DNA of 62,019 bases, counting the filler, from Globobulimina sp. (Eukaryota): the NCBI GenBank assembly GCA_003354225.1. It is 29 parts of 29 records of this genome, joined end to end, with 100 filler letters (N's around TTAATTAATTAA, not from the genome) between each part and the next. Parts side by side here need not be neighbours in the genome. Positions count along the whole stretch, not along the records: positions 53,560 to 55,599 come from PIVH01009507.1; 28 more parts are not named here. One strand, given 5' to 3'. The position numbers were made by a program, and so were the translations under genes. The notes under the pieces were generated by a model that saw only the letters and a list, made by a program, of their open reading frames with translations, was not told the DNA's origin and made no database searches. Every line of letters starts with the position of its first letter. The stretch's first letter is position 1. Positions 1 to 62,019 of the stretch are shown here, in pieces.

Positions 1-1
1 C

Positions 2-1465
2 TCTGTTTTAAAAGCTGTCTATGCCATGAAGGCCGGAAATGTAAAAATTAGTGAAGCATACAGCATCGCATACGATTATTTAAAGAAAAATAGTGGTTTT
101 TTTGAATATGTATTAGAATTAATAGATACGGAACGTTATCGTGATTATAATGTTTATATAACCGGACATTCACTCGGTGGTAATTTAGCAAATATATTGG
201 CCTTAGATTTGTATGCATATTTTTATAGTTCCAATTCAGAATTTGATATAAATAAGATTTATATTTATACATTTGGTCAGTCGCGCGTAGGAGATGCCGC
301 ATTTGCGGAATTGGTTAATAATGTTTACCCCTCTCAATATTATCGCGTGGTGCACAGCAACGACCCTTTCCCGTCCATACCTCTTTGGGGGCCGCCCTTT
401 AATTATCGACATTGCGGTGTTGAAATCCATTACGGCGCAGGCGATTATAGAGAGGGCATCATGTGTCAATACAGGGAATGTATTTATATGTCGCCCTTTG
501 AAGATCTCTCTTGTCGCGCTAGATATAATTCAATTTTTATAAATTATGAATTGCCCGCATTTGATGCCCTACATTTAGACAACTATGTGTCCGCCGTATG
601 GCATAATACCATAAATATTATGGATGATATTCTTGATTTAAGTAAAGAATATACGAGCGAGTATGGGTGGGGCGATCATAATTGGTACGATGAGATGGGT
701 AAATTTGGTCATTGCGGCACGCACTCTCACTCTGAGCAGAATGTTGTTAAATGCAATGAGCCGCTCAATGATACCGATATGCAATTAATATTAAACAGAG
801 ATAATTATCGTTGCTTAGATTCGTATCAATGCCATACTGATTATAATGAAGAAAGTGAGTGTTGTTATGGTTCACCACGTGGTCCGCGAAGAATATGTGT
901 CGATGATGTTGATGGTGATGGGGTGTGTCCACTGAATGAGTTGGGTGCGTATTGTATGTACGACAGTGAATGTAAAGAGTGGGAATTAAAAAGTGTAAAA
1001 TGTGCAATGGGTTTATGTACAGACGTTGGCAGAAAAGAAAATGAAGAATGCACAACGTTTGACGTAATTTTTAATAGTAAATCAGAAAAATGTTCGTCTT
1101 TTGCAAATAATGGTAAATTAAATTGTTGCTTTGGTAAAGGTTTGGCGAATAAGGTTGTTACAACATGCCAAGAAATTGGAAATCAAGAATGCAATCTGAG
1201 TCAATTAGGTGGTTCATGCCGTTTTGATTATAACTGTTTAGATTGGGTTCCCGATGGAGAGGTCAAATGTCATCACAATATCTGTGATGAGAGTCGAAGT
1301 CAGAGCCAAAGCCCAAATAAACTCACCTCGTCCTTACTTTTTGTTGCTTTAATAATGGTAATGGTATTGGTATTATTCGTGTTATCGATACGAAATATAT
1401 TTAGTTATGATAAGATTATAAAATATCAAGTTGTAAGTCTTGCATCCTCTGATGATCAATGTTGA
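2..1465 (+). CDS. Class 3 lipase (alpha/beta hydrolase) with Cys-rich extracellular tail and C-terminal transmembrane helix; 5'-partial
   Basis: ITGHSLGG nucleophile elbow, YTFGQSRVG and RVVHSNDPFPSIP motifs; Cys-rich region; hydrophobic LLFVALIMVMVLVLFVLSI. Frame is open to the contig edge. Confidence 0.9.
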   Translation, partial: SVLKAVYAMKAGNVKISEAYSIAYDYLKKNSGFFEYVLELIDTERYRDYNVYITGHSLGGNLANILALDLYAYFYSSNSEFDINKIYIYTFGQSRVGDAAFAELVNNVYPSQYYRVVHSNDPFPSIPLWGPPFNYRHCGVEIHYGAGDYREGIMCQYRECIYMSPFEDLSCRARYNSIFINYELPAFDALHLDNYVSAVWHNTINIMDDILDLSKEYTSEYGWGDHNWYDEMGKFGHCGTHSHSEQNVVKCNEPLNDTDMQLILNRDNYRCLDSYQCHTDYNEESECCYGSPRGPRRICVDDVDGDGVCPLNELGAYCMYDSECKEWELKSVKCAMGLCTDVGRKENEECTTFDVIFNSKSEKCSSFANNGKLNCCFGKGLANKVVTTCQEIGNQECNLSQLGGSCRFDYNCLDWVPDGEVKCHHNICDESRSQSQSPNKLTSSLLFVALIMVMVLVLFVLSIRNIFSYDKIIKYQVVSLASSDDQC

Positions 1466-1732
1466 TACACTTGCTGTAATTTGGATAGTTTTCTTTTTTT
1501 GTATATATCTTTTTGTAATTTTCTTTTGTATTATTTGTATAGTTTTTCCCTATTTTAGTTTTTTGTCAATAAGTAAATATTAGTTTTTTTGTTTTTATTT
1601 GTCAAGCTTTGTATCTATACATTTAATTATTACGTTAAAATAATCTTTGTAAAGTGAATTAAACTGCACCGTGAGTCCGTGACCATTCATTGTTTGTGAT
1701 GAATATGCCTATTATTAAAGAGCTCTAATAAT

Positions 1733-1910
1733 TAGAGATTTCCAATTGTGACTGCTTTGTAGTTATCAGATCGACTGCTCAGCAGTTAATGTTTTTCTAT
1801 TCGACATCCATATAAACCACCACTAACTGAACGAAAAAATGAGCCGCAGTTAGCATTCAGTGAAGTAGAACTGCAAAACAGTTAAAATCAGTAACAATTG
1901 GAAATCTCTA
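1733..1910. mobile_element. MITE-like element with 20-bp terminal inverted repeats and TA flanks
   Basis: TAGAGATTTCCAATTGTGACTG (1733-1754) vs CAGTAACAATTGGAAATCTCTA (1889-1910): reverse-complementary with 1 mismatch; non-coding interior. Confidence 0.7.
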
Positions 1911-2008
1911 TTGCAGAAATTGGAATAATTCTCGAAATCCGGAAAACTATTGTATTTGTATTTTTTGTCAAAAAAAGGTGGAAAAGATAATCCAGATTCC
2001 AGATTCCA

Positions 2009-2044
2009 TATCAAAAATTTTTTGGGTATCCCATGTTTTGCCTA
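2009..2044. repeat. Dispersed repeat, inverted copy at 48333-48368
   Basis: Reverse complement matches 48333-48368 at 33/36 nt; the contig breaks inside this copy. Confidence 0.8.
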
Positions 2045-2144
2045 NNNNNNNNNNNNNNNNNNNNNNNNNNNNNNNNNNNNNNNNNNNNTTAATTAATTAA
2101 NNNNNNNNNNNNNNNNNNNNNNNNNNNNNNNNNNNNNNNNNNNN
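2045..2144. other. Artificial contig spacer (N44-TTAATTAATTAA-N44); first of 28, recurring every ~2.14 kb
   Basis: Identical 100-nt linker with stops in all six frames; contigs start at 1, 2145, 4289, 6433, 8577, 10721 ... 57840, 59980. Confidence 0.99.
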
Positions 2145-2167
2145 ATTATATCGCCAAATTAGATGAG

Positions 2168-2872
2168 TTGAAGACCAAAATTGAGACAGATATGGTCAGA
2201 GATGGCAAACCCAATGATTTGATCAATCGCACACTCAGCAAATTACATAAAGTCTCGATCCAACGTAAATGCGGCCATTTATCAGCAAAATGCAAAGGAT
2301 GCCCCAGCATCCAACCACAATTAGAAGATGGCTTCAAAGGCATCCCAGGGTTAGGAAATGCGCCGAGTGAACATACCTTAATCACTCACTATCACTCGTT
2401 TGCCCTCTCTCGTATCGCAGGACTGACCCTCGGCAATGTGCCATTTGTATGGGAAGAAACCAGCACATTGAATCAGTTGGGATTGACCTTGAATGGATAT
2501 ATCAAAGACAAATTTCAAGAGAATGACATTGCCAATCTCCTCTTCCATAAAGTATTGACGGTGGCTGATAATAATACATTAATTTTGGATGAAAATGCAT
2601 TGGCGACATTGATTTGTAAACAAAGAGATGGCACTAGCTCGCGTACCTACGGCAAAGTAGTGCGCCAATATACAATTAATAGCGAAGCTGCGGCCGATGT
2701 TGCATCAGATAACCAGTCAGATAATGAGGCAAAAAGTGAAGCCTGCAGCGAGGCAGCGAGTGGGCATGAAAATGAGTCCAATAATGAGTCGCCCCCAAAT
2801 TCAGACAACGATGTACTACGCACCAACCACAATATCAGTCATAGCCAATATGACTTCATCACCGATATCTAA
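2168..2872 (+). CDS. Hypothetical protein (5'-partial), possibly ORF1/gag-like
   Basis: 234-aa ORF, degenerate knuckle-like RKCGHLSAKC, acidic low-complexity tail; no introns seen. Confidence 0.35.
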   Translation: MKTKIETDMVRDGKPNDLINRTLSKLHKVSIQRKCGHLSAKCKGCPSIQPQLEDGFKGIPGLGNAPSEHTLITHYHSFALSRIAGLTLGNVPFVWEETSTLNQLGLTLNGYIKDKFQENDIANLLFHKVLTVADNNTLILDENALATLICKQRDGTSSRTYGKVVRQYTINSEAAADVASDNQSDNEAKSEACSEAASGHENESNNESPPNSDNDVLRTNHNISHSQYDFITDI

Positions 2873-2877
2873 TCATT

Positions 2878-4188
2878 ATGATCGGTTGCAACCACAATGG
2901 CTGTATCAGCCAGATCGTCATAATCACCATCAACTCGCAGCCCCCACCACAATCTACCTCTTCTTTTATTGCATCCAATCTAAACCAAGCCACCCCGTCC
3001 AAACTTAGCTCTCTTTTTTCTCAATTTGCTCCAACCAATCCTCTCCCCTTTTTTCTTCTAAATTCCACCACTTTTTTCATCTTATTTTTCAATCTACTTC
3101 TTTTCTCCGATAATGCTGTTTTTTTCTTATTTTTTCTGTTTTATTTTGTGTTCATTGAACTGTGCAATGAAATTGTTTCCATTGACACTCTGAACCTCCC
3201 ACTTAACTTTAATTTGCAATTCAATTTCATACATATTACTTGCCGAATTCTGGCAACTCATTCTGACATAAAACAAATATCGCGCCGAGCCTATAGGCCA
3301 CGCCGCAATGTACGTAATGACATTATAAAACAAACGCGTGGCATGCAACGACTATTCTGCTCTGAACTTGATACACTGCAAAATAACACTTTCTTCGTCG
3401 CGACCAAAACAAGTTTCTCTGTGTACAATTATTTCAATCACTTCATGCATTTCATCACAACAGAATGCGTTTCGGGATATATGATATGTACCGAAAAGCA
3501 TGAACATACGCGGAAACTGTACAGATTCATTGAGAGATATCAGCATCGAATACGCAAATTGTATAAATACATCAAAATAATAATGGATAAATCATTACGT
3601 TGGGTCACTTTACGAATGCCACAGCATCGGTATCATCCTATTAAAGCTTTCATTGTAGACAAATTTCCGAAACATATTAGGATTAGATTCAAGAAAATAC
3701 CTTACAACAAAGCGACTATTGAACAGACAGTTTACAAACAGCTCCATGCTTTTAATAAGAGCCCATCGAAAATCTTAACTCTTTTTGACTTCATAGTAAA
3801 AAACAATTATGTGGAGAACGACCCTATTTTGCAGCAATCCACTGCCAACAATAAATACCACATAAAATGGTTCGTCCCAACAGATAAAAAAGTCCGTGAG
3901 ATACGTAATCATTGGCAGGGCGTACACAATGATCTGAACATAAACATACACTCTTTGCACAGAGATAACTGGATCAACAACCAGAAGAATAATGCGATTA
4001 TTTCCCTCAGACAGATATACAAACACGCAATAAACAGATATCACACAAATAATAACACACTCCGAGAATACAAAAATTATATGGTCAGCAAGGTGATACA
4101 TGATTATGTCACCAAACAGCGGTACTCGCACACCCATATTCCAGAAATAATCCTTAAATATCCCTTCATGCAAATGTATGCGCCCAAT
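2878..4188 (+). CDS. Hypothetical basic protein (3'-partial), possibly N-terminus of a retroelement ORF2
   Basis: >430 open codons starting 5 nt after the previous stop; K/R/H/I-rich; no diagnostic motif reached. Confidence 0.35.
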
Positions 4189-4305
4189 NNNNNNNNNNNN
4201 NNNNNNNNNNNNNNNNNNNNNNNNNNNNNNNNTTAATTAATTAANNNNNNNNNNNNNNNNNNNNNNNNNNNNNNNNNNNNNNNNNNNNCAGACAGAGCTC
4301 ACGCT

Positions 4306-4453
4306 ACAAACAAGAGCAGACAGAACACACACAAAAGAGCAGACAGAACACACCCCCCACAAACAAGAGCAGACAGAACACACACAAAAGAGCAGACAGA
4401 ACACACCCCCCACAAACAAGAGCAGACAGAACACACACGACACAAAAGAGCAG
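4306..4453. repeat. Higher-order minisatellite, 53-bp period (23+30 subunits)
   Basis: AAGAGCAGACAGAACACAC at 4312, 4335, 4365, 4388, 4418; ACAAACAAGAGC at 4306, 4359, 4412. Confidence 0.9.
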
Positions 4454-4612
4454 TTGCAAACTTAGAAGGAATATGATCCAGACCAATATGCATAGAAACA
4501 GACAATGTGCTTTCATTAATTTTGAACAAAAAAAACAATCGACATGTTAAATTAATTCTTATTATATTCACAAACTCAATCAAAAACTCAGCTCTTTACT
4601 CTCCAGTCAGTA

Positions 4613-6124
4613 ATGTCCAATCGCACCACACGAGCGTCTTCACGCAGAAAGAAACCAAATGCAGCATTATATGTTGGATACGTCGAAGATGACGAAACTC
4701 CCGAAATGATAATGAAAAAATTCCAGGAAATGGAGCGTATGATATCATCAACAAAAAAAACGCAAAAACCACAAAACCCATCAAAATCAGACAAAGCAGA
4801 AATGTCAGACAGCGACGATGAGAATAAAAATGAAAAGGAAGTCTTAACCGAAGAACAGTTAGTTTCATTATTCAACGACACCTCATATTATTCCATCAAT
4901 TCCCTACAGCGAAACAACGACATTATGTTTCAAAAGCAAACCATCGACGAAGATGGCTTTGTGATCGGTATCGATGACCCCAATTATCAGCAATTAATGT
5001 TCGAAGTGGATTACAACGTCGCCGAGACCGAGATGATGAATTGGATGGATCCGGAGTTAAATCTATATTTCTATCTATATTTGCACTCGGTTTTAACCTC
5101 AATATACACCAAAAAAAGCGAGGATGATTATATCGGAGAAGACGAATTTTGGGGAGAGAGCAACACCGCAGACCAAGACGAAGAGAAAACAGTTCGTAGA
5201 CCACGTGCCCGCCGCAGTGGTGGTATGGCTACGAAACGAAATCGATTTGCGGGCCATGCCATAGGTTCGAGTTCGTTGCATCGCGTAAACCCCAATGGCG
5301 TGGTGGTAGAGACCAAGATATTTTGTCATGAAGCAAATTATTTGAAAGTGCCCGCTTATCCCATCCCGCGTTCATGGCTGAAACCTGTGTCCAAAGTGGA
5401 TGAACGCACCGTTTCTGAGTACACTGGTAATTATTATACAGAATGCGATATTTTATCCTTACGTCGAAGGGCTGATTTTTTTTTTGCAAATAACTCTAAA
5501 AAAGAATATAAGGCGATTCTAATGGATCCGCCCTTTGATTTAAGTGAGAGCCCCGTACAGAAAGAAGGAGAGCAAACTGGCCATGTCACGTTGGCGGAGT
5601 TTGCGGAGTTACCGATTGGAAATGTGTTACCCGACACAGTTGGCGCGATGTTGTTCATTTGGGTGCCATCTGAAGTCACCATGCAAGTGAATGAAATCTG
5701 CGAGAAATGGGGCTTTTTATTGGTGGAACACGCAACGTGGATATTGAGGAATGTGTCGTATCAGATTGAGAATCGGGATTCGAATTTATTTGCGATTAGC
5801 AAACGCAATTTATTGTTATATCGGAGAACGAAAAAAAATGGCAAATCGTACAATAAGGTGGAACTACGACATCAACGGACATCGGATTCATATTTTGATT
5901 TTGTGCGATATCATTCGGAAACAGGGAGGGAGCTAAAGTCCGATTATCATTATAAAGTTATTGAAACGTTGTTGCCTGATTTGGATAAAAAAGAAAATGG
6001 GTCGGCGTTGTTTTTGTGGGCTCCCAAGAATGAGATAAGAGATGGTTGGACGTGTATGTGTGATACAAAACAGTTAGAAATGTTAAAAAGAAATCAACCA
6101 AATATGGATATTGGTGACTGGTGA
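4613..6124 (+). CDS. MT-A70 family N6-adenine methyltransferase-like protein, resembling the MTA9/AMT6-7 clade; probable in-frame intron 5056-5118
   Basis: YKAILMDPPF, LFIWV...CEKWGF..VEHATW, ELRHQRTSD, IETLLP and RDGW motifs; a 63-nt GT..AG segment encodes the out-of-place LNLYFYLYLHSVLTSIYTKKS. Confidence 0.8.
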   Translation: MSNRTTRASSRRKKPNAALYVGYVEDDETPEMIMKKFQEMERMISSTKKTQKPQNPSKSDKAEMSDSDDENKNEKEVLTEEQLVSLFNDTSYYSINSLQRNNDIMFQKQTIDEDGFVIGIDDPNYQQLMFEVDYNVAETEMMNWMDPELNLYFYLYLHSVLTSIYTKKSEDDYIGEDEFWGESNTADQDEEKTVRRPRARRSGGMATKRNRFAGHAIGSSSLHRVNPNGVVVETKIFCHEANYLKVPAYPIPRSWLKPVSKVDERTVSEYTGNYYTECDILSLRRRADFFFANNSKKEYKAILMDPPFDLSESPVQKEGEQTGHVTLAEFAELPIGNVLPDTVGAMLFIWVPSEVTMQVNEICEKWGFLLVEHATWILRNVSYQIENRDSNLFAISKRNLLLYRRTKKNGKSYNKVELRHQRTSDSYFDFVRYHSETGRELKSDYHYKVIETLLPDLDKKENGSALFLWAPKNEIRDGWTCMCDTKQLEMLKRNQPNMDIGDW

Positions 6125-6432
6125 GTGGTGGTTTTGTGTAAGAAATGATTTTTGTTCGTTTTTTTTTTTTTGTTATTTTTTTTAATATGAAAATACATTT
6201 TATTTAAGTTGATTTTATAGGGGATATATATGACTTGTGTCATGTACAAGGATAAGGGGGAGTTTTTTTATTTTTTCAATTCTCTTGTTTTAGTTAATAG
6301 CTTTCCGCCTTTCATGGGATATTCGAATTTAANNNNNNNNNNNNNNNNNNNNNNNNNNNNNNNNNNNNNNNNNNNNTTAATTAATTAANNNNNNNNNNNN
6401 NNNNNNNNNNNNNNNNNNNNNNNNNNNNNNNN

Positions 6433-7859
6433 GCGGTCGACGAAGATATTAATATTATTACGCAACCGATCGATGTAAATGAAGCAAAATATGAAGATAA
6501 TGCATTAAATGCATATTATAAGCGTTCAAAATCAAATTTATTACCAACAGCGAGTGCCGGTTCATACGGCAAACATTTTAAGAAATATTCGAATTTTATT
6601 ATGCAATATGGATTGGATTATAACGAAACCACAGTTATGATGTGGTTCGAGACGATGAGCGACAAAGCAGCAGCACATACATCAATGTATACATATTATA
6701 GTGGAATAAAAGCGATATTATTGGCCAAATATAACATTAATACGGACGGATGGAAGCAGGCAAAGCAATGGTTAAAGAAGTATGCGGAGGGAAAGGTTGT
6801 GAAGAAAGCGCCGATATTTCAAGCAGAGGAAATAAGGGATTTTTTGGAGGATGCGGACGATGAAAAGTTCATAGCCGATAAAGTGGCGATGATATTGGGA
6901 TTAAATGGGTGTTTTCGCCCCGTTGATTATACGGCGCTTTTTCACCATAAGTCCGATAAACAAAAAGTTGTCGTTTTTGACAATAGTTAAGTTTTTATAT
7001 ATTTTTATCTATTTATTTGAATACAAAACACATAATAAACAGCAACAAAATATGGATCAAACAATAATGGAATGCCCAGATCAGAGAAAATTATACAGAT
7101 TTATTATTGGAAGAAGAAGACAAAGAAATTTATGAATTTTATGATTACAAACAAGAAGTCGGTGGATTTGGTATTAAAATATTTCAAACAAACGAAGAAA
7201 TTTTGGAATAAAAAGACATCAAACTGTGGTTCGAGAGTTATGTGGCAAAGAAGAAGAAAAAAAGGCGGTGGATATCGACATCATAACCAACCGCTTGGAC
7301 CGAGTTATTTTTATGAAAACACGAAGAAAATCGCGAAGTATTTAGGCATATTAAATTGGTGGCGATACAGCGGACACACAATACGACGATCCGCGGCATC
7401 TCATTATTGCGAATCTGATGTATGTATATTTTTATGTTATCTGTTTTTATTTGAAAACATATAAAAAACACATAAAATTTACAGGTGACTTTATTGCAAT
7501 TAAAGAAATTTGGCGGATGGAGAAGTGATAAAACAGCGGAGGGATATTATGATGATTCGGTAAGAAATAAAGCGAAGGATGCGGCTATTATGAATGAGGT
7601 TATTTTTGACGACGTTATTGATCAAAAAGAAAACGAAAAACAGCAAGAAATGGATATTGAGCAGAAAGAAAAGGAAAAACAGCAAATGGATATTGAGCAG
7701 AAAGAAATGGATATTGAGCAGAATCATAACGTGGCGAATGGGAATAATGCAAATAATCGGATTGGAAATCAAGGCAATGCAAATAATCGAATTGGAAATG
7801 ATGACAATAATGAGAAATATTCAAATTGCACATTCACGAATTGTATTTTTTATGGATGA
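6433..7859 (+). mobile_element. Crypton-like tyrosine recombinase gene, 3 exons (6433-6985, 7043-7419, 7485-7859), 5'-partial
   Basis: Catalytic set GCFR (R), KTK (K), YSGHTIRRSAAS (HxxR), GGWRSDKTAEGY (W..Y). Introns 6986-7042 and 7420-7484 join the three ORFs in frame. C-terminal NCTFTNCIF tail. Confidence 0.85.
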
Positions 7860-8156
7860 AAGTGGTTTTTTTTGTTTGTAAGTAAGTTTTTGGTTTTTCT
7901 TTTGCTATTTATTGTGTTTCAGTTTTATTTTGTATTTATGCAATAAAATAGAAACGTTTTTATTTTATTTTGTAGTTATACAATAAAGTGACTTTTATAG
8001 TATACGAATAAAACTTTTTTATAGGCGTTGTTTGTGATATATACAATTTGAACCGTGTAACGATTCTTATTTTCGACTGTACGACTATATTTAGAGTGTT
8101 TTATATTAATTAGACACATCACAAGAAATAATACTGTACACACATTAATATAAAGT

Positions 8157-8474
8157 TCAAGTTACACATTTCTTGCATGACATATGACATTTTCCGCACA
8201 CTTTATAATACACAGTGGTCGAAAAGGCATTGTTAAAATAAATACACCACACATTTAATATGGCATCAACCGGCAATAATAGCCATTGAATCAATTTAAT
8301 TATTGATATCTCATCGCCTGTATTTAAACTCGGATTTAATCCAATCGATAACAGCTCACTTGCCACTAAATATTCCCATACAACGCATGAAAACACCGCA
8401 AGAGAACTAAGCAACGCATATCTCGTAATAATATCGATATAATTTAATGCATCGCCGCTGTCACTACCAATCAT
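8157..8474 (-). CDS. C-terminal fragment of a multi-pass membrane protein (GPCR-like)
   Basis: Two hydrophobic helices followed by YYKVCGKCHMSCKKC; similar tail in the 36513-37328 protein. Confidence 0.5.
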   Translation of the reverse strand: MIGSDSGDALNYIDIITRYALLSSLAVFSCVVWEYLVASELLSIGLNPSLNTGDEISIIKLIQWLLLPVDAILNVWCIYFNNAFSTTVYYKVCGKCHMSCKKCVT

Positions 8475-8657
8475 AGNNNNNNNNNNNNNNNNNNNNNNNN
8501 NNNNNNNNNNNNNNNNNNNNTTAATTAATTAANNNNNNNNNNNNNNNNNNNNNNNNNNNNNNNNNNNNNNNNNNNNAAGGTGAACATCAACATATTGTTG
8601 ATTATGTTTGATGTTTTTTGTTCTCATCATTGTACTGTTTCTATTTAACATTTAACG

Positions 8658-10422
8658 ATGAATAAATTCTTTGGTGGTATTGTTCGATCGGATTTTATAG
8701 ACTTGTTAGTAGACTTTTTTTTGCAAAAAAACAATGAAAGCCGACTAATGTCGAATCTACTACAAGATTTGGACATGATTCAACACCACGCAATCCCCGA
8801 CAACCTGTCTCTCGCCAACCATTTGCTTCCCACACTGCCGCCCGCAGGCACAAAAAGCGCAGATGAGAGTTCAGGAGATTCAAAACACTCAAAACATTCA
8901 AGATATTCCAAATATTCGCTCACCCACAATGCGCATTTACGTGGCGCAGAGCCACCGCCACCAACTACAAGATTCCTCAACTGTGGATGTCTAAAAAGTA
9001 CATTAAAATTTGGAATCCCATTTATAATTTTCTTATGCATTGGAGCTTCATTAAACTGGCTGCTCACAAACGACAAGGAACAGCTCAATATAGGCGGTGT
9101 ACGCATCTATAAACATATATTATCACTCAATAAATCTCTCACCATATACACCCAAATACAAATAGGCATTTATCCAAACCTGGACACCCATCGTCTTCAT
9201 ACTATTTTATTTACGCTGGCGCTATTTTCGCGTGGTACTAACCATTGAATTATTTGTCTATTTTCTGCTGTCGTTAATGTGTGTGTTCCCGTACGCTTTT
9301 GGCTTAGTCATATTGTCCGACTATGTAGCAAAGGAATGGAATGTATTCGACCAAACTTTGGCGCAGTGGCTGACATTAAATAAGTTCTTTCTGTTATGTG
9401 TAAACTCGTTTGTGTTGGTTTCTTTTGCTGTGGAAATGTACAAAATCGTATTTTTGTGGCTCATTTACAAACGGCGCATCATTGCTTGTCCGACAGCTCT
9501 GATTATTTACAGCGTGGTGATCTCATCGAGTGCTTCGTCGATGATCGATGCGCTGTTTATAATCACGCAGGATTCCGTATGGATTGGTATTATTATTATC
9601 ATGATCTCCTTACCAATCAATATCGCAACGGGAGCTTACGAAGCTATGGTCTGTGCATTATCTGACTACATTTATATTGGAAGTAAGTAAATACATTTTG
9701 TTTACAGTACTTTTCTACTCTGCGCTTTGCTGATATCGGTCATCGGGAAACACGAGCTCCTCACTACAGCATTGATAGTATGGACATCACCATCGAATAT
9801 AATACAAAAAAGAATCAGGTTTCAAGCAAATTTACCTTTGCTTCAAAGTCACGCAAACATACCAATGAGAATAATTTTTTCACAAATACTCAATCGCAGA
9901 AAAGCAGCGTTGCCAAAGGTAATATGTAATATTTATTGCAGTGTCGCAGTATTGATATGCTTTGACAATATGAACATTAGTTTTTTGTTGCATATTTGAG
10001 CGAATATTTATGGACATTTTGTCAAAATATAGCAAGAATGTGACATGTTTGCATATACAGACAAGAATAGTAAGAGGAACACATATGACTCGTATGACGG
10101 AGACATATCATATTCTCCAACTACGTATAATAATTATTCAGATATTGATGAGTTGCATGGCCGAGCGTATATAATTAATTTTGATAAACATAATGCGTCG
10201 AAAACAGTATTTCGACCATATTTAATGTTTATGGTTTGTTGGTTGACTCATTCGAGCATTCAATTGTTGACCATATTTATTGATGCATTATTTCGGGAAT
10301 GTTATCCAACAAAAATCTTTTTGAAAGATATTGATGATGGAAAAGACGATGATATTTTGTGTACTACAAATGCAAAATTCTGGATCTTATTGTTGTGGAT
10401 ATTGATATTGTTTTGTATTTGA
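8658..10422 (+). CDS. Spliced multi-pass membrane protein of unknown function
   Basis: Intron 9099-9165 joins ORFs 8658 and 9232 in frame; GTAAGT donor near 9683; several hydrophobic helices. Downstream exon structure uncertain. Confidence 0.5.
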
Positions 10423-10720
10423 ATCTCTCTTTCATTCATTGGATACATTCGACATTTGTGGTTATTGTATTTTAAGGATGGGACAAAAATAAATGTGCAC
10501 TATTTGTTGATGTGTAATCAAGTAAATTTACCAAAGTATTGTTGTAAATGTTGTTATTTTTGTGAAATTAAGTCTGGCTTTGATGAGTATGGTGTATTAT
10601 TATCAAGTGTGAGGGAAAAANNNNNNNNNNNNNNNNNNNNNNNNNNNNNNNNNNNNNNNNNNNNTTAATTAATTAANNNNNNNNNNNNNNNNNNNNNNNN
10701 NNNNNNNNNNNNNNNNNNNN

Positions 10721-12764
10721 TGTCGCGTGTAAAGTACGAGGATCTGTCACATTTTATTGACTGACCCGTAATCAACGACGTCCACTTCTTCTCATTTCGC
10801 ATAATTTCCGTAAATTCCCTACACGCACAGTCCTCTCTACCTTTTGTAACGCCCAAATCGTTCAAGACGCTGCAAGTCATAAATCCCTTCCATTGATCGA
10901 TTTTATCTAAATTTATTTTATTATTATCAATGATTTTAATTTTGCCGACGTTGCAAAATTTTGCTATATTCTCATCCATGAAATCCGATGTTTCCTCCAA
11001 ATCCAATTTAAAAGTGTTCGGAGATATTATTTGATCCAATTTATCATAGCATTTATAACTGATTTTAAACTTTTCTATCGGGAAAACTGCGGCTAATTTG
11101 GCATATTATTATGATATTTGATTACTAACCAAAATGTTTTATCCTTTACTGCATCGATTATTAATTGCTCGCTCTCCGAATCTTCACTGTCCGAATTTTC
11201 TTTTTCTTCTTTATTATCGATCAAATTATCAAAATATTTCCTTTTTCTTCTCTCACGAATAAAATATGGCTTCTTCCATATTTTTAGGGCCTGTTTTTTT
11301 GTCAATTTATAGAATTTATTAAATGTATTATTTACTTGCCACACATCGTGACCTCTTGCAATTAAAAAGCTTTTGTAATTCCTAAATTGATTATTAATAA
11401 ATTGGTCATCGCAAATGCTTCTTATTCTGAGTGCCGTTGATGAGATAATTGCTCTCTTTTGGTGTCTCGCGTGGCATGAATCATTTTGTAAAGTACAGTG
11501 TGTATCCGTCGCTTTTGAGTGTACGTCAACGGCTATATTCCAACCCATAAATTCTCGATCTCCGAATTTCCTCAGTTTTCTTTGTACCAACAATTTGGTA
11601 TCCAAAATCTCCAAATATTTGCCGTTTAGATCGTCGTCTCTGTGCACGCAGTCGTAATCTAATGTGAATTGTAGTGATTGGTTCAATTTATTCATACCAA
11701 ATAAAAGGCATTTTAAATCGAACGTATTTCCAACTCCCGCTCCAAAAAAATCATCCCTGAATCTCCCATCCATTAAGACTTCCAATGCCGACCGCCTACT
11801 GATCCAATTACTATCTCTTAATAAATTACCATATAAAACTATCGCTAAATCTGCATAACGGCACGCCCAGCTTCTCCCCATTCCGCATCCTCGACTTTTA
11901 ATATAATGCTTTCCATTCCATACTGCGACCCCTCTCCGTAATGCTATATTCATCAAATCTAAAATGCATTCAATTGAAGGATGTTTTGCCAAAACATCCG
12001 AGTGTTCTTCCATCCGTAGTTTCAATTGTTTTAATCCGAATTCATGCAATATCGATGGGTACAATTTAACCACATCGAACGACCAAAATATAAACTGTTT
12101 TTTATTTCTAATATGCCATTGAATATGTTCGTTTTCATTGAAATTAATGATTCGGGTCACCAAATCTTTGGTGTCTTTCAATAAAAATCCTTTTTCTAAT
12201 TCCCGTTTCCAAATCGGCTCTATCGCATAATCCAAAAATCGGTCTGTTGCTTCCCAAAAAGTCCCCTCAAATGACGAAATTATACGCAATGACGGCTCCG
12301 CTTTGTGTGTCTTCCATAATGCATATAAATTTGCATCGCGATAATGGAAAGACGCCGGGAACTGCGGTTGCAACGCTCTGAACCATGCTTCTTTTATCTC
12401 TCCTTTGTCGACCCATTTTGACAATAATTCTGTTAAAATATCTATTTCTTGATTCCAATCGTAATTATTTACCTCTTCGAAACCTAACTTTATTAATGTT
12501 TTCAACACCATTTTATTCAATGTACCTGCGGTCGTTATCATATATAACGAGCCCTTGTCCTCTTTGACAGTGACTCTCCGCTCCGGGTCCTTTGTTTTTG
12601 TTCCCTCCTCAATACAATCCATATACGCTTCTTCTTCAATGTCCGTCAAATTTAATTTATAATTCAACGATAATTGTCTATGTTGGCATTGCTCATACAA
12701 TGCAATCTCAAAATTCTTAATAAATGCCTCTAAATTGATGTTATTTGAAGATTTACACAAATAC
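10721..12764 (-). mobile_element. Penelope-like retroelement: RT, thumb and Cys linker; disrupted near 11093
   Basis: LYALWKTHK, LRIIS, SFDVVKLYPSI, GCGMG..ACRYADL, RFRDD, EILDT, HSKATD..SCH; frameshift at KYHNNMPN* into LAAVFP..KISYK..GFMTC..CAC. Confidence 0.9.
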
Positions 12765-12864
12765 NNNNNNNNNNNNNNNNNNNNNNNNNNNNNNNNNNNN
12801 NNNNNNNNTTAATTAATTAANNNNNNNNNNNNNNNNNNNNNNNNNNNNNNNNNNNNNNNNNNNN

Positions 12865-14252
12865 ATTTTTGATTGCAACTGTTCTGTTTTTAATAGTGGC
12901 ATTACCAAATATGGAATTACCATTGAAACACCTAAAAAATATCCAAAACAAAATAACACAATCCATCCAACATTGTAATAATGGATAAAACGAACCCATA
13001 GAAATAGCAAAACCGCCGGAATCAATGAAAATAATGACAAACAAGAGTTTGCTATAATTTGTTGTTTTGAATCGCATTCATCCACATTATACGATAATAT
13101 TTTTAATGTGAATGGATAGAGCAACATTGATAGCAATGTGCCGACAGCGGCCACTGCCATCATTACCAATGATAACCCATCACTTTTATTTGCAAATTTG
13201 GTAGTTAGATACAATAAGCCCCATCCGGTTACAATGGCTGTTATAAACTGGCAAATACAGAAAGAAACACCAGTTAAAATAATCAAACTCCACTCCACTT
13301 TATTTAAAACAATATCTGCTTTTATTGCTTGTCTGTGTTGTATCATTTCATTTTTATCGATCATTATTCGCCATGCTGTTCTATCATAGATAGGGAAATC
13401 AATTTTGTCTGAAACCATGTTGTTATTCTGATTATGTTCGTATGTCCAATATTGTTGAACACTTTGTGTCACACTACTTCTTCTCCTGTATTTGCATGAT
13501 CCATCTTTGATTTCTCGCGATTTCTTTTCAACATAAAATTCTTCATCAAAAAATTGCATTTGGTTTGCCATTAATTTTGCTTCTTTGCCCAAAATAAAAA
13601 TCACATCGAACATAAATGATAAAAAACAAAATGCCGCACAAACATAAAATAAAATAGAGATTGATGTAAATGAAATAATTGATGCTGCAATAAACCAGGC
13701 TAAAATATCAATAATTACATATATTCCAAAAGAAATTTGTGAATATTCAGTGGATTGATCGTGTGGTAATATTTTTGATATGACACATAATGAGGTTGTT
13801 TTTTGAATTTCAAGTATTGAATAAACAGTAAAACAAGCCATTAAAGCAATGATTGACTTTACATTTGCCATTAAACCCAATGTGTACATACACAAAAACA
13901 TTCGCAATGTGATGGTAATATCACATGAAATATATTTAGCTAAATATGGAACTAATCTTCGTCGAATAGCGGATCCAATCCGCGATAAAAAGAATGTAAT
14001 ACCAATAATGTATGGTGATGCATTTAAATTTTTGAGATGAACTGCCATCACGGAACTGATAATTGTAACAACTAACATTGAAACACCTTGATTAACATAA
14101 ACTATTTTTGATACATAATTTTCTGATAAGCTCAAGCTGTTTCTTTGCGTTACATGTTCAAATTCTTCATTGCCAATCTCCTTATTTTCTTTATTTTCTT
14201 TATTTTCTTTATTTTCTTCATCTTTTGCTATCAATAATTTCTCGCTGTTCAT
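12865..14252 (-). CDS. MFS-type transporter (3'-partial)
   Basis: Two bundles of hydrophobic helices separated by a long hydrophilic loop; NASPYIIG loop. Confidence 0.7.
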
Positions 14253-14262
14253 TTTTTAAATA

Positions 14263-14890
14263 ATGTTTGCTTTTGGTGCTATTTGGGAAGACATAATTTC
14301 TTTTTTTAGAATCAATTATGAAATGGATGAAAACGACCAGCTACATTTTATTTCATCGGTTATCTTTAGTATTCTTGCTTTCATTAAAGTACATTTTTCT
14401 TGCATTTTGCTTTCGGTTATCTTTAGTATTCTTGCATTACCACAGCAACCTAAAATGGACGCGAGAGCATATTTTTCTGATCAATGGATTGCTCCATCGT
14501 GGGCTATACCATATGATGTGGAAGGTCCATGGATCGAGCAGCTATAGCGATTATGTGGGAGAAGGATCGTATCCACGAAATTGTGAGGCTTTTCCAAATG
14601 CTTCAAGAGGGACATTTGATGCAATTGCTATTGATGCTAATACACGAGTTATTTTATGGGAGAAAGAAAATTTTGAAGGTAAAGTGTTGTTGGATGAGAC
14701 TGGACCAATGCTGATAAATAATGTGCTGTATAAATATCCACAATTGATTACTGACATATTTCAAGATCTACAGATACAACAAAATTATCCATCAAGTGTT
14801 AGAGTGTGGAGTGAAACAAATATGCAAGGGCGACTACAGGAGAGTGATTCCCCCACAACTGGCTGCAAGTCGTCAAATTATTTAGGTTAA
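14263..14890 (+). CDS. Hypothetical protein split over two frames near 14535-14547; weak beta/gamma-crystallin-like segment
   Basis: TFDAIAIDANTRVILWEKENFEG; overlapping ORFs 14263-14547 and 14318-14890. Confidence 0.35.
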
Positions 14891-15062
14891 ATTCCTTGTT
14901 TTTGGTTANNNNNNNNNNNNNNNNNNNNNNNNNNNNNNNNNNNNNNNNNNNNTTAATTAATTAANNNNNNNNNNNNNNNNNNNNNNNNNNNNNNNNNNNN
15001 NNNNNNNNTGACTGAAATATTAATTAATCCAATCACTAATTAATGCCCATTTTGCAATTGGA

Positions 15063-15560
15063 TCATTCTGACTTTGGATTCGCAATGTGATACAGCAACG
15101 CAACATCAATGCTTTGCTCATTAAAATTTGTCCATTCAATACTCATTTGCTTTCCAAACAATATTGGTAGTGATACAGCAAGTAAGCTGTTATTATCATT
15201 GAACAATTCAACTTTATAATTAATATCTGGAGGAATGGGCTCTGCTGATGTTGAATTTAAATGTACATAGATATCAGAGTTGTTAAGCATGCATAAATAT
15301 CGGTTTTTGATCATTGAGTCACAATGATGCATGAATGGTACCCTTGGATATGATGTAAGCTCATTGTTTGTTGCAGATAATTTTATAAATTTTGGGTTTT
15401 GCTCAATTATAATGTTTGATAAGTAAATTTTGAAATGTAGATGAGTGACGTCTAAATGTGGTAATTGAAGCCATGATATCACACCAATCGTTGTGTTATT
15501 ACATGAAAATGCGAATGCAAATAAGTGCAATAACGATAAAAGAGTACTGTAAAACATCAT
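15063..15560 (-). CDS. Putative secreted protein
   Basis: Signal-peptide-like N-terminus MMFYSTLLSLLHLFAFA; several N-x-S/T sites. Confidence 0.5.
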   Translation of the reverse strand: MMFYSTLLSLLHLFAFAFSCNNTTIGVISWLQLPHLDVTHLHFKIYLSNIIIEQNPKFIKLSATNNELTSYPRVPFMHHCDSMIKNRYLCMLNNSDIYVHLNSTSAEPIPPDINYKVELFNDNNSLLAVSLPILFGKQMSIEWTNFNEQSIDVALLYHIANPKSE

Positions 15561-15705
15561 TTTGAGGTGGTAACTGATTTTTAAACTTCAAATTAAAAAA
15601 GAATAATGACATTCTTCACGCTATTGTCACGATCGAAATCATTCATAATCGAGCAGAAACATTTATGTCATATGATATTTTTTCTATTTCCGAGATTAAC
15701 ATATA

Positions 15706-16827
15706 ATGTCAGAACACAGCGATAATTTTGTCCAACCTCCACAAGTTAACAGCATCAAAATCATTCGACCTCAACTGTTAAATGATAAAATACAAATTGA
15801 TTTATGCCACAAACCATTTGTTGGAGGCTATATCAACAGAAAAACAAATCGTGAATATCATCATGTAGCGGTCCAATATCGGGATCCCTACATTATTAAG
15901 GAAAATAAGACATTATTTTGTAGAGAAACTCAAACTGTTAAAACTAAACATTTCCAACAACAAACAAGTCGTCACTGCCACACTCAAATGGATAGAACTG
16001 ATTTGTTATTGGATCATTCAAATGATTTTGAAATTGATGACAAATACACAATATTGACAAAGCAAATGCAATCAACTAAAATAGACTGCGCAGTTAAAAT
16101 CCAATGTGCATTTCGAACTTATTCCGCCAAACGTAAAGTAAATAAAATGAAGTCAGAAAAGAAAGAGAAAATTCATACTAAAATGATTCAACTCAAACAA
16201 CAACAAATGTTGCTGGAAAAACAACAAAAGCTATTGAGATATAAGCAAAATAATCCTCAGCATTCATATCAATTTAGAAATATTATCAACAATTTGTCAA
16301 AGGGTAACAACCAGAAACTAACCAATTTAATCAAAAATAAACGAATTCCGAATCGCATAAAACAACAGAAAAAGAATAAAATGATACACGAACACAACAA
16401 ACAACTCCGAAACATACAACAGCGACAAGTAAAGACACAAAAGAAACAGAAAAAGTTACTAAAAAACAATCTGTTCAAACAGCTCATGTCTCCAAAGACC
16501 TGGATACTGTCGGATGGCACACCCGTTTCAGTCCGAACTCCTACAACGTGTCGAGCAGAACAGTTAGTATTTATATATAACGCGTTAAAAGACAAGACAT
16601 TGTCCACAAAACATAGATTAGAATTGCTATCTCGATTAGAACGGATTATTACAACGGAGATAGAAGTAAATTCAATAGAAATCCACAATGATATCAATGA
16701 AATTTGCGATTTAATTGATCGCGAACGAGATATGATTTCACGGAAACGCCAGAAAAAATCATTACGTGGATTAAAAAAAAGATTACTAAATAAATATTTT
16801 AATCTTTTACCCAAAAAAGGCCGGTAA
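15706..16827 (+). CDS. IQUB: IQUB-like flagellar radial-spoke protein
   Basis: KPFVGGY..REYHH, CRETQTV, TQM, IQ motif (IQCAFRTYSAK), TPTTCRA, LIDRE, LRGLKKR. Confidence 0.8.
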   Translation: MSEHSDNFVQPPQVNSIKIIRPQLLNDKIQIDLCHKPFVGGYINRKTNREYHHVAVQYRDPYIIKENKTLFCRETQTVKTKHFQQQTSRHCHTQMDRTDLLLDHSNDFEIDDKYTILTKQMQSTKIDCAVKIQCAFRTYSAKRKVNKMKSEKKEKIHTKMIQLKQQQMLLEKQQKLLRYKQNNPQHSYQFRNIINNLSKGNNQKLTNLIKNKRIPNRIKQQKKNKMIHEHNKQLRNIQQRQVKTQKKQKKLLKNNLFKQLMSPKTWILSDGTPVSVRTPTTCRAEQLVFIYNALKDKTLSTKHRLELLSRLERIITTEIEVNSIEIHNDINEICDLIDRERDMISRKRQKKSLRGLKKRLLNKYFNLLPKKGR

Positions 16828-16858
16828 AAGTGGAATTACTCCACTCCTTTTGACCCGT

Positions 16859-16937
16859 TTACCCCACTTAGTTGAGAAAAATTAGAAACGAAAAACACTT
16901 TTACCCCACTTAGTGGAGTAAAATAGAAACGAAAAAA
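16859..16937. repeat. Two ~42-bp tandem units sharing a 21-mer with 48664-48684
   Basis: TTACCCCACTTAGT..TAGAAACGAAAAA twice; TAGAAACGAAAAACACTTTTA identical at 16883 and 48664. Confidence 0.7.
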
Positions 16938-17379
16938 GAAACAAAAACAAACAAAAAACACAAAACCTTATAGAAAACAAAAAAATGTGCTTAATTATGG
17001 GATAATAAAAAAAAATGTGATGATTGGGATTTGGACCCAAATCTTATTTATANNNNNNNNNNNNNNNNNNNNNNNNNNNNNNNNNNNNNNNNNNNNTTAA
17101 TTAATTAANNNNNNNNNNNNNNNNNNNNNNNNNNNNNNNNNNNNNNNNNNNNATCTTGTATGGGTGTTGAACTATTATACCAAAACAAGTTTTCAACAGA
17201 TTTGTGGGAAGTTCTTTTCTTCTTCAAAACTTTAAGAAATCAATTCAATTCGTAACCATTCGTTTCAATTACCAGACTCATGGGACTGAATGTTTTTTTA
17301 TTAACAATTTTAATTAATAACAATTTCAATATAAATCAAACATGCATATGAGTTACAAATGACTAGAATGAAAGAAAAA

Positions 17380-19196
17380 CTATTTTTTGTTCAATCTCCA
17401 TTCTTTGTGGAATTTATTACCTCGCGTCGCTTCAAAGTAATTGTCCTCTTTATCAAAATTGCCGCGCAATTTATCCCGAATTCTCCTCCTTTTTCTCTGT
17501 TTTTCTTCCTGCAATTTCTCTTTCCTAAACACGCGTTTTCTTTTTCTTTGTTTCCGCTTAGCTTCCACTTCGCGCTCATTATGATTCGCCGCGATCTGCG
17601 CTATGCTGCTCACAAATGTCTGTATCTTTTTCTCTTCCTTTGTCGCATAATTTTCTTTCGCCAAATATTTCTCCTTTGTCGTCCTCAAATCGCGATGATA
17701 TTTTGGCCGCAATCTGTACGGTAACTGCTTTTCTATTTTCTTCGGAACCGTCAATTTATTAAATCTCCGCAACGGATTCCTCCGCCGATCCCCCGGTTTA
17801 TTATACACAGAATCATTGAAACGTTTTATATGCTCACTTTTCAGACTAATCTGCTTCTCATATTTTATCTGCCCCCTCGTCTTCATCCCCTTCCATCCAT
17901 TTTGATTCACCAACAATAAGTTCCGCACACTATAATAAAACGACAACGGTTTGATAGGAATCCATGATTTCATAAATATAATGTCAGATTTTAGCAATTT
18001 ATCCTCAAACGAGGCGCGAAAATTACCTCTGAACCCTTCGTATTTCTTGATACTGCCTCTTATACCGGACACAGTTTGCAACTTCGCGCCCATAAATTTG
18101 GACACTTCGATGTTTGTATTGAACATTCCCTTCACAAAACACGTATTCTTATGGATCTCATACGGCTCGCCCACCAACTTCAATTTCTTGACAATTTTAT
18201 ACGACAAGTTGGCTGACAGTATATTGCCAGTCGCAGCGATGCGAAATCCGCTGACCACGTCCTCGTGATTGCCGCTGTATATATAGCCCAAGAGGCCGGT
18301 ATTGGGCGGCACGATGGGCCCATAAAAGACGCATAAACAGTGTAGGTAATCGGGTGTGTATTTGATCATTCTCAACCGCTTATTGCTAATGGAAGAGTTT
18401 CTGTCCTCCATACAAAACATAGGACAGGTTTGGTACCGCCGCCATCCACAACTTATAATCAACGGATCGTTGAATTTCAACAACCGTTTGTACCATCGAT
18501 GCTTTTTAATCCTACATTGGATTAAACCAAACTGCATCTCCTCCATTAACAGCCCGCCGATTATGATCGGATATTCTAAGTTGAAATTAATGTCGAATTC
18601 CGCCGGAATCTGCTCAATGACGATACGTACGTAGGTTCCCGCAATGTAGCCACGATATTCATTCTTCATTTGGTCAGTTTCATCTTCAAACTCCGCCACA
18701 TTTAACTCGTTTTGCTTCGCCATTTGCTCCCTTACAATGTCCATATAATACACTCCCTTCCCAGGGCCTGGCAAATTCTTTCTGTCATCATGTCCCAATC
18801 CACCTTTTCCTCGCAACTTGCCCTTACGATCGCGCTTATCCTCCTTCATCTGAGTGTAGTCGCCCTTTTTCTTGAATATCTTGTCTTGCTGTTCCGAATT
18901 TATTCCAGTTTTATCGAATGCAGCGTCAAACCCTAATAATCCACTGTCAAACTCACGGTCAAATTGCTGTTTCTTTTTAATTTTCGCTTCGATCCGCTGC
19001 AAATCTTCCAAGTCCATGGTAGAAATATCGCGGTTTATACGCGTTTCTTCTGTCGTTTCTTTCTCATCATCCTTATTTTCAATATCTTTTTTGGCAAACA
19101 AGCCCTTTTCAGCAAATGACAATTTATCCTCCATCGAGATATCGCCAGTGATGCCCTTCTCTTTCATCAGTTTTTCTAATTTGAACTCCCAATCTA
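17380..19196 (-). CDS. BMS1: Ribosome biogenesis protein BMS1, C-terminal half (5'-partial)
   Basis: GTYVRI, IKKHRWYKRLLKFNDPLIISCGWRRYQT, RMIKYTPDYLHC, KKLKLVGEP, TVSGIRGSIKK, FEDKLLKSDI. Confidence 0.93.
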
Positions 19197-19321
19197 NNNN
19201 NNNNNNNNNNNNNNNNNNNNNNNNNNNNNNNNNNNNNNNNTTAATTAATTAANNNNNNNNNNNNNNNNNNNNNNNNNNNNNNNNNNNNNNNNNNNNTCTT
19301 ACTTATATATACTTTAACAAT

Positions 19322-20683
19322 CTAAAAGTAAAAAAGTTTTCTACGAATAGAGCAGACATATTGAGTCCAACTTTGATTCTGTGATAAGGTGCGTGTGGCT
19401 CTTGCAAGTTCATTTATAATAACTGCCATTCCATTTATATTCACAGCAGCCACACAATTATGACTTGGATCCAATGGATCTATAATAAGCATTGCATTTT
19501 GTGCGTGTTGGTCTGGCACTCGTTTAAATACTCCTTCTTTACAAATATCAATACCATATTCCTTAAAATTAAAAGTGCTCCAAAACTCAAAAAATCCAAA
19601 TAATAATTCATCCAAAGCCAATACTTTTGATCCATTTGCTGCCTTATTTTGACTTATTATTTTTTTATTATTCATATAATTATCCAGATCAGTTACAATC
19701 GGTAAGATGGCTGGTTTGACCATTTGTAAATATTTAATTGCCATTAAAACATAGCCATAGCAATTAATAAATCCTTTGTGTGACTGATGAATCTCTCTCA
19801 TTTTACACCAATATTTTATATTTACAATAAATGGTCGTATCCGAGCATCAAAATTGTAATTTAACAAAGAATGCATTAATTTTACCGTTGATCTTAATTT
19901 ATTTTGTTCTTTTATTGAAACTCCGCATAAATCCATGCGAATATTATAAAAAGGATCCATTATTTTAATCGTTGGCATTGAATAAAACTTACTTGTCTTA
20001 AATGCACATTTTATTTTCAACGAATACGGTCCGCCTTCATATTGACATTGCTGTAGCATATTATTCATATTTTCATTTTTTAAATATTCTTTCCGATCTC
20101 GAAGCAATTTGCTTCTATTTTGATGACAAATTATCATTTCTTTCTTGCTCCAAACAACGTTTACTAAATTCTCATTGTAATGGTTTGTATTTGCATATTC
20201 CTTATAAAAATCAGGCGTTATTTGTGTTCGTAGGAGTCTCTTTTTTAAACGTTTTAATATTGCGATGGAAACTGAATCATCGTTTTCTTGACAGTCTGTT
20301 CTGAGTAATACAGCATAATCTATATCTGATTCGTTGTTAATTCCATTTACATCAATACCTAACGGACATGAACCAAATAAGACCGATATCTCATTCTTAT
20401 TAAAATCAATAGTTTCGTGCACGTGCAAATGTTTAATTTCATCCATCATACAGCTTTCAATAAATTTATAAAAATCCTTTCTATTCTTACTGTGTTGCTT
20501 TGATGCTCTCGTTTCTGCGAATACGCCATATAATTCACTCTCTAATGTACTCTCATTATTATTCGTATTATATTTCATGTTGCATTTTCCATCAGTATCT
20601 GGTTCTAATTTTATTTGTTTCTCCAATGATTGTTCAGTCGTTAAATCCAATTTACTCTCAAACATTATGCTGGGAAAGCTCAT
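19322..20683 (-). CDS. Cid1/Trf4-family non-canonical poly(A)/poly(U) nucleotidyltransferase
   Basis: LFGS..SDIDY catalytic motif, IKYWCK..I..GFINCYGYVLMAI, PAP-associated IIDPLDPSHN. Confidence 0.85.
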   Translation of the reverse strand: MSFPSIMFESKLDLTTEQSLEKQIKLEPDTDGKCNMKYNTNNNESTLESELYGVFAETRASKQHSKNRKDFYKFIESCMMDEIKHLHVHETIDFNKNEISVLFGSCPLGIDVNGINNESDIDYAVLLRTDCQENDDSVSIAILKRLKKRLLRTQITPDFYKEYANTNHYNENLVNVVWSKKEMIICHQNRSKLLRDRKEYLKNENMNNMLQQCQYEGGPYSLKIKCAFKTSKFYSMPTIKIMDPFYNIRMDLCGVSIKEQNKLRSTVKLMHSLLNYNFDARIRPFIVNIKYWCKMREIHQSHKGFINCYGYVLMAIKYLQMVKPAILPIVTDLDNYMNNKKIISQNKAANGSKVLALDELLFGFFEFWSTFNFKEYGIDICKEGVFKRVPDQHAQNAMLIIDPLDPSHNCVAAVNINGMAVIINELARATRTLSQNQSWTQYVCSIRRKLFYF

Positions 20684-20890
20684 TTTTTGTTTTCTGTTGT
20701 GTTTAATTGTCAGTACGGAACAATTAACTTATATATAAATAGAATGGGCCTTATAAAATAGAATAAATAGAAATTATGAATAAATACCAACAGATATTGT
20801 TTTTTGGGGTTGCCATGAAAAGTGAGAAAAAGCGTAATTCGCAGAAAGTAAGTGGGTAATTTATTAATTGCACATAATAAGAATTACAAA

Positions 20891-21339
20891 TCATGTTAAA
20901 ACAGCAAGAACATCTAATTGAATGATATTTGCATTTTTGCATTTTAGCAAAGAAGCTAAATTAGGAAATGTTCTCCCTCGATCACCATGACAAAATTCCT
21001 TAATATAAGTTCCAGCTTCGGCTACAATCTCAACAGAGATCCAATGACTTGAGATCCATTTTAATTTAATATCATTTATTTTTTTTGTTCTTTCTGACAA
21101 TGACCGACGATGTAATACACGAATTGGCGTCCATTGTTTTAATAATAATGGATATTTGATCTGATTCTCACTCAAAACATGATCCAATTCTATCTGGTTC
21201 TTAATTGGTGACGATATCCAACATAAACAACCATACGATTTATTCTTTGTATTCTCGGTCGATTTCATCCATTCCAAATAGCTCTCACTCACAACCCGCA
21301 AATTATTCACTTTTATCACTCCATTCACATCCTGATTGC
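20891..21339 (-). CDS. PUS10: tRNA pseudouridine synthase Pus10, C-terminal part
   Basis: QWTPIRVLHRR, AGTYIKEFCHGDRGRTFPNL, LDV. Confidence 0.92.
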
Positions 21340-21439
21340 NNNNNNNNNNNNNNNNNNNNNNNNNNNNNNNNNNNNNNNNNNNNTTAATTAATTAANNNNN
21401 NNNNNNNNNNNNNNNNNNNNNNNNNNNNNNNNNNNNNNN

Positions 21440-21866
21440 CAACATCGCGATATAAATGCACCCAGGCAACTAATAACAGACATATTAGCAATGAGATTGA
21501 GGCCATGACCATCATTAATGTCAATATAGCTTGATTTGGTAAAAATTGCTCATATGTTTGGCTGCAATCAGATGAACCATAGTCAATGTCACATACACAT
21601 GAACCATTTGTAAAATCACAAAAGCCTTTGCCTGAACAAAATGTGTTTGTTGCGGGGTTATATGGACAGTTGAACGAATTGAAACAGTTTAAATTGTCAG
21701 TATGTGATGTATAATTTGCAAGATTGCATGAACACGAATCGTAATATGTATTGGATGTGTCGCAAACTGATACAATGAATTTAGAATAATTTGATTGAGA
21801 GAGTGCTGGATCTATATTTGTACTGTAGATTGTGAATAATATTGTGATGAGAATATTGGTATACAT
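21440..21866 (-). CDS. Signal peptide + EGF-like domain + transmembrane helix (3'-partial receptor)
   Basis: CSGKGFCDFTNGSCVCDIDYGSSDC; TM LMMVMASISLLICLLLVAWV. Confidence 0.75.
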
Positions 21867-21918
21867 TTAATTTCCTTTTTTTTTTATTCTTTTTTTATGA
21901 ATGATGCCATGTTAGTAA

Positions 21919-22272
21919 GATTGAAGTCACACTAAATGTAATGAAAACTTTTGAATTCGACAATGTAAACAACGTTTCAATGACGTTTTTGACGTTTTTG
22001 ATTTGCTGTTTTGTTATAGAAACAACGTTGTTTACATTGTCAAATTCAAAAGTTTCCATTACATTTAGTGTGACTTCAATCAATCCCTCACAGGGATGTT
22101 CAAGCAATCTGTGAGTCTGGAGTCGGACTTACGTCCTGACTGAATTTTGTCCCACTACTACAATGTAAACAACGTTTCAATGACGTTTTTGATTTGCTGT
22201 TTTGTTATAGAAACGACGTTGTTTACATTGTCAAATTCAAAAGTTTCCATTACATTTAGTGTGACTTCAATC
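21919..22272. mobile_element. Composite MITE-like element with ~57-bp TIRs, internal duplication and TAA flanks
   Basis: GATTGAAGTCACACTAAATGTAATG.. (21919) is inverted at ..CATTACATTTAGTGTGACTTCAATC ending 22081 and again ending 22272; TAA at 21916-21918 and 22273-22275. Confidence 0.8.
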
Positions 22273-22328
22273 TAAGTGAACTCGAAGTAATGATTTTGTG
22301 ATGATATTTATATCATTTTGTTTACAAC

Positions 22329-22889
22329 ATGATTAAAGCTATATTAATTCTCAACAATCATGGCAAAACAAGATTATCTCGCTTTTATACGCGAGTTCAC
22401 CAACAGAAACAACAGCGAATTATTCGTGATTTATTTTCTATTGTTTCCAAAAGAAATGGTAATGTTTGTAATTTTGTGGAATTATCAAAATCTCTGATAA
22501 CACATAAAGAGCAAAAAGGAACACACGAAGAGAAGTATAATCTGGAAATCTCTGACTGGTTTCATTCTAAATTAATATACAGGCGATATTCTACATTATT
22601 TTTTATATTTGTGGTGGATTTATGTGAATCAGAGTTAAGTATTTTGGATTTGATTCAAGTATTTGTGGAAGCATTATCAGAGAGATTTGCCAATGTTTGT
22701 GAATTGGACATCGTTTTTAATTATGCTGAAGTTAACAAAATATTGGAGGAAATTGTAATGGGAGGAATGGTCTTAGAAACTGACTTGAATACAATATTGA
22801 AATCATACAATGACACCATTTTATATGAAAAAATCAGCTGTGAAATTGCAAAGAAACCTGTAACAAAAATAAGCATCTTCAAAACGTAG
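22329..22889 (+). CDS. AP3S: Adaptor complex small (sigma) subunit, AP-3 type
   Basis: MIKAILILNNHGKTRLSRFY, LIYRRYSTLFF, ESELSILDLIQVFVEAL, NVCELDIVF, EIVMGGMVLET. Confidence 0.9.
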   Translation: MIKAILILNNHGKTRLSRFYTRVHQQKQQRIIRDLFSIVSKRNGNVCNFVELSKSLITHKEQKGTHEEKYNLEISDWFHSKLIYRRYSTLFFIFVVDLCESELSILDLIQVFVEALSERFANVCELDIVFNYAEVNKILEEIVMGGMVLETDLNTILKSYNDTILYEKISCEIAKKPVTKISIFKT

Positions 22890-23582
22890 ATAACATCCTT
22901 GTTTTTTTTTTATAGTAACAAATTTTTGCGGAATATATACAAATTTTATAGTAACTGTTTGCATTCAATGCATTGTGAATGTTATCGATACAGAACTGTT
23001 CTTGGAAAGCTGTCCACATTATATCATTAATACAGAATTTATAGAGTAGCATACATTTGCCATTACTAGTCAGAGGAAATATAATTTTCAGAAATATACA
23101 AAACTCCCTTGACGTTTATGCGCGAATTGGCGCTGTTACAGATTTTGGCAAAAAGTGCAAAAAAGAAAAGTACAATTAAGAAATTAAGCAAACATTTACA
23201 ATGCAGAGGAAAATACAAACGTACATTTAACGCCACATTTAAATTAAACACAGACAGCACAAAAAGAAAACTATAAATTGTATTTAATGCGTGATTCATA
23301 TTTAGATATTCATTTACTTTCAAATATTAATAAATCTTGTCTCCAACCATTAGAATTCCTTGTTTCCTCTATTGATGTTGTTATTTCTTTATATTTACTA
23401 ATTAATAATGATGATATTGATGAATACACATAAAAAAGCCAACTTCTTCGATCTCCATATCTCTTCTTCCAATCCTTCCATANNNNNNNNNNNNNNNNNN
23501 NNNNNNNNNNNNNNNNNNNNNNNNNNTTAATTAATTAANNNNNNNNNNNNNNNNNNNNNNNNNNNNNNNNNNNNNNNNNNNN

Positions 23583-24134
23583 TCAGCTTCATCAAAGTCG
23601 CCATTCCATTTTTTGTTATGCTCCCAAAACTCAGAGAATGTGATGACTCCATCCCCATCAGCATCAATTTCCTTCCAAAACTGATCTGCGATGTCTTTTG
23701 ATTGTCCCGATTCATCAACCATTAACCTTCGAAATTCTTGCTGAGATATTGTATTGTCTCCACCAAAACCTTTGAATATCTTACTGACACCACACAATAA
23801 TTTGAATTTTTTGCTGTTGAACATAATGTCCTGGATTTTATCTTTTTTGATCCATTCATAGAATTCATCTTTATCCACCACTCCATCTGCATTTTTATCA
23901 GCGAGTAATTCACATGCTGTTTGAGCATCAGAATCATTTATACCGATAGGCGATAGCCGTCAAGAGATTGTTGAATTCAGCTGTTTGTTTTCATGGTATA
24001 ACTGTAGAAACGTTTTGTTATGAATGAATCACTCTACCTTTGTCGATAGTTCCATTGGCATCAGTATCAAATGAATTGAATACAGATTTCAGTACTTTTA
24101 TTGGTGTCTCTTCACTGAGATTTATCAAAACCAT
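23583..24134 (-). pseudogene. Four-EF-hand calcium-binding protein with a 7-nt frameshifting duplication; intron 23981-24037
   Basis: Loops DTDANGTIDKAE, DKNADGVVDKDE, GGDNTISQQE, DADGDGVITFSE; removing 7 nt at 23944-23957 restores the frame. Confidence 0.65.
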
Positions 24135-24231
24135 GATGCGATCAAAAGAAAAACTTCACTTACAACTTTTAAATAGATACTGTTTAGAAAGGATGAGACC
24201 ACACAAGTCTATAATAATTTTGGATGCAAAT

Positions 24232-25625
24232 TCATCTCGTATCGATATAACTGTACATAATGTGCACATACTGATCATGCACCTGGCCACCAGTATTCAG
24301 CTCACCACTCTCTAACTTTTGTAAATAAGTGCCAAACCCACATTCTTCCAATAATTTGACACAATTAAATTCCAATAATTTGACACAATTAAACACCTGC
24401 AACATCAACTGTGAAAGTATTCCAAAACCGTCGCGCAAATCCAAATACAACAGTTGACGGATCGCCTTTCTCATCCAAATGTATGGATTTACCTTTTCTT
24501 GGATATGCGAGTAATATATTTTCAATACACTGCAATGCCCCAAAGAATATTTGTTGATTTAACTCCTCACCTTCATTGGAGTGCAAGAAGGTGGCAAAGT
24601 CATTGACTCTTAAAAATGCACACAGAGCTTCAATCGCACCAGTGTTTACCAAATGCTCTATAATCACCTCGTTACGACTCGTGGTAGCATTACTCACAGC
24701 CCATAATGCTTCTTTGCTAATATCGAAACCTTTATGTTGTACATATCTAATTAAAATCGAAAATAATTCCGCTTTTAATACTAACAATATGTCTTCATCT
24801 GAACCTGTGCACAGATTAGACAATGCCCAACAAGCTTCTTTTAGTTCATCTTCACTGGTATTGTCCGAAGTTAAAATACAATGATATTTATCTGATATGC
24901 CGAAATCTAAACACGCTTTCACGTGTTCGTCAGCACCTTCTGTCAGTATATTTCCAATCAGTCTAGAGCTATTAATTGCATATCGAATTTCCCCGTTGTT
25001 ATCACCCATCAATGATACAAATTGCTCAACTATTCCAAGTTCAAACATTTTATTGAGCAATACATATGCATATGTGTCAAATGATATCAAATAGCTAAAG
25101 CCCCACGCTATATTTGAAATCATCTCACTTTTCCTTTTCAGACTTGCTTCTTTATTATCCAACGCATGGTTCAACAAGAGATGCAACGAATTCACTAATA
25201 ATTCCAAATGTTCAAAAGTTGCTGGATGGGTGTCACGACACAAATTACTCAATGTCCAGGCGGCTGTACCTAATAAAGCCATAAACACACATGAGTCATC
25301 ATGTGCTGAATTACCAAGATTCGCTACATATCTCTTATCAAATGAACTTGAACAAATGGTATGTAGGTTTTGCAATATATTATTTCCCAATAATAATTCT
25401 TTCAACTCAATTCGATCACCTGCAAAACAATTAAAGAATGTTCACATCATTTGAAGCAATCACATACAAACCTGCGATATTACCCAAAGCCCACAGTGCT
25501 TGCTCCTTTATTTCATACAATGGACTGTTTAATAAATCAAGCAATACCATATGCGCTCCATTCTGTATAATATAAGCAATACATTGTTCAGGACCTGCTG
25601 TGATATTTACCAAAACCCATAATGC
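24232..25625 (-). CDS. Importin-alpha-like ARM repeat protein (5'-partial; intron 25420-25471; irregular 3' end)
   Basis: EQALWALGNIAGD, TAAWTLSNLCR, KEACWALSNL, KEALWAVSNATT; C-terminal VKLLEECG lies in another frame with a 24-nt tandem duplication. Confidence 0.85.
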
Positions 25626-25725
25626 NNNNNNNNNNNNNNNNNNNNNNNNNNNNNNNNNNNNNNNNNNNNTTAATTAATTAANNNNNNNNNNNNNNNNNNN
25701 NNNNNNNNNNNNNNNNNNNNNNNNN

Positions 25726-27173
25726 ATGAACAGCGACACATTGATTGTTGTAATTGAATTTGTGATTAAAACATGAGAGCGAGGGGACAAGCCTCGCTCT
25801 GTAAAATCTTTGGGCCAAACTATTGAATCAAATCTTAAATGAGTAACATTGTAATAATCTGAAAAATATCCAACCCATTCTATCTTACCGTTTTCTAATA
25901 TGTTACCAAAAGCAAACAATGCTTGATCGCGATCACCGTTATCTTTATAAGATACATTTCCTGTGGCACCTATAAAGGAGATATGATTTACTATAATCTC
26001 ATTATAATAATCACTATTAAACTTCAGCAAATTCGTACCAGTCAATGAACCTTCATTTTCATCGATGATATGTTGCAAAATATGTGCAACTGTATAGGCC
26101 GAATCCCAGCCATAGTTGGATAGCGCAGAAGGTACGTGAATGCCGAAAAAAAATGCAGGATCCACTGTATATTTGGCAATCCACATATCATGCACAAATT
26201 GATACGTTTGGAATGACTGATTGTGTGTTTCTGAGAGTTTCCCTGCATTGGTATCCAGATAATCACTATGTGACAACATATGTGATCCCCAAGGAGCTGT
26301 ACCCAAATAGCCATCCACAAACGTACTAATATTTGTGGCATTGATAGTGGCCTCATCGCACCAGACATCTACTCCAATATAAAAATATGGATAGCCCCAC
26401 AATCCATTGGCCTCCAATTCAGCAAAAAATGTTTTAATGTCGACACCGTGGACAATGGCGATATTAATAAACGATTTGTCAGTCTGTTTTAACTGTTGCA
26501 CTGCGAATTTAATAGAAGCTGCATCTCCCGATGTGTACGCTATTGGTGTTAGTTGGAAAGAAAGTGTTTTGTGAATGGACGCTAAACGCATTACTTCCAT
26601 GGTCAAATAGATTCCATACACATCATTGACATAAATGATGCTAAAGCGCGTCCAGCCAAAATATTCGAGTAAGCCAATCAAACCGGCGGATTGTAATGAA
26701 TCTGCTGCGATGGTTCTGTAGAACGTGGGATATCTGATTGAATCACTCAAACTTATTGATGTCGAAGAGCTGCTGATCTGTGCCCAATTCATGGTGCCCA
26801 ATGCTGGCGCAGTAATTGAGGATAATGAGGACCATGGACAGCCTAACACAATGGGCAACGTTTGATGAAGAGATAAGTTGTTTGAAGTGCGATTATGAAT
26901 ATGGTGGTATCCGATCATTATATCGAGTACATGTTGCAGTGCTATTGTTGTATCTTCCTCGGCATCCAATAGTGTCAAATTTAGTGTGTAATTTGCTAGT
27001 AGGTCTGCTTCGTTATTATTTATATGTTCAAATGCTAATTTTTGCGCTGCCACTATGATTGCGCCGTAGGTAACTTGTAAGTTTGAAATAGCCAACACAT
27101 CAATCACTTCTTTTTCGCCATAGATTTGTGTGGTGCAGCAAAATGAACTTAAGAAAAAAACAAAGTTTGACAT
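25726..27173 (-). CDS. ANF-receptor/Venus-flytrap ligand-binding domain, probably a class C (GABA-B-like) GPCR; 3'-partial
   Basis: Signal peptide; VLGCPWSS, QISSSSTSISLSD..YPTFYRT, FGW, NDVYG, YGWDS, FIGATGNVSY..GDR. Confidence 0.85.
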
Positions 27174-27262
27174 GATTGTGATCGAAGTTTGTATACGGAT
27201 AAAAGAGCGAAGTTTTTAAGCATAAAAATCTCACACAAACGTTAACAAAAAAAACGTAGTAA

Positions 27263-27703
27263 ATGGCAGAAGCAAAGACCGATGACGAAGGTGATGATTA
27301 CTTGATATTAATTTCTTCTGAGGACAATCCTAAAGAATTTGAGATTTCACGTAAAGCTGCTTTAAGGTGCAATTTTGTAAAATCTATTTTGGAGGGAGAT
27401 GAAAACACAAAAGAGATACCAATCAAAAAAGTAAGAGGTGATATATTAGAATTAATTGTAGATTATTTAAAATATCATCATCATAATAAAAAACCAGAAA
27501 TTCAAATTGTTGCAGATAAATGGGATGCTGACTATATTAATAAAATGGATGAAAAAACAATATTTCAAGTTATTATTGGTGCAAAATATATGGATTTACC
27601 TTCATTATTACATTTATGTTGTAGTAAAGCAGGTAAATCTTTTGAAGAAATTAAAAATATTTTAGCTGATAATAGTAATGATAAAAAAAAAAGTGAAATT
27701 TAA
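27263..27703 (+). CDS. Skp1-like protein, shortened
   Basis: LISSE..F, EIPIKKVRGDILELIVDYLKYH, WDADYI, IFQVIIGAKYMDLPSLLHLCC, GKSFEEI. Confidence 0.85.
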   Translation: MAEAKTDDEGDDYLILISSEDNPKEFEISRKAALRCNFVKSILEGDENTKEIPIKKVRGDILELIVDYLKYHHHNKKPEIQIVADKWDADYINKMDEKTIFQVIIGAKYMDLPSLLHLCCSKAGKSFEEIKNILADNSNDKKKSEI

Positions 27704-27867
27704 AGGTGATCAATAAAAAAAAATTACAGAAACACATGTTGTGTAAAATTAATAAATTGAGTGTATANNNNNNNNNNNNNNNNNNNNNNNNNNNNNNNNN
27801 NNNNNNNNNNNTTAATTAATTAANNNNNNNNNNNNNNNNNNNNNNNNNNNNNNNNNNNNNNNNNNNN

Positions 27868-29908
27868 GGGTCGGCCATCTTGGCGTAGGATACGGGGTCA
27901 TTGGGGTTGGTGATTGGGTCGAAATGGTTGGCATTGGGGTGGGTTCAGTGGGATCGGTGGTTGGTAAGTCGCTTACTGTCGGCGGTACAGTTGTCGCAGC
28001 AGTAGGTATGCCCTGACATAACAAAGTCACATTAAATTGGACGGGTATGATTGGTAGAAAACTAGCGCCAAAATCCAAGGTCCAATAGTATCGCCCTGGC
28101 GTCATCACCCGCGTTAACTCGGACTGTGCAGGTCTCTGACCATTGCAACATGCAATATCATCTACACCGCAATCGCCAGGATCGATATCCGTACCACAAT
28201 TATCACACTCATCATAAACAATAGTCAGATCGCCATTGGTTACCTGCACAAACGTATCAAACTCAGAACCACAGGTTACAAATGTCGCAATCACTGGTTC
28301 TTGTAAATCAAATAGAAACTCTAATCGTTTGGCATTAAAATCGCCGGAAATGGTCTCACCACATACAATGCCATCGACCGGTGTAGGTACTAATGTAGGC
28401 GGTCGGGTTGGTGCTAACGGTATACATTGAATATCGATGCTAAAATTGCCGAAGGTTGGCTCGCCGCTACCGGTACTGCCCACAGATAATACTAAATAAT
28501 AATTAGCTGGCGATAATATAGCTTGTTGTAAATAGGATTGTAACGTACCACTACCGCATCCATCATCATCTTCGTCGAACAAAATGAATAGATTTTCATC
28601 CCAGAGCTGCAGTAAAGTGTCAAAATTGGAAGAACATGCATGAAATACTACTCTTGAATTTCCCCAATGTTCTTCTAATTGAAAAAACATATTCAAATCT
28701 TCGTCATTGAATCCGCCCACTACACTATCACCACAACGTAATATCGAGCTGGGCGTAGGTTGAGGCGTTGGTTGTCTACCGGGCGCTTCTTCGCTACATT
28801 CTAAATAAATACGATATTCACCAAATACGGCCCCAGCAGCAGGTGTATCTAACACTAAATGATATTTCCCAGGCGATAAATAGTTATATACTAACTGCGC
28901 ATTATCTGGCTCGAACTCGTTGACAGAGGCACAACATGGATATTCGAACGGTACTATGCAATCACCTATGACCTGTAAGTCACCACAACTGTCACACACG
29001 CACTCACCACTCAATGTATTACAGCCACTCGTGATATTCGTTAACGTATCGTCCAAGATACGAAGTCTAGTGTCAAAATTCGATCCGCAACTCTGAAAGG
29101 TTACAAGTTCATGCATAATACCAAAATTAATTTCCCATTCGATTGGCTGATTGGCATATGTGCCGTTTACAACTTGGCCGCATTGCAAAACATTGCCACA
29201 CGAAGGTGTGGGTGCAGGGGTTAGAGTGGGTAAAGTAGGCGCGGTGGGACTGGGTGGCGCAGTGATACATATTATGCCTAACACGAATTTGTTTTCATCA
29301 TCAACTTCTAATACATGGGCTGTGCTGTTGATTTTAATGTAATAGTTGTCTGGGAATAGGAATGGCATTGTTAACAAAGCTCGTCCCAATGCAACACCTA
29401 CACAGCCATCAGTCGCAGTGGCGAGTAATATGTCTCTGTTAGAATCGTATACTTGTATGCTAGTATTAAATGAGGAGTCACAAGTTGTGAAGGTCACATC
29501 CGCAAACTGATCCAAATCAAATCGCATCCAAATATCCACATTATGATAATATTCAACAACCGTATCCCCGCAACATACCCGTCCTGGATTGGATGGTGAT
29601 GGCGTAGTGATAGAGGTTGTAGGTGCTTCTGTGTTGGATGTTGGCGATTCTGTATTGGGAGTTGGTGATTCTGTATTGGGTGTTGGCGCACGACTTGGTC
29701 GAGTTGGTTCTGGTGTGATGGGCAAACATATAAATTCAACCACATAGCGCCCGGTTTGTGGTGCCGAATTGACGCTGGTCAAGGTCACTAACTACCGCCC
29801 TGCCGGCAATATTTGCTCGATCTCAGATGCTTGCGGAGCTTCACCATTACAACAAAAACCACAATCACCGGCTAGAAAATCAAAGCCACAGTTATCACAC
29901 TCATGGAT
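27868..29908 (-). CDS. Large extracellular protein with repeated ~120-aa Cys-containing beta modules and PT-rich linkers; in-frame TAG at 29792-29794
   Basis: Repeats CGxxVxG..F.(T/S/A)CxSxFDT..DxCG..PGxY..C separated by mucin-like PTP runs; the frame continues upstream of the TAG to the contig edge. Confidence 0.75.
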
Positions 29909-30009
29909 CNNNNNNNNNNNNNNNNNNNNNNNNNNNNNNNNNNNNNNNNNNNNTTAATTAATTAANNNNNNNNNNNNNNNNNNNNNNNNNNNNNNNNNNN
30001 NNNNNNNNN

Positions 30010-30931
30010 CAAAAAGTATGCAGTATGCACTCAACAATAATGATTCAACGCTGCCACAAATATCAACGCAGTGACATTGTCAAAGAGCTGCAGCCATTTT
30101 TTCCTCTCATTTCGCTGCCCGCCGACGTCAAACACATTGAATTGGATATCTTCGATGAAGTACGTCCGTTCGATGATGCCCGTCGTCTGCATCCGCGCAT
30201 AAATTATATCCTCCACTGTCGGCTCATACTCCTTGCTGTCCATCACCACATTTATTTTCTCCATGAAATAGTCCAAATTCTCGGCCAAACTGAAATATTG
30301 CCGAAGTTTAAATGTCTCTCGAACTCCGTCCAAATTCCAGAGAAATCGCATCGTTTTTCCTGTCCATGTTTTGTGCACAAACACGTTTACAAAAAACATG
30401 TACACACAAACCTAATGTTGCCAAGTCGTGCTGGTCATATTCGTGGTTGTTCATTAACGAGTTTTTTTTTTGTGCAAATTCTACCAACAATTTGATGCCA
30501 TTTTCAATTTTCGAGTCGCCGCAATCCACCAAACATTGCTTGAAATTGTAAGGTTGCTTGGATAAGAAATCAGATTTTTTGAGCAATTTAATTAAACCGT
30601 CGATGCAGTTAAAGCGTATTATGGCTTTTATGGCATCTATGTTTAGAAAGAATCGGTCCAAGCTTTGCTTTCCTTTTTCGTCGCCATGGATGCATTCAAT
30701 CTGTCGGAATATTGTCGATTTGCCAGAGCTGCCGGTTCCTAATAATAAGATTTTCACAGTGGCGTCGTCTGTGTTTTTGGCCTGGCTCAAATGTTTATTG
30801 ATTAACTTGTTATGCGCTTTCGTGCCACTGCCGCGACTGAAGTCACTTGGTGTTTTGGGGAGGTCGCTCATGCTGTCGGCTCTCACGATGGATGAACCCG
30901 TCTGGTCGTCATTTTGCAGACAGTTTCCCAT
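30010..30931 (-). CDS. Heterotrimeric G-protein alpha subunit (intron 30360-30411; 3'-partial)
   Basis: MGNC lipidation motif, LLLGTGSSGKST, RMQTTGI, DVGGQRNERKKW; the 52-nt intron restores LGKTMRFLW. Confidence 0.95.
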
Positions 30932-31024
30932 GATTTTCTGGTGACTGACTGACTAGCTCGAAAAAGAAAACTTTTCCAATTAAACAATAAAAAAATTAAA
31001 TAGCAACCAACACAATTAAACATT

Positions 31025-32051
31025 TTACTTTTTCTTCTGCATGGAAAGTGAAAACAATTTATTCTCCAATCTTTTGATTTCGTCGCAGGCACTGCTTACA
31101 ATAACTGATCTGTCTGGCAATGCCGCGCCGGATCTCCCCACTCTCAAATCCAACAATTCAGTCAATACAAGGTAGCCTTCCTTCAATTCTTTTCTTCGCA
31201 ATTTCTCCCTCTCCGATTTCTTTAATCCCGCATATTTGCTATTTTTTGTCGCATTCTTTTTATTTGCTGGTGGGTTTTTTCGTGGTCTGCCTCGTTTTCG
31301 TGGTTGGTACACCATTGGCGGCAAATTGTTATTATTATAATTATAATTAAGTGGCGGCGGCACATTTCTTTTCATTTTTTGTTGTGGTGGCATATATTTC
31401 ACAGCGCCATCGGACATCGATGCATTGCGAACTCTTTTCGTTCCGGATACTTTGGCTAAATTTATGATTGGTTCATTCTCAGATTCTGTGGTAAAATTGG
31501 ACCAGTTTCTATTGCGGGCGTCATTGTCGCCGAATATATCCGACTCAGAAATGGTGAGTGATGGCGGTTCTTTTGATGATTGCGGAGGGATTGGAGGCGG
31601 ACCAAACACATTATTTATCATTCCCGCCCATTCATCGTTTCTAAACATTTCCGGAGTGATCCCCATATAGTCGTAACCTAAAAGTTCAACATGACAGATT
31701 TTCCATTTTCAGTCAAAATAAAGTAAAGTAAAAACTTGTTGACTAAACTGGATGGCGCAGATTGCGGAGCGGGTCGGTTCGGATTACATAACGATGTCAT
31801 AGATTCAACACTCGTTCTTGTCGTAATTGCATATGGCAGTTCTGAGTCAGGCATAAAAAAATTCGATTTCATAAAATCTGGCACAGCCAGTGGTGACTTG
31901 AGATTTGGCGACGGCGATTTCATGATATTGTCGTCGGCCGCGGGCGATGGTGATTTCCATGCATTGGAAGTAATCGCTTGATCCCATCCGTCAATAACGC
32001 CATACACTGAGTGTGGTAACGGCGCACTTCGCACAAAATCCTGTGTGTTGC
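31025..32051 (-). CDS. bHLH transcription factor with AT-hook (probable intron 31678-31748; 5'-partial)
   Basis: RKRGRPRK AT-hook; SEREKLRRKELKEGYLVLTELL..DRSVIVSSACDEIKRL bHLH. Confidence 0.8.
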
Positions 32052-32874
32052 NNNNNNNNNNNNNNNNNNNNNNNNNNNNNNNNNNNNNNNNNNNNTTAAT
32101 TAATTAANNNNNNNNNNNNNNNNNNNNNNNNNNNNNNNNNNNNNNNNNNNNGCTGTATTATCAAAGAATCTGCTCTCAAATTCATCATTCATTCGATTGG
32201 AATTCAAAATGTGAAAGTAATGGCTGAGAATACTGGCTGTTTACATATTGGTTGGTGCGTTGCTAGAAAGTTTGCTGTAATGTCATGATATGTGATGTGT
32301 GAGTTGTAAAGTTTTTCTTCAAATCTGCCGTACGTTGGTCCTGTGAATGGTGTCGTGTTGTAGTGTTGGCTGCGTATTGCCATTGTGTTTGCAGTATTAA
32401 TTAGCATTGGATTTTGGTGTCGTGTCGTGTCGTATTAATCAACATTATCGCAATTGTTAATGGTGTGTTGGGATTATCGCAATAACTGTGTCTGGGATTT
32501 TGATTGTGAATGATCTGAGTAACCGCTCCTTTTTGTGAATCGTATGATTCCAATACATTAAGAGATGTTACCATCATCACAATCGAGCGTGGTATACCTA
32601 ACGGGGACAGCACGCTTTTATATAAATTCTGAATGCACGCAAATCAGTTCCTCATTGTTTTAATTATGAAACAAAAGGTAGTGTGGAAAGACTGATACAA
32701 TTCATCTGTTTTATTTTTTTATTTTTTTTTATTATATATGACGCAAATTCGCATTACTTTCAAGTTTCATGCATGTTTTTTTTGATTTGATTTGATTTAC
32801 TATTTTTATTGATAAATTGAAGAGTTTGTGGCAAAGTCTTTGCAGTGTACGCATAGCCTTTACAAACTTCACCG

Positions 32875-33060
32875 TTGAATCTATTGTATCAAGGATTACC
32901 AGTTGTTATTGTCAAGGAGTGGAATGAGATAAGCCATGACAAGTTACAATTGTGGTACGATCTATATTTTTTTAATCACACTGCACAAAATAACCCGTCT
33001 GTCACGCAAAAACTTACTACAAAATATTGGGTTCAACGCATGAAACGACTAATCACATAA
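32875..33060 (+). pseudogene. Isolated C-terminal fragment resembling exostosin-like glycosyltransferase ends
   Basis: LYQGLPVVIVKEWNEI..KLTTKYW; upstream exons not evident. Confidence 0.35.
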
Positions 33061-33157
33061 AGGGCATAACTGCGCATTTATTTATTTAAAATTTTAAATA
33101 CGACAATGTTTACTGGCTATGATTATGACTTATGAGTAAAGGCAATTAAGACTGAAA

Positions 33158-34193
33158 TTATATTTGTTGGCAATAGAGCCATACGGAAACACCCACACCG
33201 ACATAGGCAACGACACACATAATGCCGATGGAGGTAATAAATTCATTGTCATTTGTTATCCAATACACTAAAATATGCGAAAAACAGATTGCTACGGTCA
33301 ATATGAACAAATGTAGCAAATTATTAAAATATTTGAATACATAATTTGAGGAATATCCATATAAAACGTAAACAAATACGGTTAGCCACGTCCAAATATT
33401 AAATCCTTCCAAAGCAAATGTCAAATTTAATAATAATAATTCCTTTGATGCTTGTTTGATATTTGCAAAATAAAAAAAGACAGAGGCAATCACCAAACTC
33501 CATAAATACATCGACGAACTCTGCGCAAAGTACGACAAATTCTTCTCAAATGTTTTATATTTTTGTTCCGCGATCACACTTCCAATGGACGCAAATAATG
33601 ACTCTGTGAATAAAAAAATGAACCAATAATCATTAAAAATATGGTTACCATCAATATTGGTGCTGGTTTGTAATAGATTGCGTCCATTTAATTGCTCATT
33701 TACATCAATAATGGCATCAATTTTATATGTCTGCTCGTTTTCTGTTTGGGATTTAATGATTTTGGCAGAGATTGCAGACAAATAAGCGGAGGAATCTGAA
33801 TATTCAAAGGTTAAAAATATAACGGACATCACTAATAAGGCAATGCTGGTCAACTGTTTATTTGTTATTTTCTTTTGGAAAAATATAATTTTCCATATGA
33901 ATGTGGTCAAACATATCTTAAATATCAACGAGTAATAAATATAAATAAAGCCTATTTGCGATATCATTTTAATGAGAATTACATTGGAAATGGCATATAA
34001 AACACCAGTAACTGCAAAAGTATGCACTTGAAACACATCAAATAACATTGTTTCCAATGTTTTAGCCACATTGTATTTGAATTCATAGAATACGATACAG
34101 ATTGCGATGATTAATTTTAATATCTCACACATCACAATGATGGATGCACATTGATAGGATAGATTTATCGCACTGGTTTGGTTTGGATTATTC
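33158..34193 (-). CDS. Nucleotide-sugar transporter (SLC35A-like), 5'-partial
   Basis: MCEILKL, FAVTGVLYAISN, KICLTT, FASIGSVIAEQKYK, GF..WTW, FKYFNN. Confidence 0.8.
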
Positions 34194-34432
34194 NNNNNNN
34201 NNNNNNNNNNNNNNNNNNNNNNNNNNNNNNNNNNNNNTTAATTAATTAANNNNNNNNNNNNNNNNNNNNNNNNNNNNNNNNNNNNNNNNNNNNTGTATTA
34301 AATGAGGAACAATTTGCCATTGTAAACCAAAATAAGTACGATCGCCTCAATTGTTATGATGAGAGTTCTGGCAGTTTCCATAAAGAAAATTGTTGGTATT
34401 ATACAAAAGCAGCACAAAAATTCTTTATTCCA

Positions 34433-35368
34433 TTGAACAACACATTAAATACTATAAATACAATCAAACATTCCTCCAAATATCGTATCTTATTAATCAA
34501 TCCCTGCAAAGTTACCTTTTCTATCGAGGGAAGGATAACGCTCTTAAACCCTTGGCAGTCTTTCTCGCATTTGGACGTCTCTGACCGTTGGCATCCACAA
34601 ATTGTATTAGTTGCCATGTTTTTTTATTTATTTGGAGCAATAACGTGGTTAATTTACTTAAATTGGCATCAGGATTTGATGCTAATCCATCATAAATTAT
34701 TGACAGTATTATTGATAATACGTTGCATGGATTATTTTATATATTATATCAGCTTTGTGATGTATAATGTGCATGGAATCTCGACTCATTATGATTTATT
34801 GTTTCATGAGATATTGAATAGTATTTTTGAAGTGGTTGGCTTTTTTTTCTTATTAATTGTATCAATGGGATATAAATTATACCGAACAGCGTTAAATGTA
34901 AAACAGATGAAAGTTGCAGTTGGATCTATAATGTTATACGGCATCACATGTGTTTTGGATGAAACTTGCTTTTTATTTGAGGCATTTTGCCATTTTATAG
35001 AGTTATTTCAGTTTATTTTGCGGTGTTTTCTATTGGTTGGGATTGTGGCTTTATTGAATGCATTGATATCCTCCGTGCATACAGCCGTAAGACAGGAACA
35101 ATGGAGATTGGAGTTGAAGAAATCTTATTTATTATTAAAATCGCATAAAATACTAAGATGGGCATTTTATACTTATGTTATTGGACCAATTACGGTCTAT
35201 ATTTTATATTTATCCATATTCCATTGGACTGAAGAATGGTTTGAATATATTTATTTCAATTGTTTTTTTATTGCTTTTAATTTCTATATTTGTAATTGCA
35301 GAAAAAACAATAAACAAATAATTGAAATAAATACAAAAAACAAATTCAAAAAAGGTTATATATTATGA
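34433..35368 (+). CDS. GPR107/TMEM87-like seven-TM membrane protein; true ends uncertain, likely spliced near 35292
   Basis: LLNP..HL, IHHKL, LLIVSMGY, W..EW and seven hydrophobic segments. Confidence 0.6.
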   Translation: MNNTLNTINTIKHSSKYRILLINPCKVTFSIEGRITLLNPWQSFSHLDVSDRWHPQIVLVAMFFYLFGAITWLIYLNWHQDLMLIHHKLLTVLLIIRCMDYFIYYISFVMYNVHGISTHYDLLFHEILNSIFEVVGFFFLLIVSMGYKLYRTALNVKQMKVAVGSIMLYGITCVLDETCFLFEAFCHFIELFQFILRCFLLVGIVALLNALISSVHTAVRQEQWRLELKKSYLLLKSHKILRWAFYTYVIGPITVYILYLSIFHWTEEWFEYIYFNCFFIAFNFYICNCRKNNKQIIEINTKNKFKKGYIL

Positions 35369-35632
35369 TAAACTCCAATATTATTGAACCTCTATTGTTG
35401 GCATATATTTATTATCATTTTCGACCATCTCCATATTTTGTTCATGTATCTGGTATATTTTAACTTATTTTCTCTTGCGCATTCTTCATTGTATGACTAG
35501 TTCAGTATTTTACAGTTTTTCCCGCTTACATCACCAGTAAACCTTCATCCTTTTTGTGGTGAGAAAAAACAAGGTAAGAAATATTAATTAAACTAAGTGT
35601 ATATAAATTATAAAAAACAAGCTAAGACAATA

Positions 35633-36335
35633 TCAATGTTCTCTGTTAATAATGAATATGGTATTTTGTATGATGAAAAAAATAAGATAAATCATAATAG
35701 TCCGATACTCCGTAGTAGGGATAAATGAGCCATTGTTAATATTATTATTATTATTATTTGTCTTAATATCATTAATTAATAATCTCCTACAAATTGGACA
35801 TTGATGTTTTATCCGCATCCATGCCATCAAACATTGTAAATGAAATTTATGTGAACATGGCAGTTTTTTTGCTGTCATCATTGAATGTCGACAAATTCCA
35901 CATAATTCATATTGAATGCTGTTGGTATTTAAATTAGATTTAATAATTAATTCTTCTTTTGTAGCATTTGGATATTGATAATTTATAATTTGCGAGATTT
36001 GTTGATAGGATTTGTATGTTTTCAAATTCTTTCCAATATTTAACAATGATTCGTAAAGTTTCATTGTCGCATAAACTCCAATCAAAGACAACGTAATGCC
36101 AACTACGTATACATGAATCACATAAATCACAATCAGATAATGAATCATTTTAAAGATTTCGCTCAAAACATTGCAAACTAAGTCTGTGTAATGCACGTAA
36201 ATCTCAGTGTTCTTTGGATAAAAATGGAGAGTGATTACTGCCAAAACGTGTAAACTATCCAATACAATGATAATGGCATCAAATGAAGAATAATATAATA
36301 ATGGAATCAGAACAATTTCGTCCGAGAAGCATGTG
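35633..36335 (-). CDS. Membrane RING-H2 E3 ligase (HRD1/gp78-like), 5'-partial
   Basis: YPNATKEEL, CGICRHSM..AKKLPCSHKFHLQCLMAW..CPICR preceded by TM helices. Confidence 0.85.
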
Positions 36336-36512
36336 NNNNNNNNNNNNNNNNNNNNNNNNNNNNNNNNNNNNNNNNNNNNTTAATTAATTAANNNNNNNNN
36401 NNNNNNNNNNNNNNNNNNNNNNNNNNNNNNNNNNNAATTAAGGCATTCTTATTTTGTTCCAATACGTGTAATATCCAATGCGTTTTCATTTAATTCCTAC
36501 ATTTGCACAGAT

Positions 36513-37328
36513 TTGGTTATCTTCGGTCGGTTATGGTTTTCATTCAAATATTCCGTATACAGGGTCAGAAACATTGTACTGGTCTTAATTTTCACTCTAT
36601 TATCAGTTATAATATTATGTGATGCATTATATTTGATTGCTATTACGACTCAATTGAAACAATACATTGATATCCGTGAATATTTATTGTTATCATTGCT
36701 TATCTCTGAACTATGTCTATCTGCTACATTGTCCATCACATTCAGTAAAAAACTGCATCAAGTATTAAGTCATTTGGATGATGAACAAATCTGTGCAATA
36801 AAAGAAGAAATATCAATGATTCGAATGCACCGAAAAAGTTGCAGTAAGCAATTGGATACACTCCGAAAAGTAACGAATGTCGCAAACAATGTAGAATTAG
36901 AATTGAATCAACGACAACAAAAATTACTCAATCTCAGTGCCAAAAACACAATAATTATTGGTGTTGCTGCGATTTATTTTTGTTTACGATTTAGTTACAG
37001 ACAATTTGCATATCGATATGATACACAAATGGATAAGGAAATAGTTTGGATGATAACATATTTATCGCGATCTTTTATATTTGTGACCAATGGAATTGCA
37101 GTGTATTTTGGGTTTATTTTTTCGCAAAAATTGTACCTGAAAATATTTGAAAAATGTCATGTATTTATATTTGGTTTATGCACAAAAATGGCAAAACGGA
37201 ATATTGCTCAAAAAGACATCCGGAAAATAGTAAAGCAATGTTTGCAAAACCAACAGAAAATACAATTGAAGCAAGACTTTGTAGAGAATTATAGCGAATT
37301 GCAACGTACAGGTAATGCGATTGTATAA
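36513..37328 (+). CDS. Multi-pass membrane protein (GPCR-like), 5'-partial
   Basis: Four TM helices, long third loop, Y..IFEKCH..C tail. Confidence 0.5.
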   Translation: MVIFGRLWFSFKYSVYRVRNIVLVLIFTLLSVIILCDALYLIAITTQLKQYIDIREYLLLSLLISELCLSATLSITFSKKLHQVLSHLDDEQICAIKEEISMIRMHRKSCSKQLDTLRKVTNVANNVELELNQRQQKLLNLSAKNTIIIGVAAIYFCLRFSYRQFAYRYDTQMDKEIVWMITYLSRSFIFVTNGIAVYFGFIFSQKLYLKIFEKCHVFIFGLCTKMAKRNIAQKDIRKIVKQCLQNQQKIQLKQDFVENYSELQRTGNAIV

Positions 37329-37578
37329 TATGTTGAATAACGTACGTATCACTTGTTACTGTTGGACTGCAGACAAAAAACCGTCATCAAAATAAAATAT
37401 AACACTACCTAAATCATCTACCCCTTTAACCAAGAGGAACAAACACACGACAACAACAACAAATACATCCACGAATACACAGCAAAAGAAAAGAATATAT
37501 ATCAACAACAAGCACAAACAAACCTGAATACCAACGATAATTTAAAGAGAAAATAAACTGATATTAAACCATTTGACA

Positions 37579-38407
37579 ATGCAAAATATTAACATTTTTG
37601 ATCCCAATTTAGGTGCAACACATCCAGAATTAGTACCGTGGGTTCAAGGAATGAGAAATGCGGGTTATGCAAATGAACAAATACAAATGTATTATAATCA
37701 ACAAATACAGGAACAACTCCGACAAGCACAACAACAGCAACATCAACAAGCGCAGCAACAGCAACATATGATGCAAATGGCGAGGAATATAATACAAGCA
37801 TATCGGGGCACAGTTACTATGGAACAAGTCATGGCTTTGCCTTTCCAAAATATACAATCATTACATAACGAAATTACACACAGATTTTATTCACCAGATA
37901 CAAACAATACAAACAACACAAACAACACAAACAATGCAAATAAAAGAAAATTGTCTGATGGAAACATCGAGCGTCCAGCCAAAAAAATGCGGTTTGATGA
38001 AATTAGTAATAATAATAATAAGAATGAGAAATTGCAATGTATTTTGAATGAATATAAAGAGGAAAATGAAGCATTAAAAGGTCGTTTAAAGGAAACGCAA
38101 AAAACGTATACATTAATTGGACTTATTTGAAAGCGAATCGGGAAAATTAAATGCTATGGATTTGGATGAATTAAATCAATTAAAATGTATAATGCAACAT
38201 AAAATAAAATTGATTGAAGAGGCTGAAAAGCAATTACTTGATAATACATATAAATGTGTTGCATGTATGGATAAACCTAAAAATATATCCTTTATTGATG
38301 GATGTAGTCATTTGGCGTTGTGTCAGGAATGTGAGGCTTCATTGCAATCGAAATGTTGTCCAATTTGTCAAACAGCATATACGCATGTCAAGAAAGTAAA
38401 TTCTTGA
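37579..38407 (+). CDS. Q-rich protein with NLS, coiled coil and C-terminal C3HC4 RING; frame change near 38106-38133
   Basis: KRK..PAKKMR bipartite NLS; CVACMD..CSHLALCQEC..CPIC. Confidence 0.7.
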
Positions 38408-38576
38408 TTGCTTTATTTATTCTTTACCTGTTTAATTGAATCGGGCCGGCCGTTTACCTTTAGGAGTTTAGGAGAANNNNNNNNNNNNNNNNNNNNNNNN
38501 NNNNNNNNNNNNNNNNNNNNTTAATTAATTAANNNNNNNNNNNNNNNNNNNNNNNNNNNNNNNNNNNNNNNNNNNN

Positions 38577-39075
38577 ATGGTTTAATATTACCATATTTTG
38601 CATTATATTGATTATTAAAAAATGGATAATTGGGAATTGAGGATGGAAAGTCTTTGACATTCCATCCATTCCCTAAACTATATAATGGCACCATTGCTTC
38701 AATTAATTTTATCATAGCTGGTTCACAATAGATTTCATTTAAGGCAATATTTGATGCATTATTACACTCAAAAATGTTCTTTAATCTACTTCGCAATTCG
38801 TCAATTAACCTGTTATTTCCATTCATATTTAATCGAAATCGTTTTATTTGATTGTAATTTCTCAATCGTTGAATATCTATTTCTCGCGATTTAATCATAT
38901 CAGCATTAGTATTTTTACTTTTATTGTTGTTATTGTTATTAAATTCCGGTGTTATCGAGTGATGAAAACGTTTTTGTGGAGTAATATTTGATGATTTGGG
39001 TAATGTGTAATAATTATTGTATTCATATTCTGTTAGGGATATGGTGTTATTATTAGTGTTGTTCGTTTGTGTCAT
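38577..39075 (-). CDS. Hypothetical N-rich protein (3'-partial)
   Basis: ATG-initiated ORF running to the contig edge; no motif recognised. Confidence 0.4.
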
Positions 39076-39212
39076 TATGTAACACTTTATTACACGATAA
39101 AATACTTTCCCGGAGACAAATGTAAGTTTTTTGAGGGAAAAATACTGCTTACCTTTGATTCGTAACGGATTTTATAAACAGTAAACCAGAAGTTTTAACA
39201 AGTTATCAATTA

Positions 39213-40546
39213 TTACCAAGGTTGCAAGGCAAGAACCTTATCAATCAAAACGTGTAACTTATGTTTAAAATCAATCCATCCATAAAAATATGCTTTACCT
39301 CCGATTGTATCATTTGTTGCACTGATTCTTTCGATCATCTTTGACAATTTATTAAATTGCTTTCTTTGTTTATCTTGTTCAATAAATACCATATATGTCC
39401 TTTTTTTATTATAAACCAACAATTTATTATCAACCAACGATTGCAATTTATATTTTGTGATTGCGTCCACATTCGCTGTTTGAACCTTAATAATAAATTT
39501 CCAGTTCAATACAATTTCATTAATATTTGCTTTTGGTGTTCCAATATGTTCGAAAATTTGGTTTTTGTATTTTTTAGATTCTTTTGCCATTTTTTTCGTA
39601 ACTTTTTGGTTATATTTGTCGATGGAGTTTTTCATTTTGTCCATATCAGTGGGATACTCTCCGGACCTCACCAGTTTAAGGAAATGTTTAGAAAGCATCT
39701 GATGAGCCATTGCCTGACATTTTCGCCTCGGATGCGATATTATTTCACTTTGTGCATTTCCGACAATAAATACCAATTCGTTTCCATTTTGTGTGCCATC
39801 CATTTTACGTTTATTTTTGTAACAATTTATTGCATGCGTTTTATAATCAATTCTCTGGCATTCAACAGAGCAATATCTTGAATTGTAATCACGACATTTA
39901 CTGCATTGATATAATTTCTTTGTTTTCGACGATACATTGCATACAGCACAAAATGATACATTCTCGCATTCTAATTTGATATTTTTTATTTCCGAATTTC
40001 CGAATTTTTGTAATTTTCTTATTGTATTATTCAAAATAGCTGAAATTTTAAAATGCAATCGGCCCACATATAATGCAGTGATACCATGTAATTCATCTTT
40101 GATTCTTGGGTCAGCTCCATACTGACATAATAATCTAATACTTTCAATATAACTGCCTAATACAGCACTATGTAATGGTGTTTGTCCAAAAATGGATTTC
40201 ATATTTGGATCTGCACCGTTCTTCAATAGAAATTCAGCAAAATGTAAATCCGGGTCATTCAATATTGATTCATGCAATGCTGTACATAGTGAAAAATAAT
40301 AAAATAATAAAAATAAGTAAAATATGCACGTGTAATACCTGAAAAGCCCCATTTACTTTGAATATTAATATATAAGCCATTGTCAATTAAATATTGTGCA
40401 ATTTTAATGTGATTAAAATGTTGATTTAATTGAGCTATTGTCATTGACGGAATTGATGCTAAAATTTGTTTCCTGCCAAACATTGCAAAATGCATTAAAC
40501 TCCATCGGGATTCACCTTCAAAATAAGTATTAAAATTGATCTTCAA
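39213..40546 (-). CDS. Ankyrin-repeat + MYND zinc-finger protein (spliced near 40283-40338)
   Basis: TALH, LLKNGADPN, GQTPLHSAV, YGADP; CAVC..CSKC..YCSVECQRIDYKTHAINC. Confidence 0.85.
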
Positions 40547-40718
40547 CTTTGAAATTTAATCCAGCGTTAATCATAACTTGTCTTTCCAGATGATCGGGAA
40601 TTATATCTGTGTATTTTNNNNNNNNNNNNNNNNNNNNNNNNNNNNNNNNNNNNNNNNNNNNTTAATTAATTAANNNNNNNNNNNNNNNNNNNNNNNNNNN
40701 NNNNNNNNNNNNNNNNNA

Positions 40719-40901
40719 ACCAATCAAGATTTATTATTACCAAAAGCTGATACTTGTTTTTTTAATTTAGAATTACCAAAATATTCAAGCAAACAAATAT
40801 TGAGAGATAAATTATTGTTAGCAATTACTATGTCATTGTCGATGAACGGGGACGATCCGGATTCAAGAGATGATCAGGAACAGTTTGATCTCAATTATTG
40901 A
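40719..40901 (+). CDS. HECT E3 ubiquitin ligase, extreme C-terminus (not in ORF track)
   Basis: [30 protein letters not shown] with the catalytic Cys. Confidence 0.9.
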
Positions 40902-41526
40902 TATTTCACTTTTTTTTTTCTTGTATTTGTAACTTTTACTTCTTTTGATATCGTAGACATTGTATTTTTATGATCAACAGCAATAAAATCATTCGCTATT
41001 AAATCAATAATTATGCATATTACGTTTCATTGTTTTTCATCTAATCATCTTTTCAAAGCGTAACACTGAGTAACTTCACTAAAACTTTTCTTTTGACATT
41101 TAAAGCATTAGGACCAAGATAAACGTGTCTGACAATACCGTATGGAAATTGGCAATGATAGCATACACAGGTTATTTTGGTTTATTGTTGAGCTCCACAT
41201 ATTGCTGTTATTATTATCCTCAATGTCGTCCAGCAACAGCTGTTATGCTTTCCCTGACGTTTGTAAAAATAATTGGACTCAAAAAAATGAATTGAGGAGT
41301 TTATGATGATGATTTTGCTCATGATCAACTTTTTTTAATCATTTGTGAATTGTTAGAGAAAAAGCTTAAGTAAAATCAAGGTTAATTAGGAAAAACTCTA
41401 TTTTTGAAGTTAATGACAACCTGAAATTGCCGCTAGGACTGATCGACCATTAGTTTGTCTTATTTGTTTTTACTGTTGTTGAGCTATTTTTTATATATTC
41501 TAATTCAGGTCTCGCAAAATCGCAAT

Positions 41527-42624
41527 ATGGCAAAAGCAATATTTTCATATTTTCAAGGACAATCCGGCGTCGATGCATCGGTATACTCGATGGAAGACTT
41601 AAAAATCGAGGATGCAGCTCCAATAATAAAGAAAACATGGCATGAATTAATGAAAGAGAAAGGCAATGTAGGTTCAACAATTTATGATTCCATATTAACA
41701 AAAGAGATAACAATGAGCAAATTATTTATGGAGACCGATTTGAAGCGGCAATCCACCGTTTTCATGGATATGATGGACAAAGTGATATGTTTTTTAGATG
41801 AGCCATCAACAATGGATGATAAGCTACAAACTTTAGGATTTGTCCACGTCGACAAATATCAAATAAAAGCAAAACATTTTAAACATTTTCGTTCGGCATT
41901 CATGAAAGCGATCAAAAGATATTTGCCATGGACAGATCGCCGCGAATCATCATGGCAATGGTTTTGGAGCAAAATAATATCCGCAATGAGTCTCGCCACA
42001 CAAGAAAAACAAGCAAATTATTATCCGATAATCAATGAATATAATGGCCAGCAACTAACAAAAGAAGAACTTATTCAATTTTCGCAATGTATACATTCTA
42101 CGTTTGATACGACGCTTACTACGGATCCTAAAAAATTTGCGTCGGATTTTTATACAAATTTAATAAATGAACAACCAGATATTGCCCGATTGTTTGATGA
42201 TAAACATACCTCATTCGAAAGACAATCGACTCGATTTATTGCTATGCTAAATCATGCAATCAAATCATTAGATGATGTGAGTACATTTGGAAAGAGATTG
42301 GAGGTTTTATCCATTGAACACGTCGAGTATGGCGTAAAAATACCTATGTTACAATCATTTGGTGATATACTTATCGGACAAGTAAAACAATTAAATATAG
42401 AGTTATATCAACAACAAGAACAAGAAAAAGAAAAAGAAGAAAATCCGGAGAAAAATAGTGATCTTACTATGCTTAAAATACCTAAATGGACTCCAATGCA
42501 CGACAAAGCTTGGAATTGGTTTTGGAGGGTTGTTGTTGGTGTAATGACGCCAGGGATGACTAAAAAAATAAATCTCAATAAAAGGAAAAGTGAAATGGCC
42601 AATCAAGACTTTAGCGCTATTTAG
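41527..42624 (+). CDS. Tandem two-domain 3/3 globin
   Basis: Domain 1: IY(B10), LF(CD1), RQ(E7), LGFVH(F8). Domain 2: FY, PDIARLF, RQ, LSIEH; W-containing H helices. Confidence 0.85.
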   Translation: MAKAIFSYFQGQSGVDASVYSMEDLKIEDAAPIIKKTWHELMKEKGNVGSTIYDSILTKEITMSKLFMETDLKRQSTVFMDMMDKVICFLDEPSTMDDKLQTLGFVHVDKYQIKAKHFKHFRSAFMKAIKRYLPWTDRRESSWQWFWSKIISAMSLATQEKQANYYPIINEYNGQQLTKEELIQFSQCIHSTFDTTLTTDPKKFASDFYTNLINEQPDIARLFDDKHTSFERQSTRFIAMLNHAIKSLDDVSTFGKRLEVLSIEHVEYGVKIPMLQSFGDILIGQVKQLNIELYQQQEQEKEKEENPEKNSDLTMLKIPKWTPMHDKAWNWFWRVVVGVMTPGMTKKINLNKRKSEMANQDFSAI

Positions 42625-42858
42625 TCCACATTTTTTAAAAGATTTAAACCACTTTTTTTTTTTTTTTTGTTATAGTATAATTATTAAAAAATTTTTTAAA
42701 TAAATAAATAAATTATATTGAATATGAAGTAAAAGTTTTTGCAAACGGGGATTTTTAANNNNNNNNNNNNNNNNNNNNNNNNNNNNNNNNNNNNNNNNNN
42801 NNTTAATTAATTAANNNNNNNNNNNNNNNNNNNNNNNNNNNNNNNNNNNNNNNNNNNN

Positions 42859-43298
42859 GTTTTAGCAAGAAATGAAGATGAAAAGATATTAATTGAAGGA
42901 TCCATAAATTCGGTAAGAATTTCAATTAAAATAAAACAATCGGATCAAATGGATTCAATGTTAGCCGATAGATTCTCTCGTTTCTTGATGCAAAGAGCTG
43001 AGGATTTTGAGATATTACGACGGAAAGCTCGCAATGTATGTAATTTGAAAAGAAAACTAATTCAATTTTAATATTATAAATCGCGCAAAATCGCTATAAA
43101 AAATATATATATATATAGGGATATGATATATCTTTATTAATTACAAATTTTCATGTTGAGGAAATGTGGAAGCATAAATTGGTTGATTTTGTGATTGAAT
43201 TTTTGACTGACATTGATGCAGAAATATCGTCAATGAAATTGAATGTGAATTCAAGGAGCCGCGTAATTGCAAAAGAATGGTTAAAATCATTCTCATAA
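42859..43298 (+). CDS. ARPC4: Arp2/3 complex subunit 4, 3' part (intron 43036-43118; not in ORF track)
   Basis: [56 protein letters not shown]. Confidence 0.95.
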
Positions 43299-43751
43299 AG
43301 CCATACAATTAAATTAAATTAAATTAAAATTCTAACATTACATTTTGCTTTGAATTGTGCTTTTAAGTGTATATAATAATTAACTAACAACCGGTCTCAT
43401 GAATAATTTAAAACATTATCCTCGCACACACGGAAGATGGTGATCTCTCCTCTTTAATTATGTTTCAAAAAAAGAATGTTTAGCCACTTGCAGGACACCT
43501 GAGATTGACTCTGTCTTGCCGGACAACACATATGTTGCAATTGACTATGTCCAACTAACTATTTTTCGAGACCATTACATTTAATGTCTCCTTTACAGTC
43601 TAATGTCTTTTTGATTGGCGATCCTAAATATGATTTCCATTAATGAATTTGGTCTAAAAGTGGCACTATTTTTGCGGTACATAGTTGCGGAGTTTTAGCT
43701 ATGTTTTATGGAACAATCATTGCGGAAAAGTCAAAGTGCAAAGTTGTGATT

Positions 43752-43863
43752 TTGCGGAACACCGTTAGATTTATAGCACCGTTAGATCTATACACCGTTG
43801 CACCGTTAGATTGCGGAACACCGTTGCAATGTTTTACATTTTTATAGCACCGTTAGATTTATA
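43752..43863. repeat. Cluster of CACCGTT(AGAT/GC) and TTGCGGAA short repeats
   Basis: CACCGTT occurs six times in ~110 bp. Confidence 0.7.
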
Positions 43864-44067
43864 CAATACAACAAAACAAATATCATTACCTATTTTTGCC
43901 TTTAGCTCTCCACTTGTCATATGGAAAATTTTTGATAATATATATATGATCCATATGTGTCTGTACAGTATAAGATATACGCATATTATCTACTCATATA
44001 TATATATATATATTAGGTTTAATCATATGGTGGACCTGTCAAGGGATCATATAATATATATATGATC

Positions 44068-44899
44068 ATATAATTACGGTTTGTTCAAACACTATCCACG
44101 TATCGACATACAATTGGATAGGATTTGTGACTGATATAGAGGTGGAAACAAATGGAGTCTGTGTCAATAGTTTGCTGTTAAAGTCTCGGTCTAAACAATG
44201 ACCTTTGTTAACACGAATTTGAGTTTTGTAATTTAAATAGAAAAAACACAAAGTTCACTCTAAGAAAAAGGAAATACTCAAAAATAATAATAATAAAAGA
44301 AAGAAACAATAAATAAATACTATAATAAACCCGGGCAGATCGACAGAAATCATAAGCACAAAAAGAAAAGAAAAATTAGTCAAGGGACAAAATTATAGTC
44401 CCATAAAATAGAATATAGTCCCATAAAACACCAGACCGAGGACGAGTTATCTCAATGATATTCTCCTCACGTATCTAGTCCGGAAATATCTCCATAAATA
44501 AAATCAATAATAAGTCCCGGAATAAAATTTTAATTTCATTCGGAAAAAATAAAAAGATAATGTCAACCTGCCCGGTTTGCCAAATATGTATTTTAAAATC
44601 ATTTCTTCATTGCTTGGCAAATGCTGTAGTACTATAATCATACACTTTAATTAATAAAATTGGCATAATATTCAATGTAGTGATTGATTGCGAGCCTCTG
44701 CTTGAATACTATTCATTGCCTACAATAGTTATGTCTCGCATCCCATAGAAAGAAATAAATAAATCATCTCTTGAATAATATAATTACGGTTTGTTCAAAC
44801 ACTATCCACGTATCGACATACAATTGGATAGGATTTGTGACTGATATAGAGATGGAAACAATTGGAGTCTGTGTCAATGGTTTGCTGTTAAAGTCTCGG
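44068..44899. repeat. Direct repeat of at least 122 bp with 710-bp period (44068-44189 and 44778-44899)
   Basis: 119/122 identical; the second copy runs off the contig end. Confidence 0.9.
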
Positions 44900-45000
44900 N
44901 NNNNNNNNNNNNNNNNNNNNNNNNNNNNNNNNNNNNNNNNNNNTTAATTAATTAANNNNNNNNNNNNNNNNNNNNNNNNNNNNNNNNNNNNNNNNNNNNA

Positions 45001-45657
45001 GCACTCGTCGATACCGGAGCAGCTTTTTGTATTGCCCAAGTGTCAGCATATCGTAGTGCCGGGGGCTTGATTGCTGATCTAAAACGGTGCATTCATTGTA
45101 CAATGACGGGTTTTGGGGGCGATGTCAAAATTATGGGGTATGGAAGTATGACAATTTTGCTAGGCAGAGTACATTTTATACAAGGGGTACACATAATACC
45201 AGACGATGAGAGATTGCCTTTGGTCGTACTGGGACACGATTGGCTATATCATCATGATGTACAGCTTAACTTCCGAAAAAGTACACTAACATTATACGAT
45301 CACATGATACATATGGGGAAGCCGCGTCGACAATGTACTGCGTTTTGTGTACAGCCTGAAGTTTTAGAGAACATGTCACAACCATTAGAAGCCAGTGGAG
45401 GGCAAGCGGGACAACAGAACCAATCAGAAGATAATAAGAAGATCATGTTCAGTGCAGCTAAAACAATGCACGATATTGCTGACATGGTACCACATCTTTG
45501 GCCAACAATGACACAACAACAACAGATTCAATTCCACACCAAAGTCATCCAAATGTTTTCAGCAATGGTAGAAATTGGAACGTCAGTACAGATGGAAGAT
45601 GGTGAAGCAGTTATGGAAATCGATGTCCAGGATGAAAACAAAAAGGGACCGACTTAG
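45001..45657 (+). CDS. Retropepsin-type aspartic protease ORF (5'-partial), no RT downstream
   Basis: ALVDTGAA at 45001, TGFGG flap, VVLGHDWL. Confidence 0.75.
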   Translation, partial: ALVDTGAAFCIAQVSAYRSAGGLIADLKRCIHCTMTGFGGDVKIMGYGSMTILLGRVHFIQGVHIIPDDERLPLVVLGHDWLYHHDVQLNFRKSTLTLYDHMIHMGKPRRQCTAFCVQPEVLENMSQPLEASGGQAGQQNQSEDNKKIMFSAAKTMHDIADMVPHLWPTMTQQQQIQFHTKVIQMFSAMVEIGTSVQMEDGEAVMEIDVQDENKKGPT

Positions 45658-46472
45658 AAATGCTCACCGATCAAAATTGTTGTTTTTTAGTTTTGTTGTG
45701 TTGTATTTAATTGCTGTTGTATGAAATTAAAAGTTGAAAACTAAAAAATCAATTGATGTTTTGTTGTATTTTGAATTTTGATAAATGTGTTTATAAAATT
45801 TAATGTTAAAACAGTTTGAACATTGCAAAGTTGAACATGGAAAAGTTGTAATGGGTGTATATACAAAAAGCTGGTATCCATGGCGCAGTGCACCATGAAA
45901 ATGTTGTTGTATGCAGGGTATTCTGCAAGTATTTGTTTGAAAAAGTAGTAGTATATGGAGAACCAAGAACGGTAGTATGGTATGTAGTATATGTATATAT
46001 TGGAAAAGAGAGTACAGTAGTATATGAAGGACTCCTTTTGGTGTAATGAAGCAAGCAATGTAGGGTGTAAGGACAATGAAGGATGCATTATGGAGCTGAA
46101 AAAGCACTATAAATGTGAATGTCGTAGAATATTATGGGGCTGTGAAAGTACCATAAATATTGTTATCCAGCGAACAAAAAAGAACATTATGGGATAATGT
46201 TGAGACTATTATGGGGCTGTGAAAGACTATAAATAGATAGGGTATGTAAATCTACCAATGGACAGTACCAATTCATTGAGTTAATGGGTGGGTGGAACCA
46301 ATGTGGGGATAACTGCAGTACTCCTTACATATATGGCTTCCTGCTTGTAAATTCGGTTGGTTGATTCTGGGTACATCGTTCAGTGTCCATAAACCCCAGT
46401 GATTAATAAAAAGTATAATTATAGGAATCCTACTCCTGGTCCAGGAAAAATTCAGTAAAGAGAAACAGGTAA

Positions 46473-47039
46473 GTGAAAATTGAAATAAAACAAATAAAAT
46501 TGAGTAAGTCTAAAAAGCTAGAGGTTGGCTCAGTCACTCTAAGCGAATTGCTGTACCCTATCGAATACAAACAAAACAACAAATCTGATATAGAAATGTT
46601 AAAGTTTCCAAGGAAGACCATGTATTCAGATTCAAAAGGTGGTTTCACAAGAGACTCACAGGGTATAATCAACAACGAACAATTGGCATGTGGAACCATA
46701 CCATTTGAAGGTGAAACAGTCGAAGGTACATGTGAATGGTGTGGTATAGAAGGACACGCAAATGAAAGTTGTAAAGCATCACCATTACAACGTTATTACA
46801 CACTATTCAATAGAGATGATTTGTTATTAGAGAAACATCCGATATTCGACATGGAACTGACAACAGCGAAGACAGACTACCTCAAAGTACATGCAAACAC
46901 ATTGAAATTGACAAAGTATGCAGCATTAAAAGCACATCGTCAAACAGTGCCACCCGAAATATTGACACCAGCAGCGACACCAAATGCACCATGGAATCCA
47001 CCACAAATTCGAGTACCAGTACAATTAGATCCTATCCAT
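46473..47039 (+). CDS. CCHC zinc-knuckle protein (gag-like), partial
   Basis: CEWCGIEGHANESC = CX2CX4HX4C; start not defined. Confidence 0.55.
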
Positions 47040-47193
47040 NNNNNNNNNNNNNNNNNNNNNNNNNNNNNNNNNNNNNNNNNNNNTTAATTAATTAANNNNN
47101 NNNNNNNNNNNNNNNNNNNNNNNNNNNNNNNNNNNNNNNCAAGCATATTACCCACCGCAACAACCAAAGTATTATCCTCATCAAACAGTTCAT

Positions 47194-48030
47194 GTGCCGC
47201 CCCCTGTTCATCCTCAGCCTCAACCTCACCATCAGCCCATGCCCGCACACATCGAGCCACAACGTGAGCCACAACGTGAGCCACAAAGCCAATTGCTGCC
47301 GCAGCCACAGTCACAGTCACAGTCACAGCCGCAGCCACAGTCACAACTCAAACCATTGGCTAAAAGCAGAGCAAAAACAAAAACAACAGATGCGTCTTTT
47401 AATGAACCAACGACCTTATTTCCGAGAAATAAAATGGATCAAATGGATGATAGCGAGAAAGATAAAGATAAAAAAGGATGGTTTGGTTGGGCTAAAAAAA
47501 AGGAAAACACAAAAAAAGAATCAAATTTGAGTTGTTTATGCGGGGCAACCTTAATTTATTTGGATGTTAAACAAGCGTATAAAGGTAAAAAAGTGTATTG
47601 CGATATTTGTAGTAAAGTGTGCAAACAGTGTATATTCCATTGTCCGTCTGGTGATATTAAGGCTCATCCCGGCGGATTTGATCTGTGTTATCAATGCGGT
47701 GGCTCCCAAGTCGCCAAACAACCAAACCCATCGCCAACCGAAATGTTGTTAACTACGGACAGCGGAATGTATTCCGATCGCGATGCCGTTGCTGCTGTCG
47801 CTGCGATGTCGTATCCTGCCTTAAAGCCATCGGCGCCTCCGGCTCCATCGCCAAATAAAGGTAAAGGTAAAGGTAAAGGTAAAAAAGATAATAATTATGA
47901 TCAGAATTTTGTATATCCTTCACAATTAAAACAATTGTTAGATATGGGATTTGACAAAGATAAATCCCGAAGGTTGTTGCTTAAAAATCGGGGAAATATG
48001 AGCCAGGTTTTAGCTCAACTTATTAAATAA
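47194..48030 (+). CDS. PQ-rich protein with ZZ-like zinc finger and C-terminal UBA domain
   Basis: CLCG..YCDIC..FHC..H..GFDLCYQC; QLLDMGF..LLKNRGNMSQVLAQL. Confidence 0.75.
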   Translation: MPPPVHPQPQPHHQPMPAHIEPQREPQREPQSQLLPQPQSQSQSQPQPQSQLKPLAKSRAKTKTTDASFNEPTTLFPRNKMDQMDDSEKDKDKKGWFGWAKKKENTKKESNLSCLCGATLIYLDVKQAYKGKKVYCDICSKVCKQCIFHCPSGDIKAHPGGFDLCYQCGGSQVAKQPNPSPTEMLLTTDSGMYSDRDAVAAVAAMSYPALKPSAPPAPSPNKGKGKGKGKKDNNYDQNFVYPSQLKQLLDMGFDKDKSRRLLLKNRGNMSQVLAQLIK

Positions 48031-48165
48031 TTTCTTTTTTTTTCTTTTGAGTGTTTTGTGTTTTTTCATTTAACTAATTTACCAAACTTATACATTGTAT
48101 TTGGTGATACTAGTACGCGACGTATGGACATGGAAAATCTTTAAATCAGTGTTCTCTCTTCATAG

Positions 48166-48218
48166 CAGGATTCGAAACCTAGGATTCGAAACCTAGGTCA
48201 ACTTCGAATACTAGGTTG
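48166..48218 (-). repeat. Three to four degenerate 14-16 bp tandem repeats
   Basis: AGGATTCGAAACCT twice followed by two degenerate copies. Confidence 0.6.
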
Positions 48219-49280
48219 AAAACCACTCTAGCTAACCCAAAAACCGTGCCAATCACAAAAGAAGTGTTTAGAAGTTAAAGCCCAAAAAGTCAACTGTGTT
48301 TACATAAAAAGTAGTGGATATTGTTTTTTTGATAGGCAAAACATGGGGTACCCAAAAATGTTTTGATACGCTTACGCAATTTTTATGTATTATAAATGAA
48401 AAGTTGCATTTTTTTAAAATTTGATTGAACGATGAGTTTTACTTTTAATAGATAACCCTCTCTCTCCTCGATATTTTCTATATGATTTATGCAAAGAAAA
48501 TTTAGTAAGCTGGTAGATACGCAACTATTATGTCCCATAAATTAATCAATGATATAAGAAAGCATTACTTATATGTTTTTATTACCAAAAACGCCATAAA
48601 AGTAACTTTATTTGCTGTTTTTAGCTAGACCCAGAACTAAAAATTTTATTTGCTGTATTAAAATAGAAACGAAAAACACTTTTATTTAATAAAATAGAAA
48701 CAAAAAAACAGAATTTTGAGACTCAAAAAGCAATGAATATTTACTATGAATATTGAGGGGGAGCTATGAATATTTACTTGCTATGAATATTTATGCACTT
48801 GGACCTGTCAAGGGATAATATATTTATTCTTTGATAATATATAAATGTTTTTTGAGAATATAAAGAATATATATATTATGATTTTTATGATTTTGTACAC
48901 ATCTACCAGTTTTTGCACATATTCCAGCATAGCAAAAGATTCTTATGATTTTGTACATCGCTACCAGTTTTTACACATTTATTATGCATTGAGTATTATT
49001 TTAACATAATTGTTTATTATTATTTTATTAATTAAATTTAATTATTAACTAATTACAAATAACTACTTTTATAAATTTTTTTTTTATTGCACTCTATAAT
49101 TCATAATCCATAGGGAATTTACCCAGTTGCAAATAACTACTTTTCTTGTAACTTTCTCATTAGTTTCCAAAAAAAAAACNNNNNNNNNNNNNNNNNNNNN
49201 NNNNNNNNNNNNNNNNNNNNNNNTTAATTAATTAANNNNNNNNNNNNNNNNNNNNNNNNNNNNNNNNNNNNNNNNNNNNT

Positions 49281-51319
49281 TGCAATGACGACACAGGCTG
49301 TCCAGTTGCTAATTATACAATGATAACATTACGATCATCCACAGGTCTTTGAATTTATTCAAAAATAAAATTGTATGATATACTTTCCTGTAGATTGGTT
49401 TTGATGGATTAGTTTTTAGATTATCCTCGCACAATACATAGGATCTGAAACGTCTAAAAACTAATTCCTCCGAACCAATCTACAGGAAAATATTCAGACA
49501 GATAACACCGATTTGATTATTCAGCAAAACATTCCATACAAATTATCATCAGATTTTTTGATGAAATAAAATGGGTTATCCGAGCGGTTCATGCATTTCT
49601 ATCCTATATAATTTAAACAGCGCCGCCAACACTAACTCCTTCATTCGTTCCCAGTGCTTCACCGACAGAAACACCATCATCTGCACCAAGTGCTTCTCCC
49701 ACCTATCCACCAACTCAATCTCCTAGCACTCCTACACTGAGTCCTTCATTCGTTCCCAGTTCTTCACCGACAGAAACACCCTCAAATGCACCTACTTCAT
49801 CACCAACACAACTGCCATCATCTGCGCCAAGTACAGCACCCACCTATCCACCCTCAAATGCGCCTAGTTCCTCGCCGACTGCATGTCCAGATTACGACAT
49901 ATCAATGATTTCCAACGATGGAATTGATATTGTTTATGAAATACAAGCAAATATTAATATGAATGGAACCTTATATAATAAGGAAATAATGCATTATAAA
50001 TCAGATGAAAAATTGCAATTTTATAAATCAATAATTCAATGTAATAATCCTACAGATACAGATACAGATATATGTTATATCGATTGTATTACACCAGCCG
50101 CATGCAGTGAATCTTTAATTATTCCTTCAAATAATAATCATTATTTATCTCAGTTAATCATGGTTTGTCATACAAGATGGGCCTGCGAGGAAAGTAAAAT
50201 TAATGTGAGTCAAATTGTAATTGATAATGTCACAGTAATATGTGATTATGCATTGTCTTGTGAATTAATGGATATTTATCTCAATATCACAGCAAATGGA
50301 GAATTTTCCCTTTATTGCACAGAATCATTGTCGTGTAACTCTATGACAATAAATATTGAAATGTTTAATGATGTTTATGATTATAAGATATTTATTTATT
50401 GTTTTCAAGATAATTCCTGTGATGGATTAAGTATTGATGCTGATGATAATATAGATATTTCCATAAATATGTACAAATTCAGCAAAGATATAAATATTAA
50501 ATATAAACAAGCTGATAAATTGAATATAATTTGTGGCAATGATAAGGATAAAATGTATATTAGATATGATACGATTGAGTTATTAGACAATAAACAAATC
50601 CATTTATTAGCACAAAAAGAATACGCTTCCAATCGCATGCCGTGCCAAGATATTTATGTTGATTGTACCTCAAATGTTGATTTCAAACAAGAATGTGTCT
50701 ATGAATATGACTTAAATCCATTGGATATTGAAAAAATAATCAAATCCCGACAATATTCCTCCTGTTTATGGCTTGATTTGAATAATATATTTACAGTGAA
50801 TTGCAATGGTAATTGTGGAGAAAATACAACATATTTTTATTATAATATATCAATGGAATTACAAATTATATTTGTGGCTGATGATGATTTTATTAATGGT
50901 TCAGACGCATTTATTGCTTGTGATGAATATTTTGGATCAATAAATGATACGACAGATACATTGGGAGATATTAGTTTCATTTTTGATTCATTGTTGGCAT
51001 TGTATTCAGTGCCAGAAATCAATGACATTTCAAAATCATCACAAACAAAATTACAAACTATTTCACCTCATTTGAATTGTTCACATAACGATGATAATAT
51101 GGCTCCATTAAAAATACATTTCACTGTGCAATCAACATTGGGTAAACAGGATAAAGTAACTGTTTTATTTGAGGAACATAGCATTTTTTATAATGAATCC
51201 GTATCATTATTGAATGAATACTTTGGTGATATGATTGTAATCCAAGTGATACATAACAAGACCATACAACAAAACAATACCATTCCTGATATTCGATATG
51301 TTGAGGTTAACGATGCAAA
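49281..51319 (+). CDS. Large Cys-rich, PST-mucin extracellular protein (internal part; probable intron 49345-49620)
   Basis: PSxxPT repeats, recurring C-x4-SC/AC motifs; splicing joins RSST to APPTLTPS in the frame of ORF 49905. Confidence 0.7.
49381..49492. mobile_element. Intronic MITE-like element, 37-bp TIRs, TA flanks
   Basis: 49384-49420 vs 49453-49489 reverse-complementary at 33/37; TA at 49381-2 and 49491-2. Confidence 0.75.
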
Positions 51320-51419
51320 NNNNNNNNNNNNNNNNNNNNNNNNNNNNNNNNNNNNNNNNNNNNTTAATTAATTAANNNNNNNNNNNNNNNNNNNNNNNNN
51401 NNNNNNNNNNNNNNNNNNN

Positions 51420-51489
51420 AGGCCTTATAGGCCTTATAGGCCTTATAGGCCTTATAGGCCTTATAGGCCTTATAGGCCTTATAGGCCTT
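51420..51489. repeat. Perfect 9-bp tandem repeat (GGCCTTATA)n, at least 7.7 copies, truncated by the contig edge
   Basis: Directly visible. Confidence 0.95.
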
Positions 51490-51629
51490 GAGGAAAGCCA
51501 AGGCTGGCCCTGGTGTGGTTGGGCAAAATGAGGTTGTGGGGCATAGCCACAATCCCTTGAGGCTGACATACCAAAGAAACCAATGAAACCGCCCAAAACG
51601 ACCCAAAAATTGAGTTTGGCACAGCTGGA

Positions 51630-53459
51630 ATGGACATTAGGATATTAAAGAAAAATAAATTTTTAAAACGGATCTTCTCAAAAAAAAAGACGAAACCCGA
51701 CATTGATGAGTTTAATCTGAAAGAGCATGAATGGTTAATTCAAGATCCATCACTAATTTGTAAACAAAATAAATGCAACGCATTGCTGGATGTAACAATG
51801 CAAAAACTATTGGATAAAATGGGGAAATTACAGAACCGATTTTATACGCACTCACATTGGAGAAACAGAGCTTTTATGCAAATTGATGTTGAATCGCTAT
51901 GTAGTTCGATTATAATAACAACAAAACAATATGCGAGCAAAGATGTGTCTTTTCCCAGAAAACAGCGGATATTATCCACATTGTTGCAGCATTTCAAACA
52001 GAATGGAGTCAAATTGCATGCACCCGGCGATATTGATTACTTATTACCGGCACAATTGTTTTTAAATAAATATTTATCGTCAAAATATGCAGTATCTGTG
52101 ATAATAAGTGATGAATTTAATGAGTTAGTTGGTTGTAACAATAATACTAAATTCAATGAATGGTTTGAAACATTAACGGTTAAATCGGAGGATTATTATT
52201 ATAATATTATCCATAAAATGTGTCAGTTGCGAGTGCGACGAATGTCTGCTCATTCAAACATACACGAAGCAAATAAATGTTATGGTATCACGGAGAGGTT
52301 ATTATCTTCGATATTGTCGCAACGGAATGGTTTGGATGATTTGTTAAAACAAATTGCAACATTACAACAGTGGTATATTAATATTTCATTTGAATTAAAC
52401 CAAACCGACACAAAAACAGAAAGTAAAAAATCTGAAGATATTCAGCAATTATTCTGGAACATTCGCCACAAATTAAGCATCATCACACAATGCGTAAATA
52501 CATTAATTACGGTTTATTCCAAAATAACAGCAATTTGTAAACAAAAGGATAAAAAAGAAAATCAGAGCAGAAAGAGAATGGCAAATGATATATTTGATAG
52601 TGATGAATTGGCACAATTTGAGGAATGTATTCCTGATTTTATTGCTGATGAAGATTATGAAAATGATATCGATCGCAATAAAATTAACGACCCAATCATC
52701 CAATCTTTAATTAATTCGAAAACGTTTATAAGTAAAGAATATGATATGTCATTAGCGCAAATTCAGCAAATCGCGAATAAATTAAATAAATATCAACAAA
52801 TATTTGATCAAGTCACCAGACATAAATTATCGCCACAAAAATATGAATTAATGCATCATGAATGTTATACGCCATTTTGGTCTGATAATGCATTCAATAA
52901 ATTATCATCAATCTATAATGGATTGAGTGCAATCTATAACTCATTGCACTCATTTCCATGTTTTGATACTTTGAATATTTGCATACAATTTGAATCATTA
53001 AAGGATCCATCATCACAAGGTATGGATATTGATATCGATAAGGAATTAAATGAAGAATATGTGCAATGTTATGAGTCTGTTATTGAACAAATACAATTTT
53101 GTATTCAAGATGTAATTCATTTGGTAAATGCCTCGGAATTTAATCCCCCAAATAATGATAATGCTGATTTAGAGGCAGAATTCAAAGAAAATGTAGAAAA
53201 TAAATATTTTCTATATCAACAACAATCATTCATTGGTATTACCAAAGCATTCCACGGCAAAGAAATCGCAGAAAAATTGCAAAAATTAATAGATATCATA
53301 CATTCATCAAATATAAGAGATTACCATTGCAAATTAAATAATTTATTATTAATGATTAAAAATATAATAAACATTGGACGTTTTGTATTTAATCACAACC
53401 TTCAAACTCATAAATCATTCTGCAAATTGCAATATCTTTTACCGAGTTTATTCAATGGC
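51630..53459 (+). CDS. Probable midasin (Rea1) linker-region exon
   Basis: RKQRILSTLLQHFKQNG and HKSFCKLQYLLPSLF resemble conserved midasin linker segments; long helical ORF. Confidence 0.55.
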
Positions 53460-53639
53460 NNNNNNNNNNNNNNNNNNNNNNNNNNNNNNNNNNNNNNNNN
53501 NNNTTAATTAATTAANNNNNNNNNNNNNNNNNNNNNNNNNNNNNNNNNNNNNNNNNNNNATGCAAATAACAACTTTTACATTTTTAAAAGTTTGCGCATG
53601 TCCGAATTATCACACAATGCAGAAACGTTTGTTTTTGAG

Positions 53640-54854
53640 TTACAGTTTGTTCGTATTATATTTTTTATTGTCAGCAGCTTTTCTTAGCAATGCCATTGCC
53701 ACAATATGCGGTGGGATATGATTTGCATCACTTGGCGGCAATAAAAAACATGGTATATTCAGTCCACACTCTTTAAATCTATCACCATAATAACACGGCG
53801 CCACATATTCATCCCCATGAAAATAAAATAAATCCGGTTTCTCATCAATTTGCTGCATTAACTGTTCGACATGAAACACAATTTTAGCATTATTTATTGT
53901 AAAATCCTTTCCATTGCTTTTACTCTCTTCACCCACACTCATCTCGACCTGCCTTACAATGTCAGCCATATCCTTTGTATACTTGTTATTATTCTCATTT
54001 GCTCTCTGCATCATACATTTTTTATTTGCAGCATGATGCCTACAAATGCACGAATATACACTGGTTCTCACTGCACAACAAAGCAACCACACAGCATGTG
54101 CTATTCCCGTTGATTCCACAATTAAACACACACCAAATGCTACATTCATGCCATATAAATTTAAAAATTCCACAGGATATGCGGCTGCTAACACCTGTGG
54201 AGTCAATTGAGCTATGGTTACAACTAAAATAACGCCCAGAAATCCAGAAAACATAAATGTATTCATCACCCATTCCGGCACCTCAATAATCCACACATCA
54301 AAGGTAGTAATCCGAGCACACACAAAGACCAACAAGACCACTAAAACCTGTCTGCCAATTAAGAAACGTTCGACATTACGGCCGCTGTTCTCCCATTTTA
54401 ACAGTTTGTGTGCGCGCGGGTAATATCGCCGAAAATGATAAGGATCCTCATGTGCCAACTCGACCACTGCGATCTGCAAACCTTCCAAGATTCCCAACGC
54501 AAGCAATGCCAAAACAAGTATTACATAAAGTGCCCAGTTTGGAAGGGATTTGGGAATTAAGGTCTCATGTTTCGTCATTGCATAAACCACTGAAAACACG
54601 CTAAGAATTAATAAGGCGGAGCCCAATATTAAACGTGTGATATAGAAACATTGTCCCAATCTGCTGGATGTATTTGGCAATAATGTAATTGCATCATCGC
54701 CGTGCGTTTCTAAATCAATTGACTTGCTATGTTCAATATGAACTTCGTTTGCCACTTTTATCGACACATTTGATGCATAGGAAGACGCTTTGCTCTTTGA
54801 TGGAGCTAATAACCTATCTGTTGAGATTGTTGCTGCGTTTGGATGTCGAGACAT
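53640..54854 (-). CDS. SIT-like (SIT-L) silicon transporter
   Basis: LEGLQIA (EGxQ) and FLIGRQ motifs, IAQLTPQVLAAAYP; about five TM helices with a single motif pair. Confidence 0.88.
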   Translation of the reverse strand: MSRHPNAATISTDRLLAPSKSKASSYASNVSIKVANEVHIEHSKSIDLETHGDDAITLLPNTSSRLGQCFYITRLILGSALLILSVFSVVYAMTKHETLIPKSLPNWALYVILVLALLALGILEGLQIAVVELAHEDPYHFRRYYPRAHKLLKWENSGRNVERFLIGRQVLVVLLVFVCARITTFDVWIIEVPEWVMNTFMFSGFLGVILVVTIAQLTPQVLAAAYPVEFLNLYGMNVAFGVCLIVESTGIAHAVWLLCCAVRTSVYSCICRHHAANKKCMMQRANENNNKYTKDMADIVRQVEMSVGEESKSNGKDFTINNAKIVFHVEQLMQQIDEKPDLFYFHGDEYVAPCYYGDRFKECGLNIPCFLLPPSDANHIPPHIVAMALLRKAADNKKYNTNKL

Positions 54855-54893
54855 AAGTAAGTAAGTCAGTACTTTTCATTGTAAAATCTTAGC

Positions 54894-55599
54894 TTAATAT
54901 TCCGCTTTAACTATGAATAAAGGAAATCCAGGAGGTACAGGATACATTTTCTGCACTGTTTCTGGCAAAAGTCCCATCATATCATCTCCTGATACAACAT
55001 CAATTGTGTTGAAGTTATATTTCTCAAAAAAAGGAATTATATCATCCGATTCCAATGTAAATTTCATTATTTCGCCTTTTTTTTCCAAATAATCTCTTAC
55101 CGTTTCATCTTCTACACTCTCCGTTGCCGCATAAATACTAAATACAGCAATGGAATTTCTCCCAGCAGTCTGTTGAATAAATCTAAATATTTTATCCACG
55201 GCTTTAGGCTGTAAATACATTAAAAGTCCCTCTAATTGAAATAATGTGGCAACATTTGAATTATACGGCGTTTCATCCATACAAAGTTTGTCTGAGCCCT
55301 CATTCAAATCACAAGGGACAAAGGTCAAATATGATGGTATATCATTCCATTCGAAATGCTGACATATGATCCCTTTCTTTGCTTGTTGTAAATTCGGCAA
55401 ATCCACCTCAAAAACACTGACATTATGTGCTGTAATGATATCTTTATATCGAATGGAGCGGGAATCAAAACCTGCCCCAATACTAATAATCTGTTTAATG
55501 CCACGTTGTTCCATTGCTTCAGTCCAAACACTGTCATAAAAGCCCGTCTTTGCCCCAACTATAGGCACAAATACGTCCATTGAATTTAATGTCACGAGT
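54894..55599 (-). CDS. LCM-family SAM-dependent methyltransferase (5'-partial)
   Basis: QIISIGAGFDSR, FEVDLP, VPCDL, EGLLMYL. Confidence 0.85.
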
Positions 55600-55699
55600 N
55601 NNNNNNNNNNNNNNNNNNNNNNNNNNNNNNNNNNNNNNNNNNNTTAATTAATTAANNNNNNNNNNNNNNNNNNNNNNNNNNNNNNNNNNNNNNNNNNNN

Positions 55700-57739
55700 G
55701 CCACGATTACGTCGCTCATGGCCTCTATCTCGACGCTCATAGCCACGGTTATTACGCCTATCCGACCTCCGACCATTTCCATAGTCATATTTCTTATTTT
55801 TATTAACATCAAATCTTCATAAATATATTGAAAATCCATTATATTTTCATTATTTAATTCATTAATAAATCTCTTATAAAAATAAACAACATTATTTTTT
55901 TCTAATATCATATTTATATCATTTAATAATTGTATCCCATTAATTTTAATATTAAAATATCTACACACTAATTGACCGACATCTTGTGTGTGTTTTGAAC
56001 CTGTTCTGGTTCCCCAGAAATCATAGCAATCCACCAACGTTTTGCCATCAAACCGATATCCACAGTTTTTCAATTCAGTCACTGCCAAAGGAAGCTGCCT
56101 AAACGCCCACGTTAAGTCAGTCTTAGCTAAATAAAATCCTTTGCCCCATAATAAATAAAATACATAGCAATAATTGATCAGTTCCTTTACATGGAACAAT
56201 TTAATCCTTGCTTTATCATCACCGGTCAACATATTTATGGATGGATATCTCTCCGAACCTAAAGTGCCATCTCTGATTACTCGCCATTGTAAGACCTCCC
56301 CTGTGATGGGATCAGTCTCTTTCGGTCTTACAAACAGTGGAACATAACCATTCAACTCCGACATCCATCCAACTATTTTCCCTCTGCACATATCATTTGT
56401 CAATTCTTTGGCTATTGCCAATTTCGCGACTCTTCCTCCTGCATCATCCGCATATGTTTGTTGATTTAATATTGAATTATTTTTATTAGTTATCCCTAGC
56501 TGCCAACCAAACTTCAAATGATGATGCATAGCCTGTGAGAGCGCATAATATTTCCCATCACTATGCCGCTCAACAAAAGGTAGTATCTCTATGTACCACA
56601 CAGTACTATTTAATAATAATTTTGACTGTTTATATTTTGTTGTGCCATATGCTTGCCTGAAAGCAGCAATTGCCAACTTTTCTGTATCTTAATTTTATTT
56701 ATTTATTTATTTGCATTATTTTTTATTTTTGATTTGTTGTATTTTATGTGTATTTTATATTAATTCTATTTGATTTGTTGGCAATTCATTTCTTCACAAA
56801 AACTCAATTGGTTGAGAAAAATCACACTCCAGTTTTAACGTCACCACCTTAGGCCCGCTAGAGAGTCCCTTTACTGCATATAGACTTTCACAAAGTTTGC
56901 TATTGCATAAAGAGGCAAAATTATAACGTGAGACTGTGTCGCTACTCCTAACTACTACTTTTACTTTTAACTTAATTTAAGCTTTTTAAGCTTTTCTAGT
57001 GTGCAAAAACACAAACTCTTATCTCCAAAAGCAACAACAATTGCTTCGAGAGCTTGAAGAATAATGTTATCATTTTATATTGATATAATATGGAATACCA
57101 TGAATTCATTTGTCACCGCATATAGTCAGTCCAATACAGTCATTACATAATCAAAACATTTAATCAATAACAATTATAATACTCATATCATACAAATGCA
57201 TACAATCCATTCATACCATCATACAATACAACAATTGCTATCAATTACATTTAATAATGCACATATTGACCATATACAAATTAACATTATGACAGTAACA
57301 CTCTTAGTCCTTTGGTACGTCTATCGACCACCAAAATGCCTCTCCTGTGCACGCGGACAATCCTCCGTTCTGTGCATATTTGCTATGCCACACGTTTCAC
57401 AATAATGTGGATAGTAACAATTACGAAAATTATATTTATTATTACAACTCAGATGACTACGCGAATAAAATCTGCATGCTTCCATACCAAAATATTTATC
57501 TGTAATGAATGTTGATCCATTTTTATTTACATACATATCATTTCTACGACGCATATCGGAGTTATTATTCCCTCTCGATGTCATGTCTCTGCCTTCACTC
57601 TGTCTGTCTCGTCGATCATTGCCACGATTACGTCGCTCATGGCCTCTATCTCGACGCTCATAGCCACGGTTATTACGCCTATCCGACCTCCGACCATTTC
57701 CATAGTCATATTTCTTATTTTTATTAACATCAAATCTTC
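55700..57739 (-). mobile_element. DIRS/Ngaro-like retrotransposon fragment: gag C-terminus with knuckle (57737-57321) and N-terminal half of RT (56676 to ~55820); 119-bp terminal redundancy
   Basis: CETCGIANMHRTEDC; PLFVRPK..WRVIRD, SIN, LAKTDLTWAFRQLPL, DCYDFWGTRTG; 55700-55818 identical to 57621-57739. Confidence 0.7.
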
Positions 57740-57931
57740 NNNNNNNNNNNNNNNNNNNNNNNNNNNNNNNNNNNNNNNNNNNNTTAATTAATTAANNNNN
57801 NNNNNNNNNNNNNNNNNNNNNNNNNNNNNNNNNNNNNNNTGAATTCAATCATTACACTTTTCTTGTTTTGTTAATATTGATATAAACAAATAATAGTATA
57901 CATATTGTATACAATTGTCGGAATATAAGAA

Positions 57932-58360
57932 CTAAACTGGTATTAACGATGGAACAGTCATTGACATATTAGATATATTGTAATATTTGATGGTCGCAGT
58001 ACTGATAATGGCTTCATTCTTTGTTATGGAGATATTTGGCTGAAGATATAACGTTAAAATCGCTGTTGTTGACGCATTAATTGCACTCCATTTGGCAATC
58101 AATGATGATTTTTGATACGAATTTATTGGATCTTCTCCCCCAATAAAATATGTTTGATTGTCAAATATGAATGATGATTGAGACGGAATGCTCCAATTTA
58201 ATGATACGTGATGAATTGTGTTTGTTAATACAGTAATGTTGAACTTGCAGCTTATGTTGTATCCATAATGCTGATCACTCAAATATGTCAAACACACAGG
58301 CGTAAATCGGACACACAGAGCATAGTTAATCAACAATGCAATTGTACACACAAAGTACAT
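57932..58360 (-). CDS. Putative secreted/surface protein, probably first exon
   Basis: Signal-peptide-like start; many N-x-S/T sites. Confidence 0.45.
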   Translation of the reverse strand: MYFVCTIALLINYALCVRFTPVCLTYLSDQHYGYNISCKFNITVLTNTIHHVSLNWSIPSQSSFIFDNQTYFIGGEDPINSYQKSSLIAKWSAINASTTAILTLYLQPNISITKNEAIISTATIKYYNISNMSMTVPSLIPV

Positions 58361-58672
58361 TTAAGTATGGCCCTAATGAAAAAGTGGTTTAGGTTCAACG
58401 ATATATTCCAAAAGGTAGCCCCCTCCTCCTTTGTATACCGAAAATTCAATTATAACTTTGTTCTAGATTTATAACAAACGCAGAACAAACCAAGACAATC
58501 CTATAGAAAACCGTGTCTGGATTTGCAAAGCGTTTCTCAGATAATTGAATCAAATGTATACAACTTATAGACCAGGGGCGGGCATATTTGAAACGTTTCA
58601 AACTTTCAAAATCCGTGGGCGTTGTGAATGAAAGTCGCATCAAAAACGAAAAGCGTTTTAGCCTAATATTTT

Positions 58673-59612
58673 TTGAACATGTTACATTCCCGAAATACTA
58701 ACTTTCCACGTGTATCCATTACATCATTAAAATATTTATGTGGTGTTTCTATTTGCATATTCCTTTGCTTCACTGTATATCTAGCATACGTACAATATCA
58801 CTCGCAAGGATTTAGCTATGTTGCTGCTCAATGCCTCTTCAAATCATATGCATCTTTGGATGATTACTCGAAATCCATTAATACATATCCCAACATATCG
58901 GAGATGATAAAAACATCAATATCTAAAGATTACAGTTGGATTGGTTCATTTCCAACCGATAAAATGGGCAAACATAATTACACAAAATACTATGACATTT
59001 TGTTTGAACCCTATTTGTCTAAAAATAGAAATGAAGATTATGCTGTCAATATACTTGAGATTGGTGTCAAAAAAGGTGGCAGCTTGAAACTGTGGCGTGA
59101 GCTCTTCTCGTCGTCCTCAAACATCTATGGAATTGATACTGATCCTGGAATACCAACAGTTGAGTCCTTTGTGGTTGCCTTGCATTGTGAATATATGACA
59201 ATAAACATACAATGCACAGTTTATTAAGGATGCACATATCAAAACATTGGTGTTTGATTCTGGAAATCCCTACGAAGTCGACAAAGCTTTTGGTGATGGG
59301 ATTAAATTTGATATCATCATTGATGATGGATGTCATTTGGTACGTTGCCAAAAAAGGACATTGCAAACATTGGCAAAATATTTAAAGGATGATGGTCTTT
59401 ATATAATTGAGGATTTCCCTAAGTATGGATTAAAGTTTGTAGCTCAGTTCGAAAATACTGCAAAGACGTATCATTATAAAATGGTGAGTGTACACGCTGA
59501 CAAATATGAGAAACAATTTGTAATATTTTTATATCCAGAAAAATCCATAGCGCCAGAGATTAATGTTGGAAAACTTGACAGATATTCTTTTGAAGTTAGC
59601 CAGTCGGCCTAA
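58673..59612 (+). CDS. Type II membrane-anchored class I SAM methyltransferase (Methyltransf_24-like); intron 59159-59228
   Basis: TDKMGKHNY..YY, ILEIGV..GGSL.LW, YGID, FDIIIDDGCH, LKDDGLYIIED; the 70-nt intron joins the ORFs in frame. Confidence 0.85.
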
Positions 59613-59979
59613 TATTGTCTTGTTGCGCGAGCACAAATATTCTGCTGTATTTCAACTCACACGACTGACCAGTTCCGCTGTATATAGCCGATAAATTACA
59701 ACCCGCTCTACCCTCTATCTACAGCTCTATATACAGCTGAATATACACCAGTGACTTAGTCGATTTAGTTCACAAATAATGGCGCGTATTCCTTGCTGTA
59801 TCATTGTCACAGAACTTATTCATATTCTATTGGTGATTGCAAATATAATTTCTGATGGATATGTATTATATGAAATGAGNNNNNNNNNNNNNNNNNNNNN
59901 NNNNNNNNNNNNNNNNNNNNNNNTTAATTAATTAANNNNNNNNNNNNNNNNNNNNNNNNNNNNNNNNNNNNNNNNNNNN

Positions 59980-61972
59980 CAGGTTTGAGGAGCAAAACAT
60001 TTGCATTTATTGTCAATTATTTGAGCCCAAAATGGAACAGCTGGTAATCTTGATTTTGATGTTTGGAATGGACACATTTGCGGTGGGCATGGATAATGTT
60101 TTTGATTCAGATTACCGCAACACGGATTATCTGACCATGCATATCTTATTCCAGAAATCATATTTTCGCCATTCTCATAAAACGAAGAGATATCTAAATT
60201 CACAGAATTACCACTCACATCCATAGTGACTGCGCCATCATCAATCGGTTGCCATCGAGAATTATTATTTAACACAATTGCATTTTGATATTGCACAGTC
60301 AATGATTTATTATACCAGGCATCAAAGGGTTGGTAAAATAATTCCTCCGCATACATCATTGATTTATTAAATTGTATGATTAAGGTTTTGCTGCTATCAT
60401 CAATCAAACATCCGGAGATCACTGGTCCCGAATATGCAAGAATTCCATCAATACCATACACAAATTTTGCAATCACAGCCGCCATTCTTACACCAACAAA
60501 TATCTTTGGACGAGGATGAACTGGACCCTTTATACAATAATAGATAATAAATAATAATAATAATTATACACAACATACCATAAACCATTTTGTGCCATTT
60601 CCTAGGCTGTCATTGGCTGTATACGGTGCTGTTGGATCCAGGCAATTAGCACCGCAGCCTGCATACCACGGATCGCCAATGTCATGTGCTTGCACCACAA
60701 ATGTCTTTGCTTCTTCGCCATCTGGCGGTGGAAGTATATCATAATTAAGCATCTGATTCCAGCGAAAAGGACCCATGCTAGGCTGGTTACCTTCAGATGT
60801 TCCAGACGCTAATGTTACTAAACCAAACGGCACCATATCTCCATTTACTAAGCTCCAGTTCGCTCGAAACTGTTCAATCATTAGTTGTTCCATACATGCA
60901 TAACCTGTATTATTCAAAACATTTCCACCATATTTGCCCGCTGCATCACGACCCACATTATTCTCGCCTTGATACCACAATATTGATTTAATCGTCATAT
61001 TAATCCAAGGCATAACACATCCATTGCTACATATTCATATACAGCATATATTAAATATTACGCAATTTATGTTACATACTATAATCCGCCACAAGCAGGA
61101 CCAGGACAGGCAGTTGTATTTGCAACACAATATTTGTCGACCGTGTGATTTAAGGTCCACGCTTCAATGATTGTACCACCAACGGCAGATTCAATCAAAC
61201 CAAAAGTAATGTTATTCATTGCATAATTATCTGATAAAACTTGTGCAGTATAAAAGCAAACAGAACTAAACGAATCCAATAAAGTGATGGTTGTACTATT
61301 TACTTGATTCCATCTAAATTCCCCGCCGTGAGCATTATTCACTGGAATAACGAATGTCTGATTGGCTTGAGCCCCTTCAGCAGATTTAAAGAAACGTATA
61401 TTGGAATATTTGCCTAATTTAGTGATATTGCCATAGGTATAATTTCTTGAAAATGTATAATGGAGTTCCAACTGCATATTGCTTTGACCGCTGCAGAAGA
61501 ATATGTCACCAAATGTTACATTTGTAATGGTGTCAGTCTGATTGGATTTGCATGCAGCACACGAGACTGCCAATGTATAATTTCCACCATTTTTATATGT
61601 GAGAGGTAATGTTATCTTCCAGTCACTGTTTTGCATTGAATTGGCATTGTGTTTGCTAATTTGTTTCGTACCCTCGTCAGTCATAGTCAATACAATGGGC
61701 GTGTACGGTGTATCTGATGCTCCATATAATGATGCATGATATGGTTCACGTTGTAGCACACAATTATCAGTGAATACACCGCTAAATAAAACACCTACAA
61801 CATTGGCACGGAAATCGTTTGTCCTTTTGGAGTTGAATTCGATTTGTTCTTCAATAGATAATAAATCCATTGGATTGTGCATTTCCGTCCATTTTCTTTC
61901 TGCGACAGTTCTAAATTCTCTTGCTAATAAACAGCAGAAAAGGTTAATTAGTAAAATGAAGGTTGTTGACAT
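59980..61972 (-). CDS. Sialate O-acetylesterase-like (SASA) secreted enzyme; introns 61027-61079 and 60528-60578
   Basis: FTDNCVLQR, FGDIFFCSGQSNM, SAVGGTIIEAW, LWYQGENN, GPVHPRPK, RYAW, LPAVPF. Confidence 0.9.
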
Positions 61973-62019
61973 TATTCTGTGTTTTGCAGTACTTGACAGG
62001 TTTTTTACATTTTCTGATT

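Follow-up and report, generated by a model that had tools for sequence, protein, structure and literature searches.

A single-core SIT-L of Globobulimina sp., a foraminiferal silicon transporter homologue with a conserved C-terminal domain

We find that a short contig of Globobulimina sp. encodes a new member of a known family, the SIT-Ls, in a lineage from which SIT-Ls are already on record. With good though not full confidence the protein is read as a foraminiferal Group 1 SIT-L that couples silicic acid transport to Na+ and is most like the Rosalina SIT-L / Ammonia SIT-L2 type. Its interest beyond the family record is modest, and lies in an apparently undescribed tail domain, in the reuse of this domain without the transporter core, and in a question of topology.

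The SIT-L gene, its contig and its relatives

The window, meaning the whole stretch of 62,019 nucleotides that was analysed, consists of 29 unrelated contigs of about 2.04 kb each, separated by 100-nt spacers, and belongs to an assembly whose 48,370 contigs total 70.2 Mb. The N spacers include TTAATTAATTAA, and open reading frames or neighbourhoods that cross them are artefacts. The SIT-L gene lies entirely within one contig (positions 53560-55599; G000:C9507). Its reading frame of 404 amino acids is on the minus strand (53640..54854), as are all features described below, and runs from the ATG at 54854 to the stop at 53640 with no internal stop codon. Because the gene sits within a single contig of about 2 kb, its only true neighbour is an upstream methyltransferase of the LCM/TIGR00027 type (54894..55599; Pfam PF04072, E 3.1e-25), truncated at the contig end and ending 39 nt before the SIT-L ATG. 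A lateral origin of this methyltransferase is possible, since its 20 homologues are distant (27-46% identity, no close one) and the few that are named carry prokaryote-type labels.

Contigs from all four public runs placed on the stretch cover parts of the SIT-L reading frame, and none of the four has a splice joint in it; none is on record as RNA, the labels of X6 and X7 being guesses. One contig of run X1 (54731-55201) bridges the methyltransferase and the SIT-L start, and since the assembly may itself derive from X1 this does not count as independent support. X6 contributes one contig, over 53611-54580, whose linker differs in length by a short in-frame stretch. Within the 39-nt spacer there is a short tandem run of AAGT (54855-54870), to which run X4 adds 15 letters. 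Elsewhere in the window, a reading frame at 55701-56688 (minus strand) resembles by eye, in its motifs, a fragment of a retrotransposon reverse transcriptase, and has no Pfam match at E<=0.01; two globin stretches occur in one protein at 41455-42624 (Pfam E 2.9e-22).

Family membership is clear. PF03842 (Silic_transp), the Pfam silicon transporter model that the earlier note had proposed as a check, matches once with E 2.6e-28 and 99.1 bits (cut-off 26.8), far above chance, and the match joins residues 74-258 to profile positions 9-196 of 513, that is, to one half-SIT. The membrane core, delimited by Pfam and the structure model, spans residues 66-262 (54069..54659). It follows a soluble N-terminal region (residues 1-64; 54663..54854), presumably cytosolic, of which residues 1-43 are predicted to be disordered (pLDDT <50). 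As had been read from the DNA, EGLQ and GRQ each occur once, at residues 124-127 (E124-Q127; 54474..54485) and 167-169 (G167-Q169; 54348..54356). E124 is present in 51 of the 54 rows of our SIT-L alignment (A2) and GRQ is kept in 52, the remaining two being gapped. Section 8 of Marron 2016 (PMC5100055) characterises SIT-Ls by one EGXQ-GRQ pair and five hydrophobic segments, and further by xQxxxQx in segment 4, a basic residue between segments 2 and 3 and a Glu in segment 5. The Globobulimina protein has every one of these sequence features, including A-Q216-L-T-P-Q220-V, R147 and E247, and hydropathy gives it five segments, at about 66-95, 102-135, 160-192, 194-226 and 228-262. It is not a 10-TM SIT, which has two cores and two motif pairs: there is a single core, and the stop codon falls within the contig.

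A search of 5.8 billion proteins, with 8,000 candidates scored, returned 17 proteins at E<=0.001, query included. Of the ten looked up, seven are named, all of them foraminiferal (Nonionella stella, Bolivina argentea, Ammonia sp. and Elphidium margaritaceum), and two are the Ammonia SIT-L1 and Elphidium SIT-L listed in Supplementary Table 2 of Marron 2016 (PMC5100055). Identity to the query over the core is 74% for Nonionella P0003, 65% for Elphidium SIT-L and 57% for Ammonia SIT-L1. In accordance, in a tree of 54 cores the query nests among foraminiferal SIT-Ls: UFBoot support is 99 for the query with Nonionella P0003, 90 for the clade that adds Ammonia SIT-L1 and Elphidium SIT-L, and 100 for foraminifera with Ciona. 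This tree (IQ-TREE, LG+G4, 193 columns) is midpoint-rooted only, contains no named haptophyte SIT-L, and omits 12 one-core rows and all but seven two-core proteins; an earlier tree set left out five near-duplicates or truncated sequences, all proteins with at least three cores, cores that cover fewer than 140 profile columns and roughly two in three of the two-core proteins. Branching with foraminiferal and metazoan SIT-Ls places the protein in Group 1, which Marron 2016 (PMC5100055) defines as foraminifera, metazoans and haptophytes. Pfam, homologues and tree thus agree with the earlier note on a SIT-L from a non-diatom host with foraminiferal affinity. The surprise expressed there was overstated: since the closest relatives include SIT-Ls of Marron 2016, the presence of SIT-Ls in foraminifera is already known and has been in print since 2016, and two of the top matches are those published sequences.

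The query is closest to the foraminiferal Group 1 proteins of Marron 2016 (Ammonia SIT-L1 and SIT-L2, Elphidium, Rosalina) and to SITL clade I of Durak 2016 (PMC4742977), with which it shares the EGXQ-GRQ pair, xQxxxQx, R147 and E247. Its segment after helix 5 is closest by eye to the Rosalina and Ammonia SIT-L2 rows of Marron Fig. S1; from Ammonia SIT-L1 it differs in paralogue subclade and species, with no fundamental difference. CbSITL of Coccolithus braarudii (PMC10098502), from another lineage, is of the same family and group and serves as the functional model. The SITs of diatoms, choanoflagellates and haptophytes have the same core and motifs (PF03842), but as two fused cores. Proteins with three to six tandem cores, up to 1,592 aa, are also found among the matches listed (P0021-P0028, P0030, P0031); multi-core SITs occur in pennate diatoms. 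The supplement of Marron 2016 (PMC5100055) mentions doubtful triple-motif SITs in ciliates.

This genome has a second SIT-L paralogue on another contig (L002:549-1720; G000:C11257), nearest to Nonionella P0011. Near locus position 790, close to the gene start, its frame is broken by what looks like the gain or loss of a single base, which is either a sequencing error or the mark of a pseudogene. An intron was considered as the cause of the break and is unsupported, as the break reads as a frameshift.

Predicted fold and topology of the core

The structure model of the full-length protein (54 sequences, mean pLDDT 79.7) points to a kinship with Mg2+ transporters. Its best matches are the membrane domains of CorC (7cfg; Z 12.2, rmsd 3.3, 150 residues aligned, model 105-272) and MtCorB (7m1u; Z 11.8, rmsd 3.2, 138 aligned), with the next family at Z 6.3, values to be read with the caution that the model is a prediction and that a common helix arrangement alone can give Z of about 13 in helical proteins. 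Foldseek ranks CorC/CorB entries first to fifth, at weak E-values from 0.03. The Pfam CNNM model matches 28 of 54 SIT-Ls at E<=0.1 (best 2.9e-7), and the query SIT-L has no match at that threshold. Profile-profile comparison of SIT-L with two CNNMs of the host aligns 23 columns at a probability of 18%, and PDB sequence searches with the query, the alignment A2 and the protein P0018 returned no relative. We conclude that the SIT-L core is predicted to adopt the DUF21 transmembrane fold of CNNM/CorB; in the model it is made of an extra first TM helix followed by a DUF21-like unit that comprises three TM helices, a helix pair on the cytosolic side and a juxtamembrane belt.

CorB itself forms homodimers; it has three TM helices, a pair of helices in the cytosol and a juxtamembrane helix that resembles a belt, and it binds Mg2+ through S21, S25, S71, G110 and E111 (PMC8242095). 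The model of the query resembles CNNM/CorB/CorC (7cfg, 7m1u, 7m1t) in the DUF21 membrane fold, the cytosolic helix pair and the belt helix, in a G-x-x-x-P kink in the last TM helix, and in a cytosolic domain that follows an acidic helical linker. It differs from them in the extra N-terminal TM helix, the replaced Mg2+ ligands and the lack of a CBS pair, for which SIT-L gave no Pfam match, and identity is 12-17%. AQLTPQ (residues 215-220; 54195..54212), the xQxxxQx motif, aligns with the G-E-x-x-P motif of CNNM, and Gln216 stands for its Glu. In a two-step sequence alignment through a host CNNM, made without superposition, the five CorB ligands, in the order given, fall on L120, E124, R168, A215 and Q216. 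Because these positions are replaced, the cation site for Mg2+ is not kept in SIT-L.

How many of the five hydrophobic segments cross the membrane? The earlier note had counted about five TM helices, and Marron 2016 (PMC5100055) and Durak 2016 (PMC4742977) describe five, with an inverted 5+5 topology for the two-core proteins. The count holds as far as hydropathy goes; fold and charge data suggest instead that the fifth segment is probably a juxtamembrane belt helix and not a TM helix. A check independent of the fold is given by Lys and Arg: in 50 of 50 proteins with one core, 71 of 71 N-halves and 69 of 71 C-halves they are denser in the EGXQ-GRQ loop (TM1-TM2) than in the pair of loops on the opposite side. 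A bias to the same side in both halves argues against an inverted repeat, which should flip one of them. Taken together, the predicted fold and the charge bias suggest four membrane helices plus a belt helix in a parallel dimer, and not an inverted repeat of five TM helices as in print. Against this, helix 5 is not clearly amphipathic, its hydrophobic moment (0.09-0.28) being nothing out of the ordinary, and part of the Lys/Arg bias could come from Arg residues conserved for function and not from topology. According to Ratcliffe 2022 (PMC10098502), Knight et al. 2022 modelled SITL as a homodimer similar to SITs. Our literature search for SIT together with CNNM/CorC found no relevant paper, and CNNM goes unmentioned in passages of PMC12016540, PMC12533330, PMC13403384 and PMC12978542; the kinship may be in print already, in the SIT structure modelling of Knight et al. 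2022.

The C-terminal tail and a core-less two-TM protein

The core is followed by a weakly conserved linker helix (residues 288-315; 53910..53993) and by the C-terminal tail domain (residues 316-404; 53643..53909), whose conserved part, 338-395, reads P..F...G...P.FLLPP....HIPPHIVA..LL. The soluble tail noted earlier does contain the sequence described, IPCFLLPPSDANHIPPHIVA; this is not the very end of the protein, as 18 residues follow. Nor is the tail "extra": it is standard in most eukaryotic SIT-Ls, among them those of Ciona, of a dinoflagellate and, already in print, of Ammonia and Elphidium, and its identity between the query and the latter two (Ammonia SIT-L1, Elphidium) is 45-52%. A tail profile was built from residues 338-395 of 13 close relatives, with a threshold of 15 bits (shuffled controls reach at most 3.7 bits). 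Among 162 proteins, mostly the best 150 of 1,151 matches to a profile that contains the tail, it detects the domain in 44 of 59 proteins with one core, in 5 of 88 with two and in none of 14 with at least three; when only proteins that extend 90 residues or more beyond their last core are counted, this becomes 44 of 47, 5 of 21 and 0 of 2. Training rows and near-duplicates are included in these counts and the search profile contains the tail, so that prevalence in one-core proteins is overstated. Two-core proteins whose N- and C-halves form separate clades (unnamed proteins of the same set, grouped by tree shape) carry it in 0 of 23 cases.

The domain is also present in Ciona intestinalis, in the dinoflagellate Biecheleria, and in metagenome loci whose cores resemble by eye the phaeodarian SIT-Ls of Marron Fig. 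S1 (PMC5100055). The metagenome loci with a tail number 23: in 13 a core is detectable, and in 10 there is none on the available stretch, perhaps through truncation or introns. Prokaryotic occurrences were considered and set down to chance: two of 30 motif matches pass tblastn (E 2e-4 to 3e-4), by the seed motif only and with no SIT core nearby.

Modelled alone (89 residues), the tail forms four helices and no strands at a mean pLDDT of 84, and is thus predicted to be a small helical domain. No known family matched it: searches against Atlas gave 0.89 at best, to unnamed short proteins; its alignment against PDB sequences gave a best E of 1.9, and fold searches a best Z of 4.0 and a best Foldseek E of 4.4, which does not imply that the fold is novel. 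A homodimer prediction for residues 290-404 (two copies, alignment unused) scored 0.00 with the fold uncertain, and is evidence neither way. The alignment published in Marron 2016 (PMC5100055) ends just past helix 5; the strings PPH and LLPP are absent from the searchable text of its supplement, one file and picture pages aside. We found no description of the tail domain in the text consulted of Marron 2016, Durak 2016 (PMC4742977) and Ratcliffe 2022 (PMC10098502).

We find the same tail in a protein that has no core. P0163, an intact protein of 208 aa (G000:C5249:1814-2440; L004), has two hydrophobic helices and a SIT-L tail, and neither EGXQ nor GRQ. Three full-length homologues at 54-61% identity, one from Bolivina argentea and two unnamed, were found among 190 candidates. 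Profile comparison aligns residues 79-207 of P0163 with SIT-L 288-397, that is, linker helix plus tail, at a probability of 99.3% over 117 columns; the similarity of the linker by itself is weak, three of four family members exceeding the best of 200 shuffles. Pfam gives the four proteins of this family nothing better than E 0.012, and Atlas has no match to the two-TM protein. A derivation of the two TM helices from SIT-L helices 1-2 was tried and rejected, with scores under those of shuffled controls and E>=1.9. A tail-less relative of about 117 aa (L006:1399-1836, minus strand; G000:C5149) has the same two-TM unit at 39% identity. We infer that in foraminifera the cytosolic module of linker and tail has been moved to a different membrane anchor.

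What does the tail do? From its position a regulatory role, as the earlier note had suggested, is plausible. It is nearly as probable as not that the tail, though conserved, only helps in folding or trafficking and has no part in regulation, and that the core-less protein is functionally unrelated to Si transport. Bacterial SIT-Ls stop soon after helix 5 (Marron Fig. S1, PMC5100055) and two-core SITs are mostly without the tail; transport is therefore probably possible without it, and both facts count for a mere appendage. Against this, the HIPPHIVA block is conserved across foraminifera, Ciona, a dinoflagellate and phaeodarian-like proteins, and within the two-TM family the tail is the best-conserved part.

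Function, alternatives and significance

CbSITL is a Na+-dependent Si transporter with a Km of 27-32 uM and possible dimer bands, and in oocytes it depletes external Si, that is, it works as uptake (PMC10098502). Homology to CbSITL suggests Si transport by the Globobulimina protein as well; in the literature consulted, the characterised SIT-L is the coccolithophore protein and we found no transport assay of a foraminiferal one. In the mechanism that we propose, two copies would stand next to each other and point the same way, as in CorB, each with four membrane helices and a belt helix and with both termini cytosolic. A central polar cavity would keep CorB geometry, with the Mg2+ ligands S21, S25, S71 and E111 of MtCorB replaced by L120, E124, R168 and Q216, and these residues together with Q127, Q169 and Q220 would be suited to uncharged Si(OH)4 along with a coupling Na+. 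Linker helix and tail would occupy the place of the acidic helical bundle and CBS pair of CorB, and probably serve assembly or regulation.

For what might a calcifying foraminiferan use silicon? The protein may have a part in test biomineralisation, as the earlier note had suggested. The likeliest role, which we advance tentatively and by analogy, would be low-rate uptake of Si as a micronutrient as in coccolithophores, where such uptake serves calcification (Durak 2016, PMC4742977). Benthic foraminifera live in sediment and feed on diatoms. It is possible, though somewhat less likely, that the protein serves Si export or compartment loading instead, clearing silicic acid that comes from digested diatom frustules or from Si-rich pore water, and not the building of the test. 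This diet and habitat speak for export, as do the proposal in Marron 2016 (PMC5100055) that detoxification was the original role of SITs and SIT-Ls and the link of the fold relatives CNNM/CorB to efflux (PMC8242095); the uptake by CbSITL in oocytes (PMC10098502) speaks against it.

The fold shared with CNNM/CorB, and the weak Pfam CNNM matches of its relatives, could also be taken to mean that this is a divergent CNNM/CorB-type transporter of Mg2+ or another cation that sets Mg/Ca at the calcification site. We hold this to be very improbable. At the place of the ligand Glu111 the alignment has Gln216, a Q in 52 of 54 rows, and at that of Ser71 it has Arg168 (52 of 54). There is no CBS pair, and the genome has separate true CNNMs, with seven matches over the Pfam cut-off (L009-L015); the two that were read have the G-E-I-I-P motif of the Mg2+ site, followed by a region that looks by eye like a CBS pair; replaced ligands and true CNNMs make a Mg2+ role unlikely. 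Slighter still is the chance that the gene was brought in as contamination by a diatom, some other prey or a symbiont. The fragmentation of the assembly (48,370 contigs), the mere 2 kb of the contig and the distant, partly prokaryotic-labelled homologues of the neighbouring methyltransferase lend it something. It is opposed by the single core in place of two, by the nesting within foraminiferal proteins, by the foraminiferal-type paralogue on a separate contig, and by a GC of 0.39 and GC3 of 0.36 that lie inside the spread of the 19 reading frames of the window (GC 0.29-0.45). Conceivably the contig comes from another foraminiferan present in the sample.

The reading that we prefer, a Group 1 SIT-L that transports silicic acid, can be extended to a broader one that we consider unlikely as a whole: eukaryotic SIT-Ls would be parallel dimers of the CNNM/CorB fold repurposed for silicon, in which an undescribed cytosolic module replaces the CBS pair, serving assembly or regulation, and was mostly lost when two cores fused, and foraminifera would have moved this entire module to a two-TM protein dedicated to Si transport as its regulator or as a decoy subunit. 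Should SIT cores prove to be parallel units of the CNNM/CorB type, the account by "duplication, inversion and fusion" needs no inversion, and the solved structures of CorB and CorC can serve as models of where Si and Na+ bind. As a record of occurrence the gene has little value, foraminiferal SIT-Ls being known since 2016. The CNNMs of this genome may be of interest for Mg/Ca control in foraminifera. The intact SIT-L gene is a usable construct for asking why calcifying foraminifera keep Si transporters, and the conserved cytosolic domain, together with a candidate partner that has no core, would be a first handle on the regulation of SIT-Ls.
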